A stretch of 25,965 nucleotides of DNA, from IMG/VR virus record IMGVR_UViG_2698536339_000002; one strand, written 5' to 3'. Positions 1 through 25,965 of the stretch are shown piece after piece. The position numbers were made by a program, and so were the translations under genes. This DNA comes from a virus (Duplodnaviria; Heunggongvirae; Uroviricota; Caudoviricetes). Numbering within the stretch: the first letter of the stretch is position 1; every line of letters starts with the position of its first letter. Below the pieces are notes generated by a model. That model saw only the letters and a list, made by a program, of their open reading frames with translations. It was not told the DNA's origin and did no database searches.

Positions 1-432
1 GTGATTCTGCTGGACTTTATGCGCAGGGAGTTAAACCTGTCTAACTCTTCAGTGCTTGGTGCCTGTCAGAAACTCCAGGAGGCTGTTGGCTTACCGAATC
101 TGGCACCGCGCTATGCCATTGATGCTCCTGCTGACGCGCCTGATGGCTCAAGTCGCCCTACGCTGTCGCTGAGTGCACTGCTGAAACAGTATGGTATCCG
201 CCTTACGGCTAATCAGGCATATCACCAGATGGCGAAGCTGGGGATCGTTGAACAACGCGAACGATACAGCCGTACCTCGATTAACAACATCAAAAAATTC
301 TGGTCGCTGACAGCGAAAGGCTGCATGTTCGGCAAGAACATCACCAGTCCCGCAAATCCGCGCGAGACGCAGCCGCACTTTTTCGAATCCCGATTCCCTG
401 AGCTGTTAAAGCTGCTCGATACCGTTCATTGA
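1..432 (+). CDS. Hypothetical phage protein, 3' portion of an ORF that runs off the window's left edge
   Basis: Open frame from position 1 (no true start in window) to stop at 430-432, immediately followed and near-overlapped by the next gene in the same orientation. No catalytic motifs recognised; function not assigned. Confidence 0.45.
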   Translation: MILLDFMRRELNLSNSSVLGACQKLQEAVGLPNLAPRYAIDAPADAPDGSSRPTLSLSALLKQYGIRLTANQAYHQMAKLGIVEQRERYSRTSINNIKKFWSLTAKGCMFGKNITSPANPRETQPHFFESRFPELLKLLDTVH

Positions 433-433
433 G

Positions 434-1429
434 GTGACCGTGAGAGCACTACTGACCCCTGAAATTGCCCCGCGTATGGGGATCGTATTGTTCAGACCAG
501 GTTCAGAGCTGATGCCCCTGTTTATGCAGGGGCGTGTCCTGCTGGAGCCTGAGCCGGAACGTTATTCATCTTTCGCCAGTGGTGCCGTTCCGGCGGCATC
601 ACAACCGCTGGCGGATGATCCTGCCGTACGGGCCGTGTTCCGCAATGAGGCAGTGATCCGTCGTGCTGGTGGCGTGGAATGTCTTGAAAGCTGGTTACTT
701 CGTGAAAAAGGCTGCCAGTGGCCTCATTCCGACTGGCACAGCGAGAACATGACAACAATGCGACACGCGCCGGGCGCAATCCGTCTGTGCTGGCACTGCG
801 ATAACCAGCTGCGCGATCAGTTCACGGAACGGCTGGAATCAATGGCAACGGATAACTGTGCCCGCTGGGTGTTGTCTGTTGTGCGTCGGGATCTCGGTTT
901 TGATGACAGTCACGTTGTGACAATGCCGGAACTGTGCTGGTGGCTGATTCGTAATGACCTGGCGGATGCCTTACCGGAAAGTGCAGCCCGTAAGGCACTG
1001 AGATTACCGAAGCCTGTTGTGCCGTCTGTCACCCGGGAAAGTGACCTTGTGCCTTCGGTTCCTGCCACCAGCATCATCCAGGATAAGGCGAAAAAGGTGC
1101 TGGCGCTGAAAGTGGATCCGGAGTCGCCGGAGTCTTTTATGTTACGCCCAAAACGTCGCCGCTGGGTTAATGAAAAGTACACGCGCTGGGTTAAGACACA
1201 GCCGTGTGCATGTTGTGGAAAGCCTGCTGATGATCCCCACCACCTGATAGGCCACGGTCAGGGGGGAATGGGTACAAAAGCGCATGACCTCTTTGTGTTG
1301 CCTTTGTGCAGAAAGCATCACGACGAGCTGCATGCGGATACCGTGGCATTTGAAGAGAAGTATGGCTCCCAGCTGGAGCTGATATTTCGTTTTATCGATC
1401 GTGCGCTGGCAATTGGCGTGCTGGCCTGA
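434..1429 (+). CDS. DUF968/YdfU-like prophage protein with C-terminal Cys/His (HNH-like) metal-binding motif
   Basis: 331-aa ORF directly upstream of Q, as for ydfU-type genes in E. coli lambdoid prophages. C-terminus carries C-x-C-C-G ... HH ... C-x-x-HH spacing typical of HNH/zinc-binding folds. Family assignment is from recall, not a search. Confidence 0.6.
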   Translation: MTVRALLTPEIAPRMGIVLFRPGSELMPLFMQGRVLLEPEPERYSSFASGAVPAASQPLADDPAVRAVFRNEAVIRRAGGVECLESWLLREKGCQWPHSDWHSENMTTMRHAPGAIRLCWHCDNQLRDQFTERLESMATDNCARWVLSVVRRDLGFDDSHVVTMPELCWWLIRNDLADALPESAARKALRLPKPVVPSVTRESDLVPSVPATSIIQDKAKKVLALKVDPESPESFMLRPKRRRWVNEKYTRWVKTQPCACCGKPADDPHHLIGHGQGGMGTKAHDLFVLPLCRKHHDELHADTVAFEEKYGSQLELIFRFIDRALAIGVLA

Positions 1430-1431
1430 TT

Positions 1432-1788
1432 TTGTGGAGAAAGTTGATGCGTGATATGTATGAAGTATTGGACCGCTGGGGTGCATGGGCTGCAGCAGAT
1501 AACAGTGGTGTGGACTGGCAGCCTGTTGCTGCAGGGTTTAAAGGTTTACTACCTCATGGAAAGAAAACACGCCAACAATGCGATGATGATGAAGGAATCA
1601 TGATTGACAGCTGTGTTGCGCGATTGCGGAAATATAAGCCCGAAGAGTATGAGTTGGTTATTGCTCATTTTGTTATCGGCATCTCACTAAGAACTATTGC
1701 AAAGAAGCAGAAGTGTTCTGATGGGACAATAAGAAAAGAGTTGCAAACAGCTCTTGGTTTTCTGGATGGTGTGCTTTCAATGTTGTAA
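1432..1788 (+). CDS. Q: Late-gene antitermination protein Q (small QuuD/phage-82-type)
   Basis: 118-aa product with the pattern LDRWGAWAA ... GFKGLLP ... QCDDDEG ... CSDGTIRKELQTA, matching my recollection of small Q antiterminators (E. coli DLP12 QuuD). Lies upstream of the lysis cassette as expected. Confidence 0.8.
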   Translation: MWRKLMRDMYEVLDRWGAWAAADNSGVDWQPVAAGFKGLLPHGKKTRQQCDDDEGIMIDSCVARLRKYKPEEYELVIAHFVIGISLRTIAKKQKCSDGTIRKELQTALGFLDGVLSML

Positions 1789-1793
1789 TATTA

Positions 1794-1816
1794 GGGGGAA
1801 TTACCCCCCTTTTTTT
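1794..1816 (+). terminator. Rho-independent terminator hairpin immediately after Q (possibly bidirectional)
   Basis: GGGGG (1794-1798) / AATTA loop / CCCCCC (1804-1809) followed by a 7-T run (1810-1816). The stop codon of the convergent minus-strand gene (1801-1803) lies inside the hairpin. Confidence 0.55.
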
Positions 1817-2349
1817 CTCTGTTGTTTTAATAAAATTTTAATATTTTGTCTGATTATGATGAGGCAATGTAATAAAAGAAATACCGTTAGTATTGCAAGC
1901 CATACGCAAAATAAGCATGCATATAAATTAGTTGAAAGTCCAATAGTGAATTGTGCAATTGCTGTTGTGATAGAACATAATATTGATGTATTAATAAATG
2001 AGGATAAATTGTCTAAAGGTTTATAAAGTACACTATCATTGATTTTGTCAATAGGTATACCAGTGGCAATGCTATAAATTTCCTTATATTCCTGAGTTGC
2101 AAAAACCTTATCGCGTAAATTTATTATGACAAAGGTATGCAGGCTCAATAAAAATGAACCCACGGAAATAAAACCGGAGAAGAGATAGCCTCGTAAGTTT
2201 TTATGATAAAAATCAAAAAAGTTAACACTTACTTTAGGTGTGTTTCTGTACAATAGGTAAAGTGCAAGCAATGCCAGGATCGAGAATGCAAGCAGTGTAA
2301 TGTACTGATACCTCAATCTTTTATTTATTAGCCATTCATATAAAGGCAT
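1801..2349 (-). CDS. Hypothetical integral membrane protein (about 4 predicted TM helices), second gene of AT-rich cassette
   Basis: 182-aa ORF with four long hydrophobic stretches (approx. residues 16-34, 55-79, 117-138, 141-167) and a basic C-terminus (KQQRKKGG). Start overlaps the upstream gene's end by 14 nt. Very AT-rich codon usage, unlike the flanking phage genes. Confidence 0.6.
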   Translation of the reverse strand: MPLYEWLINKRLRYQYITLLAFSILALLALYLLYRNTPKVSVNFFDFYHKNLRGYLFSGFISVGSFLLSLHTFVIINLRDKVFATQEYKEIYSIATGIPIDKINDSVLYKPLDNLSSFINTSILCSITTAIAQFTIGLSTNLYACLFCVWLAILTVFLLLHCLIIIRQNIKILLKQQRKKGG

Positions 2350-3262
2350 TTTTATTCGTCCCGTTCAGCATTTCTTCTTTTATCATATCAAAAACAGGGT
2401 TTGTTGTATAATTATCGTTTGTCAATCCATTGACTTTATCGGCAATTATATCGAAATCGTATGTTTCAAAAAAAACAGGGCAGTTCATAAAATCAATGGT
2501 TTTTTCTATTCCTGCATGGTTTACTGCAATAACCTGTGCTTTAGCAACTCCACTCATAGAATTATAAATATTTGAAAGATTCTGAGATAGTTGTTGCACT
2601 TTTGTTCTGTCGCTAGAATTAAAATTCATATCTATTGTGGTGGTGTTAACAAATTGTTCAAGCGCAGTCATTGGCCCACCTTTAAAATCTATATAATTAA
2701 ATTTAAAGCTTGTGCTTTTAATCTCTTTGAATTGACATAAAACACTCTGAATGTTGTTTTTATTTGTCATAAGGCTGAAAGTCAGTCTTTCTTTGTATTT
2801 TTTATTTATTGCAGTTACTTCTTTTTGTTTTGGTTTATCTCCAAGTTTTTTTATTTCTTCTTTATTTTGATTTCTGATAAATTCATTACTTATTGTTTCT
2901 AAATGAGAAAAGAGAGTGTTCAGGCTGCATGAACCGTGGTGATACATATAGAGACCAGAAAGATTAGATTTTTTAATTAAGAAAAAGTTGAAATTAGCAA
3001 GTTTGTCACTTCCTTGAAGATCTTCAATTTTAAGCTGGAATTTACCATCAACAAATTGCGACTTACAGTTCTTTTTTTGGTTTCTGAATGTGACAACTAA
3101 TCCATAATAGAAATCATTCACATCCGAAATGAGAATTTTACGAGTATAGTCTGTGCGACTGTGTTCTCTGTTTGATGCGTTGATAAAAGCATTCATTACG
3201 TCAACGGTATTAATATTTTTGTTATTGTTATTTATTGTAAATCCTATGCTTCTAACTTTCAT
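2336..3262 (-). CDS. Hypothetical soluble protein (308 aa), first gene of AT-rich cassette; no recognisable motifs
   Basis: Long uninterrupted minus-strand ORF in a strongly AT-rich segment, rich in Asn/Lys/Ile. No Walker A, HxH, DPPY or other signature seen by eye. Overlaps the downstream membrane gene by 14 nt, suggesting an operon. Confidence 0.6.
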   Translation of the reverse strand: MKVRSIGFTINNNNKNINTVDVMNAFINASNREHSRTDYTRKILISDVNDFYYGLVVTFRNQKKNCKSQFVDGKFQLKIEDLQGSDKLANFNFFLIKKSNLSGLYMYHHGSCSLNTLFSHLETISNEFIRNQNKEEIKKLGDKPKQKEVTAINKKYKERLTFSLMTNKNNIQSVLCQFKEIKSTSFKFNYIDFKGGPMTALEQFVNTTTIDMNFNSSDRTKVQQLSQNLSNIYNSMSGVAKAQVIAVNHAGIEKTIDFMNCPVFFETYDFDIIADKVNGLTNDNYTTNPVFDMIKEEMLNGTNKNAFI

Positions 3263-3384
3263 GTGTATTCCAGGACCGACTAAAGATAGCGAGAATGGGG
3301 ACGCATAGTTTATAAAAATCCTAACGCGTACGCAAAAAGTATTATATCGTGTTAAGAGTGGTTACTTCGCCACACAACTTAAAC

Positions 3385-3405
3385 CCGCCGCTGAGCGGTT
3401 TTTTT
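3385..3405 (+). terminator. Candidate rho-independent terminator (possible tR'-like element)
   Basis: Short GC stem CCGC/GCGG with TGA loop (3388-3398) followed by T7 (3399-3405). The stem is short, so strength is uncertain. Confidence 0.35.
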
Positions 3406-3503
3406 GTACCTGTAAACCAGGTGCAGTACAGTAAACACGCTGGTGGTCGTGAATACTGGCTTTTTATCTTGCTGGCTTTTTAGACAAGAGTTATTGGTAT
3501 GTC

Positions 3504-3731
3504 ATGTTAACCAGAAGGGAAAAAGACATGCTAAAACAGCAAGATATGACAGAAACCGCCGCCGCAGTCCTTCATTTCTTACCTGCTGACAAGTGGGTAA
3601 CGCCACGCATGATGACGAGAACTACCGGAGTAAGCGAAGCCCGGTGCCAGTTAATACTGACTCAGTTAGTTCTGGCGGGTCTGGCGAAGGATAACGGCGG
3701 GTACGGGAATAAATTCAGACGCTGCCAGTAA
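3504..3731 (+). CDS. Small hypothetical protein, possible DNA-binding regulator
   Basis: 75-aa ORF. An internal ATG at 3528 has a better Shine-Dalgarno (AAGGGAAAAAGAC-ATG), so the true product may be 67 aa. Size and charge pattern resemble small winged-helix regulators, but this is not verified. Confidence 0.4.
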   Translation: MLTRREKDMLKQQDMTETAAAVLHFLPADKWVTPRMMTRTTGVSEARCQLILTQLVLAGLAKDNGGYGNKFRRCQ

Positions 3732-3881
3732 TGGCGGTTTCCTGCTGTGAAAATGGGCGGCTGGTGGGTGTTGGTAGCACCTGCCAGCCATTCGCTCATG
3801 CCTACTGGTCACAAGCGAACCACGGCCCACTGCTTTAGCGCAAAAGCAGAGTGAGCCTACCAGAGTTACGCTTACTGATCC

Positions 3882-4934
3882 ATGAAAAATACTGTAAAAA
3901 TAAACAGTGTTGATTTAATCAACGCTGATTGCCTGCATTTTATTCAGTCCCTGCCTGATGATTCCATTGACCTGATTGTTACCGATCCGCCGTACTTCAA
4001 GGTGAAACCCAACGGCTGGGACAATCAGTGGAAAGGGGACGAAGATTACCTTAAGTGGCTGGACCACTGTCTGGCCCAGTTCTGGCGGGTGTTAAAACCT
4101 GCCGGAAGCCTTTACCTGTTCTGTGGGCATCGCCTGGCATCTGATATTGAGATCATGATGCGTGAACGTTTCAACGTGCTTAACCATATCATCTGGGCGA
4201 AGCCGTCCGGACGTTGGAATGGGTGTAATAAAGAAAGTCTGCGCGCATATTTTCCTGCCACAGAGCGCGTTCTGTTTGCTGAACATTACCAGGGACCATA
4301 TCGCGGCAAAAGTGACGGCTATGCGGCAAAAGAAAGGGAACTCAAACAGCACATAATGGCACCGCTGATATCGTATTTCAGGGATGCTCGTGCCGAACTG
4401 GGTATAACGGCAAAACAAATTGCCGAAGCCACAGGTAAGAAAAATATGGTTTCCCACTGGTTTGGTGCCAGTCAGTGGCAGTTGCCGAATGAGGCTGACT
4501 ATCGGAAGTTACAGGCACTGTTTTCCCGTATAGCGGCAGAGAAGTTTCAGGAACAACAACTGGAACAACCACACCACCAGCTGGTGGCATCTTATGATTC
4601 ACTGAATCGTAAATATTCTGAATTGCTGGATGAGTTTAAATCTCTCCGGCGCTATTTCTCCGTATCAGTCTCCGTGCCTTATACCGATGTCTGGATGCAT
4701 AAACCCGTTCAGTTCTACCCGGGGAAACATCCGTGTGAGAAACCGGCGGATATGCTCAGGCAAATAATCAATGCCAGTAGTCGACCAGGTGATCTGGTTG
4801 CTGATTTTTTTATGGGATCCGGTTCCACAATAAAAGCAGCAATGGCGCTGGGGCGTCGGGCCTTAGGTGTTGAGCTTGAGTCAGAGCGGTTTAATCAGAC
4901 AGTGAAAGAGATAAACGAGCTGGTGGGGAAATAA
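3882..4934 (+). CDS. Orphan DNA methyltransferase, beta-class amino-MTase (N6-adenine or N4-cytosine)
   Basis: Catalytic motif IV DPPY (LIVTDPPYF) lies near the N-terminus and the AdoMet-binding motif I (DFFMGSGST) near the C-terminus. This IV-then-I order defines beta-class amino-methyltransferases. No adjacent restriction endonuclease candidate. Confidence 0.85.
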
Positions 4935-4940
4935 TCTGGT

Positions 4941-4965
4941 GGCCACGTCAGGTGGCCTTTTTATT
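4941..4965 (+). terminator. Rho-independent terminator between methyltransferase and holin
   Basis: GGCCAC (4941-4946) / GTCAG loop / GTGGCC (4952-4957) followed by TTTTTATTT. Confidence 0.5.
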
Positions 4966-5001
4966 TCCATTACACAGCACCCGCATCTGCGAGGTGGGGT
5001 T

Positions 5002-5217
5002 ATGAAATCCATGGATAAGTTAACAACGGGTGTCGCCTATGGCACCTCAGCAGGTAGTGCCGGTTACTGGTTTTTACAGCTGCTCGATAAAGTCACGCCC
5101 TCACAGTGGGCAGCAATAGGTGTGCTGGGTAGCCTGGTATTTGGCCTGCTGACGTACCTGACAAACCTTTATTTCAAGATTAAAGAAGATAAGCGCAAGG
5201 CTGCGAGAGGTGAATAA
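5002..5217 (+). CDS. S: Class II pinholin (phage 21 S-like) with dual-start motif
   Basis: 71-aa product [26 protein letters not shown]...[17 protein letters not shown]...KRKAARGE with two TM segments. Met1-Lys2-Ser3-Met4 is a holin/antiholin dual-start arrangement. SD GAGGTGGGG lies upstream of ATG 5002. The 4939 start in the ORF track is probably an upstream over-extension. Confidence 0.8.
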
Positions 5218-5783
5218 TGCCTCCATCATTACGAAAAGCCGTTGCTGCTGCTATTGGTGGCGGAGCAATTGCTATAGCATCAGTGTTAATCACTGGCCCA
5301 AGTGGTGACGATGGCCTGGAAGGTGTCAGCTACATACCATACAAAGATATCGTTGGCGTATGGACTGTATGTCACGGACACACCGGAAAAGACATCATGC
5401 TCGGTAAAACGTATACCGAAGCAGAATGCAAAGCCCTCCTGAATAAAGACCTTGCCACGGTTGCCAGACAAATTAACCCGTACATCAAAGTCGATATACC
5501 GGAAACAACGCGCGGCGCTCTTTACTCGTTCGTCTACAACGTGGGTGCTGGCAATTTCAGAACATCGACGCTTCTTCGCAAAATAAACCAGGGCGATATC
5601 AAAGGCGCATGTGACCAGCTACGTCGCTGGATATACGCTGGCGGTAAGCAATGGAAAGGCCTGATGACTCGTCGTGAGATTGAGCGTGAAGTTTGCCTGT
5701 GGGCAGAAAAACCTCAGGTTCTTGGTGATGGGCTCGGGCCGCTTAACCCAGGCATTCCGGTATCAGTTCCGGGGGTATTCTGA
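5217..5783 (+). CDS. R: SAR endolysin (signal-anchor-release lysozyme, phage 21 R-like)
   Basis: N-terminal Gly/Ala-rich weakly hydrophobic SAR segment ([20 protein letters not shown]) followed by a lysozyme domain with Glu35, Asp44 and Thr50 at the expected catalytic spacing. Directly follows the pinholin. Confidence 0.85.
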
Positions 5784-6319
5784 TGAAACCCAGAAAAATT
5801 ACGATTGTTGCGGTTCTGCTGGTGGCTGTCGTAATCATTATTGCAGTGCTTAGCGTATTACTGGTTCGTAGCCGCTCAGCTCTTGAAACAGAACAGAGTG
5901 AGAATCGGGTATTACGTAATGATAACGCGCTGCAGGCGACGGTGATAACTACACAGGCTTTCAACTTCAATCGGTTTAACCAGATAGCAGAGAACGCCAA
6001 CCGCCTTAACTCGCTGATCGATGCCGGTACTGAGAAAACTGTCATCGAATACCGGGAGATTCTCCGACGTGAAAAGACCTGTGATCTGCCTGTTCCTGCT
6101 GATGTCGCTGGTGGGCTGCTCAAATACGCGTACCGTTTACGTGCCAGCGCAATGCACCCCGATACCGGGAACACTAACGCAACCGATGATAGTACCGCTG
6201 CCGCCAGCTCAATGACGTATTGCCAGGCCGTCCTCTGGATTGAACCTTTGCTGGCTGTTATTGAGAAGGGCAACAATAACCTGGCGGGTATACGAGAGAT
6301 TGAGAAGTTACGAAAATGA
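5783..6319 (+). CDS. Rz: i-spanin (Rz-like), type II inner-membrane protein
   Basis: N-terminal TM helix (ITIVAVLLVAVVIIIAVLSVLLV) then a charged, coiled-coil-like periplasmic domain. Start overlaps the endolysin stop (TGATG). The o-spanin gene is embedded within it. Confidence 0.75.
   Translation: MKPRKITIVAVLLVAVVIIIAVLSVLLVRSRSALETEQSENRVLRNDNALQATVITTQAFNFNRFNQIAENANRLNSLIDAGTEKTVIEYREILRREKTCDLPVPADVAGGLLKYAYRLRASAMHPDTGNTNATDDSTAAASSMTYCQAVLWIEPLLAVIEKGNNNLAGIREIEKLRK
6069..6215 (+). CDS. Rz1: o-spanin (Rz1-like) outer-membrane lipoprotein, embedded in +1 frame within Rz
   Basis: GTG start at 6069 preceded by GGGAGA. Signal peptide with lipobox LVGC, then a Pro-rich mature region (PAQCTPIPGTLTQPMIVPLPP). 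Fully nested in Rz in the +1 frame. Confidence 0.65.
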   Translation: MKRPVICLFLLMSLVGCSNTRTVYVPAQCTPIPGTLTQPMIVPLPPAQ

Positions 6320-6581
6320 ATAATGTCCGTTGACATTGTTAGGGTGATTCTCATTTAACAACCTCAACTGCTACATTACAGTGCTTCATCATGCAATTAG
6401 CTTTTTCACCAATGGCTTAGATCCAGTGAAAGTTACTGACGTTATCTAATGACAAGATGAACGTAGCTTTTGTGTAGTTTTTCAGCGAATAGGATTATCT
6501 GAATTTAGCATTTTTGGCTTGTATAAACTGTGGGTAAGTAGCTATAGTCACGTCATAGATAGTATTTTTGCATCTTTTTCA

Positions 6582-6601
6582 AGCCTCTTTTGAGGCTTTT
6601 T
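6582..6601 (+). terminator. Rho-independent terminator in the noncoding gap after the lysis cassette
   Basis: AGCCTC / TTTT / GAGGCT hairpin followed by a T-run. Confidence 0.45.
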
Positions 6602-6689
6602 GCACATTTAAATATGACAACAATGGCACATATAGTATGTCCCCCTTGGCACAGGCACTATATGTAGCGCTATAAAAGGAACTATCATT

Positions 6690-6890
6690 ATGACCCCAGC
6701 TGAGTTCTACGATGTTTACAATATCAAACCGGCAGAAATGTTGACTGGTGAAACTGTTAACAACTTCGCTTCTCGTGTAATGGCACAGCAAACTAGTACG
6801 AGTGGAAACACAGGTGTTTGGTACTCACAAGGTACCGCTACACAATCGAAGCAAAACCAAACTACAAGTCATCAACTTTACACGTACTGA
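6690..6890 (+). CDS. Small hypothetical protein (66 aa), first gene of a two-gene accessory insert
   Basis: ATG with AAGGA Shine-Dalgarno 8-9 nt upstream. Product has a Gln/Thr/Ser-rich C-terminal half. Separated from the next gene by only 3 nt. Confidence 0.45.
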   Translation: MTPAEFYDVYNIKPAEMLTGETVNNFASRVMAQQTSTSGNTGVWYSQGTATQSKQNQTTSHQLYTY

Positions 6891-6893
6891 TTT

Positions 6894-7796
6894 ATGCCTA
6901 ATTGGAGCGACGTACTGGGCGAGATAACGGCTCTCGCCCATAAAAGTCCTATGGATGAGGTTCGCCGTAAATACTTATCTCAACTTTCGAATCATACTGG
7001 AAGAAATGTAATCACATATTACTCAGGGTGGTTACAGCATGGTGGTGCAGAAGTACGCCATCTTACTCAGATGACTGATGATGATAAGAACGGGTTGATG
7101 ACAGCCATCAATGGTTTAGATGTATCAAAAGGGTTGGATTTGATACTTCATACTCCAGGTGGTGATATTGCCGCTTTGGAATCAATCGGGCATTACTTAA
7201 GGTCGAAGTTTGGAACTAACATCAGAGCAATTGTTCCTATGATTTCAATGTCCTGCGGAACTATGCTTGCATGTTGTGCCAATGAAATCATCATGGGTAA
7301 ACAGTCCAACATTGGCCCAATTGATCCTCAGTTCAACGGTTTCTCCACCCATGCCATCATTGAAGAATGGAATCGTGCGCAGACGGAAATTTTTCAAAAT
7401 CCCGCAGCTGTTCAGATGTGGCAGTTCATTCTTCAAAAGCTAAACCCGACGATCATCGGCGAGTGTGAGAAAGCAATCAAATGGGCAAATGAGATTGTTA
7501 AGCATTGGCTTATGACAGGCATGTTTGATAATGATCCTGAGGCAGAATCAAAAGCAACACATGTTTGTTCAGAGTTAAACAACCATCACACAACCTATAC
7601 CCACTCGCGTCATATTCATTTTGATAAGGCGCAGAAAATTGGGTTGAATGTTACCGAACTTGAAAGTGATCAAGTACTTCAAGATTTGGTTTTGACTATA
7701 CATCACAGCTACATGCATTCTTTTGGTGGAGCACCACTGGCAAAAATCATTGAAAATCATAACGGTAACGCAATGATTTGGAATATCCAGTCTTAA
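6894..7796 (+). CDS. ClpP-fold serine peptidase (SDH / S49-like family), accessory (non-capsid) protease
   Basis: 300-aa product with the ClpP/crotonase-fold peptidase signature LHTPGGD and downstream PMISMSCGTMLACCANE (candidate nucleophile Ser). Lower G+C than the structural genes. Sits between spanins and cos, the slot lambda uses for bor. Confidence 0.65.
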   Translation: MPNWSDVLGEITALAHKSPMDEVRRKYLSQLSNHTGRNVITYYSGWLQHGGAEVRHLTQMTDDDKNGLMTAINGLDVSKGLDLILHTPGGDIAALESIGHYLRSKFGTNIRAIVPMISMSCGTMLACCANEIIMGKQSNIGPIDPQFNGFSTHAIIEEWNRAQTEIFQNPAAVQMWQFILQKLNPTIIGECEKAIKWANEIVKHWLMTGMFDNDPEAESKATHVCSELNNHHTTYTHSRHIHFDKAQKIGLNVTELESDQVLQDLVLTIHHSYMHSFGGAPLAKIIENHNGNAMIWNIQS

Positions 7797-7813
7797 TCCC
7801 CCCTGTCTGATTC

Positions 7814-7838
7814 CAGCCTCGCCTATGCGGGGCTTTTT
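7814..7838 (+). terminator. Rho-independent terminator after the peptidase gene
   Basis: GCCTCGCC / TAT / GCGGGGC imperfect hairpin followed by TTTTTT. Confidence 0.5.
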
Positions 7839-7904
7839 TACGCGTATTGCATACTCAAATCAAACTAGAGTCGTTTAGAAGAGAATTCAAAACGGCGGTC
7901 GGAC

Positions 7905-8125
7905 CTGTGTTTTCTTATGGGTCCTCCCGGCGGGGTTGCCTACCACGGGGCGGGAGCGTCGCGGAAAAAGGCTAGTTTTTGAAATTTCATTCGTCATCAC
8001 CACTACTGTAATGTATTGATATTACGGTTATTTTATTTTTATGGTGTCGATTTTGATTGTTTTTTGTTCACCACTAACACCGTTTGCCTAAAGTTGTTCG
8101 CAAGATGCATGTTTAAAACATTCTG
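7905..8125. other. cos: cos site (cosN nicking region with flanking cosB-like terminase-binding region), lambda-like
   Basis: GGGTCCTCCCGG...CCACGGGGCGGGAGCGTCGCGG aligns with my recollection of the lambda right-end/left-end junction around the 12-nt cohesive end. The predicted equivalent here is about 7948-7959. An AT-rich bendable stretch and TTCATTCGTCATCACC follow, then nu1. Lambda sequence is recalled, not aligned computationally. Confidence 0.6.
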
Positions 8126-8133
8126 GAGCGGGT

Positions 8134-8628
8134 ATGGATCGAGAGTTAAAAAATCTGACGCTGAATATCAGTCAACTGGCGGCACTGTCAGGTGTACATC
8201 GCCAGACTGCTGCGGCAAGGCTGCAAAATCTACCCGTTGCAGGGGGGCATGAAAGCAACCTCAAGCTTTATCGGGTGGTTGATATTGTGTCGGCATTTCT
8301 GGCATTGCCACCGCCGGTTGCAGAAGGCGAAATGGACGCGCATGAGCGCAAAGCCTGGTATCAGTCTGAACGTGAGCGTCTTAAGTTCGAACAGGAAACG
8401 GCACAACTCATTCCGGCCAGTGATGTCAGACGGGAGTTTGCCATCTGGGCAAAAGCGGTCGTGCAGGTGCTGGAGACATTACCGGATATTCTTGAACGTG
8501 ACTGCGGTCTGCAGCCTGCCGCTGTGAGCCGTGTTCAGTCCATTATTGATGATCTGCGCGATCAGATAGCCCTGCGGGTGACTGAAGCAGGTGCGGATGA
8601 TGAGGAGGAATTACAGCAGGAGGAGTAA
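8134..8628 (+). CDS. nu1: Terminase small subunit (gpNu1-like)
   Basis: 164-aa ORF immediately downstream of cos, with an N-terminal HTH-like segment (LNISQLAALSGVHRQTAAARL) and an acidic C-terminus. Stop overlaps the large-subunit start (TAATG). Confidence 0.8.
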   Translation: MDRELKNLTLNISQLAALSGVHRQTAAARLQNLPVAGGHESNLKLYRVVDIVSAFLALPPPVAEGEMDAHERKAWYQSERERLKFEQETAQLIPASDVRREFAIWAKAVVQVLETLPDILERDCGLQPAAVSRVQSIIDDLRDQIALRVTEAGADDEEELQQEE

Positions 8629-10730
8629 TGCTGAATCAGGAAACCGCAAAGGCAGCACGAACCGATTCAGGTTATATCCTTCGCGCACCGAGACGAATGC
8701 GGGTTGCTGATGCCGTTGCTCAGTATATGCGGGTGCCCATGGGGGCAGGGAACTCAGTCCCGTGGGATCCGCTGGTGGCACCGTATGTTATTGAGCCGAT
8801 GAACTGCCTGGCCTCGCGTGAATACGACGCAGTGATATTTGTTGGTCCGGCACGAACCGGCAAGACTATCGGCCTGATTGACGGCTGGGTGATTTACAAC
8901 GTGATTTGCGATCCTGCGGATATGCTGATCATTCAGATGACGGAGGAAAAAGCCCGCGAACACTCCAAAAAACGACTTGCCAGAACGTTTCGCGTCAGCC
9001 CGGAAGTGGTCAGTCGCCTGAGTCCGAACAAAAATGACAACAACGTTTATGACAGAACATTCCTTGCTGGCAACTACCTGAAAATCGGCTGGCCGTCAGT
9101 CAATATCATGTCCTCATCAGATTATAAATGCGTGGCGCTGACGGATTATGACCGTTTTCCGGAAGATATTGATGGCGAGGGGGATGCCTTCTCTCTTGCC
9201 TCAAAACGTACCACCACATTTATGTCCAGTGGTATGACGCTGGTGGAGAGTTCCCCCGGCAGGGATGTGAAGGATGTGAAATGGCGACGGACTTCACCGC
9301 ATGAGGCTCCACCAACCACGGGGATACTGTCGCTCTATAACCGTGGCGATCGCCGTCGCTGGTACTGGCCCTGTCCACACTGTGGTGAGTATTTTCAGCC
9401 CTGCGGCGATGTGGTTGCTGGTTTCCGTGATATTGCCGATCCCGTGCTGGCAAGTGAGGCGGCTTATATTCAGTGTCCTTCCTGTTCAGGACGGATTATG
9501 CCTGAACAAAAACGTGAGCTGAACGGACGTGGGGTCTGGTTGCGGGATGGTGAATCCATCAATGCGGATGGCAGTCGTTATGGTGATCCCCGACGCTCAC
9601 GTATTGCGTCATTCTGGATGGAGGGTCCGGCAGCTGCTTACCAGACACTCTCGCAACTCGTTTACAAACTGCTTACTGCAGAACAGGAATACGAGACAAC
9701 CGGAAGTGAAGAAACACTCAAGACGGTTATCAATACCGACTGGGGATTACCTTATCTTCCCCGCGCCAGCATGGAGCAACGAAAAAGTGAACTGCTTGAG
9801 CAGCGGGCAGAGCCAGTTCCTTCCCGCAGTGTGCCGGATGGCGTTAATTTCCTTGTGGCGACAGTGGATGTGCAGGCGGGACGTCATCGCCGTTTTGTGG
9901 TTCAGGTAACGGGCTATGGCAGTCGTGGCGAACGCTGGATTATTGATCGTTACAACATCACGCAGTCATTGCGCGGTGACAGCGACGGGGAGAGCCAGCG
10001 AATTGATCCGGCCAGCTATCCGGAAGACTGGGATGTCCTGCTGACGGATGTTTTTCATAAAAGCTGGCCGCTGGCCTCCGATCCTTCTCAACAAATGCGA
10101 CTGATGGCAATGGCGGTGGACTCCGGCGGTGAAGACGGGGTCACTGATAATGCCTATAAATTCTGGCGTCGTTGCCGTCGTGATGGCCTTGGTAAACGTA
10201 TTTACCTGTTTAAGGGCGACAGCATCCGGCGCGCAAAACTGATCACTCGTACATTCCCTGATAACACCGGACGAACGGGCCGACGGGCGCAGGCCGCAGG
10301 TGATGTGCCGCTCTGGCTTCTTCAGACGGATGCACTGAAAGACCGGGTGAATAACGCGTTATGGCGTGACTCGCCAGGTCCCGGCTATGTGCATTTCCCT
10401 GACTGGCTGGGGAGCTGGTTTTACGACGAACTGACGTATGAAGAGCGGAGCAGTGACGGGAAATGGAGTAAGCCTGGTCGCGGTGCCAACGAAGCTTTTG
10501 ACCTGATGGTGTATGCCGAGGCTCTGGTCATTCTGCATGGATACGAAAAGATCCGCTGGCCGGATGCACCGGAGTGGGCGAGCCGGGGAACCTGGCTGGA
10601 GTGTGTCCCGGACAGTACCGAACCGTCACCCACACCGGAACCGGTATCCACGCCTGTTAAAAAACAAAAACGGAAGAAAACAGTAACTGACGATGTTAAC
10701 CCCTGGCTGACTTCCGGAGGATGGTTATGA
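8628..10730 (+). CDS. A: Terminase large subunit (gpA-like)
   Basis: 700-aa ORF with Walker A (VGPARTGKT) and lambda-order position after nu1. Pro/Thr-rich C-terminal tail with a basic KKQKRKK cluster. Confidence 0.9.
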   Translation: MLNQETAKAARTDSGYILRAPRRMRVADAVAQYMRVPMGAGNSVPWDPLVAPYVIEPMNCLASREYDAVIFVGPARTGKTIGLIDGWVIYNVICDPADMLIIQMTEEKAREHSKKRLARTFRVSPEVVSRLSPNKNDNNVYDRTFLAGNYLKIGWPSVNIMSSSDYKCVALTDYDRFPEDIDGEGDAFSLASKRTTTFMSSGMTLVESSPGRDVKDVKWRRTSPHEAPPTTGILSLYNRGDRRRWYWPCPHCGEYFQPCGDVVAGFRDIADPVLASEAAYIQCPSCSGRIMPEQKRELNGRGVWLRDGESINADGSRYGDPRRSRIASFWMEGPAAAYQTLSQLVYKLLTAEQEYETTGSEETLKTVINTDWGLPYLPRASMEQRKSELLEQRAEPVPSRSVPDGVNFLVATVDVQAGRHRRFVVQVTGYGSRGERWIIDRYNITQSLRGDSDGESQRIDPASYPEDWDVLLTDVFHKSWPLASDPSQQMRLMAMAVDSGGEDGVTDNAYKFWRRCRRDGLGKRIYLFKGDSIRRAKLITRTFPDNTGRTGRRAQAAGDVPLWLLQTDALKDRVNNALWRDSPGPGYVHFPDWLGSWFYDELTYEERSSDGKWSKPGRGANEAFDLMVYAEALVILHGYEKIRWPDAPEWASRGTWLECVPDSTEPSPTPEPVSTPVKKQKRKKTVTDDVNPWLTSGGWL

Positions 10731-10939
10731 ACCAGAATGATATCGAAGCCATGATTCAGCGTTATACGGAAGCTGAAATGGCGGTGCTGGACGGAAAATC
10801 CGTCACCTTTAATGGTCAGCAGATGACCATGGAAAACTTATCTGAGATCCGGCAGGGACGGCAGGAGTGGGAGCGCCGCCTTGCGGCTCTGATTACACGA
10901 CGACGGGGGCATCCCGGGTACCGGCTGGCGAGGTTCTGA
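10727..10939 (+). CDS. W: Head-tail joining protein (gpW-like)
   Basis: About 70-aa product. ATG overlaps the terminase stop (ATGA), and its stop overlaps the portal start (TGATG). C-terminal RRRG..G motif resembles lambda W. Confidence 0.7.
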   Translation: MNQNDIEAMIQRYTEAEMAVLDGKSVTFNGQQMTMENLSEIRQGRQEWERRLAALITRRRGHPGYRLARF

Positions 10940-12447
10940 TGGCAATTCTTGATGATGTGATTGGCGTTTTTTCACCAGGATGGAAAGCGGCAAGGCTGCG
11001 TTCCCGTGCGGTGATCCAGGCTTATGAGGCCGTAAAAACGACGCGGACACACAAAGCCCGGCGGGAAAACCGAACTGCCGACCAGTTAAGCCAGTATGGG
11101 GCCGTGTCGTTACGTGAGCAGGCCCGTTACCTTGATAACAACCACGATCTGGTTATTGGTGTATTTGACAAGCTGGAAGAACGGGTGGTGGGGAAAAACG
11201 GGATTATTGTCGAGCCACATCCGGTATTACGCAATGGGGCCATTGCCCGTGACCTGGCTGCGGAGATTCGCACCCGATGGAGTGAATGGTCTGTCAGTCC
11301 GGAAGTCACCGGGCAGTTTACCCGTCCGATGCTGGAACGTCTGATGCTGCGTACCTGGCTGCGCGATGGTGAGGTGTTTGCCCAGATGGTTTCCGGGCGC
11401 ATAAACAGCCTGACGCCTTCTGCCGGTGTTCATTTCTGGCTGGAGGCGCTCGAGCCGGACTTTATTCCCATGACCAGTGATGAGAGCAACAGGCTGAATC
11501 AGGGCGTGTTTGTTGATGACTGGGGGCGTCCCGAAAAATATCTGGTGTATAAAAGTCGTCCTGTATCCGGACGGCAGATGGAAACCAAAGAAGTGGATGC
11601 AGAGCGAATGCTGCATCTTAAATTTGTTCGCCGTCTGCACCAGATGCGCGGGACGTCTTTATTGTCCGGTGTGCTGATCCGCCTAAGCGCTCTGAAAGAG
11701 TATGAAGATTCTGAGCTGACTGCAGCAAGGATCGCCGCTGCTCTGGGGATGTACATCCGGAAAGGCGACGGGCAGAGCTATGAACCGGATGGTAATGGCA
11801 GCAAGGAGAATGAACGCGAGCTTACCATTCAGCCAGGCATTATTTACGACGATCTGAAACCCGGCGAAGAAATCGGAATGGTGAAGTCGGATCGTCCCAA
11901 TCCTAACCTTGAAACTTTTCGTAATGGTCAGTTGCGTGCCGTGGCGGCGGGCAGTCGTCTGAGTTTTTCCAGTACGGCACGAAACTATAACGGCACTTAC
12001 AGCGCCCAGCGTCAGGAACTGGTTGAGTCTACTGATGGCTACCTGATCCTGCAGGACTGGTTTATTGGTGCCGTCACCCGCCCGATGTATCGTGCCTGGC
12101 TGAAACAGGCTGTGGCATCCGGTGTTATCAGGCTACCCCGCGATCTTGACCGTTCTTCACTGTATACCGCGGTGTATTCCGGACCGGTGATGCCGTGGAT
12201 TGACCCTGTTAAGGAGGCTGAGGCCTGGAAAATCCAGATTCGTGGTGGAGCGGCGACAGAATCAGATTGGGTACGTGCAGGTGGTCGTAATCCGGATGAT
12301 GTCAAACGTCGGCGCAAGGCCGAAATTGATGAAAACCGCAAGCTGGATCTGGTATTTGATACCGATCCGGCCAGTGATAAAGGAGGCAGCAGTGCCGCAA
12401 CGAAACGACAGGAGCCGCAGCACACCGACGACCAGTCCGAAGAATAA
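10939..12447 (+). CDS. B: Portal protein (gpB-like)
   Basis: About 502-aa ORF in lambda-order position between W and the capsid gene. The ORF-track start at 10867 is probably an over-extension; ATG 10939 is translationally coupled to W. Confidence 0.85.
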   Translation: MAILDDVIGVFSPGWKAARLRSRAVIQAYEAVKTTRTHKARRENRTADQLSQYGAVSLREQARYLDNNHDLVIGVFDKLEERVVGKNGIIVEPHPVLRNGAIARDLAAEIRTRWSEWSVSPEVTGQFTRPMLERLMLRTWLRDGEVFAQMVSGRINSLTPSAGVHFWLEALEPDFIPMTSDESNRLNQGVFVDDWGRPEKYLVYKSRPVSGRQMETKEVDAERMLHLKFVRRLHQMRGTSLLSGVLIRLSALKEYEDSELTAARIAAALGMYIRKGDGQSYEPDGNGSKENERELTIQPGIIYDDLKPGEEIGMVKSDRPNPNLETFRNGQLRAVAAGSRLSFSSTARNYNGTYSAQRQELVESTDGYLILQDWFIGAVTRPMYRAWLKQAVASGVIRLPRDLDRSSLYTAVYSGPVMPWIDPVKEAEAWKIQIRGGAATESDWVRAGGRNPDDVKRRRKAEIDENRKLDLVFDTDPASDKGGSSAATKRQEPQHTDDQSEE

Positions 12448-12460
12448 TTCCTGGTTCAGG

Positions 12461-14419
12461 ATGCAGGCTGGTCACCAGAGTGACGCGGATATTTATATTT
12501 ATGACGAGATTGGTTTCTGGGGTGTTACAGCGAAGCAGTTTATCAGTGATCTGAATGCACTGGGCGATATCACCCACATTAATCTCCATATTAATTCACC
12601 GGGTGGCGATGTCTTTGAAGGCATCGCCATTTTTAATGCGCTGAAAACACATGGTGCGTCCATTACCGTTTATGTCGACGGTGTGGCGGCATCAATGGCG
12701 TCGGTCATTGCGATGGTGGGAAACCCGGTCATTATGCCGGAAAACACCTTCATGATGATTCATAAACCATTTGGCTTTACGGGCGGTGATGCGGAGGACA
12801 TGCGCACCTATGCCGACCTGCTCGATAAAGTTGAGGCGGTTCTGTTACCCGCTTATGCACAGAAAACCGGGAAAACCACCGATGAAATTGCTGCCATGCT
12901 GGCGGATGAGACCTGGATGTCCGGTGCCGAATGTCTGGCACATGGATTTGCTGATCAGGTAACGCCAGCCGTTAAGGCAATGGCATGTATTCAGTCAAAA
13001 CGTACAGAGGAATTTAAAAAGATGCCGGAATCCATTCGAAACATGATTACTCCGCCACGCAACAGTGCTCCACGCGTACAGGATGATGAACCTGCAGCCT
13101 CCCGGACGCCAGTGCAGGCAGCAGCACCCGTGGTGGATGAAAACAGTATCCGTGCGCAGGTACTGGCAGAGCAAAAAGCGCGTGTAAACGGTATTAATGA
13201 TCTGTTTGCCATGTTTGGCGGGCGTTATCAGACGCTGCAGGCTCAGTGTCTTGCCGATCCTGAATGTTCGCTGGAGCAGGCCCGCGAAAAGTTGTTGAAC
13301 GAGATGGGGCGCGAGTCCACGCCATCCAATAAAAATACCCCGGCTCATATTTATGCCGGTAACGGTAATTTTGTGGGGGACGGGATCCGCCAGGCGCTGA
13401 TGGCGCGTGCCGGATTTGAAAAAACCGAACGTGATAATGTCTACAACGGGATGACCCTGCGTGAATATGCCCGTATGTCACTGACTGAACGGGGTATTGG
13501 GGTTTCCGGTTATAACCCGATGCAGATGGTCGGTGCGGCGTTCACACACAGTACGTCTGACTTCGGTAATATTCTGCTGGATGTTGCGAACAAAGCCATT
13601 CTGCAGGGCTGGGAAGATGCCCCTGAAACCTATGAACAGTGGACGCGGAAAGGTCAGTTGTCTGATTTTAAAATTGCCCATCGTGTGGGTATGGGGGGCT
13701 TCAGTGCTCTGCGTCAGGTGCGTGAAGGGGCGGAATATAAATACGTCACCACCGGAGATAAACAGGCCACTATTGCACTGGCGACCTATGGCGAGCTGTT
13801 CAGTATCACCCGTCAGGCCATTATCAATGATGATCTGAATATGCTGACCGATGTCCCGATGAAACTGGGCCGTGCGGCGAAATCCACTATTGCCGATCTG
13901 GTTTATGCCATTCTGACGTCTAACCCGAAAATCTCCACAGATAATGTAAGTCTGTTCGATAAAGCGAAACATGCAAACGTACTGGAGAGCGCTGCAATGG
14001 ACGTGGCATCGCTGGATAAAGCCCGCCAGTTGATGCGCGTTCAGAAAGAGGGGGAGCGTCATCTGAATATTCGTCCTGCGTTCGTACTGGTACCGACGGC
14101 GATGGAGTCTGTTGCTAACCAGGTCATTCGCTCCTCAAGTGTCAAGGGGGCTGACATTAACGCCGGTATTATTAACCCGGTGAAAGATTTTGCGACCGTT
14201 ATTGCAGAGCCTCGTCTTGATGATAACAGCCTGACCACCTTCTACCTGGCTGCGTCAAAAGGCTCCGATACGATTGAAGTGGCTTATCTCAACGGTGTGG
14301 ATACGCCATATATTGATCAGATGGAGGGCTTCAGTGTGGATGGCGTGACAACGAAAGTGCGTATTGACGCCGGTGTCGCGCCAGTTGATCACCGCGGTCT
14401 GGTGAAATGTACGGCGTAA
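12461..14419 (+). CDS. Fused head maturation protease (ClpP-like) / scaffold / major capsid protein, tripartite capsid gene
   Basis: N-terminal ClpP-fold head-protease region (GVTAKQFISDL ... INSPGGDVFEGIAIFNAL ... VAASMASVIAMVG), a Gln/Ala/Glu-rich linker, and a C-terminal capsid-like domain, all in one frame. The ORF-track start at 12200 overlaps the portal and is likely artefactual; the first in-frame ATG after the portal stop is 12461. Confidence 0.8.
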   Translation: MQAGHQSDADIYIYDEIGFWGVTAKQFISDLNALGDITHINLHINSPGGDVFEGIAIFNALKTHGASITVYVDGVAASMASVIAMVGNPVIMPENTFMMIHKPFGFTGGDAEDMRTYADLLDKVEAVLLPAYAQKTGKTTDEIAAMLADETWMSGAECLAHGFADQVTPAVKAMACIQSKRTEEFKKMPESIRNMITPPRNSAPRVQDDEPAASRTPVQAAAPVVDENSIRAQVLAEQKARVNGINDLFAMFGGRYQTLQAQCLADPECSLEQAREKLLNEMGRESTPSNKNTPAHIYAGNGNFVGDGIRQALMARAGFEKTERDNVYNGMTLREYARMSLTERGIGVSGYNPMQMVGAAFTHSTSDFGNILLDVANKAILQGWEDAPETYEQWTRKGQLSDFKIAHRVGMGGFSALRQVREGAEYKYVTTGDKQATIALATYGELFSITRQAIINDDLNMLTDVPMKLGRAAKSTIADLVYAILTSNPKISTDNVSLFDKAKHANVLESAAMDVASLDKARQLMRVQKEGERHLNIRPAFVLVPTAMESVANQVIRSSSVKGADINAGIINPVKDFATVIAEPRLDDNSLTTFYLAASKGSDTIEVAYLNGVDTPYIDQMEGFSVDGVTTKVRIDAGVAPVDHRGLVKCTA

Positions 14420-14442
14420 ACGTCGCAGACAACAACTCTGAT

Positions 14443-14463
14443 GGCCCGTAAGGGCTTTTTTTG
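14443..14463 (+). terminator. Rho-independent terminator after the capsid gene
   Basis: GCCC / GTAA / GGGC hairpin followed by T8. Confidence 0.45.
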
Positions 14464-14505
14464 TACCTGAAATCAGCCCCTGAACGGGGCTGTGCGGAGA
14501 CAGTT

Positions 14506-14829
14506 ATGGCAAAGAATTTTGTAGAAGAAGGAAAAACGGTGGCGATTGTTGCCAGTGCAGCCATCAGCAGCGGAGATCTGGTGCAGGTGGGTGATGTTTT
14601 TGCGGTAGCGCTGACCGATATTCCACAGGGTGAAACAGGCGACGGCCTGACCGAAGGTGTGTTTATGCTGCCTAAGCTGAAAACGGATGACATGAAAACG
14701 GGTAAGAAGGTTTATCTGAAGTCCGGAAAAGTTCAGTTGACTAACAGCGGCTCTGATCCGCTGGTCGGGGTTGTCTGGGCAGATGCCGGAACCAGTGCAG
14801 AAGAAGTGCCGGTAAAACTCAATGTCTGA
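14506..14829 (+). CDS. Small head protein, probable decoration/cement protein (DUF2190-like)
   Basis: 107-aa product starting MAKNFVEEGK with GGAGA Shine-Dalgarno. Lies immediately after the major capsid gene. Family assignment is from recall. Confidence 0.5.
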   Translation: MAKNFVEEGKTVAIVASAAISSGDLVQVGDVFAVALTDIPQGETGDGLTEGVFMLPKLKTDDMKTGKKVYLKSGKVQLTNSGSDPLVGVVWADAGTSAEEVPVKLNV

Positions 14830-15097
14830 TCCCTTTTCCCGGCTGGCAGCGCGTATGGATGCGATCACGGTCAGAAAGATGGGAAAGACAGCCTCGATTA
14901 ATGATGTCGATATGACTGTGATCCCGGGAGAAACACTGGCAGAGCTGAATGCTCTGTCCGGATCTGCGGTCTCTCTGGTGGTGTTTTCTTCGGGATACCG
15001 CCCACGGCGCGGGGATCGCGTTGTTTATGACGGACAACAATGGACGGTCACACGGCATGAACGCTTTAACGGTAAGCCAATGATCTTTATTGAGTAA
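14822..15097 (+). CDS. Head completion / head-tail adaptor protein (FII-like position)
   Basis: 91-aa ORF overlapping the previous stop by 8 nt, located between the head genes and gpZ as FI/FII are in lambda. Confidence 0.5.
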   Translation: MSDPFSRLAARMDAITVRKMGKTASINDVDMTVIPGETLAELNALSGSAVSLVVFSSGYRPRRGDRVVYDGQQWTVTRHERFNGKPMIFIE

Positions 15098-15108
15098 AGA
15101 GGTGTGGG

Positions 15109-15699
15109 ATGAAGGGGCTTGAGAATGCTATCCGCAATCTGAACAGCCTTGATACCCGTATGGTGCCACAGGCCAGCGCATGGGCGATAAACCGTGTGGC
15201 ACAGAAAGCGGTCTCGGTTGCCACCCGGCAGGTTGCCGGGAATACCGTTGCGGGAGATAACCAGGTGAAAGGGATCCCCCTGAAACTGGTACGTCAGCGT
15301 GTCCGGGTGTTTAAAGCCAGTCCGTCAGGAAAAATGACGGCCAGGATCCGCGTTAACCGGGGCAATCTGCCCGCCATCAAACTGAACACAACACGGCGGC
15401 GTGCTGGTGAAGGATTGAGAGTGGGAAAATACTTTTTCCGGGGGGCATTTATTCAGCAACTGGCGAATGGCCGCTGGCATGTTCTGAGGCGTCTTCCTGA
15501 AGCGCGTTTTGCAACAGGGCATGACCATCAGGGCAGGCCAAGAAAAAATCGTCTTCCTGTGGAGGTAGTGAAAATCCCGCTGTCCGGACCGCTGACACAG
15601 GCATTTGAAGATGCCCGCGACCGCATCATTGCTGCGGAAATGCCGAAACAGCTGGGGTATGCACTGAAACAACAACTGAGGTTATGGCTGACCCGATGA
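15109..15699 (+). CDS. Z: Minor tail / tail completion protein gpZ-like
   Basis: 196 aa. Motifs KGLENAIRNL ... AINRVA ... GAFIQQL.NGRWHV ... VVKIP ... LGYAL.QQLR match recalled lambda gpZ. Confidence 0.75.
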   Translation: MKGLENAIRNLNSLDTRMVPQASAWAINRVAQKAVSVATRQVAGNTVAGDNQVKGIPLKLVRQRVRVFKASPSGKMTARIRVNRGNLPAIKLNTTRRRAGEGLRVGKYFFRGAFIQQLANGRWHVLRRLPEARFATGHDHQGRPRKNRLPVEVVKIPLSGPLTQAFEDARDRIIAAEMPKQLGYALKQQLRLWLTR

Positions 15700-16097
15700 A
15701 CCGACATACACAAATCCGCCAGGTCGTACTGGCACGCCTTCGGGAACAGTGTGGAGACAGCGCCACGTTTTTTGACGGGCTTCCGGCATTTGTTGATGCG
15801 CAGGAACTGCCTGCCGTGGCGGTGTGGCTGAGTGATGCTCAGTACACCGGAAAAATGACGGATGAAGATGACTGGCAGGCTGTTCTGCATATTGCTGTCT
15901 TCATCCGGGCACAGGCACCGGATTCAGAGCTGGATATGTGGATGGAGAGCACCATTTTCCCGGCCCTGAATGATGTACCGGCACTTTCCGGACTCATCGA
16001 CACCCTGATCCCACTCGGTTTTAACTATCAACGTGATAATGAGATGGCCACCTGGGCGATGGCGGAAATCACGTACCAGATCACGTACACGAATTAA
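15696..16097 (+). CDS. U: Tail terminator protein gpU-like
   Basis: ATG overlaps the Z stop (ATGA). Motifs ATFFDG.PA ... PAVAV.L..A.YTG ... W.ESTIFPAL.D.PALS.LI match lambda gpU. Confidence 0.8.
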   Translation: MNRHTQIRQVVLARLREQCGDSATFFDGLPAFVDAQELPAVAVWLSDAQYTGKMTDEDDWQAVLHIAVFIRAQAPDSELDMWMESTIFPALNDVPALSGLIDTLIPLGFNYQRDNEMATWAMAEITYQITYTN

Positions 16098-16107
16098 GGA
16101 GGTGGTA

Positions 16108-16851
16108 ATGACCACACCAAATCCACTGGCAAAAACGAAAGGTGCGGGAACGACGTTCTGGATGTATACCGGCAACGGCGATGCGTTTGCGAACCCTTTG
16201 TCGGACACTGACTGGTTGCGTCTTGCGATGGTGAAGGATCTGCAACCTGGCGAAATGACCGCTGATGCAGAAGATGACACTTATCTCGATGATGAAGATG
16301 CAGACTGGAAAACGACAACCCAGGGGCAGAAATCCGTCGGTGATACTTCGGCGACGCTGGCCTGGCGTCCGGGGGACAGCGGGCAGAAAAAACTGGTTCA
16401 GTTGTTCGACTCCGGTGAAGTCTGCGCGTTTCGTATCAAATATCCCAACGGTACTGTTGATGTTTTCCGTGGCTGGCTGAGTTCACTGGGTAAAACCATT
16501 GCCTCAAAAGACGTGATGACCCGCACCGTGAAAATCAGCGGTGTGGGGCGTCCGTATCTGGCAGAGGAAGGCACTGAAACCGTGGGCGTTACCGGGCTGA
16601 CGGTGGCACCGGCATCTGCCAGTGTAAAAGTGGGAGCAACCACCACGCTGACCTTTACAGTAAAGCCTGACGGAGCCAGTGACAAAGCGATCAGTGTGCA
16701 TTCGACAGATCCACAGACTGCCACGGTGACCCTGAACGGGCTTGTGGCTACGGTGAAAGGCGTGAAGCAGGGCAGTGTCAGCATTGTGGGCATGACTTCT
16801 GACGGCGATTTTGTGGCAGTGGCTACGGTGGCTGTCAGCGCCGCAGGTTAA
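16108..16851 (+). CDS. V: Major tail tube protein gpV-like with C-terminal Ig-like domain
   Basis: Strong SD AAGGAGG. Motifs KGAGTT.W.Y.G.GD..ANPLSD.DW.RLA.VKDL.PGE.TA ... YLDDEDADW ... GTVDVFRGW match lambda V. C-terminal Thr/Val-rich segment is Ig-like (Big_2-type). Confidence 0.85.
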   Translation: MTTPNPLAKTKGAGTTFWMYTGNGDAFANPLSDTDWLRLAMVKDLQPGEMTADAEDDTYLDDEDADWKTTTQGQKSVGDTSATLAWRPGDSGQKKLVQLFDSGEVCAFRIKYPNGTVDVFRGWLSSLGKTIASKDVMTRTVKISGVGRPYLAEEGTETVGVTGLTVAPASASVKVGATTTLTFTVKPDGASDKAISVHSTDPQTATVTLNGLVATVKGVKQGSVSIVGMTSDGDFVAVATVAVSAAG

Positions 16852-16871
16852 CAGGACGATACTCATCATTT

Positions 16872-16895
16872 GCCCCGGTTATCCGGGGCTTTTTT
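16872..16895 (+). terminator. Rho-independent terminator after the major tail gene
   Basis: GCCCCGG / TTAT / CCGGGGC followed by TTTTTT. Confidence 0.5.
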
Positions 16896-16908
16896 GCAGG
16901 TGGAGAAC

Positions 16909-17298
16909 ATGATGTTTCTGAAACAGGGCACGTTTAATTATGAAAAACAGTCCGTGGTGCTCAGTGAGCTGTCCGGGCTGCAGAGAATTGAATATCTGGC
17001 GTTTGTTCAGCAGCGAACGGCAAAGTTTGATGCCGGGGAGGGAGAACTGCCGGAGGCTGAACGACAGATTGCTTTTCTGCGGATGGGGATGGATATCAAT
17101 GCCTGGCTGGTTTCCCGCTCACTGTGGAATGCGGATCAGTCTAAGGATGTAGAGACGCTTTGCGCATCCGTTATTACAACATGGTCGTATGATGCCCTGG
17201 GTGCGGGGGCGGAGATGGTTCTGTCGCTGAGCGGTATGGGGGCCATTGATAATGCCGGGGATGATGAGCATGAGGCGCTGACGCCGGAAAAGTCCTGA
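16909..17298 (+). CDS. G: Tail assembly chaperone gpG-like
   Basis: Starts MMFLKQG...LSELSGLQRIEYLA, as lambda G starts MFLK...LSELSALQRIEHLA. SD GGTGGAG upstream. Ends just after a candidate slippery site. Confidence 0.75.
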   Translation: MMFLKQGTFNYEKQSVVLSELSGLQRIEYLAFVQQRTAKFDAGEGELPEAERQIAFLRMGMDINAWLVSRSLWNADQSKDVETLCASVITTWSYDALGAGAEMVLSLSGMGAIDNAGDDEHEALTPEKS

Positions 17299-17636
17299 CG
17301 CGGGAAATGCAGTTTGTCATGCGGCTTGCCCGGGAGTTCCGGCGGGCAGACTGGCGGCGGATGCTGTCGGAAATGTCGGCCACTGAGCTTGGTGAGTGGG
17401 GCGATTATTTCCGGATGCAGAGCTTCAGTGATGTGTGGATGGATGCGCAGTTTGCCTCGCTGAAGGCATTGATCGTGAGAATGGTGTCCGGCAGCAGTGA
17501 TGCTGCGGTGGCTGATTTCAGCCTTTTACCGGAAGAGAACGGGATACCGGAGCGAACGGACGAAGAACTGATGCATCTTGGAGAAGGTATTTCCGGAGGT
17601 GTGCGTTATGGACCAGATAGCCAACCTGGTCATTGA
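17274..17636 (+). CDS. T: gpT-like segment, expressed as G-T fusion by programmed -1 frameshift
   Basis: Frame -1 relative to G is open from 17274 and overlaps the last 8 codons of G. Heptamer GGAAAAG (17286-17292) sits where lambda has GGGAAAG. The ORF has no plausible independent ribosome-binding site. Confidence 0.6.
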   Translation, partial: GADAGKVLTREMQFVMRLAREFRRADWRRMLSEMSATELGEWGDYFRMQSFSDVWMDAQFASLKALIVRMVSGSSDAAVADFSLLPEENGIPERTDEELMHLGEGISGGVRYGPDSQPGH

Positions 17637-20600
17637 TTTGGGGATTGATGCGGCAGAGTTTAAAAATGAAATTCCCCGTATCAAAAACCTTCTGAATGGT
17701 GCCGCCAGCGATGCAGAACGGTCTTCTGCCCGTATGCAGCGTTTTATGGAGCGTCAGACTCAGGCCGCCCGGCAGACAACGCAGGCGGCTTCTTCGGCTG
17801 CAACAGCCGCCTCCGTCCATGCGCAGACGGTGGAGAAGAACGCACAGGCTCATGAACGCATGGCCCGCGAGGTGGAGAAAACCCGCCAGCGCATGGAGGC
17901 GCTGAGCCAGAAAATGCGCGATGAACAGGCGCAGGCCATGGCTCTGGCGGAGGCTCAGGATAAAGCGGCTGCTGCGTTTTATCGTCAGATTGACAGTGTG
18001 AAACAGGCCAGTGCGGGGCTGCAGGAATTACAGCGTATTCAGCAGCAGATCCGACAGGCCAGAAACAGTGGCGGGATTGGTCAGCAGGATTATCTGGCGC
18101 TGATTTCTGAGGTTACGGCGAAAACCCGTGTTCTTACACAGGCTGAGGAAGAGGCTACCCGACAGAAAGTGGCGTTTATCCGTCAGCTTAAAGAGCAGGC
18201 AACCCGCCAGAATCTTTCTTCTTCTGAGTTGCTTCGTGCTAAGGCTGCCCAGCTGGGGGTAAGCAGTGCTGCAGAAGTGTATATCCGCAAAATGGAGCAG
18301 GCAGGAAAAGCAACGCATTCGCTGGGTCTGAAAAGTGCAGCGGCCCGCCAGGAGATAGGCGTTCTGATAGGTGAACTGGCCCGCGGCAATTTAGGTGCGC
18401 TGAGGGGATCCGGGATAACGCTGGCTAACCGTGCCGGATGGATAGACACACTGATGTCACCGAAAGGCATGATGCTGGGCGGGGTTATTGGCGGTATTGC
18501 CGCGGCCGTCTATGGTCTGGGTAAAGCCTGGTATGACGGTCAGAAGGAGGGGGAAGAATTTAACCGCCAGTTGTCGCTGACGGGGCATTATGCCGGAGTC
18601 ACTGCCGGGCAGCTGTGGACGCTTAGTCGTGCTATTTCCGGGAATGGTATCACGCAACATGCTGCAGCCGGTGCGCTGGCTCAGGTGGTGGGGAGTGGTG
18701 CATTTCGTGGAAACGATATCGGTATGGTGGCGAGAGCTGCCGCACAGATGGAGCGATCGGTTGGCCAGTCGGTCAGCGATACCATAAATCAGTTTAAGCG
18801 GCTGAAGGATGATCCTGTAAATGCCGCGAAGGCTCTGGACAATGAGCTGCATTTTCTTACTGCCACTCAGCTTGAGCAGATACGCGTCCTTGGGGAACAG
18901 GGGCGGTCCAGTGATGCGGCACGGATAGCCATGTCTGCACTGGCAGAGGAAACCGGTCGGCGTACTGCGGATATTGATAATAACCTCAATGCGCTGGGCA
19001 GTACGCTGAAGTATCTGTCTGATTTATGGAGTCGTTTCTGGGATGCGGCCATGAATATTGGTCGTGAAGACTCGCTGGATGAACAGATTTCCGCTTTACA
19101 GGAGAAAGTGTCGCGGGCGAAAAGACTCCCCTGGACGGCATCATCTTCTCAGGTTGAGTACGATCAGCAGCGTCTTAACGAGCTTCAGGAGAAAAAACGC
19201 CAGAAGGATTTGCAGGATGCAAAAGAGCAGGCAGAGCGGAATTATCAGGAGCAACAGAAACGCCGTAATGCTGAAAATGCTGCACTGAACCGGATGAATG
19301 AAACGGAAGCAGCACGACATCAGCGTGAAATTGCGCGTATTAATTCCATGCAGTACGCCGATCAGGCTGTCAGGGATGCGGCGATACAACGTGAAAATGA
19401 ACGTTACGAGAAAGCCCTGGCATCCGGTAAGAAAAAAACACGCGAACCCCGTAATGATGAGGCCACCCGGTTATTGCTGCAGTACAGTCAGCAACAGGCA
19501 CAGGTGGAAGGACAGATTGCTGCTGCCAGACAGTCAGCAGGCATTGCCACGGAAAGGATGACAGAAGCGCATAAACAGCTTCTGGCTCTGCAGCAGCGCA
19601 TCAGCGACCTGGACGGGAAAAAACTGACGGCAGATGAAAAGAGTGTGCTGGCCCGTAAAGATGAACTGATTCAGGCACTGACGCTGCTGGATGTAAAACA
19701 GCAGGAGCTTCAGAAACAGACGGCACTCAACGAGCTGAAGAAAAAAACAATTCAGCTGACCAGTCAACTGGCTGAAGAAGAGCGCGCTCAGCGTCAGCAA
19801 CATGACCTGGATATCGCCACGGTGGGTATGGGTGATCAGCAGCGGCAGCGATATCAGGTACAACTGAGTCTTCGCCAGAAATACCAGCAACAGCTGGAGC
19901 AGTTGAGGCGGGATAGTGAGCAGAAAGGAACATATAACACGGATGACTACAGAAAGGCCGAGCAGGCGCTGACGGAGAGCCTGAACCGACAACTGAATGA
20001 GAATCGCCGTTACTGGCAACAGCTTGAAGTTGTGCAGGGTAACTGGAAAAACGGAGTCCTGCGTGCATTTCAGGATTTTACCGTGGATGCAGATAATACG
20101 GCAGGAACAGCAGAACAGGTGTTCTCGTCAGCCTTCAGCAACATGGGAAATGGCCTGGCAACTTTTGTCACTACCGGCAAACTCAATTTCAAATCCTTCA
20201 CCTCTTCTGTGCTGTCAGATATGGCGAAAATCCTGGCGCAGGCAACCATGATGAAATCGATAAAAGGGATTGGCAGTGTACTGGGATTTGATCTCAACAG
20301 CCTTTCCCTGAATGCCAATGGGGGGATTTATCAGTCTGCTGATTTGAGTCGTTACAGTGGCACGGTGGTTAACCGTCCGACGTTTTTTGCTTTTGCAAAA
20401 GGCGCGGGTGTGATGGGGGAAGCGGGACCTGAAGCCATTCTGCCACTGCGTCGTGGTGCTGACGGTAAGCTGGGGGTTGTGGCGGATATTGGTGGTTCAG
20501 GTATGGCGATGTTTGCCCCGCAGTACAACATCGAGATCAATAACGATGGCACGAACGGGCAGATAGGTCCGGCTGCCCTGAAGGTGGTTTATGACCTCGG

Positions 20601-20673
20601 GAAAAAAGCGGCAGCGGACTTTATGCAACAGCAGGCCCGTGATGGTGGTCGGTTAAGTGGAGCATATCGGTAA
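17608..20673 (+). CDS. H: Tail tape measure protein gpH-like
   Basis: About 1021-aa ORF, Ala/Gln/Glu/Arg-rich coiled-coil-like, with a Gly-rich hydrophobic segment (MMLGGVIGGIAAAVYGLG). SD GGAGG before ATG 17608. Lambda-order position after G/T. Confidence 0.85.
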   Translation: MDQIANLVIDLGIDAAEFKNEIPRIKNLLNGAASDAERSSARMQRFMERQTQAARQTTQAASSAATAASVHAQTVEKNAQAHERMAREVEKTRQRMEALSQKMRDEQAQAMALAEAQDKAAAAFYRQIDSVKQASAGLQELQRIQQQIRQARNSGGIGQQDYLALISEVTAKTRVLTQAEEEATRQKVAFIRQLKEQATRQNLSSSELLRAKAAQLGVSSAAEVYIRKMEQAGKATHSLGLKSAAARQEIGVLIGELARGNLGALRGSGITLANRAGWIDTLMSPKGMMLGGVIGGIAAAVYGLGKAWYDGQKEGEEFNRQLSLTGHYAGVTAGQLWTLSRAISGNGITQHAAAGALAQVVGSGAFRGNDIGMVARAAAQMERSVGQSVSDTINQFKRLKDDPVNAAKALDNELHFLTATQLEQIRVLGEQGRSSDAARIAMSALAEETGRRTADIDNNLNALGSTLKYLSDLWSRFWDAAMNIGREDSLDEQISALQEKVSRAKRLPWTASSSQVEYDQQRLNELQEKKRQKDLQDAKEQAERNYQEQQKRRNAENAALNRMNETEAARHQREIARINSMQYADQAVRDAAIQRENERYEKALASGKKKTREPRNDEATRLLLQYSQQQAQVEGQIAAARQSAGIATERMTEAHKQLLALQQRISDLDGKKLTADEKSVLARKDELIQALTLLDVKQQELQKQTALNELKKKTIQLTSQLAEEERAQRQQHDLDIATVGMGDQQRQRYQVQLSLRQKYQQQLEQLRRDSEQKGTYNTDDYRKAEQALTESLNRQLNENRRYWQQLEVVQGNWKNGVLRAFQDFTVDADNTAGTAEQVFSSAFSNMGNGLATFVTTGKLNFKSFTSSVLSDMAKILAQATMMKSIKGIGSVLGFDLNSLSLNANGGIYQSADLSRYSGTVVNRPTFFAFAKGAGVMGEAGPEAILPLRRGADGKLGVVADIGGSGMAMFAPQYNIEINNDGTNGQIGPAALKVVYDLGKKAAADFMQQQARDGGRLSGAYR

Positions 20674-21002
20674 TGGAGACGTTTCACTGGAAAGTGCGCC
20701 CGGATATGAATGTGGTATCAGAGCCGAAAGTGGTGACAGTGAAGCTGGGCGATGGTTATGAACAGCGTCGTGCGGCGGGACTGAATAACCAGTTGTCGAT
20801 TTACAGCGTGACGATACGTGTTCGTAAATGTGAACACCCATCTTTAAAAGCCTTTCTGGAACGGCACGGTGGCGTCCGCGCATTTCAGTGGACGCCACCT
20901 TATGACTGGAAGCCGATCAGGGTGGTTTGTCGTAAATGGTCGGCAAGCGTGGGGGCGCTGTGGATAACCATAACGGCAGATTTTGAACAGGTCGTGGCAT
21001 AG
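20673..21002 (+). CDS. M: Minor tail protein gpM-like
   Basis: 109 aa. Motifs F.WKV.P.M ... FGDGY.QR ... YSVT ... FLE.HGG ... WTPPY.W matching recalled lambda gpM. Confidence 0.85.
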   Translation: METFHWKVRPDMNVVSEPKVVTVKLGDGYEQRRAAGLNNQLSIYSVTIRVRKCEHPSLKAFLERHGGVRAFQWTPPYDWKPIRVVCRKWSASVGALWITITADFEQVVA

Positions 21003-21011
21003 GAGGCTCTG

Positions 21012-21710
21012 ATGCAGGATATTCCACAGGAAACACATCATGAGACGACACGCCTCACTCAGTCAGCCCAGGTGGTGCTCTGGGAAATCGATCTGACAGA
21101 GGTCGGTGGTGAACGTTATTTTTTCTGTAATGAGCAGAACGAAAAAGGTGAGCCGGTTACCTGGCAGGGGCGGCAGTATCAGGCATACCCCATTCAGGGG
21201 ACGGGATTTGAACTGAATGGCAAGGGCAGTGCTGCCCGTCCGACACTGACGGTTTCTAACCTGCACGGCATGGTCACCGGGATGGCGGAAGACCTGCAGA
21301 GTCTGGTCGGCGGAACGGTGGTCCGGCGTAAGGTTTACGCCCGTTTTCTGGATGCGGTGAACTTCGTCAACGGAAACAGTGACGCCGATCCGGAGCAGGA
21401 GGTGATTAGCCGCTGGCGCATCGAGCAGTGCAGCGAACTGAGCGCGGTGAGTGCCTCTTTTGTACTGTCCACGCCGACGGAAACGGACGGTGCCGTTTTT
21501 CCGGGACGTATCATGCTGGCCAACACCTGCACCTGGACCTATCGCGGTGACGAGTGCGGTTATCACGGTCCGGCGGTCGCGGATGAATATGATCAGCCGA
21601 CGTCCGATATCACGAAGGATAAATGCAGCAAATGCCTGAGCGGCTGTAAGTTCCGCAATAATGTCGGCAACTTTGGCGGCTTCCTTTCCATTAACAAACT
21701 TTCGCAGTGA
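21012..21710 (+). CDS. L: Minor tail protein gpL-like (Cys cluster)
   Basis: 232 aa, the same length as lambda L. C-terminal cysteine cluster (CTWTYRGDECGY ... CSKCLSGC) consistent with the metal/Fe-S site of gpL. Confidence 0.85.
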   Translation: MQDIPQETHHETTRLTQSAQVVLWEIDLTEVGGERYFFCNEQNEKGEPVTWQGRQYQAYPIQGTGFELNGKGSAARPTLTVSNLHGMVTGMAEDLQSLVGGTVVRRKVYARFLDAVNFVNGNSDADPEQEVISRWRIEQCSELSAVSASFVLSTPTETDGAVFPGRIMLANTCTWTYRGDECGYHGPAVADEYDQPTSDITKDKCSKCLSGCKFRNNVGNFGGFLSINKLSQ

Positions 21711-22459
21711 ATCCCATGACAGAGACAGAATCAGCGATTCTGGCGCACGCCCGGCGATGTGCGCCAGCGGAGTCGTGCGGCTTCGTGGTGAGAACACCGG
21801 AGGGGGAAAGATATTTTCCCTGCGTGAATATCTCTGGTGAGCCGGAGGCGTATTTCCGGATGTCGCCGGAGGACTGGCTGAGTGCAGAAATGCAGGGAGA
21901 GATTGTGGCGCTGGTCCACAGCCACCCCGGTGGTCTGCCCTGGCTGAGTGAGGCCGACCGGCGGCTGCAGGTGCAGAGTGATTTGCCGTGGTGGCTGGTC
22001 TGCCGGGGGGCGATTCATAAATTCCGCTGTGTGCCGCATCTCACCGGGCGGCGCTTTGAGCACGGGGTGACGGACTGTTACACGCTGTTCCGGGACGCTT
22101 ACCATCTGGCGGGAATTGAGATGCCGGATTTTCATCGCGGGGATGACTGGTGGCGTCACGGCCAGAATCTCTATCTTGACAATATGGAGGCAACGGGTTT
22201 TTACCGTGTCCCACTGACAGAGGCGCAGCCTGGCGACGTGCTGCTGTGCTGTTTTGGTTCATCGGTGCCGAATCATGCCGCCATTTACTGTGGCGACGGC
22301 GAGCTGCTGCACCATATTCCTGAACAACTGAGTAAACGAGAGAGGTACACCGACAAATGGCAGCGACGCACACACTCCCTCTGGCGTCACCGGGCATGGC
22401 ACGCATCTGCCTTTACGGGGATTTGCAACGATTTGGTCGCCGTATCGACCTTCGTGTGA
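21707..22459 (+). CDS. K: Tail tip assembly protein gpK-like (MPN/JAMM + NlpC/P60 domains)
   Basis: JAMM-like H-S-H-x-G-G ... S-x-x-D motif (VHSHPGG...SEADRR) followed by an NlpC/P60-like Cys...His segment (TDCYTLF ... HAAIY). Start overlaps the L stop. Confidence 0.8.
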   Translation: MNPMTETESAILAHARRCAPAESCGFVVRTPEGERYFPCVNISGEPEAYFRMSPEDWLSAEMQGEIVALVHSHPGGLPWLSEADRRLQVQSDLPWWLVCRGAIHKFRCVPHLTGRRFEHGVTDCYTLFRDAYHLAGIEMPDFHRGDDWWRHGQNLYLDNMEATGFYRVPLTEAQPGDVLLCCFGSSVPNHAAIYCGDGELLHHIPEQLSKRERYTDKWQRRTHSLWRHRAWHASAFTGICNDLVAVSTFV

Positions 22460-23004
22460 AAACGGGGGCTGAAGCCATCCGGGCACTGGCCACACAGCTC
22501 CCGGTGTTTCGTCAGAAACTGAATGAGGGCTGGTATCAGGTGCGCATTGCCGGGCGTGATGCAGGCGAAAATGAATTATCTGCCCGTCTTAATGAGCCGC
22601 TGGCAAATGGTGCCGTGATCCACATCGTGCCGCGTCTGGCGGGAGCTAAAAGTGGCGGTGTGTTTCAGGTGGTGCTTGGGGCGGCGCTGATTGCGGTGGC
22701 ATGGTGGAACCCTGTGGGCTGGCTGGGGGCCGCGGCTGTATCGGGCATGTATGCGGCAGGGGCCAGTATGATCCTGGGCGGAGTGGCGCAGATGCTGGCA
22801 CCGAAAGCCAGGACGCCCACGGCAGCCAGTACAGATAACGGCAAACAGAACACCTATTTCTCCTCACTGGATAACATGGTTGCCCAGGGCAATGTTCTGC
22901 CTGTTCTGTACGGTGAAATGCGCGTGGGGTCACGCGTGGTTTCTCAGGAGATCAGCACGGCAGACGAAGGGGACGGTGGTCAGGTTGTGGTGATTGGTCG
23001 CTGA
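22357..23004 (+). CDS. I: Tail assembly protein gpI-like
   Basis: Overlaps the end of K as I does in lambda. Hydrophobic Gly/Ala-rich central segment. The true start may be the internal ATG at 22396. Confidence 0.7.
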   Translation: MAATHTLPLASPGMARICLYGDLQRFGRRIDLRVKTGAEAIRALATQLPVFRQKLNEGWYQVRIAGRDAGENELSARLNEPLANGAVIHIVPRLAGAKSGGVFQVVLGAALIAVAWWNPVGWLGAAAVSGMYAAGASMILGGVAQMLAPKARTPTAASTDNGKQNTYFSSLDNMVAQGNVLPVLYGEMRVGSRVVSQEISTADEGDGGQVVVIGR

Positions 23005-23022
23005 TGCAAAATGTTTTATGTG

Positions 23023-23050
23023 AAACCGCCTCCGGGCGGTTTTGTCGTTT
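23023..23050 (+). terminator. Candidate hairpin / weak terminator between I and J
   Basis: AACCGCC / TCCG / GGCGGTT stem-loop followed by an interrupted T-tract (TTTGTCGTTT). Confidence 0.35.
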
Positions 23051-23061
23051 ATGGAGCGTGA

Positions 23062-25965
<2,904 letters not shown>

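Follow-up and report, generated by a model that had tools for sequence, protein, structure and literature searches.

The window analysed here is a 25,965-nucleotide stretch of a tailed virus (Caudoviricetes; IMG/VR record IMGVR_UViG_2698536339_000002), and it likely carries a split late-control module. In this reading, the antiterminator gene Q is parted from its own late promoter (PR′), candidate Q-binding element (QBE), -10-like pause element and terminator (tR′), all at about 3311-3405, by a 1.5-kb slot. A convergent terminator would close the Q side of this hotspot slot, and its cargo, here a RexAB-like defence allele, would be read divergently from PR′. Late transcription would begin within 3352-3364, and RNA polymerase that Q has not modified would halt at tR′; read-through would enter orf75, the methylase, the lysis genes and then the head and tail genes, and would never cross the cargo. 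The morphogenesis genes past Rz all lie on the + strand.

Table 1 Features of the split Q module and the start of the late operon (window coordinates).
Feature	Position	Strand	Basis or detail
Q, late antiterminator gene	1447..1788	+	113 aa from ATG 1447; Pfam PF06530
Putative convergent terminator at the Q/cargo boundary	1793..1816	both	GGGGG/CCCCC(C) hairpin; T7 on +, UAAUAUUAC on -
Cargo gene B, 182-aa polytopic membrane protein	1801..2349	-	hydropathy, AF2 model
Cargo gene A, 308-aa soluble protein	2336..3262	-	RexA/RdgC fold
Leftward cargo promoter (inferred)	3299..3335	-	-35 TTGCGT 3335-3330, 17-bp spacer, -10 TAAACT 3312-3307
Promoter-like conserved block	3311-3358	+	comparative
Most conserved block of the Q module, candidate Q-binding element	3321..3338	+	CTAACGCGTACGCAAAAA; weak rightward -35 (CTAACG)
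PR′ core (putative), three tandem -10-like hexamers	3340..3358	+	conservation, phage 21 annotation
tR′-like intrinsic terminator	3384..3405	+	GCCGCTGAGCGGT + T7 (hairpin + T7 3387-3405)
75-aa ORF	3504-3731	+	
DNA methyltransferase	3882-4934	+	
Terminator-like hairpin	4941-4962	+	
S21-type holin	about 5002-5217	+	
Endolysin	5217-5783	+	
Rz	5783-6319	+	

The Q gene and the hairpin behind it

Compared with the Q21 and QuuD sequences, Q is a member of the phage 21/QuuD family. Translation is more likely to start at ATG 1447, as also annotated in RefSeq, than at an in-frame upstream TTG at 1432 (ORF 1432-1788), and the stop codon is TAA (1786-1788). Pfam PF06530 (Phage_antitermQ) matches with an E value of 2.5e-45 over 113 of 118 profile positions, and phrog_79 (“anti-termination protein Q-like”) with 7.7e-49. 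A phmmer search of the PDB returned the phage 21 Q structures 6P18 and 6JNX (E 2.6e-4), and a weak match to ECF sigma region 4 agrees with the reported Q21 fold. The protein can be aligned with both QuuD and Q21, and QuuD-type Qs share 43-45% amino acid identity with it. An earlier sequence-only reading of this DNA had framed Q by lambda and phage 82 as well as by QuuD and phage 21; of these, the kinship with QuuD and phage 21 is borne out, by PF06530, the match to 6P18/6JNX and the alignment. The C-terminal 8-15 residues of Q differ according to the cargo allele.

That reading had also pointed to a strong hairpin with a T-run straight after the Q stop, followed by about 1.45 kb of AT-rich antisense genes. 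Both observations stand. The hairpin begins after a gap of 5 nt, pairing G5 (1794-1798) with C5-6 (1804-1809) ahead of T7 (1810-1816), and two overlapping ORFs antisense to Q span 1801-3262. GC content is 0.25-0.35 across these genes against 0.50-0.59 in the flanks, or 0.31 for the insert as a whole against about 0.52. The hairpin has a folding energy of -11.4 kcal/mol when read from the + strand and of -12.7 kcal/mol from the - strand, with z values of -1.75 and -2.83 relative to shuffled sequences, and it ranks first among the 17 terminator-like sites of 1300-5300, where 3.7 were expected. Taken alone, it is only moderately unusual. GC hairpins no more than 75 nt from the Q stop are nevertheless found in 22 of 30 unrelated cargo alleles, compared with 19 of 120 control segments (16%); they are equivalent but non-homologous, each cargo having a different one. 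The last four codons and stop of the 182-aa gene (KKGG and stop, 1801-1815) sit inside the hairpin and T-run, so that one structure would serve both convergent genes. We infer that it acts as a terminator, which would stop both the early rightward transcript of Q and the leftward transcript of the cargo and shield the two from each other.

The hairpin sits where a PR′ inside the 3′ end of Q would have its tR′. PR′/qut might then be at or within the Q end, with 1794-1816 as tR′ and Q-modified polymerase crossing the cassette and silencing it; such an antisense run would shut the cargo off automatically. We regard this arrangement as very improbable. The promoter scan found no promoter-like site on the + strand of 1300-2063, and the last Q codons and the hairpin vary among phages with the same Q, whereas a qut site has to travel with its Q. 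What does travel with Q is an element downstream of the cargo, and it adjoins Q when cargo is absent. The proposal of the sequence-only reading that late transcription might run antisense across the cassette and silence it finds no support for PR′ transcripts in this layout, in which the putative PR′ and the cassette diverge. Crossing of the cassette would be possible only for antiterminated early (PR-derived) read-through past the hairpin.

A conserved, Q-linked region beyond the cargo

Comparison across phages identifies about 3311-3405 as the Q-linked late promoter region, with PR′ activity and Q binding predicted for it. In an insert-free relative (L005), a homologue of 3304-3424 follows the Q stop directly at 84% identity, and only there were Q and PR′ seen side by side. 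In the window PR′, QBE, pause element and terminator do not adjoin Q; they lie 1.5 kb downstream, past the antisense cassette. Among 80 IMG/VR loci with the same Q type, 73 carry ACGCGTACGCAAAA 0.6-3.0 kb past Q, and of the seven that do not, six are short or truncated contigs. At the opposite limit, tR′ forms the left edge of sequence common to phages with a different Q type: in Ayreon and vB_EcoM-720R4, which have a non-homologous 250-aa Q, homology to the window starts only at 3382, and Ayreon has a terminator annotated at the place equivalent to tR′.

The sequence-only reading had placed the first + strand promoter/terminator pair at about 3300-3405, and the block at 3311-3358 and the hairpin with T7 at 3387-3405 agree with this. 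Its other suggestion for late transcription, a start downstream of the insert, gains support from the L005 homology, the 73 of 80 loci, the boundary at 3382 and the phage 21 layout. Comparison with QuuD-type and phage 21 regions, which it had proposed, showed 83% identity between 3327-3404 and the element of DLP12 and a phage 21-like order.

Within this region, the block at 3321-3338 shows conservation of at least 90% across 34 distinct sequences and contains the palindrome GCGTACGC. Its sequence varies with Q subtype: QuuD-type Qs have TTTAC(G/A)(T/A)(A/T)CGTAAAAAA where it lies, and phage 21 has ATTGAGCAAATGAGCA. This co-variation could be mere linkage. As a candidate QBE, it is a 14-18-bp spacer block (ACGCGT-ACGCAA) whose period is 6 bp and whose core is palindromic, rather than two 8-bp repeats; its conservation is explicable by the leftward -35 alone.

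Next to the block are the hexamers TATTAT (3340-3345), TATCGT (3345-3350) and TG-n-TAAGAG (3350-3358). TAnnnT is present in all 34 sequences at 3345-50 and in 25 of them at 3340-45; TAAGAG is exact in 29 and the TG at 3350-51 is found in 33. With three -10-like hexamers in tandem, the start site and the pause element are ambiguous. Either TATTAT or TATCGT could be the -10 of PR′, and TAAGAG, which resembles the phage 21 pause element TAAGCT, could be a pause element or an extended -10. With TATCGT as the -10, TAAGAG falls at -4 to +2, closer than in lambda, 21 or 82. The tR′ hairpin is short (4-5 bp) and follows the inferred start at a distance of about 30-50 nt. A consensus promoter scan found neither PR′ nor the cargo promoter, both -35 hexamers matching at only 3 of 6 positions, so the promoter calls rest on comparative data. 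Scans of the whole window with Rfam at gathering thresholds and for tRNAs returned nothing. An RNA hairpin predicted by folding at 3358-3373 (GUGGU..GCCAC) was dropped, being absent from relatives.

The same region also appears to hold a promoter facing the cargo. Its start is predicted near 3300, ahead of the cargo ATG at 3262. Of 30 unrelated alleles, 19 have TAnnnT at a distance of exactly 17 bp from the conserved TTGCGT and 4 others have it at 18 bp, against a background of 0.85 of 30 per offset and a maximum of 4. The -35 TTGCGT lies within the conserved candidate Q-binding motif. The cargo promoter would be a composite, taking its -35 from the conserved Q-module element and its -10 from the cargo edge, and would drive the cargo leftward, divergent from PR′. 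Half of the promoter, embedded in the Q loading site, thus appears to be common to the cargos.

The leftward promoter is the one best supported by comparative positional evidence, which raises the question of whether 3321-3358 is a control region of the cassette only, with the true late promoter elsewhere, for example at 3410-3500. The palindromic core, and TTTACGTACGTAAA in DLP12, would suit an operator for a dimeric regulator, and a second hairpin with T5 (3439-3465) lies in that direction. We consider this unlikely on four grounds. The block adjoins Q in the insert-free relative, where no cargo needs control; conservation extends to the rightward TAnnnT (34/34) and TG-n-TAAGAG (29-33/34), which have no bearing on a leftward promoter; phages with unrelated Qs share the sequence from 3382 on, so that a Q-specific site cannot lie there; and the layout of the block agrees with phage 21.

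A recurrent cargo slot and its allele in this window

The comparison of loci indicates that the slot is a recombination hotspot for antisense cassettes that are unrelated to one another and include several known anti-phage systems, and that the insert in the window is one allele of this recurrent slot and no one-off. The slot runs from the last Q codons (about 1765) to about 3306-3312, a length of 1.5 kb here. It holds about 30 unrelated insert clusters with a GC content of 0.29-0.43, whose main ORFs are all on the - strand. Alleles match Kiwa, PD-Lambda-5, NsnA/PD-T4-2, PDC-S42, PDC-M53A, PDC-S33 and ThsB-TIR with caspase. Known or candidate defence matches account for about one third of the cargo alleles; about two thirds have no match in the defence-family library, the RexA-fold/membrane pair of the window among them. 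DLP12 nmpC and an antisense gene of PhiR40_1 occupy the same place.

The layout recurs with cargo proteins of 47-73% identity in Yersinia, Klebsiella and Salmonella, and it is also found in the isolated phages vB_EcoS-569R4 and mEp460_4F5. Of 5,426 complete E. coli genomes, 218 have it, with O104:H4 and O26 prophages among them. A viral scan with QuuD added no diversity, returning identical Qs only, with an nmpC-sized insert in all 80 loci. As in morons and hotspots, a discrete cassette of deviant GC content occupies one constant position among conserved phage genes, where related phages have unrelated alleles, and it has a putative promoter and terminator of its own. In the literature searched, we found no description of the Q-to-PR′ interval as a hotspot. 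Slot genes would be co-inherited with Q automatically, because Q and its cognate loading site are inseparable.

Of the two cargo proteins in the window, B has 3-4 hydrophobic helices by hydropathy and an all-helical AF2 model (pLDDT 76). Its homologues form 103 clusters, every one from Enterobacterales or close relatives, and the motif NLRGYLFSGFISVGSxLLSLHTFVI is invariant. B has no match in Pfam, PADLOC, NCBIfam or PHROG, and a BFVD fold search of viral models gave nothing below E 0.5 and did not recover lambda RexB. The fold of A, a split globular domain with a dimerisation domain, is RdgC-related and matches RexA best; identity to RexA is 9%, with no sequence similarity. The other close fold relative, RdgC, works in recombination rather than in defence, and the RexA literature gives the same fold relatives (PMC11077077). 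Neither A nor B matches Pfam, PADLOC or NCBIfam at E<=0.01, and neither belongs to the RexA or RexB sequence families. Kiwa is not represented in the cassette: PADLOC gave no KwaA/KwaB match, and hhalign comparison of the A and B profiles with 45 proteins of other alleles, including KwaA and KwaB, showed no relationship (probabilities against Kiwa <=0.5%).

The A/B pair is probably an anti-phage system and most likely acts in the fashion of lambda RexAB, to judge by fold and gene context. A cytoplasmic sensor would activate a membrane effector, and superinfecting phages would be excluded or their infection would abort. An ordinary lysogenic-conversion or selfish moron with no part in phage defence, at a site that merely tolerates insertion, seems to us a rather doubtful description of the cassette. 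It would fit the lack of a defence HMM match, the work of RdgC in recombination, the porin gene in the same slot of DLP12 and the two thirds of alleles that carry no defence annotation. The best fold match of A is nevertheless the exclusion protein RexA, and its gene is followed by one for a small polytopic membrane protein, as in lambda; the sister alleles of the slot include several validated systems; and A and B are retained as a pair from E. coli to Yersinia.

Known counterparts and a possible shared control element

The closest counterpart of the late region is that of phage 21, whose PR′, QBE, SDPE and terminator have been mapped and experimentally based (Yin et al. 2019, bioRxiv 10.1101/651190; OL657228 annotation). 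The two share a Q protein family (PF06530, phmmer to the Q21 structures) and an order of elements over about 90 bp. A -35 (weak or strong) comes first; the spacer holds a conserved block, in the window a candidate for protein binding, and the -10 is followed close to the start by a -10-like TAAG.. sequence and, 30-50 nt further on, by an intrinsic terminator. They differ in that the phage 21 -35 begins 7 bp past the Q stop, whereas 1.5 kb of antisense cargo intervenes in the window. The phage 21 QBE consists of two adjacent 8-bp direct repeats, and the candidate QBE of the window has a different sequence and no such repeats. The spacing from the -10 to the pause-like element is ambiguous in the window (8 or 13 bp), and Q is 113 rather than 162 aa long. 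Phage 82 pauses at +25, with a -10-like element at +9 to +14 followed by GCC (PMC5001585).

The cryptic prophage DLP12 of E. coli K-12 has the same order as the window: quuD, antisense nmpC, a PR′-like element, then essD rrrD rzpD. Its cargo is a porin gene rather than a two-gene cassette, and its Q is only 45% identical to that of the window. In its upstream half the element departs from that of the window (TTTACGTACGTAAAAAA) and has a better -35.

Lambda RexA/RexB (8TWQ; PMC11077077) likewise places a gene of about 300 aa with the RexA/RdgC/CHL4-IML3 fold directly upstream of a small polytopic membrane protein. Both pairs are prophage-borne, AT-rich and placed for predicted expression from their own promoter in the lysogen. 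B, however, has no detectable relation to RexB; its gene is adjacent to and overlaps that of its partner. A and B lie between Q and PR′, whereas RexAB lies in the immunity region and is co-transcribed with cI. The hotspots of P2/P4 (PMC9122126) and the antisense loci of Salmonella prophages (PMC7067206) resemble the slot in their fixed position, alternative low-GC cassettes with their own promoter and terminator, inclusion of known defence systems and orientation against the lytic genes. Unlike them, the slot separates the gene for an antiterminator from the cis-acting site where that protein would load.

More tentatively, the Q-to-qut interval may be a linkage-locked defence slot under one shared bidirectional control element, with Q occluding the cargo promoter. 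Late-made Q on the element, together with polymerase paused at PR′, would block TTGCGT (3335-3330), which stands back-to-back with PR′. If so, the prophage's own abortive-infection system would go off as the late genes turn on, a built-in self-immunity common to some 30 different defence cargos.

Textbook and structural accounts treat the Q gene and PR′/qut as one contiguous cassette. In a widespread phage 21-type Q subfamily, Q and PR′/qut would instead be split routinely by swappable antisense cargo, and the late promoters of such prophages should be sought past the cargo and not past Q. The pairing of Q on one side with ACGCGTACGCAAAA..TAAGAGTGG on the other may serve as an anchor for the discovery of candidate defence systems, and the shared divergent promoter region suggests that shut-off of the defence cargo could be coupled to the late gene switch.

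Location of the late promoter

The window holds the nin-Q-lysis-morphogenesis portion of a lambda-like prophage, with GC dropping from 0.50–0.59 to 0.25–0.35 across 1700–3300. The sequence-only reading had described Q as capped by a terminator and followed by about 1.45 kb of antisense genes before any rightward promoter, and a check of sequence, ORFs and hairpins found each of these elements at the stated coordinates. The separation of Q from the lysis module has an ordinary explanation, and the interest lies in the general pattern that it belongs to.

Features of the window around Q and its putative late promoter
Feature	Position	Strand or order	Remarks
KilA-type gene, end	1–432		
DUF968/HNH gene	434–1429		
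Q	1447–1788	+	
GC hairpin + T7	1794–1816		
Gene B	1801–2349	antisense	overlaps A
Gene A	2336–3262	antisense	overlaps B
Non-coding stretch	between gene A and 75-aa ORF		240 bp
PR' element: A-tract			first feature
PR' element: weak -35			CTAACG, after A-tract
PR' element: spacer block			ACGCGTACGCAAAA, at least 90% conserved (34 versions)
-10-like hexamer 1	3340–3345		TAnnnT in 25/34
-10-like hexamer 2	3345–3350		TAnnnT in 34/34
-10-like hexamer 3	3350–3358		TG-n-TAAGAG; TG 33/34, exact TAAGAG 29/34
Intrinsic terminator tR'	3387–3405		30–50 nt past hexamers; stems longer in relatives
75-aa ORF	3504–3731	+	
DNA methyltransferase	3882–4934	+	
S21-type holin, endolysin, Rz	about 5002–6319	+	
Terminase, portal, tail genes	beyond Rz	all +	

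The Q protein matches PF06530 (Pfam, E 2.5e-45) and the solved structures of phage 21 Q (phmmer, E 2.6e-4), and aligns with 45% identity to DLP12 QuuD and 29% to Q21; phage 21 is therefore the relevant paradigm. In the phage 21 record (OL657228), annotated from published experiments, the Q stop lies at locus position 1932, followed by the PR' -35 (1939–1944), a Q-binding element (QBE) of two 8-bp repeats (1947–1962), the -10 (1962–1967), the start (1974), the sigma-dependent pause element TAAGCTG (1975–1981) and a terminator reaching 2023.

Five independent comparisons place the putative late promoter of the window at about 3311–3405, downstream of the insert, in support of one of the two alternatives offered earlier, that late transcription starts past it. 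Thirteen E. coli genomes carry an insert-free Q (79% DNA and 87% protein identity to the window Q), and there the counterpart of 3304–3424 (84% identity) starts at the Q stop codon. The arrangement recurs: among 80 IMG/VR loci with this Q type (84–100% protein identity), motif ACGCGTACGCAAAA, with up to two mismatches allowed, lies 0.6–3.0 kb 3' of Q in 73, and six of the other seven are contigs ending or too short within 2.4 kb of Q. Cargo homologues with 47–73% protein identity in Yersinia ruckeri, Klebsiella aerogenes and Salmonella retain the layout, convergent with Q and divergent from the conserved element. Phages Ayreon and vB_EcoM-720R4 encode a non-homologous 250-aa Q between flanking DUF968 and methylase genes in common with the window; homology stops at 1441 and resumes at 3382, at the tR' hairpin, and thus the Q-specific module spans 1442–3381, with Q-specific sites confined inside it. 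Finally, comparison with a QuuD-type late region, one of the checks proposed at the outset, identified in DLP12 an element 83% identical to 3327–3404, between antisense nmpC and essD.

Several features lie beyond tR'. In E. coli Combat2C1 (NZ_CP019243; locus positions 3525–4811), an insert-free relative, the first genes past PR'-tR' are in sense orientation and encode a scabin-related ADP-ribosyltransferase and a subtilase-family AB5 binding subunit, a toxin in a position like that of stx and presumably under Q control. In Ayreon (locus positions 2492–3209), two copies of the tR'-type hairpin (2503–2532 and 3180 onward) surround two sense-strand ORFs, which suggests a second cargo site just past tR' in the 250-aa-Q phages. 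The window methyltransferase, between PR' and the lysis genes, is an orphan N6/N4 type (PF01555; PADLOC MTase_II, E 3e-152) common to phages with different Q types, and may be a late-expressed anti-restriction function. Two more terminator-like + strand hairpins with T-runs lie in the late operon, one at 3439–3465, 35 nt past tR', and one at 4941–4962, past the methylase stop (4934) and ahead of where the holin gene probably starts; Ayreon has an annotated terminator at the place equivalent to the latter. The methylase block resembles a further bracketed insert, with Q antitermination required for read-through. A 203-aa ORF at 5743–6354 on the - strand, antisense to Rz and overlapping all of it, is most likely spurious; presumably this interval holds an Rz1 frame embedded in Rz, as in DLP12.

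Anatomy of the putative PR' element and its flanking signals

The consensus of 34 distinct versions of the element (window 3310–3373) is.ta.aAAAa.acTAACGCGTACGCAAAAa.tat.gTA...TGtTAAGAGTgGT.acTtcG.CAC. At the position of the spacer block, QuuD-type Qs have TTTAC(G/A)(T/A)(A/T)CGTAAAAAA, and the phage 21 QBE occupies the equivalent position. Variation with Q type is the pattern expected of a Q-binding element, for which this block is a candidate; linkage alone could also produce it. If 3340–3345 is the -10, transcription would start near 3352 with TAAGAG at +2 to +7, placed exactly like phage 21 TAAGCT; if 3345–3350 is, the start would be near 3357, overlapped by TAAGAG. The latter hexamer is conserved in all versions and is the sole good -10 of QuuD-type elements. 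The conserved block also contains a perfect palindrome, GCGTACGC at 3326–3333 and TTTACGTACGTAAA at 4706–4719 of the DLP12 locus. A Q21-type QBE is a direct repeat, so a palindrome would not be expected here; it might mark where a dimeric regulator binds or enable the block to serve promoters both ways.

Read on the - strand, the block is TTTTGCGTACGCGTTAG. Of 30 alleles, 19 have TAnnnT exactly 17 bp past TTGCGT, at the border of cargo that is unrelated in other respects, and 4 more have it at 18 bp, against a background at other offsets of 0.85 of 30 (maximum 4). The hexamers include TATAAT, TACAAT (four times), TAGAAT, TATATT, TAAAAT and others, with TAAACT in the window, and cargo start codons follow 40–60 nt later. 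This points to a composite leftward promoter with its -35 at 3335–3330, -10 at 3312–3307 and start near 3300, which would stand back-to-back with PR', the starts about 52–65 bp apart and the -35 regions adjacent.

At the other end of the slot, the sequence past the Q stop is allele-specific. A GC-rich hairpin lies within 75 nt of the stop in 22 of 30 alleles, versus 19 of 120 control segments from inside inserts, often with an A-tract ahead and a T-tract behind. The recurrence therefore indicates a shared design, a putative convergent and probably bidirectional terminator between Q and cargo. Gene B ends inside the window hairpin, which takes in its final codons and stop; on the - strand the U-tract behind the hairpin, UAAUAUUAC, is weaker, so part of the leftward transcription may continue into Q.

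The slot and its cargos

The 73 inserts (0.6–3.0 kb, GC 0.29–0.43) form about 30 clusters with no similarity between them, and in all clusters the main ORFs are opposite in strand to Q. Variability begins inside Q, whose last 8–15 residues and length (113–120 aa) differ by allele, and ends 10–15 nt upstream of the conserved block. It therefore seems that cargo-swap recombination has its breakpoints within Q coding sequence and leaves Q unharmed. These allele-dependent C-terminal residues are hydrophobic (window 1765–1788; Q 3' ends of related loci L014–L092).

The window A/B cassette, or a diverged version, fills 12 of the 80 loci. A search of 49 cargo proteins from other alleles gave matches to Kiwa KwaA/KwaB (E down to 2e-150), PD-Lambda-5_A, NsnA/PD-T4-2_A, PDC-S42, PDC-M53A and PDC-S33, a ThsB-type TIR protein with caspase, and GmrSD-N, HEPN, RelA/SpoT and NA37 domains. 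Roughly two thirds of the insert clusters gave no defence match. Such alleles (Q to conserved motif in related loci L024, L046/L080, L050, L020, L053/L058/L088, L022 and L043, among others) contain a zinc-ribbon/NA37-like pair, a 427–434-aa protein, and several pairs of a 270–340-aa protein with a 160–195-aa membrane protein, and are candidate new defence systems.

A and B had no match in Pfam, NCBIfam or PADLOC, and the sole match of A is an unnamed PHROG. B has three to four hydrophobic helices with an invariant motif in helix two; a fold search gave no significant match and did not recover lambda RexB. The gene order is that of lambda rexA-rexB (soluble first, small membrane second, overlapping), and the two are kept as a pair across Enterobacterales, always adjoining a PF06530 Q. 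A/B is most likely a Rex-like two-component system for exclusion or abortive infection, resembling RexAB in outline but falling outside it in sequence family and genomic location. With 103 clusters at 90% identity, the B family exceeds the RexA-fold family of A, which has 35; some B homologues are 190–204 aa long, and B may have further sensor partners that are as yet unrecognised.

Proposed working of the locus

RexAB, and nmpC between quuD and essD, are already established. Also known are antisense AT-rich accessory loci of prophages (PMC7067206) and P2/P4 defence hotspots (PMC9122126). In the literature searched we found no description of a hotspot that separates an antiterminator gene and the loading site belonging to it, of a half-promoter within such a site that every cargo shares, or of the RexA-fold/membrane pair A/B.

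Anatomy, homology, recurrence and fold are shown here, while all activities are inferred. In the lysogen PR' would fire and stop at tR', with A and B expressed from the cargo promoter and their message ended by the hairpin ahead of Q. Cargo and late transcription, being divergent, would run clear of each other; polymerase at one promoter would be expected to exclude polymerase at the other, and any occupant of the PR' spacer, including Q, would cover the cargo -35. On induction, early rightward transcription would yield Q and be largely halted by the hairpin and T7, although antiterminated early transcription may continue across the cargo. Q would then load at the conserved element beyond the cargo and take polymerase past tR', and the modified polymerase would also pass the hairpins at 3439–3465 and 4941–4962 into the lysis and structural genes.

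Follow-up and report, generated by a model that had tools for sequence, protein, structure and literature searches.

The methyltransferase gene carried in the window, a 25,965-nt stretch of viral DNA (IMG/VR record IMGVR_UViG_2698536339_000002), is preceded by a structured RNA leader of ~130 nt (~3750-3881, + strand) which comprises five helices and adjoins the methyltransferase start codon. The methyltransferase is already known; what is new is the leader upstream of it, which was overlooked when the small ORF further upstream was put forward as a possible regulator, and which is the regulator candidate more tightly linked to the methyltransferase. Taken as a whole, the module is likely to be a late-operon methyltransferase unit of a lambdoid E. 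coli prophage, in which a presumably non-specific enzyme is combined with a leader that would control its translation and an accessory winged-helix protein.

The methyltransferase and its family

The original prediction of an orphan beta-class phage methyltransferase held up well. The gene at 3882-4934 (+ strand) encodes an intact protein of 350 aa, an orphan beta-class N6-adenine methyltransferase of the M.EcoGII family, in which a Pfam search placed PF01555 (N6_N4_Mtase) over residues 29-341, equivalent to profile positions 1-220 of 221, with an E-value of 2.2e-42 and a score of 145.9 bits against a cut-off of 26.7. The DPPY and FxGxG motifs that had been noticed near the two ends are both present, from residue 35 (DPPY) and residue 310 (FMGSGST), which is the beta-class order, and both are invariant in an alignment with M.EcoGII, SUPREM and five natural relatives, so that the catalytic and SAM-binding motifs are intact. 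An in-frame TGA at 3876-3878 means that the N-terminus cannot extend further 5'. As also noted from the outset, no candidate restriction endonuclease was found beside the methyltransferase; its neighbours are the winged-helix ORF and a holin gene, and PADLOC matched the methyltransferase only. The two minus-strand genes at 1801-3262 fall in unnamed PHROG families only, with no match in Pfam, NCBIfam or PADLOC, and in other loci they are swapped for other cargo, or absent, beside an identical methyltransferase. As the identical methyltransferase is found amid entirely different neighbours, it can be regarded as an orphan.

Aligned end to end with M.EcoGII, the protein is identical at 281 of 349 positions (81%; 90% positives), 68 residues being different, and the two 1-residue gaps both lie near the C-terminus, leaving the central domain gap-free. 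Identity reaches 89% with the reconstructed ancestor Anc291 and 71% with SUPREM. The two enzymes are of near equal length (M.EcoGII has 349 aa), share the beta-class motif order and are borne on lambdoid prophages, and the family delineated in the M.EcoGII paper (PMC5778455) includes enterobacterial phage methylases, amongst them that of phage cdtI, with which the methyltransferase described here shares 100% identity. The locus was found in 1645 of 5426 complete E. coli genomes (~30%). Being a near relative of M.EcoGII, the enzyme itself is therefore ordinary. Sequence matches in the PDB (8urk/9c3u, M.RsrI, M.MboIIA and CcrM; E 1e-15 to 3e-24) share its catalytic Rossmann core and cover residues 9-115 and ~282-347; the ~125-residue central region aligned to none of them, and the PDB holds no solved structure of M.EcoGII or a near relative, the best matches being to the core motifs only. 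The suggestion that this central region could be the target-recognition domain holds, the region being that of target recognition and linker; in published modelling of M.EcoGII a four-helix-bundle domain occupies residues 160-237 (PMC11551740).

M.EcoGII and M.EcoGI are non-specific adenine methyltransferases from prophages of E. coli O104:H4 C227-11 (Murray et al. 2018, PMC5778455); according to the same paper M.EcoGII also methylates RNA, and its over-expression leads to slower cell growth. [quoted passage not shown] Relatives of M.EcoGI/GII at 92-99% are labelled 'nonspecific' in papers based on REBASE (PMC4659465, PMC6602927). We infer from this kinship that the methyltransferase modifies adenines at N6 almost regardless of the surrounding sequence; the activity of M.EcoGII was measured, whereas here both activity and non-specificity are read from the sequence. 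It had been expected that a REBASE comparison would assign a recognition motif, but this expectation was not borne out, since a non-specific family has no motif to be assigned.

An enzyme that is instead a sequence-specific orphan methyltransferase, with a motif of its own and a part in epigenetic regulation of the lysogen, is very improbable. It could be argued that the protein departs from M.EcoGII at 19% of its positions, the central domain included, that such divergence might in principle alter the behaviour of the enzyme, and that its beta-class relatives RsrI, MboII and CcrM recognise specific sequences. However, the central domain aligns with that of M.EcoGII without a gap, three relatives are reported as largely non-sequence-specific in PMC11551740 (M.EcoGII, at 81% identity, Anc291, at 89%, and SUPREM, at 71%), and the gene sits behind a terminator in a late operon. 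Near relatives, moreover, lack a methylation signal in lysogens, as published for the family (PMC5778455, PMC4659465, PMC6602927), which makes the epigenetic role in the lysogen that was once proposed unlikely. It also means that the absence of a new methylated motif in lysogens, offered as a refutation of activity, would wrongly reject an active enzyme. The anti-restriction role proposed at the same time agrees with the published account of the family (PMC5778455).

A structured RNA leader upstream of the start codon

The covariance model R1 recovers the leader from the window with a score of 98.6 bits (E 2.6e-25) and lays it out on the + strand as a three-way junction of P1 (3754-3758/3825-3829), P2 (3759-3770/3778-3789) and P3 (3791-3796/3814-3819), followed by the hairpins P4 (3830-3836/3843-3849) and P5 (3850-3856/3870-3876). 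The same helices were obtained with RNAfold (-65.3 kcal/mol, z -5.16). Across 76 distinct sequences, 89.5% of cells are paired, against 74.1% after shuffling and 25-41% when slid, and double-sided changes were found at 27 of the 32 pairs (301 cells against 69 expected), values which none of 500 shuffles reached; these covariation statistics rest on an alignment fitted to the model structure. The individual helices differ in what they contribute. The sequence of P2 is wholly replaced between genera with its pairing retained, and P5 is 78.8% paired with six of its seven pairs covarying; P1 is nearly invariant, with only two compensatory cases, and two positions of P3 are mostly unpaired. G-U pairs far outnumber A-C mismatches, which argues that it is the RNA of the + strand that folds. 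Because the length of P2 varies, MAFFT and RNAalifold without structural realignment returned P1 and part of P4 only, and the covariance model was required to recover the full structure.

These patterns bear on whether the 150-nt spacer ahead of the methyltransferase could be conserved as DNA only, as a linker for the exchange of lambdoid modules with no function as RNA. A mosaic boundary does lie here: in loci L003-L006 the methyltransferase and spacer are 100% identical to those of the window, with a small-ORF allele that is only 51% identical, and chimeric small-ORF alleles occur. However, a linker would not predict compensatory changes, and P2-P5 keep their pairing, with the 27 doubly changed pairs unmatched by any shuffle; nor would it predict the complete replacement of P2 between genera, the strand-specific G-U pairs or the retention of the block in genera with unrelated flanks. 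We consider this explanation scarcely credible.

Linkage to the methyltransferase was assessed in 80 IMG/VR loci picked by methyltransferase similarity alone, all of them relatives of at least 80% identity. The covariance model found the leader exactly once in each (80/80), adjoining the start codon; a scan anchored on the methyltransferase in this way informs the statistics of linkage and not the diversity of leaders. In 792 kb of diverse loci 85 copies were found, and every copy examined lies just 5' of the methyltransferase or its operon, on the same strand. The range of the leader reaches Vibrio, Cellvibrionaceae and Catenovulum, and in other genera, where the methyltransferases are 58-82% identical, leaders retain 72-90% nucleotide identity, including at loci that have no small ORF. 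In TL-2011c the leader has been lost along with the 5' part of the methyltransferase gene, and the full leader is missing from the Xenorhabdus and Photorhabdus relatives. In most loci it starts a few bases past a terminator.

No match to Rfam release 15 (4227 families) was obtained at gathering thresholds in the window and five related loci, and relaxing the search to E-values of up to 10 over 3263-3960 gave chance-level matches only, with no similarity to SAM or SAH riboswitches. ARAGORN found no tRNA in the spacer. What the leader shares with the cis-regulatory leaders in Rfam is a multi-helix junction directly 5' of a start codon. A full-text search with an exact string taken from the leader found no paper among those searched, and the accessible text of the M.EcoGII papers (PMC5778455, PMC11551740) makes no mention of the leader, the winged-helix gene or the terminators bracketing them. 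With its strong compensatory covariation the leader is put forward as a candidate new RNA family. A coding function for the spacer was considered and rejected, as ORFs from the AUG of AUGGGCG run for 3-75 aa with scattered stops and no conserved uORF or peptide emerges; ORFs annotated over the leader in phages P840 and PhiR46_1 are probably artefacts. A kissing interaction between the P2 and P5 loops (UGGUAG:CUACCA) was likewise unsupported (76.1% paired against 75.6% in shuffles).

Two possible alternative pairings (3753-3758 with 3794-3799, and 3807-3811 with 3876-3880, + strand) are 86-90% complementary, and the leader may toggle between two mutually exclusive foldings. It could on this basis be a riboswitch which binds SAM or SAH, or which is itself methylated by the very methyltransferase that it precedes, as an RNA-active enzyme, and which flips between the P1/P3/P5 fold and one that pairs the bases before the AUG. 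The three-way junction has near-invariant junction nucleotides, both the AUGGGC segment and the pre-AUG UGAUC have two exclusive and highly complementary partners, the enzyme consumes SAM, and RNA is amongst the substrates given for M.EcoGII (PMC5778455). Nevertheless, no likeness to SAM, SAH or other Rfam riboswitches appeared at E-values of up to 10, and the pre-AUG pairing is missing in several clades, for example L010, L202 and L146. The alternative helices show little true covariation and rest mainly on conservation and one-sided changes, so that they argue weakly for a switch; a riboswitch is improbable. A more far-reaching version, to which we give just as little credence, would make the leader a new class of bistable switch dedicated to promiscuous phage methyltransferases, sensing SAM/SAH or its own N6-adenine methylation by the enzyme under its control, with winged-helix and Com-like proteins as interchangeable co-factors. 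If true, self-methylation sensing would amount to a self-limiting 'epitranscriptomic' feedback capping a toxic enzyme.

The small winged-helix ORF

The small ORF ahead of the leader (allele A; 3528-3731, + strand) matches phrog_331 (E 3e-26) and encodes a 67-aa, basic, free-standing protein predicted to adopt a winged-helix fold. Two start sites are open to it, one at 3504 (75 aa) and one at 3528 (67 aa); the purine-rich AGAAGGGA lies a few bases 5' of the 3528 start and no such sequence is found at 3504, and RefSeq annotates the 67-aa form (204 nt). A pN/pS of 0.15-0.21 among 61 distinct nucleotide versions indicates that it is a real gene under purifying selection. The basic protein of 67-75 aa that had been conjectured from the sequence is accordingly real (in the 67-aa form, with a calculated pI of 9.6 and two cysteines), and the idea that it binds DNA sits well with the nucleic-acid-binding winged-helix fold predicted for it (pLDDT 87). 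In its AlphaFold2 model (pLDDT 87.2, pTM 0.76) the elements follow each other as H-H-H-strand-strand, with helices at residues 4-17, 26-33 and 37-49 and strands at 53-55 and 63-65 making up a three-helix bundle and a beta-hairpin wing, and the best Foldseek neighbours are TrmBL2, IclR N-domains, Z-alpha (TM 0.81) and the SelB winged helix, with a probability of ~1.0. There are 150 homologues, some of them named TrmB family regulator, and the near-invariant parts of the protein are the N-terminus, MLKQQDMTETA, and the third helix, RCQLILTQLV-AGL. The best Pfam matches (TrmB/DprA_WH/MarR) have E-values of 0.045-0.12, under the cut-offs; among 24 homologues, TrmB is hit by 20 (best E 2.5e-4) and DprA_WH by 16. 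Searches of PADLOC, Pfam, NCBIfam and PDB sequences with the small ORF and the two minus-strand genes gave nothing over a curated cut-off, and the model thus points to the winged-helix fold class with no membership of a named family.

The ORF has a conserved leader of its own, of 122 nt (3406-3527, + strand), with 85-99% nucleotide identity among E. coli, Salmonella and Stx phage loci; it contains a terminator-like hairpin at 3439-3460 with a T-run and the direct repeat CTGGCTTTTTA twice, and was detected only in loci carrying the small ORF. The ORF itself is present in 75 of the 80 IMG/VR loci.

Its position makes it tempting to see in the winged-helix protein the main regulator of the methyltransferase, acting like a C protein or a Com-like activator, with the RNA structure as its binding site. 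The ORF precedes the methyltransferase in eight enteric genera and, in most of the 75 IMG/VR loci that have it, ends ~154 nt before the methyltransferase AUG; the third helix is invariant while the remainder of the protein varies, and two of the structural neighbours, the SelB winged helix and Z-alpha, bind RNA. However, the leader and methyltransferase are kept with the small ORF missing in six genera (Kosakonia, Enterobacter, Rosenbergiella, Ewingella, Yersinia and Tatumella) and in three IMG/VR loci, Xenorhabdus keeps the ORF with the full leader missing, the same methyltransferase and leader occur with either of two alleles that are 51% identical, and no match to the C-protein or Com families was obtained. 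C proteins of Type II restriction-modification systems are likewise small, DNA-binding, encoded just upstream and thought to time expression, but they are Xre-type helix-turn-helix proteins that act at C-box operators and belong to systems which include a restriction enzyme, whereas here the protein is a predicted winged helix and there is no restriction enzyme. A role as main regulator is therefore possible though doubtful, and the winged-helix protein is better seen as a widespread accessory that relatives can do without, most likely one that modulates the module by binding nucleic acid and is not an essential partner.

Late-operon setting and probable control of translation

Upstream of the module lies a Q-family late antiterminator gene (1432-1788, + strand; phrog_79, anti-termination protein Q-like, E 7.7e-49), the RefSeq homologue of which is annotated as antiterminator Q family protein, followed by a terminator-like hairpin at 1793-1810 (+ strand). 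The terminator scan also identified an intrinsic terminator at 3385-3406 (+ strand; CCGCCGCTGAGCGG and a T-run), at which the conserved module starts and which is aligned and conserved in a Stx2a phage, Ayreon, Salmonella and E. coli loci with differing Q genes. We take it to be a tR'-type terminator, ending the short transcript of the late promoter; a consensus scan of the + strand at 3263-3385 gave no convincing promoter. A second intrinsic terminator (GGCCACGTCAGGTGGCC and TTTTTATTTC; 4941-4965, + strand) lies between the methyltransferase and the holin gene, and one is annotated at the equivalent position in phage Ayreon; the two bracket the module. Beyond it is the lysis cassette (5002-6319, + strand), with a P21-type holin (MKSM dual start; PF04971, E 3.6e-35), a lysozyme (PF00959, E 2.7e-45) and an Rz-like gene, the counterparts of which in a 99.7%-identical RefSeq locus are essD, rrrD and a lysis protein. 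The order Q, terminator, small ORF, methyltransferase, terminator, holin is shared with Ayreon and E. coli SBF22, and in the Stx2a phage EH2246 the same module is found between Q and the tRNAs with stx2AB. The methyltransferase slot, from Q/tR' to the lysis genes, is the stx slot of Stx phages.

Placed in this slot, the enzyme most likely serves for hypermethylation of phage DNA late in infection and is silent in lysogens. With the module behind a tR'-type terminator, transcripts in the lysogen should stop short of the methyltransferase; late in infection Q-modified RNA polymerase would read through, and the methyltransferase would be made only then. The biochemistry of the family and the genetic position suggest that it would hypermethylate replicating phage DNA, the progeny of which would thereby be protected, on entering the next host, against many restriction systems sensitive to adenine methylation. 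As unrestrained M.EcoGII slows growth (PMC5778455), we infer a second layer of control on the mRNA.

This layer may be the leader, which would set or switch the initiation of methyltransferase translation. Enteric loci all have the 3' end of the leader anchored at the start codon, with P5 ending 5 nt ahead of the AUG. The AUG of the window has no usable Shine-Dalgarno sequence and falls in an unpaired gap of ~11 nt between P5 and P6, a potential hairpin in the minimum-free-energy fold (AAUACUGU / ACAGUGUU; 3888-3911, + strand) spanning codons 3-10, 3' of the start codon. The codons at the core of P6, Thr ACU and Ser AGU, are near-invariant in most of 68 distinct N-terminal sequences, which is suggestive only. 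Methyltransferases with the leader adjoining the AUG have little or no Shine-Dalgarno sequence (anti-SD duplex -0.4 to -4.8 kcal/mol), whilst Vibrio relatives in which the leader is absent or non-adjacent have duplexes of -5.6 to -10.2 kcal/mol. This inverse relation is not clean, as the Xenorhabdus and Photorhabdus relatives lack both the full leader and a Shine-Dalgarno sequence. In Vibrio, where the leader lies ~150 nt from the methyltransferase, an ORF for a 38-aa, four-cysteine, Com-like zinc ribbon is interposed (PF10122, E 1.6e-4; 21.5 bits, below the cut-off of 22.9), and the 3' end of the leader meets the start codon of that ORF.

It could be asked whether the leader acts instead on something other than translation, as an element for RNA stability or processing, as an aid to terminator read-through or as a small RNA acting in trans. 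The terminators that bracket the module, the start of the leader shortly after a terminator in most loci and its distance from the methyltransferase in Vibrio would all be compatible with this, and short transcripts of the late promoter do act as trans regulators in Stx phages, StxS being a 258-nt transcript processed to 74 nt (PMC7547250). However, no terminator follows the leader to free a discrete small RNA, the fixed distance of P5 from the AUG recurs in enteric loci, the Vibrio leader again ends at a start codon, and the start codons that it adjoins are without Shine-Dalgarno sequences; such roles appear unlikely. The pR'-tR' region was considered as a homologue of StxS and set aside, as StxS comes from a different late-promoter region and no homology was established.

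Control of translation of a toxic methyltransferase by the leader is the probable function, by analogy with com-mom of phage Mu. Both cases, as well as Com with Hia5, Hin1523 and Nma1821, involve a harmful, broad-spectrum DNA-modifying enzyme expressed late (PMC6483171; PMC3299994), and in Mu, as here, a small upstream ORF is combined with structured mRNA at the translation start, control in Mu being post-transcriptional (PMC6483171). Com homologues also precede other non-specific adenine methyltransferases, of the alpha class, in Mu-like prophages (Drozdz et al. 2012, PMC3299994), and the Vibrio members alone resemble them in having their Com-like ORF directly 5' of the methyltransferase. The parts nevertheless differ: there is no Com-like zinc ribbon in the window, where the upstream protein is a predicted winged helix with two cysteines, the RNA is a multi-helix structure of 130 nt in contrast to the short hairpins targeted by Com, and the enzyme is of the beta class, being neither Mom nor an alpha-class methyltransferase.

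As a reagent M.EcoGII is in wide use, and relatives of it match ~30% of complete E. coli genomes, amongst them Stx phages with the module directly 5' of stx. The restraint of such enzymes has so far been described only as 'not expressed in lysogens', and surveys of lysogen methylomes cannot tell whether the genes are active. The leader, which is present in every close relative sampled, provides a concrete and mutable handle on control of the enzyme, and is offered as an explanation for the missing ribosome-binding site of the native gene. It would represent a candidate new RNA family within the best-studied bacterium, and suggests that phages may generally gate their promiscuous DNA-modifying enzymes after transcription, a strategy which was first seen in Mu com-mom and would be assembled from different parts.

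The methyltransferase and its late-region setting

The window corresponds to the Q-to-tail part of a lambdoid prophage of E. coli. A DUF968/HNH gene (434-1429) and a Q-family antiterminator (1432-1788) are followed by two AT-rich genes of unknown function on the minus strand (1801-3262), an intergenic intrinsic terminator (3385-3406), a small ORF (3528-3731), the methyltransferase ORF (3882-4934) and a second terminator (4941-4965), 3' of which lie a P21-type holin, a lysozyme and an Rz-like gene and, further downstream, the terminase, head and tail genes. The methyltransferase module is placed between Q and the lysis genes with intrinsic terminators on both sides, and is probably expressed late and in a Q-dependent manner; a promoter scan of the plus strand from 3263 to 3385 did not pinpoint its late promoter. 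A 300-aa ORF (6894-7796) carrying a ClpP-like serine protease domain of SDH type (PF01972, E 8e-23) is found 3' of the lysis cassette and 5' of the small terminase gene, an unusual location in a lambda-like late region.

The 350-aa ORF, the start codon of which is fixed at 3882 by an in-frame TGA at 3876-3878, matches Pfam N6_N4_Mtase (E 2.2e-42). Its DPPY begins at residue 35 and its FMGSGST at residue 310, which confirms the motifs near the two termini that the original prediction had observed. Of 5426 complete E. coli genomes, 1645 contain a match to the 1.7-kb locus, and in 1062 of these a single match spans at least 80% of its length; the locus is also present in phages mEp460, cdtI, SfV, Ayreon and Stx2c/Stx2a-converting phages; the cdtI methylase is 100% identical to that of the window. 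Aligned end to end with M.EcoGII, a characterised prophage adenine methyltransferase whose sequence was taken from Supplementary Table S1 of the SUPREM publication (PMC11551740), the protein shows 81% identity and 90% similarity, interrupted only by two 1-residue gaps towards the C-terminus; it shares 89% identity with the reconstructed ancestor Anc291 and 71% with the laboratory-made variant SUPREM, all three being described by the SUPREM authors as largely non-sequence-specific (PMC11551740). M.EcoGII is reported to methylate adenine in any context in both DNA and RNA, not to be expressed from its prophage in the lysogen, and to slow cell growth when over-expressed (PMC5778455). In methylome studies of ST131 and O111 strains, 92-99% relatives of M.EcoGI/GII are entered as 'nonspecific', and no activity was detected in lysogens (PMC6602927, PMC4659465); the lysogen methylome comparison proposed earlier would be uninformative for the window enzyme. 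No close relative has a solved structure, PDB sequence matches spanning the catalytic core only. The published AlphaFold modelling of M.EcoGII describes a four-helix-bundle recognition domain at residues 160-237 (PMC11551740), to which the 'roughly 130-residue region' of the original prediction corresponds. Judged by these comparisons, the enzyme is best regarded not as novel but as an M.EcoGII-family non-specific adenine methyltransferase. The earlier interpretation was largely right but incomplete, having missed both this family membership and the leader RNA described below.

The identical methyltransferase adjoins differing cargo in other E. coli prophages, including a 483-aa AAA_15/AAA_21 ATPase, a 182-aa and 308-aa pair as in the window, and other small ORFs (Ayreon), and in Salmonella an 82% identical enzyme lies beside a different lysis cassette. 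As the neighbours change around the same or a similar methyltransferase, none of them is a cognate restriction enzyme, which upholds the orphan status proposed for it. The two overlapping genes of the window (182 aa and 308 aa, Asn-rich; 1801-3262, minus strand), lying between Q and the late terminator, have a GC content of 29-37% in surroundings of about 50%, and found no match in Pfam, NCBIfam, PADLOC or PDB, only phrog_2802 (unknown function). Where other E. coli prophages share these flanks, the slot holds the 483-aa ATPase instead; it looks like a cargo or defence hotspot.

In the Stx2a phage EH2246, Q is followed by the small ORF, the methylase, three tRNAs and stx2AB in turn; directly downstream of stx2B lies the Rfam sRNA STnc100 (locus L012, 6257-6472; 153.8 bits), which is absent from the window.

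A small winged-helix gene

The small ORF, annotated by RefSeq in a 67-aa form, occurs in 61 distinct nucleotide versions of 62-67 codons, and the pN/pS of 0.15-0.21 in three length classes indicates a real gene. Its product is predicted to be a winged-helix protein: the AlphaFold2 model (pLDDT 87) has three helices and a two-stranded wing, the best Foldseek matches in the PDB are TrmBL2, IclR N-terminal domains, Z-alpha (TM 0.81) and the SelB RNA-binding winged helix, and below-threshold Pfam hits to TrmB, DprA_WH and MarR are in line with this fold, which is compatible with the possible small DNA-binding protein suggested originally. Two main alleles, approximately 51% identical, exist alongside chimeras, the N-terminus and third helix being invariant in all, and each allele is found 5' of a 100%-identical methyltransferase. 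It lies ahead of the methyltransferase gene in E. coli, Salmonella, Citrobacter, Scandinavium, Proteus, Providencia, Xenorhabdus and Photorhabdus, and is present in 75 of 80 IMG/VR loci selected by methyltransferase similarity alone, ending in most of these carriers 154 nt 5' of the methyltransferase AUG; yet it is missing in relatives from Kosakonia, Enterobacter, Rosenbergiella, Ewingella, Yersinia, Tatumella and Vibrio, and is thus a common but dispensable accessory with a putative regulatory role.

In this set of alleles (the window, loci L003-L009 and L012; proteins P0081-P0086), the chimeras join an allele B N-terminal half to an allele A C-terminus. The first 32 nt of the gene and the preceding 122 nt are near-invariant as DNA, a pattern suggesting either that recombination has had its breakpoints within the gene or that the 5' end of the gene is constrained at the RNA level. 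Conservation of this upstream stretch (3406-3527) across E. coli, Salmonella and Stx phages is 85-99%, the sequences sampled being too alike for a covariation test; the stretch holds two copies of the direct repeat CTGGCTTTTTA and a second terminator-like hairpin (3439-3460 plus T-run), which places the small ORF behind two terminators.

A structured leader linked to the methyltransferase

A five-locus alignment showed much stronger conservation in the 150 nt that separate the small ORF from the methyltransferase than in the small-ORF body. By blastn this spacer has 72-90% nucleotide identity in genera whose methyltransferase proteins are only 58-82% identical, including loci without the small ORF. 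Candidate ORFs from a conserved AUG range from 3 to 75 aa with scattered stops, so the region is non-coding; 'hypothetical protein' genes annotated over it in Yersinia phage P840 (ORF61; L010 2349-2516) and PhiR46_1 (L013 2276-2437) are probably artefacts, because no reading frame is conserved there. Both arms of the hairpin after AAUGGGCG are fully replaced between loci with complementarity kept (CUGGUGGGUG/CACCUGCCAG, CAGAAGAGUG/CACUGCUUCUG, CUGCGACCACG/CGUGGUCACAG, CCUGCCCC/GGGGCAGG).

A covariance model was built from five hand-checked seeds, and covariation was assessed on 76 distinct sequences aligned to it. Pairing was kept in 89.5% of cells, compared with 74.1% after shuffling and 25-41% with partners slid; two-sided changes occurred in 27 of 32 pairs, 301 cells held double changes where 69 were expected, and none of 500 shuffles reached the observed values. 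These figures come with caveats: the alignment was made to fit the model, P1 (3754-3758/3825-3829) is nearly invariant, and two positions of P3 (3791-3796/3814-3819) are mostly unpaired. The fifth hairpin, P5 (3850-3856/3870-3876), is 78.8% paired with six of seven pairs covarying. RNAalifold, run on the model-fitted alignment, recovered P1, P2 (3759-3770/3778-3789) and P4 (3830-3836/3843-3849) unaided, and a single-sequence fold of 3748-3915 gave the same helices (-65.3 kcal/mol, z -5.2). G-U pairs are far more frequent than A-C mismatches, so it is the plus strand that folds. A structured leader RNA is thus strongly supported by comparative sequence evidence.

Minimum-free-energy folds of many members adopt an alternative pairing, in which AUGGGC takes the proximal GCUCAU as its partner in place of the distal GCCCA, and GGUCA pairs with the UGAUC directly before the AUG. 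These pairings are 86-90% complementary but show little true covariation, so that a two-state switch is no more than a possibility. A proposed loop-loop contact was tested and rejected.

The leader is tightly linked to the methyltransferase gene. Searching 792 kb of loci with the model gave 85 full copies, with Vibrio phage VHML, two Vibrio species, a Cellvibrionaceae genome and Catenovulum among their sources, and every copy examined lay on the same strand just upstream of an M.EcoGII-family methyltransferase or its operon. Exactly one copy abuts the start codon in 80 of 80 methyltransferase-anchored IMG/VR loci. Of the many IMG/VR matches to a regular expression, all that resemble the element are followed by the methyltransferase within about 21 nt; the remainder were chance matches. 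Xenorhabdus and Photorhabdus relatives have a reduced version only, and the 933W-type phage TL-2011c has lost the leader and kept only the last 35 methyltransferase codons (L213 2501-2605). In 933W-type Stx2a phages (TL-2011c, also ArgO145 and many Stx2a phages) these 35 codons are all that is left of the gene between Q and stx2, thus suggesting that their stx region descended from a locus which once carried the full module.

The leader and its probable role in translation initiation

P5 ends 5 nt before the methyltransferase AUG, and a further, predicted hairpin occupies codons 3-10, among which Thr ACU and Ser AGU hardly vary, leaving approximately 11 unpaired nt around a start codon without a Shine-Dalgarno sequence. 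Anti-SD duplex energies are -0.4 to -4.8 kcal/mol for leader-abutted methyltransferases, as against -5.6 to -10.2 kcal/mol for Vibrio relatives in which the leader is absent or non-adjacent. In two Vibrio loci (L037 and L040) the leader abuts not the methyltransferase but a 38-aa four-cysteine ORF (2352-2468 in L037) resembling the Mu Com zinc ribbon (E 1.6e-4, slightly below cut-off), which is followed by a strong Shine-Dalgarno sequence and then a 56-58%-identical methyltransferase. L037 also has, upstream of the preceding terminator, an unrelated 83-aa ORF with no Pfam match and a winged-helix look by eye only. The harmful mom gene of Mu is activated at the level of translation by Com (PMC6483171), homologues of which lie 5' of non-specific alpha-class adenine methyltransferases in Mu-like prophages (PMC3299994); the Vibrio relatives share with Mu com-mom a Com-like ORF directly 5' of the modification gene.

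At gathering thresholds Rfam 15 had no match to the leader RNA, and allowing E up to 10 gave chance-level hits only; a literature text search for an exact string from it found nothing. No description of the leader turned up in the papers searched, and it is the part of this locus worth following up. The start codon without a Shine-Dalgarno sequence, the contrast in anti-SD energies and, by analogy with com-mom, the Com-like Vibrio ORF suggest that the leader governs translation initiation of a toxic methyltransferase.

Follow-up and report, generated by a model that had tools for sequence, protein, structure and literature searches.

A probable moron control region with two covarying stem-loops precedes a small-protein and protease operon in a lambdoid Escherichia coli prophage

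The apparently empty 370-bp gap that follows the Rz gene of a lambdoid E. coli prophage becomes, on comparison with related prophages, a defined control region with a candidate promoter, two covarying stem-loops and an unannotated small gene behind them. Its right half is probably the control region of an inserted accessory cassette (moron), in which a promoter (P1), a leaky hairpin (hairpin 1) and a second hairpin (hairpin 2) form the leader of an operon for a small protein (ORF66) and an SDH-family protease. The window, which is the whole stretch of 25,965 nucleotides that was analysed, is the late region of this prophage, with the following genes around the gap:

3882–4934, DNA methyltransferase
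between the DNA methyltransferase and lysozyme genes, holin
5217–5783, lysozyme
5783–6319, Rz, with Rz1 embedded and the stop codon at 6319
6320–6689, the gap, from the Rz stop (6319) to the ATG of a 66-codon ORF (6690)
from 8134, terminase genes

The gap is AT-rich, as stated in the initial annotation, with a GC content of 36–37% as compared with 50–57% in the flanking phage genes, and it is the start of an AT-rich island of 1.8 kb (6320–8130, GC 36–44% versus 50–57% around it), which is the signature of an inserted moron. The gap had been described as lacking any ORF above about 10 codons, but the plus strand has ORFs of 22, 24, 25 and 35 codons and the minus strand has two more, of 26 and 70 codons; none of these is conserved as an ORF when the variants are compared. 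A minus-strand ORF of 19 to 21 codons (MCKKPQKRL...), which spans hairpin 1 and ends in the −10 element of P1, is also rejected, being intact in only 7 of 12 variants, frameshifted or truncated in three and without its ATG in two, and having no Shine-Dalgarno sequence. No tRNA or tmRNA is found in the window.

Judged by what related prophages share, the gap appears to consist of two parts, being unconserved junction DNA from 6320 to ~6436 and the cassette's own control region from ~6470 to 6689. The earlier proposal of a regulatory region stands for the right-hand part of the gap, and finds no support in its specific form of a 250-nt RNA. The features of the gap and of the cassette are:

6320–6436, lineage-specific filler after the Rz stop, holding a TTGACA and an imperfect hairpin (6329–6341/6356–6368), outside the conserved module
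6437–6518, plus strand, A/T-rich region upstream of P1, weakly conserved (mean pairwise identity 0.49–0.66)
6519–6548, plus strand, sigma-70-type candidate promoter P1, TTGTAT (6519–6524), 18-nt spacer, TATAGT (6543–6548)
6555–6601, plus strand, predicted short transcript of ~47 nt if hairpin 1 terminates, deduced from the geometry of P1 and the hairpin
6581–6601, plus strand, hairpin 1, AAGCCTC (6581–6587), loop TTTT (6588–6591), GAGGCTT (6592–6598), T-run 6597–6601
6626–6668, plus strand, hairpin 2, arms ACATATAGT (6628–6636) and ACTATATGT (6657–6665), outer pairs G6626-C6668 and C6627-G6667
6677–6681 and 6690–6692, plus strand, Shine-Dalgarno sequence AGGAA (AGGAG in all relatives) and ATG of ORF66
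6690–6890, plus strand, ORF66, first cassette gene, a small conserved protein of 66 residues (PHROG 25714)
6894–7796, plus strand, SDH-family ClpP-fold serine protease, second cassette gene (PF01972, E = 8e-23; RefSeq name; PHROG 11747)
7815–7840, plus strand, strong intrinsic terminator closing the cassette, 8-bp stem (7815–7834) with six GC pairs, then TTTTTT

The left part of the gap is common only to near-identical prophages. The Rz homologues of other prophages cease matching at ~6306–6313, and the homology to every other cassette variant begins no further left than ~6405–6470, so that 6320–~6436, including its TTGACA, is lineage-specific junction DNA, left where the moron cassette inserted after Rz. 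The TTGACA at 6330–6335 is present, as had been noted, but not as a usable −35 box: with the best −10 at a distance of 15–19 nt its combined score (position weight matrix) is 3.8 bits, versus 8–9 bits at other sites in the gap, and the hexamer occurs 10 times in the window as compared with 16.0 ± 3.9 times in shuffled sequences, which is below the chance expectation. A promoter based on TTGACA is rejected on these two grounds. It is consequently hard to maintain that a noncoding RNA of ~250 nt is initiated at this hexamer and ended by the terminator at 6582–6601, an idea to which we give almost no weight. Apart from the presence of TTGACA itself, this idea could draw on a further promoter-like site, TTAACA (6355)-16-TACAGT (6377), which scores 9.0 bits and would give an RNA of ~210 nt ending at the hairpin; however, each strand of the window has a site of at least 9 bits every ~3 kb, the fold z of the proposed RNA is −0.26, and its first ~115–185 nt are absent from every other cassette variant. 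The Rfam scan, which had been suggested as a check, gives only chance-level matches driven by the hairpin (CRISPR repeats, snoRNAs), no family being matched down to E = 10 across 5500–8600, nor at gathering scores in the window and seven relatives. Because the conserved promoter lies only 32 nt upstream of hairpin 1, a terminated RNA would be ~47 nt long and not 250 nt. Conservation among related prophages, also suggested as a check, is thus lacking for the left half and is found, with covarying stems, for ~6470–6689.

This conserved unit travels together with ORF66 and the SDH protease. It is represented by 16 sequence variants, drawn from IMG/VR, metagenomes and a protein collection, which come from prophages of E. 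coli, Phytobacter, Mangrovibacter, Enterobacter, Proteus and Yersinia; the identity of the SDH protease to that of the window is 84% in Mangrovibacter, 74% in Enterobacter, 71% in Proteus and 68% in Yersinia. Of 5,426 complete E. coli genomes, 42 carry the gap with an identity of at least 99.5%. Seven others match 6507–6680 only, with 76% identity; the match lies in different lambdoid prophages and again precedes a 66-codon ORF and an SDH protease. Together, 49 of the 5,426 genomes thus have the whole gap or its conserved half. The cassette is found at the two classical moron sites, between Rz and terminase (as in the window) and directly behind Q-pR'-tR', ahead of holin, and related Rz genes exist without the cassette segment. 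Clearly, the cassette is mobile: about 1% of the complete E. coli genomes have it, as do prophages from five or more further genera of enterobacteria. In IMG/VR and the genome scans the element is never seen without ORF66-SDH. Further scans of genome contigs give nothing at the protein level and ~100 chance matches to the DNA pattern, with no true module among these, and IMG/VR matches to the inverted repeat only (L041–L047) are unrelated chance matches. In cultured phages no match to the DNA or to ORF66 is found, and their SDH proteases match with at most 46% identity.

The candidate promoter P1 is conserved throughout this set, as all 16 variants, from six genera, have TTG at the −35 position and TATAGT (TATATT in Yersinia) at −10, with a spacer of 17–18 nt. 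Its score is 8.1 bits; the −35 has only three of the six consensus matches and the spacer is 18 nt, and P1 is not listed by a stricter consensus scan. Transcription is predicted to start near A6555, and the −10 lies 22–33 nt before hairpin 1 across the 16 variants. When the third codon positions of ORF66 (identity 0.60) are used as the neutral yardstick, the body of the leader (0.56) and the spacer of the inverted repeat (0.41) drift freely, and four conserved islands are seen: the −35 and −10 of P1 (0.90 and 1.00), the two halves of the hairpin 1 stem (0.97 each), the 11 nt directly after hairpin 1 (TTTGCACATTT, 0.83) and the arms of the inverted repeat (0.89).

Both hairpins are recovered by RNAalifold from the first 13 close variants, with one compensatory pair each, and the covariance model built from these 13 sequences finds the module in all more distant relatives, with E-values from 3e-8 to 5e-5. 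In the resulting alignment of 16 sequences, which is fitted to the model and has modest diversity, several variants being close relatives, 97.2% of the cells pair. Nine of the 18 pairs of the two hairpins are changed on both sides, and the observed values are reached in none of 500 shuffles; the covariation score is 0.251, versus at most 0.119 when the partners are slid by one to three columns. The cells that are not Watson-Crick pairs are G-U or U-G in ten cases and C-A in one case, which argues for pairing in the plus-strand RNA, and not in a minus-strand RNA or a symmetric DNA site. In view of the fitted alignment, key cases were also inspected by eye: hairpin 1 is AACCTCC/GGAGGTT in Yersinia, AGGCCTC/GAGGCCT in L053 and GAGCCTC/GGGGCTC, with one U-G pair, in L183 and L184. 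The compensatory changes of hairpin 2 have likewise been checked by eye, in L052, L182, L184 and L190, the arms being CTATATGTAGT/ACTACATATAG in L182 and CTACATGTTG/CAACATGTGG in L190. A third helix proposed by RNAalifold, of 5 bp between the 5' end of the leader (6553–6563) and the start of ORF66 (6680–6693; CAUAG with YUAUG), is not adopted, as none of its pairs is changed on both sides and its pairing is lost in L051.

Hairpin 1 is present in all 16 variants and paired in 100% of its cells, with five of its seven pairs changed on both sides and with U-G wobbles. Its free energy is −10.2 kcal/mol in the window and −9 to −12 kcal/mol across the variants, in which the contiguous T-run measures 0–6 nucleotides. 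The terminator that had been placed at 6582–6601 is thus confirmed as a hairpin, at 6581–6598 with T's up to 6601, whereas its strength as a terminator is more doubtful. The stem has 7 bp, with five GC-rich pairs, and of the five contiguous T's (T6597–T6601, followed by G) two are paired in the stem. The consensus terminator scan passes over this hairpin, which likely reflects the short U-run, as only three T's follow the full stem. The T-run is five in the E. coli group and six in Yersinia, but three in L183, L188 and L053 and absent in L184, and termination therefore cannot be the universally conserved role of hairpin 1. It is the stem that is universally kept, the terminator strength probably being variable and at best moderate in the window. 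An alternative antiterminator pairing conserved among the variants is not found, so that attenuation, if it occurs, would be constitutive and not respond to a signal.

The initial annotation also offered that this terminator simply insulates the downstream accessory genes from late read-through. In its strict form, this reading has hairpin 1 do no more than halt unmodified polymerase arriving from the lysis genes, with no function for the remainder of the gap. The position after Rz and the shape of hairpin and U-run are in agreement with this, as is the established biology of lambda, where Q-modified polymerase reads through terminators and would ignore hairpin 1. The conserved promoter upstream of hairpin 1, however, means that the hairpin also acts on the transcripts of P1 itself; moreover, prophages whose cassette directly follows tR', itself a terminator, still have the hairpin, and insulation accounts neither for hairpin 2 nor for the U-tract being lost in some relatives. 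Pure insulation is consequently very improbable.

A somewhat better, though still unlikely, alternative is that P1 and hairpin 1 constitute an independent gene whose product is a trans-acting small RNA of ~47 nt, ORF66-SDH being expressed mainly by late read-through. The promoter, the U-rich body of ~26 nt, the hairpin and the U-run make up a complete unit of this kind, found at a lambdoid moron site, and the layout, a variable 5' part before a conserved 3' hairpin, is like that of a class of prophage small RNAs (PMC4104026). The fold z of 6555–6601 is −3.4, driven by hairpin 1. Yet 6560–6580 has an identity of 0.56, which is about the neutral level and leaves no conserved seed, and the best complementarity of the putative RNA within the window is a single 10-mer, about as expected by chance. 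The missing Rfam match (with a cut-off of E = 10 for the window and gathering scores for seven relatives), the missing U-tract of several relatives and the constant association with ORF66-SDH also speak against it. In addition, the conservation of hairpin 2 as plus-strand RNA demands that transcription continue beyond hairpin 1.

Hairpin 2 is formed by arms that are complementary at nine of nine positions and 20 nt apart in the window. Four of its 11 pairs are changed on both sides, five stem pairs never vary, and 95% of the cells are paired, whereas the loop, 19–21 nt long in the closer variants and up to ~26 nt in Enterobacter, is free in sequence and has no extra conserved pairing beyond chance. 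Two TGGCAC-containing near-repeats had been described here; they are present (6624–6629 and 6647–6652, as part of a direct near-repeat of 18 nt with 72% identity), but the second TGGCAC is absent from the other variants and the conserved feature is the inverted repeat. A sigma-54 reading of TGGCAC is rejected, as there is, by eye, no TTGC at −12 and the second copy is not conserved. A second promoter, P2 (TTTAAA 6607-18-TATAGT 6631), is also rejected: its −10 (6631–6636) lies within the first arm of hairpin 2 and loses its essential A in L052 and L053, by substitutions that keep the stem paired. Since the −10 is lost while the stem is kept, hairpin 2 would be transcribed from upstream, from P1 through hairpin 1.

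The operator suggested near 6624–6665 is accordingly better read as a stem-loop of the plus-strand RNA, given the compensatory and G-U changes. It is improbable, though conceivable, that the repeat 6628–6636/6657–6665 is a DNA operator at which a dimeric repressor (of phage or host, or ORF66) blocks transcription from P1 into the operon. The perfect 9-bp arms would suit such a site, and their near-constant distance of 19–21 nt despite the free spacer sequence, as well as the five invariant stem positions, would fit sequence-specific recognition, including that of DNA; the compensatory changes, too, preserve a DNA palindrome. The one-sided changes, however, are nearly all compatible with G-U pairing on the plus strand (10 versus 1) and break the symmetry of the DNA, the spacing rises to ~26 nt in Enterobacter, and the orientation of the half-sites is effectively flipped in L182 and L185. 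The site also lies ~80 nt downstream of P1 and not over the promoter, and no other copies of the inverted repeat occur in the window. For ORF66 as the DNA-binding protein the AlphaFold model gives no support, showing two short helices and no recognisable DNA-binding fold, but its confidence (pLDDT 57) is too low to judge binding to nucleic acid.

The genes behind the leader are conserved as a pair. The identity of ORF66 at codon positions 1, 2 and 3 is 0.87, 0.91 and 0.60, respectively, and it thus evolves like a real gene. It forms 10 clusters among 5.8 billion proteins, and all relatives in which the sequence upstream of the SDH protease was read have an ORF of 66–67 codons there; RefSeq leaves it unannotated in prophages of the window type. 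Both PHROG families are of unknown function, PADLOC gives no defence-system match for either protein at E ≤ 0.01, and a literature search on SDH proteases in prophages returned nothing relevant. The cassette ends with a terminator here and, with an equivalent hairpin and U-run after the SDH gene, in 10 of the 11 relatives examined.

In the reading that we favour, that of a moron control region, P1 would start a transcript near 6555 whose leader of ~135 nt carries the two stem-loops ahead of the ribosome binding site of ORF66-SDH. Hairpin 1 would most likely be a leaky intrinsic terminator at which most P1 transcripts stop, giving the ~47-nt RNA, while a fraction reads past it, such that the expression of the protease operon is kept low in the lysogen. 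The read-through mRNA would carry hairpin 2 and the Shine-Dalgarno sequence into ORF66-SDH, and hairpin 2, just before the latter sequence, probably serves mRNA stability or processing or is a protein-binding site. In the lytic cycle, polymerase that arrives from the phage late promoter in its Q-modified form would not respond to hairpin 1 and would read through everything. A more elaborate possibility, for which we see little likelihood, is that the leader with its two hairpins acts as a hitherto undescribed cis-regulatory RNA, gating ORF66 and the ClpP-like protease, for example with hairpin 1 as a conditional terminator and hairpin 2 binding ORF66 or the protease, so that the operon is on only under a signal such as superinfection or induction; the ~47-nt RNA might then also act in trans.

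The moron control region as proposed here can be compared with several known systems. Morons, as described by Juhala et al. (2000), cited through PMC4104026, and in a review (PMC3594210), are accessory units that are autonomous in transcription, each bringing a promoter and a terminator, and that are inserted between conserved lambdoid genes. The cassette agrees with this description in being an AT-rich island of atypical GC content inside the late operon, present or absent between conserved neighbours at the two classical positions (behind tR' and in the Rz–terminase interval), with a strong terminator after its last gene and, on sequence evidence, its own conserved sigma-70-like promoter (TTGnnn with a 17/18-nt spacer, 16 of 16 variants). 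It differs in its leader of ~135 nt with two covarying stem-loops, which is not part of the generic description of a moron.

The arrangement also recalls the pR'-6S RNA-tR' unit of lambda, where a constitutive promoter is followed a few tens of nucleotides on by a terminator, with genes beyond. However, L184, L185–L187 and L190 carry a separate promoter-terminator unit between Q and the module (in L184 a canonical one, AACCTCGCATTTGCGGGGTTTTTTT), the module of the window lies ~5 kb downstream of Q, and the module moves among phages with different Q families. As a separate Q-pR'-tR' unit lies upstream in these relatives, the module is the cassette's own and not the Q-responsive unit of the phage.

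Leader terminators, or constitutive attenuators, stand in front of toxic or tightly limited genes, an example being the terminator between toxI and toxN in type III toxin-antitoxin loci. The order of promoter, short RNA, hairpin with U-run and protein gene is the same here, and a terminated product would likewise be far shorter than the read-through mRNA; in contrast, the region 6250–6950 has no tandem RNA repeats (only short two-copy repeats), no known toxin is present, an antiterminator fold is not conserved, and some relatives have lost the U-tract. The prophage small RNAs AgvB, AsxR and EcOnc01–03, of 51–60 nt and with a conserved 3' region of ~42 nt, are encoded at moron sites (PMC4104026). 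They share with the element described here the lambdoid moron location, the size (~47 nt predicted), the conserved 3' hairpin and the variable 5' part, but this element matches no Rfam family (for the AgvB/AsxR class the absence is presumed, Rfam 15), and it lies co-directionally 5' of a coding operon, always with ORF66-SDH, and not in a convergent pair of small RNAs. The leader, being absent from Rfam, thus appears to be an undescribed example of a familiar kind, namely a moron promoter followed by a folded leader that may attenuate, for which the comparison of relatives gives good support. Such a regulatory principle is unsurprising; if the protease module has a lysogen-benefit or defence function, it is this leader that would set its expression.

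The region directly upstream of P1 (6437–6518), with an identity of 0.49–0.66 as compared with 0.60 at the third codon positions of ORF66, contains a T-rich stretch just before the −35 that recurs among the variants, for example as GCATTTTTGG in the E. coli group, and it is possibly a UP-like element or the site of a regulator.

The upstream gene of the cassette in the window, which encodes a small protein ahead of an SDH-family serine protease, is the following:

6690-6890, plus strand: ORF66, a conserved gene of 66 residues (PHROG 25714).

As judged from the comparison of relatives, where the identity by codon position 1/2/3 is 0.87/0.91/0.60, ORF66 is a genuine conserved gene, and it is left without annotation by RefSeq in the window-type prophage. 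An ORF of 66-67 codons is found directly 5' of the SDH-family protease in all fetched relatives, down to 68% protease identity, and this invariable adjacency suggests that ORF66 and the protease form a functional two-protein pair, in which ORF66 might be, for example, a substrate, an inhibitor or a partner of the protease. The Shine-Dalgarno sequence of ORF66 is AGGAA in the window, as compared with AGGAG in all other copies, including dozens of otherwise identical prophages. This private G-to-A change at 6681 should weaken the translation of ORF66 in the strain of the window.

The position of the cassette differs between the window, where it is placed after Rz, and three groups of relatives, where it is located behind Q:

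L184 (Mangrovibacter), 1445-1794.
L185-L187 (Enterobacter), 1364-2000.
L190 (Yersinia), 1179-1787.

In these relatives, the cassette adjoins the Q gene and the canonical pR'-tR' unit on the downstream side and is followed by the holin; therefore, one moron is seen at two different classical insertion sites. In two other relatives (L002 and L003, 4353-4921), a truncated second lysis cassette, consisting of a GH19 endolysin pseudogene and Rz-like ORFs, lies directly upstream of the conserved control module of ORF66, which suggests that the cassette was acquired together with part of the lysis region of a donor phage.

The remaining features concern the regions flanking the cassette genes:

6597-6609 and 6624-6631: conserved motif, TTTTTGCACATTT right after hairpin 1 (6581-6598), with GCACAT occurring again where arm 1 of hairpin 2 begins.
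6548-6607, minus strand: ORF of 19-21 codons (MCKKPQKRL...SMxEL), which starts at the CAT of GCACAT, spans hairpin 1 and terminates within the -10 of the predicted promoter P1 or shortly ahead of it.
5743-6354, minus strand: ORF of 203 codons, antisense to Rz and extending 35 nt into the gap.
6329-6368: imperfect hairpin with arms GTTGACATTGTTA and TAACAACCTCAAC (85% complementary, 14-nt loop).
7797-8133: second AT-rich, ORF-poor gap, situated between the terminator of the cassette (7815-7834) and the small terminase gene.

The identity of TTTTTGCACATTT is 0.83 within the E. coli/Phytobacter group, and the motif is lost in more distant relatives. Of 12 variants, 7 retain the short minus-strand ORF in full, whereas in the others it is frameshifted, truncated or without ATG. 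No Shine-Dalgarno sequence precedes this ORF, and it probably arises as a side effect of the conserved elements on the plus strand. The 203-codon ORF, unannotated by RefSeq in the matching prophage record, is almost certainly spurious. The imperfect hairpin, right behind the Rz stop, includes TTGACA in its 5' arm and has neither a T-run nor comparative support. For the second gap, Rfam gives only subthreshold matches (GcvB, with 17.9 bits against a threshold of 42 bits, SorY and isrJ), apparently caused by the cassette terminator.

Follow-up and report, generated by a model that had tools for sequence, protein, structure and literature searches.

The window, a 25,965-nucleotide stretch of a Caudoviricetes virus (IMG/VR record IMGVR_UViG_2698536339_000002), carries a mobile and accessory two-gene cassette in which a small upstream open reading frame is a real, conserved and dedicated partner of a ClpP-fold serine peptidase, obligately linked to it and co-diverging with it. 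The identification of the small ORF as such a partner is new here. Given that the pair recurs in many unrelated prophages and next to defence and toxin–antitoxin genes, it probably represents a so far uncharacterised module for protease-based exclusion or of a toxin–antitoxin-like kind. The host element is an E. coli lambdoid prophage, and the cassette lies between the spanin gene and cos, where the initial annotation had located it. Its two ORFs, of 66 and 300 aa, were likewise both found at the coordinates given there, and the cassette as a whole comprises the following features:

6430..7851 (approximate), plus strand: mobile cassette of leader, two genes and 3′ terminator, delimited by homology limits and the low-G+C block
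6519..6548, plus strand: predicted sigma70-type promoter P1 (−35 TTGTAT at 6519–6524, 18-nt spacer, −10 TATAGT at 6543–6548)
6581..6601, plus strand: leader intrinsic terminator T1 (AAGCCTC-TTTT-GAGGCTT plus T-run)
6626..6667, plus strand: conserved leader hairpin just 5′ of the RBS (arms of ~11 nt, CTACAT.T.GT / AC.A.ATGTAG, loop of ~20 nt)
6676..6682, plus strand: RBS of the small ORF, AAAGGAA, by direct sequence reading, with a purine-rich GGAG/AGGA block conserved there in the leader alignment
6690..6890, plus strand: gene for the 66-aa partner (PHROG 25714, E 4e-44)
6894..7796, plus strand: gene for the SDH-type ClpP-fold serine peptidase (Pfam PF01972; PHROG 11747, E 2e-138)
7815..7840, plus strand: 3′ intrinsic terminator T2, from the terminator scan (8 pairs, 6 of them G–C, then TTTTTT)

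The limits of the cassette were delineated by homology. Similarity to diverged cassettes starts at window positions 6429–6510, and similarity to cassettes of prophages with other packaging modules stops at about 7851 (query position 1502). The lower G+C content suspected initially was borne out, with values of 0.38–0.43 over 6200–7800 (about 0.41) compared to 0.49–0.56 on both flanks. The cos site is located about 100 nt 3′ of the cassette, as the ends of the cdtI, Tritos and mEp460_4F5 phage records map to window positions 7943–7948. A search against Rfam yielded no known RNA family in the region 6200–8200, only sub-threshold chance matches.

Within the leader, the position of P1 and its 18-nt spacing are kept in all enterobacterial lineages (TTGTAT, TTGTCA or TTGCAA combined with TATAGT or GATATT), and we infer from the sequence that P1 acts as a promoter. 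Its −35 element here matches the consensus at only three of six positions, and it was therefore missed by the consensus scan. A second promoter candidate over the left hairpin arm (TTTAAA-18-TATAGT) was rejected as a general feature, its −10 element not being kept in other lineages. About 35–46 nt past the predicted transcription start follows T1 (dG −10.8 kcal/mol, z −3.3), which missed the T-run rule of the terminator scan. Among the 24 leaders compared, its stem shows double-sided compensatory changes at five of seven pairs (e.g. GACCTCC/GGAGGTT) and the T-run is kept. Terminators had been described as flanking the two genes on both sides; both were indeed found, but the upstream one belongs to the cassette leader rather than serving only as an insulator at its flank, because it lies 3′ of the conserved promoter of the cassette itself. 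The stem of the downstream terminator T2 (7815–7834) has a dG of −13.5 and a z of −3.8.

The conserved leader hairpin contains a perfect 9-nt inverted repeat (6628–6636 / 6657–6665) and is present in 24/24 distinct leaders, where its central pair covaries (AU 7, GC 6, CG 3) and 89.4% of the alignment cells of this helix (helix 2) are paired (dG −14.6). The tolerance of G–U pairs and the position of the palindrome 3′ of a terminator favour an RNA hairpin over a protein operator. As the palindrome appears to behave as an RNA hairpin, classic type II toxin–antitoxin autoregulation is not evident.

The small ORF and the peptidase ORF share one reading frame here and are separated by TGA plus 3 nt (TTT). 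Homologous loci for comparison were drawn from IMG/VR and from exact-protein look-ups, and relatives of the partner were detectable only by reading the DNA 5′ of peptidase homologues. This gene-neighbourhood analysis revealed that in 66 of the 68 non-redundant loci the peptidase start is directly adjoined by an ORF of 50 aa or more on the same strand, compared to 14.6% in shuffled DNA; the partner is absent from the other two. It is encoded upstream of the peptidase, the gap ranging from −35 to +60 nt across loci. A type-A HMM recovered 26 unique partner homologues in 51 loci, with matches solely in the frame abutting the peptidase. The dN/dS of the partner was in the range of 0.05–0.15, and its divergence correlates with that of the peptidase (r = 0.90), the partner evolving about twice as fast (mean identity 43% versus 72%). 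Conservation, co-divergence and purifying selection thus strongly support the idea, raised in the initial annotation, of the small protein as a functional partner of the peptidase. Two other interpretations of this DNA were rejected: a 70-aa minus-strand ORF (6579–6791) overlapping the small gene, the plus-strand frame being the conserved one, and stop-codon read-through fusing both ORFs, the inter-ORF gap (2–14 nt) being out of frame in most lineages.

The partner comprises a helical amino-terminal part and a disordered Ser/Thr/Gln-rich carboxy-terminal half containing GVWYSQGT and ending in LYTY; its AF2 model shows helices at residues 3–9 and 23–37, with the remainder at pLDDT <50. The conserved linear motifs are an invariant V-x-Y-(S/A) core and, in enterobacteria, a carboxy-terminal LY(S/T)Y. 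Each partner type falls in a single clade of the peptidase tree. Types A and B are related (hhalign E 9e-5) and have V43 and Y45 in common, and the carboxy-terminal region differs wholly among types A, B and C. The small protein had no match in Pfam, NCBIfam or PADLOC, and tblastn against phage genomes yielded nothing; the ORF is not annotated in RefSeq, and such a small upstream gene is usually missed by genome annotation. The upstream position of its gene and the conserved motifs in a disordered tail are traits resembling those of antitoxins or inhibitors.

The peptidase matches the SDH_protease family PF01972 over residues 22–255 with 81.2 bits (gathering cutoff 31.3, E 8.4e-23). The LHTPGGD motif occupies residues 85–91, including the oxyanion-hole motif HTPGG at 86–90. 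In alignments of 19 and 50 sequences, the putative triad Ser120-Asp144-His237, the HTPGG motif and a Met-Pro start are invariant, and in alignment Ser120 coincides with the catalytic Ser in both ClpP and NfeD 1510-N; as far as alignment can show, the catalytic residues are intact and in the order Ser-Asp-His. The AF2 model (pLDDT 89.9, pTM 0.87) has ClpP chains as its nearest PDB folds (probability 1.00, TM-score on target 0.55–0.68), followed by SppA structures, which are distant fold matches only with ~10% identity. Of the two family assignments initially considered, SDH and S49/SppA, only the former held: the SppA model TIGR00706 was not reached (16 bits versus a cutoff of 155). Neither was the NCBIfam equivalog NF047768 (Clp_like_SDH), to which the peptidase is by its sequence related without being a member. 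With 95.9 bits, far under the 250-bit cutoff of this equivalog, the peptidase belongs to a separate subfamily, characterised by an invariant Met-Pro-x-Trp start and a carboxy-terminal helical domain. The family as a whole spans 8000 or more clusters at 90% identity; for the full-length subfamily there are about 350 at 50%. No signal peptide or membrane segment was predicted for either the peptidase or its partner, the predicted location of both being the cytoplasm.

The cassette occurs in 42 of 5426 E. coli genomes, in prophages with differing terminase modules. Other cargo slots hold it in Shewanella, Porphyromonas, Gordonia, Pseudomonas, Dehalobacter and Klebsiella phages. It is present or absent among related phages, resides in different backbones and has its own predicted promoter of conserved motif, its own terminator T2 and a deviant G+C content. 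As a moron, the pair has spread to prophages of Proteobacteria, Firmicutes, Bacteroidota and Actinobacteria; its leader elements are conserved. On plasmids a full-length close homologue was found in only 4 of 72,556 records, and a search of genome contigs with the peptidase alone revealed one close relative, in Mangrovibacter. In lambdoid, Mu-like, Porphyromonas, Gordonia and Firmicutes phages, the cassette points in the same direction as the late or structural genes. This co-orientation in most phages is a counterpoint to an exclusion role, making a role in the lytic cycle equally possible.

Outside phages, the pair stands alone in chromosomes and plasmids adjoining toxin–antitoxin or restriction–modification genes. 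Its neighbours in about six hand-picked non-phage loci, which do not amount to a statistical enrichment, include Fic and YafQ, the Shedu protein SduA_C with PIN and IS elements, RES-Xre, and an MmeI-like restriction–modification enzyme. In a Porphyromonas phage, HicAB accompanies the pair. No PADLOC-DB v2.0.0 family matched either protein at E ≤ 0.1. The phage-exclusion or lysogenic-conversion function suggested at the outset fits this genomic company; for lysogenic conversion of the classical Bor-like kind, the sequences make a role unlikely, since neither protein has a signal peptide or a membrane segment.

For the function of the module we propose the following model, in which we infer the physical binding of the partner, which way control runs, the proteins targeted and a defence phenotype. 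The cassette is a self-contained, horizontally mobile cargo operon of two genes, a moron of temperate phages and other mobile elements. Its downstream gene encodes a predicted cytoplasmic SDH-type (Ser-Asp-His) ClpP-fold serine protease, which would be the effector, and its upstream gene a dedicated partner of about 60–70 aa, fast-evolving and largely disordered. The motifs of this partner would most likely dock as an extended strand in the substrate groove of the protease, either inhibiting it as a pseudo-substrate or serving as a bait to be cleaved; binding in the active site is conjecture. The promoter-proximal terminator in the conserved leader would keep expression low. In the lysogen the partner would restrain the protease until the balance is disturbed, for instance by phage infection or when the element is lost, and the partner is removed or cleaved. 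The protease so freed may attack host or phage proteins, resulting in phage exclusion by abortive infection or in addiction. That a small inhibitor or pseudo-substrate restrains or triggers a protease effector in this way, and that the pair acts in phage exclusion or addiction, is a tentative reading to which we give somewhat less than an even chance. It is possible, if rather doubtful, that the cassette is the founding example of an unrecognised and widespread protease-based anti-phage or abortive-infection system built from a latent SDH-type ClpP-fold protease, a fast-evolving disordered bait or inhibitor and a conserved leader.

A role as a virion structural or assembly protease, or as a degenerate duplicate of the head-maturation protease, is effectively refuted. 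The peptidase does show weak likeness to head-maturation profiles (phrog_53, E 6e-5; NF045542, 20.9 bits), yet these scores are far under the cutoffs, NF045542 requiring 120 bits. The phage already possesses a head protease fused to its capsid gene at 12200–14416 (NF045540, 984 bits versus a cutoff of 475), as had been recognised from the start. The Pfam match, the ClpP-like model and this separate head protease together bear out the early view of the cassette enzyme as a second, non-capsid ClpP-fold peptidase. Its gene precedes cos and the terminase genes and thus lies outside the head module. The cassette is missing in close relatives that share the packaging and head module of this phage and is also present outside phages, in agreement with the earlier expectation that it is dispensable for assembly. 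A function as a helper of the lytic cycle would be in line with the gene orientation described above. Here, Q-antiterminated late transcription would read past T1, and the protease would process or degrade a host or phage protein to the benefit of the carrying phage, for instance by ridding the cell of a host defence or stress factor, with the small protein as an adaptor or timing inhibitor. Antitermination past promoter-proximal terminators is established lambda biology, and an antiterminated polymerase would bypass T1. However, the Pseudomonas pair is found at the prophage edge, convergent with int and away from late transcription, pairs without a phage stand beside toxin–antitoxin or restriction–modification genes, the cassette has a conserved promoter motif of its own, and closely related phages lack it. 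Taken together, we consider a lytic helper unlikely.

A pure addiction module, acting by post-segregational killing to stabilise the prophage or mobile element and having no anti-phage role, would agree with the type II layout, in which a small, disordered and rapidly evolving partner is encoded ahead of a larger enzyme, with the adjoining toxin–antitoxin pairs and with the occurrence on plasmids. The module is rare on plasmids compared to prophages, however, and this explanation overlaps with the exclusion model rather than excluding it, many toxin–antitoxin systems also being defensive; as the sole function, addiction appears improbable. Peptide maturation is in our view a still more remote prospect. 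The small protein would then be a precursor with a conserved amino-terminal leader and a variable carboxy-terminal core, from which cleavage by the protease, perhaps at V-x-Y|S, would free a bioactive or signalling peptide. Its conserved amino-terminal helix, variable hydrophilic carboxy-terminal region and conserved carboxy-terminus would suit such a precursor, and a precedent for a ClpP-fold protease gene beside its substrate gene exists in NfeD 1510-N, which is encoded next to its substrate stomatin. Against this, no signal peptide, transporter or modifying enzyme is found in or beside the cassette, both proteins are predicted to be cytoplasmic, and the carboxy-terminal regions of the three partner types are entirely different.

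For the peptidase, the analysis turns an anonymous annotation as 'S49/SDH family peptidase' into a defined two-component system with a co-evolving disordered partner. Literature searches under various family names yielded nothing relevant on the function of the cassette or the peptidase family, and neither a paper on Shewanella MuM16-1 nor a 2026 defence-discovery paper mentions the family. Should the reading as a defence or addiction module be true, it would add a class of ClpP-fold protease effectors to bacterial immunity and provide the first function for the SDH protease family, which is also present in archaea and giant viruses.

Compared with known systems, the peptidase resembles most directly the SDH-type proteinases (PF01972; MEROPS clan SK; 'SDH family Clp fold serine proteinase' in PGAP), having the same Ser-Asp-His order and a common ClpP-fold core with the TPGG oxyanion motif, and differs from them in its score against the NF047768 equivalog. 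No biochemical function, solved structure or paper was found for either the NF047768 group or the cassette subfamily. The ClpP-related head-maturation proteases (NF045542 / PHROG 53) share with it the TPGG and Ser motifs and, distantly, the ClpP fold, but they differ in the order of the catalytic residues, and the cassette gene is not in a head module. Among the nearest solved ClpP-fold relatives are NfeD 1510-N of Pyrococcus horikoshii, whose gene lies beside that of its specific substrate stomatin (PH1510/PH1511), and SppA, whose own carboxy-terminus is bound in the active site (PDB 4kwb). Both serve as working analogies for how the partner could engage the protease. They are membrane-acting enzymes with a Ser-Lys dyad, in contrast to the Ser-Asp-His peptidase of the cassette with no predicted membrane segment; identity is about 10–16%, and the partner is unrelated to stomatin.

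As a moron in the sense of Hendrix and colleagues, the cassette occupies the same slot as lambda bor and other genes between Rz and cos, and likewise has its own transcription signals, deviant G+C and patchy presence among relatives. Bor shows no sequence relationship to it and is one lipoprotein of the outer membrane, with its gene on the opposite strand, whereas the cassette encodes two predicted cytoplasmic proteins on the late-gene strand. In its organisation the cassette resembles the type II toxin–antitoxin and abortive-infection modules with a protease effector, such as IetAS and Lit of prophage e14. These are likewise mobile two-gene units, prophage- or plasmid-borne, and the likeness extends to the protease as the likely effector, a disordered and fast-evolving upstream partner and toxin–antitoxin or defence surroundings. 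The PADLOC search gave no homology to any of these systems, and IetAS and Lit are unlike the cassette in their components, IetS being a subtilase with an ATPase as its partner and Lit a zinc metalloprotease whose trigger is a phage peptide. The order of the two cassette genes, how closely they are spaced, the disorder of the partner and the co-divergence of the pair are compatible with a type II toxin–antitoxin system.

Both ORFs were found as the initial annotation had described them, with a 66-aa partner ORF at 6690–6890 and, 3 nt after its stop codon, the 300-aa peptidase at 6894–7796. The window covers the late region of an E. coli lambdoid prophage, and the pair lies there among the following genes:

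1432–1788, Q antiterminator (Pfam Phage_antitermQ)
3882–4934, DNA methyltransferase, followed by holin and lysozyme genes
5783–6319, spanin
8134–8628, DUF1441-type small terminase, after the pair, followed by large terminase and portal genes
12200–14416, ClpP-protease/major-capsid fusion (NF045540, 984 bits; cutoff 475)

The lower G+C content noted earlier was evident over 6200–7800 (0.38–0.43, compared with 0.49–0.56 on either side). Likewise, the position between the spanins and cos was borne out, as three phages, cdtI, Tritos and mEp460_4F5, have linear genome records whose ends map to 7943–7948, placing cos ~100 nt beyond the cassette. The probable cohesive-end site, where these records start, is lambda cosN-like (7943–7960, GGGGCGGGAGCG).

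Two overlapping minus-strand ORFs (1801–2349 and 2336–3262; 182 and 308 aa), flanked by the Q antiterminator on one side and by the methyltransferase and lysis genes on the other, occupy the slot in which Stx phages carry stx and may represent a second cargo pair; neither matched Pfam or PADLOC, and RefSeq lists both as hypothetical. The methyltransferase, immediately 5′ of the holin gene, is type II-like and N6-adenine-specific (PADLOC MTase_II, 505 bits), and is an orphan, with no restriction partner nearby. Two minus-strand ORFs 3′ of the tail genes (23665–25110, 481 aa; 25216–25689, 157 aa) gave no match in Pfam or PADLOC.

The assignment as a ClpP-fold serine peptidase held in HMM searches and active-site alignments alike. 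The peptidase matched Pfam PF01972 (SDH_protease) well over the gathering score (E = 8.4e-23) and PHROG 11747, of unknown function, with E = 2e-138; it scored below the NCBIfam SDH equivalog cutoff (95.9 against 250 bits) and below those of the NCBIfam SppA and head-maturation protease models. Two alignments, with 19 and 50 homologues as little as 38% identical, showed no variation in the H-T-P-G-G motif, Ser120 (in M-S-[AC]-G-T), Asp144 (in G-P-I-D-P-Q) or His237 (in H-[SA]-R-H); the Met-Pro start is equally invariant and thereby sets the start codon at 6894. Ser120 lines up with the catalytic serine in both ClpP and the NfeD 1510-N protease, as does HTPGG with the oxyanion-hole TPGG of these two enzymes. 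The AlphaFold2 model was confident (pLDDT 89.9, pTM 0.87), its nearest solved folds being ClpP, then SppA, at 10–16% identity; no solved structure was found for the family itself. Neither peptidase nor partner has a predicted membrane segment or signal peptide. Judged from its sequence, the peptidase is predicted to be catalytically intact and cytoplasmic. The family comprises at least 8000 clusters at 90%, all scored candidates having matched, and ~350 clusters with E ≤ 1e-30 at 50% clustering. For E. coli YPE10, the annotated peptidase begins too far downstream (282 aa) and so lacks the invariant Met-Pro-Asn-Trp amino terminus. Among viral models in BFVD, its closest structural neighbours were giant-virus "serine dehydrogenase proteinases" (Marseillevirus, Mimivirus, Klosneuvirus and others), indicating that nucleocytoplasmic large DNA viruses, too, commonly encode this fold.

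The principal new finding is that the small ORF encodes a genuine partner, dedicated to the peptidase. We examined the sequence preceding peptidase homologues in 80 IMG/VR viral contigs, four annotated phages and a dozen genomic loci. In 66 of 68 non-redundant loci an ORF of 50 aa or more (median 69) on the same strand abuts the peptidase start or overlaps it slightly, compared with 14.6% for shuffled upstream DNA, confirming the tight linkage first noted in the window. The two exceptions, IMG/VR loci L083 and L085, group in the peptidase tree as a small clade of their own; L083 has a serine recombinase gene whose end lies 127 nt upstream. In the enterobacterial clade (peptidases 61–100% identical), the upstream proteins form a family, type A, of 26 unique sequences from 51 loci, whose HMM matches only the peptidase-abutting frame (E = 1e-24 to 1e-33). 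Type A proteins have three motifs in common, (E/Q)(F/L)Y..(G)I.P.E at the N-terminal end, G-V-x-Y-S-x-G-T in the middle and L-Y-(S/T)-Y at the C-terminal end, and codon analysis gave a dN/dS of 0.05–0.15 with synonymous sites near saturation. Type B partners, from Pseudomonas, Methylomonas, Dehalobacter and others, give a profile-to-profile alignment with type A (hhalign E = 9e-5, 45 columns), sharing a V-x-Y-(S/A) core and the invariant Tyr45, while type C has only the N-terminal helix motif in common with the other types; in the peptidase tree each type matches a single clade. Within type A, partner and peptidase divergence are correlated (r = 0.90, 406 pairs), the partner evolving about twice as fast (mean identity 43% compared with 72%).

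Modelled alone, the partner is predicted to have short helices at 3–9 and 23–37 and a C-terminal half that is disordered but carries the conserved motifs, which is the signature of a segment folding upon partner binding. The family has no Pfam domain or name, and RefSeq left it unannotated in the genomes inspected; depositors and PGAP routinely omit it, for instance in Gordonia phage BeeGee (L005, 3825–4001) and in the RefSeq records behind loci L001 and L002. No obvious Shine-Dalgarno sequence precedes the peptidase, which points to coupling of its translation to that of the small ORF. In the window both ORFs share one frame, with TGA-TTT between them (6888–6896); a conserved read-through fusion was dismissed, since other lineages have out-of-frame gaps of 2–14 nt or overlaps.

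Diverged cassettes place the limits of homology at ~6430–6510 and ~7851. A common leader layout of promoter, GC-rich hairpin with T-run, second hairpin and ribosome-binding site was shared by 24 distinct leaders, and the window has:

6519–6548, predicted sigma70-type promoter (TTGTAT 6519–6524, TATAGT 6543–6548; conserved 18-nt spacer)
6581–6601, GC-rich hairpin and T-run, ~35 nt past the promoter
6626–6667, second hairpin (11-nt arms, loop of ~20 nt), followed by the ribosome-binding site
7815–7840, terminator closing the cassette

Across the leaders, 88.7% of cells pair, compared with 27–52% when the pairing partners are slid, and double-sided changes occur in 46 cells, compared with 6–20 in controls. 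The first helix swaps wholesale between AAGCCTC/GAGGCTT and GACCTCC/GGAGGTT, and the second tolerates G-U pairs, which speaks for a sense-strand RNA element. Both terminators of the initial annotation are thus real, but the upstream one lies 3′ of the cassette's own promoter, so that, as read from the sequence, transcripts starting at this promoter should mostly end after ~46 nt, before the genes. This arrangement could lower expression as an attenuator, yield a short RNA in its own right, or act as a gate that antiterminated polymerase opens in lytic growth; no Rfam family matches 6519–6601. Six Pseudomonas-type modules (L064, L087, L061, L069, L071, L073) lack the enterobacterial leader upstream of the small ORF; in its place, immediately 5′ of the ribosome-binding site, they share a short hairpin (CGTA-NGGA-TACG, flanks compensatory) with a TTGCTAGTATCGC motif in front of it.

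The cassette is accessory and mobile. Of 5426 complete E. coli genomes, 42 carry it in full, and the prophages that hold it differ in packaging module, having DUF1441 and large terminase in strain 120899 and, in YPE10, a lambda-like terminase as well as a further cargo gene 3′ of the cassette. Phages phi458, mEp460 and PhiR47_1 have the same cos/terminase region but lack the cassette, with unrelated small genes in the slot, in agreement with its being dispensable for the phage. Together with the head protease being part of the capsid fusion, such phages effectively exclude a structural or assembly role. Distant pairs lie between late activator and lysis genes (Mu-like Shewanella phage), beside HicAB (Porphyromonas phages), after the tail genes (BeeGee), at an att/int edge (Pseudomonas prophage), between lysis and lysogeny modules (Firmicutes prophages) and in the nin region (Klebsiella lambdoid prophage). 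Non-phage pairs adjoin Fic and YafQ toxins; a Shedu-type SduA_C nuclease, a PIN protein and IS elements; a RES-Xre toxin-antitoxin pair (Acidiphilium plasmid); an MmeI-like type IIG restriction enzyme; a D12 methyltransferase; or the edge of a Methylomonas mobile element. Such neighbourhood evidence is qualitative rather than a measure of enrichment, coming from a handful of loci.

We tentatively propose, at somewhat less than an even chance, that the pair is a putative toxin-antitoxin-like or abortive-infection-like module. This model is the most economical because it accommodates an intact, cytoplasmic protease, a fast-evolving, disordered partner, tight control of expression, dispensability, and toxin-antitoxin or defence neighbours. 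The partner probably binds the protease directly; its conserved strand motifs would sit in the protease groove as pseudo-substrate or bait, and its loss or cleavage would unleash the protease. Three rival, less probable readings are also compatible with the present data: a late-expressed helper of the lytic cycle, a pure addiction module, and a peptide-maturation system.

The peptidase is a member of the catalogued, functionally blank family PF01972, and differs from the S49/SppA and head-protease families in belonging to neither; no PADLOC defence model matches it or its partner. Our search found no literature on the family or the pair, with subscription journals mostly outside its coverage, so earlier work is possible. 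The general category is familiar, a prophage moron with a two-gene effector–partner layout; the specific pairing, the conserved partner motifs and the leader appear undescribed so far, and the pair offers a clear, cheap route to experiment. Two of the nearest solved relatives provide working analogies: NfeD 1510-N, whose gene adjoins that of its substrate stomatin, and SppA, reported to have been crystallised with its C-terminal end occupying its own active site (4kwb, among the structure matches of the peptidase model).

Follow-up and report, generated by a model that had tools for sequence, protein, structure and literature searches.

The window, by which we mean the whole 25,965-bp stretch of DNA that was analysed, shares 98.7% identity over 25 kb with a prophage integrated at tRNA-Thr, beside proA, in E. 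coli 120899 and others, and the prophage in strain 120899 extends from the integrase gene to the tail fibre gene. Genes for a Q-like antiterminator, a DNA methylase, a holin, a lysozyme, Rz and an SDH-type protease lie upstream of a candidate cos site, and those for the terminase, the portal, a ClpP-protease/capsid fusion, tail proteins, the tape measure and J lie downstream. The features of this region are as follows, with bp numbers counted from the first overhang base (7948 = bp 1).

1432–1788: Q-like antiterminator gene, upstream of cos
7919–7925, plus strand: cosQ heptamer GGGTCCT (packaging-termination signal), identical to that of lambda and in the equivalent place relative to cosN
7926–7945, plus strand: cosQ-cosN spacer, moderately variable among relatives, with CCGG(Y)G common to lambda
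7946–7961, no strand assigned: cosN, 16-bp nicking site (12-bp cohesive-end sequence with CG on each side), CG/GGGCGGGAGCGT/CG compared with CG/GGGCGGCGACCT/CG in lambda
7948–7959, plus strand: predicted 12-nt 5' cohesive end GGGCGGGAGCGT, the left end of virion DNA by homology to the ends of cdtI, Tritos and LLS
7960–7995, plus strand: cosN-R3 segment, at the position of lambda I2, containing an A5-GGCTAG-T5 palindrome and invariant in 45 same-type variants
7996–8004 (bp 49–57), plus strand: R3, putative TerS repeat ATCACCACT, a motif match that 9 of 10 HRQT-helix relatives also have at bp 46–49 (plus strand)
8009–8021 (bp 62), minus strand: I1, predicted IHF site TATCAATACATTA, a perfect consensus between R3 and R2
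8043–8051 (bp 96–104), minus strand: R2, putative inverted TerS repeat ATCGACACC, a motif match with an inverted copy at bp 95–98 in 9 of 10 relatives
8067–8075 (bp 120–128), plus strand: R1, putative direct TerS repeat TTCACCACT, with a direct copy at bp 118–122 in all 10 HRQT-helix relatives
8134–8628, plus strand: TerS, Pfam DUF1441 / phrog_141 (PF07278, 2.7e-41; phrog_141, 7e-74)
8628–10730, plus strand: TerL, gpA family, predicted cosN-nicking nuclease (GpA_ATPase PF05876, 9e-72; GpA_nuclease PF20454, 1e-85)

The sequence-only reading had placed a lambda-like cohesive-end region here, and both of the strings it quoted were found: GGGTCCT at 7919–7925 followed by CCCGG, and GGGCGGGAGCGT at 7948–7959 followed by CGCGG. 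When aligned with the joined ends of lambda (GGGTCCT-N23-ACG/GGGCGGCGACCT/CGCGGG), the window sequence (GGGTCCT-N22-ACG/GGGCGGGAGCGT/CGCGGA) was identical in cosQ, in the CG dinucleotides flanking the nicks and in bp 1–6 of the overhang. The site is therefore as claimed, but the term cohesive-end region does not fit the GGGTCCT string, which is the cosQ heptamer and lies outside the cohesive end. The overhang matches that of lambda at 8 of 12 positions. Differences at several positions had been suggested in the sequence-only reading; there are exactly four, at bp 7, 8, 9 and 11, all in the right half. Rotational symmetry involves 8 of 16 bp of the window cosN and 12 of 22 bp when wider flanks are included, compared with 10 and 10 in lambda. 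The fall into an AT-rich segment after cosN was likewise confirmed, with G+C dropping from 67% at 7900–7959 to 27–37% at 7960–8109.

In lambda-like phages, cosN is flanked by conserved CG dinucleotides and cosQ is a highly conserved 7-bp site (PMC4669245). Gifsy-1, which is lambda-like and has a complex cosB, has a cosN that differs from that of lambda at positions 8, 9 and 11 (PMC4669245). The variation in the window cosN fits this literature, with no change in cosQ, the left half or the flanks and freedom at bp 7–12 (PMC4669245). The sequence features of lambda-like cos phages sensu Feiss et al. were found, namely identity in the left half of the 12-mer, the CG flanks and a 7-bp cosQ upstream of cosN, as were those of a complex cosB (R3-I1-R2-R1), with three related repeats of which R2 is inverted, an IHF consensus between R3 and R2, and R3 located ~47–50 bp from the nick. 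A search of the literature with the 12-mer GGGCGGGAGCGT returned unrelated eukaryotic papers only.

The conserved packaging module has cosQ as its left boundary, and the homology of all related deposited phages begins exactly at 7919. To the left of cosQ, the sequence varies among the 45 same-type relatives and is unrelated in deposited phage genomes. To the right, the first ~22 bp past cosN (CGCGGAAAAAGGCTAGTTTTTG) are common to all four cosB types that carry the window cosN. Lambda I2 has been reported to be necessary for termination (PMC4669245), and the segment common to the four cosB types (cosQ to ~22 bp past the nick), judged by its sequence, matches the lambda termination module of cosQ, cosN and I2.

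Three further observations concern cosQ and cosN in related phages. A palindromic ATAATCATTATCA-like element is located ~10–25 nt left of cosQ in lambda, cdtI, phi458 and mEp043; the window, PhiR47_1 and HannyBb lack it. The interval between ACG and CGCGG is GGGCGGGCGGG (11 bp) in VT1-Sakai and GGGCGGGCGG (10 bp) in CP-1639 rather than 12 bp, and might mean that the overhang has another length or that the cos is defective. The phages yong2 and Chris1, which have a DUF1441 TerS, carry a cosQ-like AGGTACT or GGGTCCT and a cosN of the form CCGAGGGGGC(A/G)..GACA/CGCGG, the left half of which deviates from the otherwise fixed GGGCGG.

The cosB repeats were examined using the motif WTCRHCAYY, which was derived from a cos-region comparison of about a dozen phages that share the TerS family of the window. 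A generic repeat finder gave a 9-bp direct repeat only, and the inverted R2 was found through comparison with relatives. The exact 9-mer TCACCACTA occurs at only two places in the window (7997–8005 and 8068–8076), an additional motif copy (TTCGTCATC, 7990–7998) overlaps R3, and the R2 core GTGTCGAT is conserved in the 45 variants. There are four motif matches in 86 bp of cosB versus 21 in the other 25.9 kb, an enrichment that is partly circular as the motif was derived from the same sequences. The positions and orientations of R3, R2 and R1 recur in phi458, CP-1639, VT1-Sakai, mEp043, LLS, Eeyore, Kp4865-4 and Fels-1, and this recurrence across divergent phages is a stronger argument for the R sites than the enrichment. 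In PhiR47_1, a strict match was found at R1 only.

The WTCRHCAYY repeats were absent from the scanned cos regions of cdtI, HannyBb, PSTCR8lys and lambda. In the non-lambda phages without the motif, the putative TerS recognition helix is HRDTVKKRL or NRGTVKKRL, and in motif carriers it is HRQT(V/A)AARL. As the putative recognition helix differs wherever the motif is absent, the repeat and the TerS protein change together.

The IHF consensus WATCAANNNNTTR has a single exact match in the 25,965-bp window, at 8009–8021. Its specified bases are invariant in 45 distinct same-type variants except for one rare variant at 8019, and the main variation (8013–8014) is confined to the NNNN positions. The same consensus was found at bp 61–64 on the minus strand in phi458, CP-1639, cdtI, HannyBb and PSTCR8lys; in several of the relatives scanned, a perfect match is missing. 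In most same-type IMG/VR relatives, a 10-bp inverted repeat, CCACTGTAAT-N8-ATTACAGTGG, is centred on the IHF core (8000–8032 in the window), and the right arm in the window is ATTACGGTTA, with three substitutions relative to the common form. Promoter-like matches, at consensus level only, were also seen inside cosB. The block between R1 and terS (8080–8133, GTTGTTCGCAAGATGCATGTTTAAAAC...) is near-invariant in the 45 variants, is kept in the PhiR47 type and contains an imperfect palindrome around ATGCAT; it is possibly an extra contact for terminase or IHF, or a translational signal.

Complex cosB sites are known for lambda, 21, phi80 and Gifsy-1, and R2 is inverted in them (PMC4669245; PMC9026076). 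In lambda, R3 occupies bp 50–65 and the ATG is at bp 191 (PMC9026076), and the terS ATG in the window is at bp 187. The order, orientation and spacing of the sub-sites are thus like those of lambda (R3 at ~bp 50, IHF between R3 and R2, R2 inverted, ATG at ~bp 190), whereas the WTCRHCAYY repeats are unrelated to the 16-bp R sequence of lambda and the cosQ-cosN spacer is 22 nt instead of 23.

The gene immediately downstream, which the sequence-only reading had called nu1, was found to encode a terminase small subunit as proposed, but not a member of the Phage_Nu1 family, since a Pfam search gives DUF1441 alone and BLASTP detected no similarity between this TerS and Nu1 (E=20). However, reciprocal cross-matches were obtained between PHROG families (TerS to phrog_57, the family of lambda Nu1, 8e-10; Nu1 to phrog_141, 6e-8), and hhalign of a profile of 14 TerS relatives against Nu1 gave a collinear alignment of 140 columns including the HTH, with an E-value of 0.0015 and a probability of only 17%. 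In this alignment, the HTH-like segment of TerS (residues 9–30), which includes a putative recognition helix at approximately residues 21–30 (VHRQTAAARL), is aligned with the HTH of Nu1. Based on the cross-matches and the collinear alignment, TerS is read as a remote, collinear homologue of Nu1 that is outside the Nu1 family at the Pfam level, and it is predicted to work like Nu1. A search of the PDB with the TerS sequence gave no meaningful match. The isolated phages phi458, Ayreon and 569R4 have a TerS that is 100% identical to this protein.

The TerL belongs to the gpA family, which is typical of 5'-cos packagers, and shares 25% identity with lambda gpA and 88% with TerL of cdtI. The identity with cdtI is unevenly distributed, as the nuclease half (residues 380–700) is ~99% identical and the N-terminal part is about three-quarters identical (by eye). 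The TerS proteins of the window and cdtI share 42% identity, with far better conservation in the C-terminal half than in the DNA-binding N-terminus. This pattern suggests that there are recombination joints inside the terminase module.

The ends of deposited phage genomes were compared with the predicted cohesive end. The first base in the records of cdtI (GenBank accession number AB285204) and Tritos (OV696610) corresponds to 7948, both records open with the identical 12-mer, GGGCGGGAGCGT, and their right ends read ...GGGTCCT-N22...CCACG. Bases 1–12 of the LLS record (PQ299149) are annotated as '5' extended single-strand cohesive site GGGCGGCGCGCT' and are homologous to window 7948–7959, and this record ends in ...GGGTCCT...CCACG. 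The record of Hafnia phage yong2 starts at CGCGGG, right after the predicted bottom-strand nick, and that of mEp460_4F5 starts at the equivalent of 7943, 5 nt left of the predicted top-strand nick. Tritos is a plaque-forming siphovirus, and its paper includes no end mapping (PMC9928086). For Ayreon, the authors predicted cos packaging only and let the genome start at terS (PMC5764929); both the mEp460 and the Ayreon record have terS as an arbitrary starting point. The records examined from the mEp460/Ayreon/phi458 group assign no location to the cos of their cosB type.

The relationships between the window and the phages named above differ from one part of the packaging region to another. The cos regions of mEp460, Ayreon and phi458 are of the same cosB type (94–96% identical) and their TerS proteins are 99–100% identical to that in the window, whereas the cargo upstream of cosQ is different. 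In cdtI and Tritos, cosQ, the 12-mer, its flanks and the first ~22 bp after cosN are identical to those in the window and the nuclease half of TerL is ~99% identical, but cosB is of another type that includes no WTCRHCAYY repeats, and the TerS carries the helix HRDTVKKRL. LLS, mEp043 and mEp213, together with Gifsy-2 and Fels-1, share the TerS family (40–58% identical, 58% in LLS) and the R3/R2/R1 motif at the same distances. However, the overhangs of LLS and Fels-1 (GGGCGGCAGCGG in Fels-1) have another right half, and the LLS group has a shorter cosB, with R1 directly next to the ATG at bp 130.

Taken together, these findings indicate, with a probability of about 90%, that window 7919–8077 is a lambda-type cos site, laid out as cosQ-cosN-(I2)-cosB, in an E. 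coli lambdoid prophage of the mEp460/Ayreon-like kind. The site adds another example to the well-studied class of lambda-like cos sites, and its cosN allele is one with which deposited phage genomes already begin. The nick positions and the binding of TerS and IHF are predicted by homology with lambda. As the left end of the virion DNA would begin at 7948 and the right end would finish at 7947, the predicted virion map runs terminase-head-tail ... Q-lysis-cargo, with both ends inside the window. That the window spans both ends of the map had been proposed in the sequence-only reading, and the Q-like antiterminator and lysis genes upstream and the terminase, head and tail genes downstream agree with this.

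By homology with lambda, the DUF1441-type TerS would bind the three 9-bp repeats R3 (plus), R2 (minus) and R1 (plus) via its N-terminal helix-turn-helix. IHF would bend the DNA between R3 and R2 such that these two repeats face a TerS dimer, with R1 having an accessory role. TerS on R3 and R2 would then anchor the gpA-type TerL on cosN, ~47 bp away, and TerL would introduce nicks 12 bp apart, at ACG/GGG in the top strand and after ...GCGT/CG in the bottom strand. The predicted product is virion DNA with 5' overhangs of GGGCGGGAGCGT, a left end at 7948 and a right end at 7947 (top strand), and the ligated junction of the virion ends would read ...CCACGGGGCGGGAGCGTCGCGG. At the next cos of the concatemer, cosQ, cosN and the adjacent conserved segment would stop packaging.

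Three alternatives to a functional cos site with these ends were considered. The resemblance to lambda could be fortuitous in a G+C-rich sequence, with headful packaging from a pac site elsewhere, but no support for this was found. A single occurrence of the composite pattern GGGTCCT-N(18–26)-CGGGGCGG-N6-CG was found in the window and none in 100 dinucleotide-preserving shuffles, and an exact 20-mer around the nick is present in at least 120 IMG/VR viral contigs, upstream of a terS in each case analysed. The gpA family membership of TerL and the cohesive end annotated in LLS also argue against headful packaging, and this explanation is effectively refuted. A match to part of the cos region was found in 2124 of 5426 complete E. 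coli genomes.

It is also conceivable, though improbable, that the cos is an intact-looking relic in a defective prophage, and that virion ends are never made. E. coli lambdoid prophages are often cryptic, and the inverted repeat at the IHF core has three right-arm substitutions, which could count in favour of a relic. However, the live phages phi458 and Ayreon have a TerS of identical sequence, every cos sub-site is intact, the ORFs for terminase, portal, capsid and tail proteins have their full length, and the prophage in strain 120899 spans integrase to tail fibre. Rather less probable still is a genuine lambda-type cos in which the nicks are slightly shifted or the overhang differs in length from the lambda-based prediction. 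The start of the mEp460_4F5 record at 7943, the 11-bp and 10-bp intervals in VT1-Sakai and CP-1639, the divergent left half in yong2 and Chris1 and the low identity of TerL to lambda gpA are in favour of such a shift. Against it, both CG flanks and bp 1–6 are the same as in lambda, the predicted base is the first one in the cdtI, Tritos and LLS records, a 12-nt 5' extension is annotated in LLS, and the yong2 record begins just past the predicted bottom-strand nick. The reading of the site as a lambda-type cos with ends at 7947/7948 is therefore preferred.

The differences in the overhang, although real, are not expected to have the effect on cross-packaging with lambda terminase that was suggested by the sequence-only reading, as published genetics place specificity in the interaction of TerS with cosB. 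Natural and engineered changes at cosN bp 7–12, such as lambda C11G and the cosN of N15, had no measurable effect on cos cleavage (PMC4669245). Lambda and 21 do not differ in cosQ and cosN, yet discriminate more than 10^3-fold through TerS-cosB (PMC4669245). As the R repeats in the window are unrelated to those of lambda and specificity resides in TerS-cosB, the expected barrier to lambda terminase is cosB and not the overhang. Mismatched ends would matter for hybrid chromosomes only. Packaging is expected for helper phages or islands that have this cosB type, and lambda should be excluded by cosB.

The arrangement of shared and unshared segments raises a further interpretation, which we regard as evenly balanced between right and wrong. 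The cosQ-cosN-I2 segment and the nuclease half of TerL would circulate as one unit that has been recombined with at least four cosB and TerS DNA-binding modules, and the pairing of a DUF1441 TerS with WTCRHCAYY would represent a distinct packaging specificity, parallel to those of lambda, 21 and N15. In this interpretation, the joints may be ~22–30 bp right of the nick and inside terL. If it is correct, the DUF1441 TerS/WTCRHCAYY pairing could be used to examine the way in which TerS anchoring determines where a TerL with only 25% identity to gpA nicks the DNA. The interest of the site is otherwise mainly in annotation, as it sets where the virion map begins, both in this prophage and in the mEp460/Ayreon/phi458 group, and supplies primers and targets for end-mapping.

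Several observations were made in the remainder of the window. The interval between Rz and cosQ includes a small ORF (6690–6890), a gene for an SDH-family ClpP-like serine protease (6894–7796; PF01972) and a terminator-like hairpin (7815–7834). As the homology of relatives is lost left of 7919, the 6690–7840 region resembles a slot for cargo ('morons') at the virion map's right end. The interval between Q and the holin gene contains two minus-strand ORFs, 1801–2349 (no family match) and 2336–3262 (phrog_2802, function unknown), and the DNA methylase gene (3882–4934). In Stx phages, the toxin genes sit between Q and holin, a position equivalent to 1801–4934.

The minus-strand ORFs at 23049–25877 were considered as a sign of a disrupted tail region or defective prophage, and this was rejected, as they have no Pfam matches and the region aligns to gpJ running off the end of the window. 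In one long ORF at 12200–14419, a ClpP-like prohead protease is joined to the major capsid protein (PF00574 and PF25209), and this protease-capsid fusion is annotated in the same way in the RefSeq prophage.

Follow-up and report, generated by a model that had tools for sequence, protein, structure and literature searches.

How the T reading frame is expressed is the question raised by the overlap of genes G and T in the tail region of this phage, where the junction carries GGAAAAG in place of the G-GGA-AAG at which phage lambda undergoes its G/G-T -1 frameshift (Levin, Hendrix and Casjens 1993; Xu, Hendrix and Duda 2004, 2013, 2014, as cited in PMC5009743). We analyzed the window, by which we mean the whole stretch of 25,965 nucleotides in IMG/VR record IMGVR_UViG_2698536339_000002, together with homologous junctions from other genomes. 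On this comparative evidence the site appears to be the expected G-T -1 frameshift of lambdoid tail modules, real and functional. A programmed -1 frameshift on G-GAA-AAG very probably joins G and T, with simultaneous slippage of two tRNAs as the most likely mechanism.

The window contains the late (tail) region of a lambda-like Escherichia coli phage. Positions 16860 to 17640 are 97.8 to 99.7% identical to the phages mEp460, cdtI, Tritos and Ayreon, among others, and these four are among the viable phages that carry the G-T module. The G-T stretch was found in 1846 of 5426 complete E. coli genomes, approximately one third. When the annotation of mEp460 and of an E. coli prophage was mapped onto the window and read together with the list of open reading frames (ORFs), the gene order was V-G-T-H. 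The two overlapping ORFs thus sit between the genes for the major tail protein (a V-like ORF at 16033 to 16851, upstream of G, identified from the ORF list and the annotation of relatives) and the tape measure protein, as the lambda-type class requires. Gene G (16909 to 17298, plus strand) encodes a tail assembly chaperone of 129 amino acids, ends with TGA at 17296 to 17298 and bears the label gpG both in the PGAP annotation and in that of mEp460. Its product matched Pfam family PF06894 (Phage_TAC_2, the lambda gpG family; E = 1.8e-39) and is 33% identical to lambda gpG (BLASTP, 6e-17). The Shine-Dalgarno (SD) sequence of gene G, GGAG at 16902 to 16905 on the plus strand, stands 3 nt ahead of the ATG at 16909 and 6 nt ahead of a second ATG at 16912, and translation may start at the latter. 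The -1 frame matched PF06223 (Phage_tail_T; about 5e-15) and lambda T (38% identity; BLASTP, 5e-27), and the T part of this frame, encoding the gpT homologue, extends from 17292 to 17636 on the plus strand. According to the annotation of mEp460 and the E. coli prophage and to the ORF list, the tape measure gene H starts at ATG 17608 to 17610 (plus strand). From this start onward, H shares its first 29 nt (17608 to 17636) with the end of the T frame, and G, GT and H are therefore tightly packed and possibly translationally linked.

Two further features were observed upstream of G. Between V and G lies a terminator-like hairpin (16872 to 16895, plus strand) of seven G-C pairs followed by TTTTTT, and a rho-independent terminator is annotated at the equivalent position in mEp460 and N15. 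Unless it is read through by late antitermination, such a hairpin could leave G, T and H transcribed at a lower level than V. Farther upstream of the tail genes, a 739-amino-acid ORF at 12200 to 14419 resembles, by eye, a fusion of a head protease and a major capsid protein.

In the G frame, positions 17284 to 17298 read CCG GAA AAG TCC TGA. The heptamer G-GAA-AAG consequently occupies 17286 to 17292 on the plus strand, as the original prediction had stated, with the P-site Glu codon at 17287 to 17289 and the A-site Lys codon at 17290 to 17292, and the third base of the heptamer differs from that of lambda. That prediction had also described a T frame open from 17274 and overlapping the final eight codons of G, and both statements agree with our reading: a TGA at 17271 to 17273 (plus strand) closes the -1 frame and sets the upstream limit of the region in which a shift can occur, the frame is then open up to the stop codon at 17634 to 17636, and the 22-nt overlap (17274 to 17295) followed by the stop codon of G comprises the last seven sense codons and the stop. 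When held against the canonical X-XXY-YYZ rule, G-GAA-AAG fails, again as predicted, since bases 1 to 3 read GGA rather than XXX. It fits only a relaxed rule, in which re-pairing is cognate in the A site and near-cognate in the P site. As a bare 7-mer, GGAAAAG occurs six times in the window against 3.6 ± 1.9 expected and is neither rare nor enriched. The argument for a shift site therefore rests on the frame of the heptamer, its position within a short overlap and its conservation.

We considered whether T might instead be translated independently from the ATG at 17307 to 17309 (plus strand), which automatic annotation uses as the T start, in which case no fusion would be needed. This codon lies 8 nt past the G stop, where translational coupling is conceivable, and a separate T of 109 amino acids is annotated by PGAP and in the mEp460 and cdtI records. 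However, the ATG is replaced (by ATT) in close Salmonella-like relatives and is missing from N15-, phi80- and lambda-type genes. Across lineages, the first T-frame ATG is found at codon 6, 10, 11, 16 or 24, and ATG 17307 is thus not a conserved start. It also lacks usable SD spacing, because GGGAA directly abuts it. Moreover, conserved T-frame residues (V-L-x-x-E) stand upstream of this ATG, and T functions in lambda as a C-terminal domain within GT (PMC5009743). Three Salmonella-like lineages have an overlap of only 16 nt, and the heptamer still lies inside it. Taken together, the short overlap, the unconserved ATG and the conserved residues upstream place the change of frame at the heptamer and make independent initiation of T very unlikely; ATG 17307 is probably not used as a start. 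These observations bear out the claim that T has no start context of its own, and the Pfam matches and the T-frame similarity upstream of any ATG support the proposal that a -1 shift at GGAAAAG would yield gpT in the form of a G-T fusion.

Conservation of the heptamer was assessed in 38 distinct GGAAAAG junctions derived from 118 loci in E. coli, Shigella, Salmonella, Klebsiella, Enterobacter and others. All seven bases were invariant in 38 of 38 junctions, including synonymous positions, with GAA as the P-site codon and AAG as the A-site codon throughout, while the flanks varied. The codon immediately before GAA was CCG in 30 junctions and GCG in eight; the codon before that ended in G in 30, A in four, T in three and C in one; and the codon following AAG was variable. 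The first base of the heptamer is the synonymous third base of this Pro or Ala codon, yet it was G in every junction, whereas the third base of the neighboring codon was free. AAG is itself the minor Lys codon of E. coli (0.24; PMC3296357). Judged from these alignments, the shift site is conserved at the nucleotide level beyond the amino-acid requirement, and the heptamer is under selection. In the DNA set, Glu-Lys was preceded solely by Pro or Ala, and among the protein representatives described below by Pro, Ala or Leu. Since many other codons end in G, the E-site codon or the nascent peptide may also play a part.

A similar picture was obtained at the protein level. The G C terminus, (T/S)-P-E-K-x-stop, was conserved among 120 homologues down to 57% identity, and the approximately 20 residues preceding (T/S)-P-E-K were hypervariable. 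A profile search, with representatives clustered at 50% identity, yielded 67 full-length G proteins, about 47 of which carry E-K close to the C terminus and only five a lambda-like G-K. Where DNA was lacking, E-K was taken to be encoded by GAA AAG, a reading that held in every case with DNA. On these counts G-GAA-AAG appears to be the majority form in the gpG/gpT family and the lambda G-GGA-AAG a minority form. The rarity implied for GGAAAAG by the original prediction was thus not borne out, and in N15 the heptamer is annotated as slippery. The diversity in these sets was drawn from species-representative genomes, a phage collection and single-protein look-ups; scans of viral contigs with the family alignment or lambda G returned almost solely near-identical copies, and a scan with a Serratia-type G gave no match. 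Two proteins in which G and T are in one frame, P0026 and P0044, were rejected as natural fusions; internal deletions remove the junction in both, and they are probably assembly or deletion artefacts.

When 19 lineages, the window included, were anchored on their shift sites, five different shift sequences were found. G-GAA-AAG is present in the window, Salmonella-like prophages, Fels-1, N15, mEp213 (phi80-like), a Klebsiella phage, Symbiopectobacterium and Superficieibacter. G-GGA-AAG is present in lambda, some Stx2a phages and Serratia, and A-AAA-AAG (TCA AAA AAG) in other Stx phages, such as Stx2d_112808 (L202) and Stx1_8100 (L205). Ewingella has GC A-AAA TAG, and the Vibrio phages HY01 and K243 (L207 and L208) have C-CCA-AAA (GAC CCA AAA). 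Starting right after the shift-site Lys, the pattern [VA][LF]xx[EQ]xxF..LAREF held in all 19 lineages; the T frame reads K-VLTREMQFVMRLAREF in the window and K-VFDGELSFALKLAREM in lambda. Different heptamers thus occur at one aligned position, and the family has therefore changed its shift sequence on several occasions, with the Lys and the residues after it retained. The Ewingella-like G homologues (L013, positions 1902 to 1908, and L110 to L113) end with CTG GCA AAA TAG, and their T frame continues K-I-A-A-R-E; this site, a different solution at the homologous position, has the look of slippage by a single tRNA on A-AAA while the A site is occupied by the G stop codon.

In the mechanism that we propose, a small proportion of the ribosomes on gene G would slip back 1 nt on G-GAA-AAG. 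The shifted ribosomes would continue in the -1 frame with GTC CTG ACG, avoid the G stop codon at 17296 and produce a GT fusion with a predicted length of 242 amino acids and a predicted junction of ALTPEK-VLTR, while the remaining ribosomes would terminate to give the 129-amino-acid G. By analogy with lambda, both G and GT would then serve as chaperones of tail assembly, acting jointly on the tape measure protein, whose gene lies just downstream. In a tandem slip, tRNA-Lys would move from AAG to AAA, a cognate pairing, and tRNA-Glu from GAA to GGA, retaining G:C and A:U pairs on either side of a middle G·U. Both of these tRNAs carry mnm5s2U34. Once tRNA-Glu has re-paired on GGA, its C36 needs a G at heptamer base 1 for the first-position pair. 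The invariance of this G at a synonymous position suggests that re-pairing of the P-site tRNA is also selected, which favors tandem slippage.

The same protein would be produced if tRNA-Lys alone slipped on A-AAG, whether it stood in the A site or in the P site ahead of a vacant codon, and the original prediction had attributed slippage mainly to this tRNA. In its favor, no tetramer shifts more readily in E. coli than A_AAG (PMC4066793), the GAA-to-GGA re-pairing involves a second-position mismatch that Peng et al. term unfavorable (PMC6924986), and the related Ewingella-type G genes seem to use a one-tRNA site. Against it, base 1 is G in all 38 junctions while the third base of the adjacent codon varies, and bases 1 and 2 are GG in lambda-type sites as well. 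In addition, tetramers alone give approximately 0.15% frameshifting without a strong stimulator, far below the approximately 4% of lambda, and no strong stimulator was found here. We therefore consider single-tRNA slippage unlikely, and the emphasis on the Lys tRNA was not supported. A change of frame in the transcript itself, produced if RNA polymerase slipped on the run of four A residues within the site, has far less to recommend it: bacterial transcriptional slippage has been described for runs of approximately nine A or T residues (PMC5009743; PMC3711429), so that four are far too few, and the conserved flanking G bases fit codon-anticodon re-pairing rather than polymerase slippage. Its probability is close to negligible.

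With tandem ribosomal slippage preferred, the question becomes how efficient such a site might be. In the reconstituted E. coli system of Peng et al. 2019, AUG GAA AAG served as a "less slippery" control and gave mainly the 0-frame product (PMC6924986). Sharma et al. 2014 reported in vivo frameshifting on A_AAG of 0.147% without a stimulator, against a background of 0.112%, and of 5.6% with a strong pseudoknot (PMC4066793). The lambda site yields approximately 4% fusion, with a G:GT ratio of about 30:1 (PMC3296357, PMC5009743). The thermodynamic model of Bock et al. 2019 does not cover second-position changes in the P site. This literature suggests that the intrinsic efficiency of GGAAAAG is low, and the earlier suggestion that it may differ from that of lambda is a reasonable one.

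We therefore looked for stimulatory elements on either side of the heptamer. Downstream, the predicted fold of 17293 to 17372 (-31.4 kcal/mol) was no better than that of shuffled sequences (z = -0.18), and the consensus fold of 10 relatives was weak (-10 kcal/mol, long-range pairs only), with no conserved hairpin or pseudoknot. A downstream stimulatory structure was rejected on these grounds, and an Rfam scan of 16800 to 17700 returned only a chance match to a long noncoding RNA (E = 0.5). Upstream, the internal SD-like sequence GAGG (17272 to 17275, plus strand) lies 10 nt ahead of the heptamer, within the range of 9 to 14 nt given for SD-like stimulation of -1 frameshifting (PMC5009743), and is a candidate stimulator. 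A GGAG, GAGG or AGGA motif was found 8 to 14 nt upstream in 15 of 19 lineages of the Pro-Glu-Lys clade, compared with a background of 0.084 for an equivalent interval within these genes. The spacing peaked at 10 to 11 nt, the motif arose in varied codon registers (E-A, E-V, A-E, Q-E and Q-D), and predicted anti-SD pairing dipped to about -6 kcal/mol at this position in the Pro-Glu-Lys clade only. The clade lineages are related, and a naive binomial P value for this enrichment would thus be overstated.

The GAGG of the window is weak (-5.6 kcal/mol), and approximately 20% of positions 16 to 119 nt upstream of the heptamer pair as well. Conservation climbs gradually toward the heptamer, with no island at the motif, and N15/phi80-type GGAAAAG sites have no such motif, which means that it is not a general requirement. 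Overall, a stimulatory role for the upstream motif is possible, although we hold it to be somewhat less probable than the lack of one, and no description of a dnaX-type SD stimulator for tail chaperone frameshifting was found in the literature searched. Ribosome biophysics regards G-GAA-AAG as a one-tRNA control of poor slipperiness. Here it appears to be the predominant natural site of the gpG/gpT family, and in the Pro-Glu-Lys clade, of which the window is a member, it may be aided by an SD-like element 10 to 11 nt upstream. If this rather doubtful proposal were true as a whole, a G·U pair at the middle position of the P site would be tolerated in vivo, and pairing between rRNA and mRNA, rather than the heptamer alone, would tune the G:GT ratio.

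As GGAAAAG is common in the family and annotated as slippery in N15, the novelty of the site is low, and its nature is essentially already known. No paper on GGAAAAG as a phage shift site was found in the full texts searched. In Antonov et al. 2013, one tail-chaperone cassette has G-GGA-AAG (6%) rather than GGAAAAG, and a second cassette is listed at 7%. The main importance of the site lies in annotation, given that roughly one in three complete E. coli genomes carries the module. In every module record inspected (the PGAP E. coli prophage, mEp460, Ayreon and Fels-1), T is a stand-alone gene starting from a nonconserved ATG, and none of these records carries a ribosomal slippage mark. For the records inspected, separate annotation of T means that the GT fusion, the likely real product, is missing from protein databases. 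Screens restricted to X-XXZ-ZZN motifs (PMC4066793) would also miss GGAAAAG. The mechanistic importance is more modest: selection keeps a heptamer used in vitro as a low-slippage control invariant across many phage lineages, and it offers a natural test case for the tolerance of P-site mismatches by bacterial ribosomes and for the determinants of the G:GT ratio. The remaining interest is quantitative, namely how a heptamer regarded as poorly slippery yields enough GT and whether the SD-like motif contributes.

The closest known systems place the site in context. Lambda has homologous G and T proteins, the same V-G-T-H order and a shift site at the same aligned position (GCG GGA AAG TGT at the end of G in NC_001416), and it shares the A-site AAG, the Lys followed by V and then L or F after the shift, and the lack of an evident downstream structure. 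The two differ in the P-site codon, which is GGA (Gly) in lambda and GAA (Glu) in the window, so that the post-shift G·U falls in the middle of the codon in the window and at the wobble position in lambda. In lambda, G ends five codons past the heptamer rather than one, and no SD-like motif lies upstream, whereas one is often present 10 to 11 nt upstream in the clade of the window.

The site in N15 genes 14/15 (NC_001901) is more similar still in its bases: GGAAAAG lies at the homologous position and in the same frame (GCG GAA AAG), and a misc_feature at 10027..10033, whose bases are GGAAAAG, is labeled "slippery sequence for -1 translational frameshift." N15 differs in that its Glu codon is preceded by Ala (GCG), where the window has Pro (CCG), its G runs five codons past the site and no SD-like motif lies upstream. 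The N15-like phage HK225 shows approximately 36% protein identity to the GT of the window, and the annotations of HK225 and mEp213 refer to the N15 product. E. coli dnaX, which combines A-AAA-AAG with an upstream SD sequence and a downstream stem-loop, offers a likeness in the A-site slip of a single tRNA-Lys from AAG to AAA, and the SD-like element of the window stands at the dnaX spacing of 10 nt upstream (PMC5009743). In contrast to dnaX, the window has no downstream stem-loop, its P-site re-pairing would be only near-cognate and its SD-like motif is only 4 nt long, and its frameshifting efficiency would be expected to reach a few per cent at most, against approximately 50% for dnaX.
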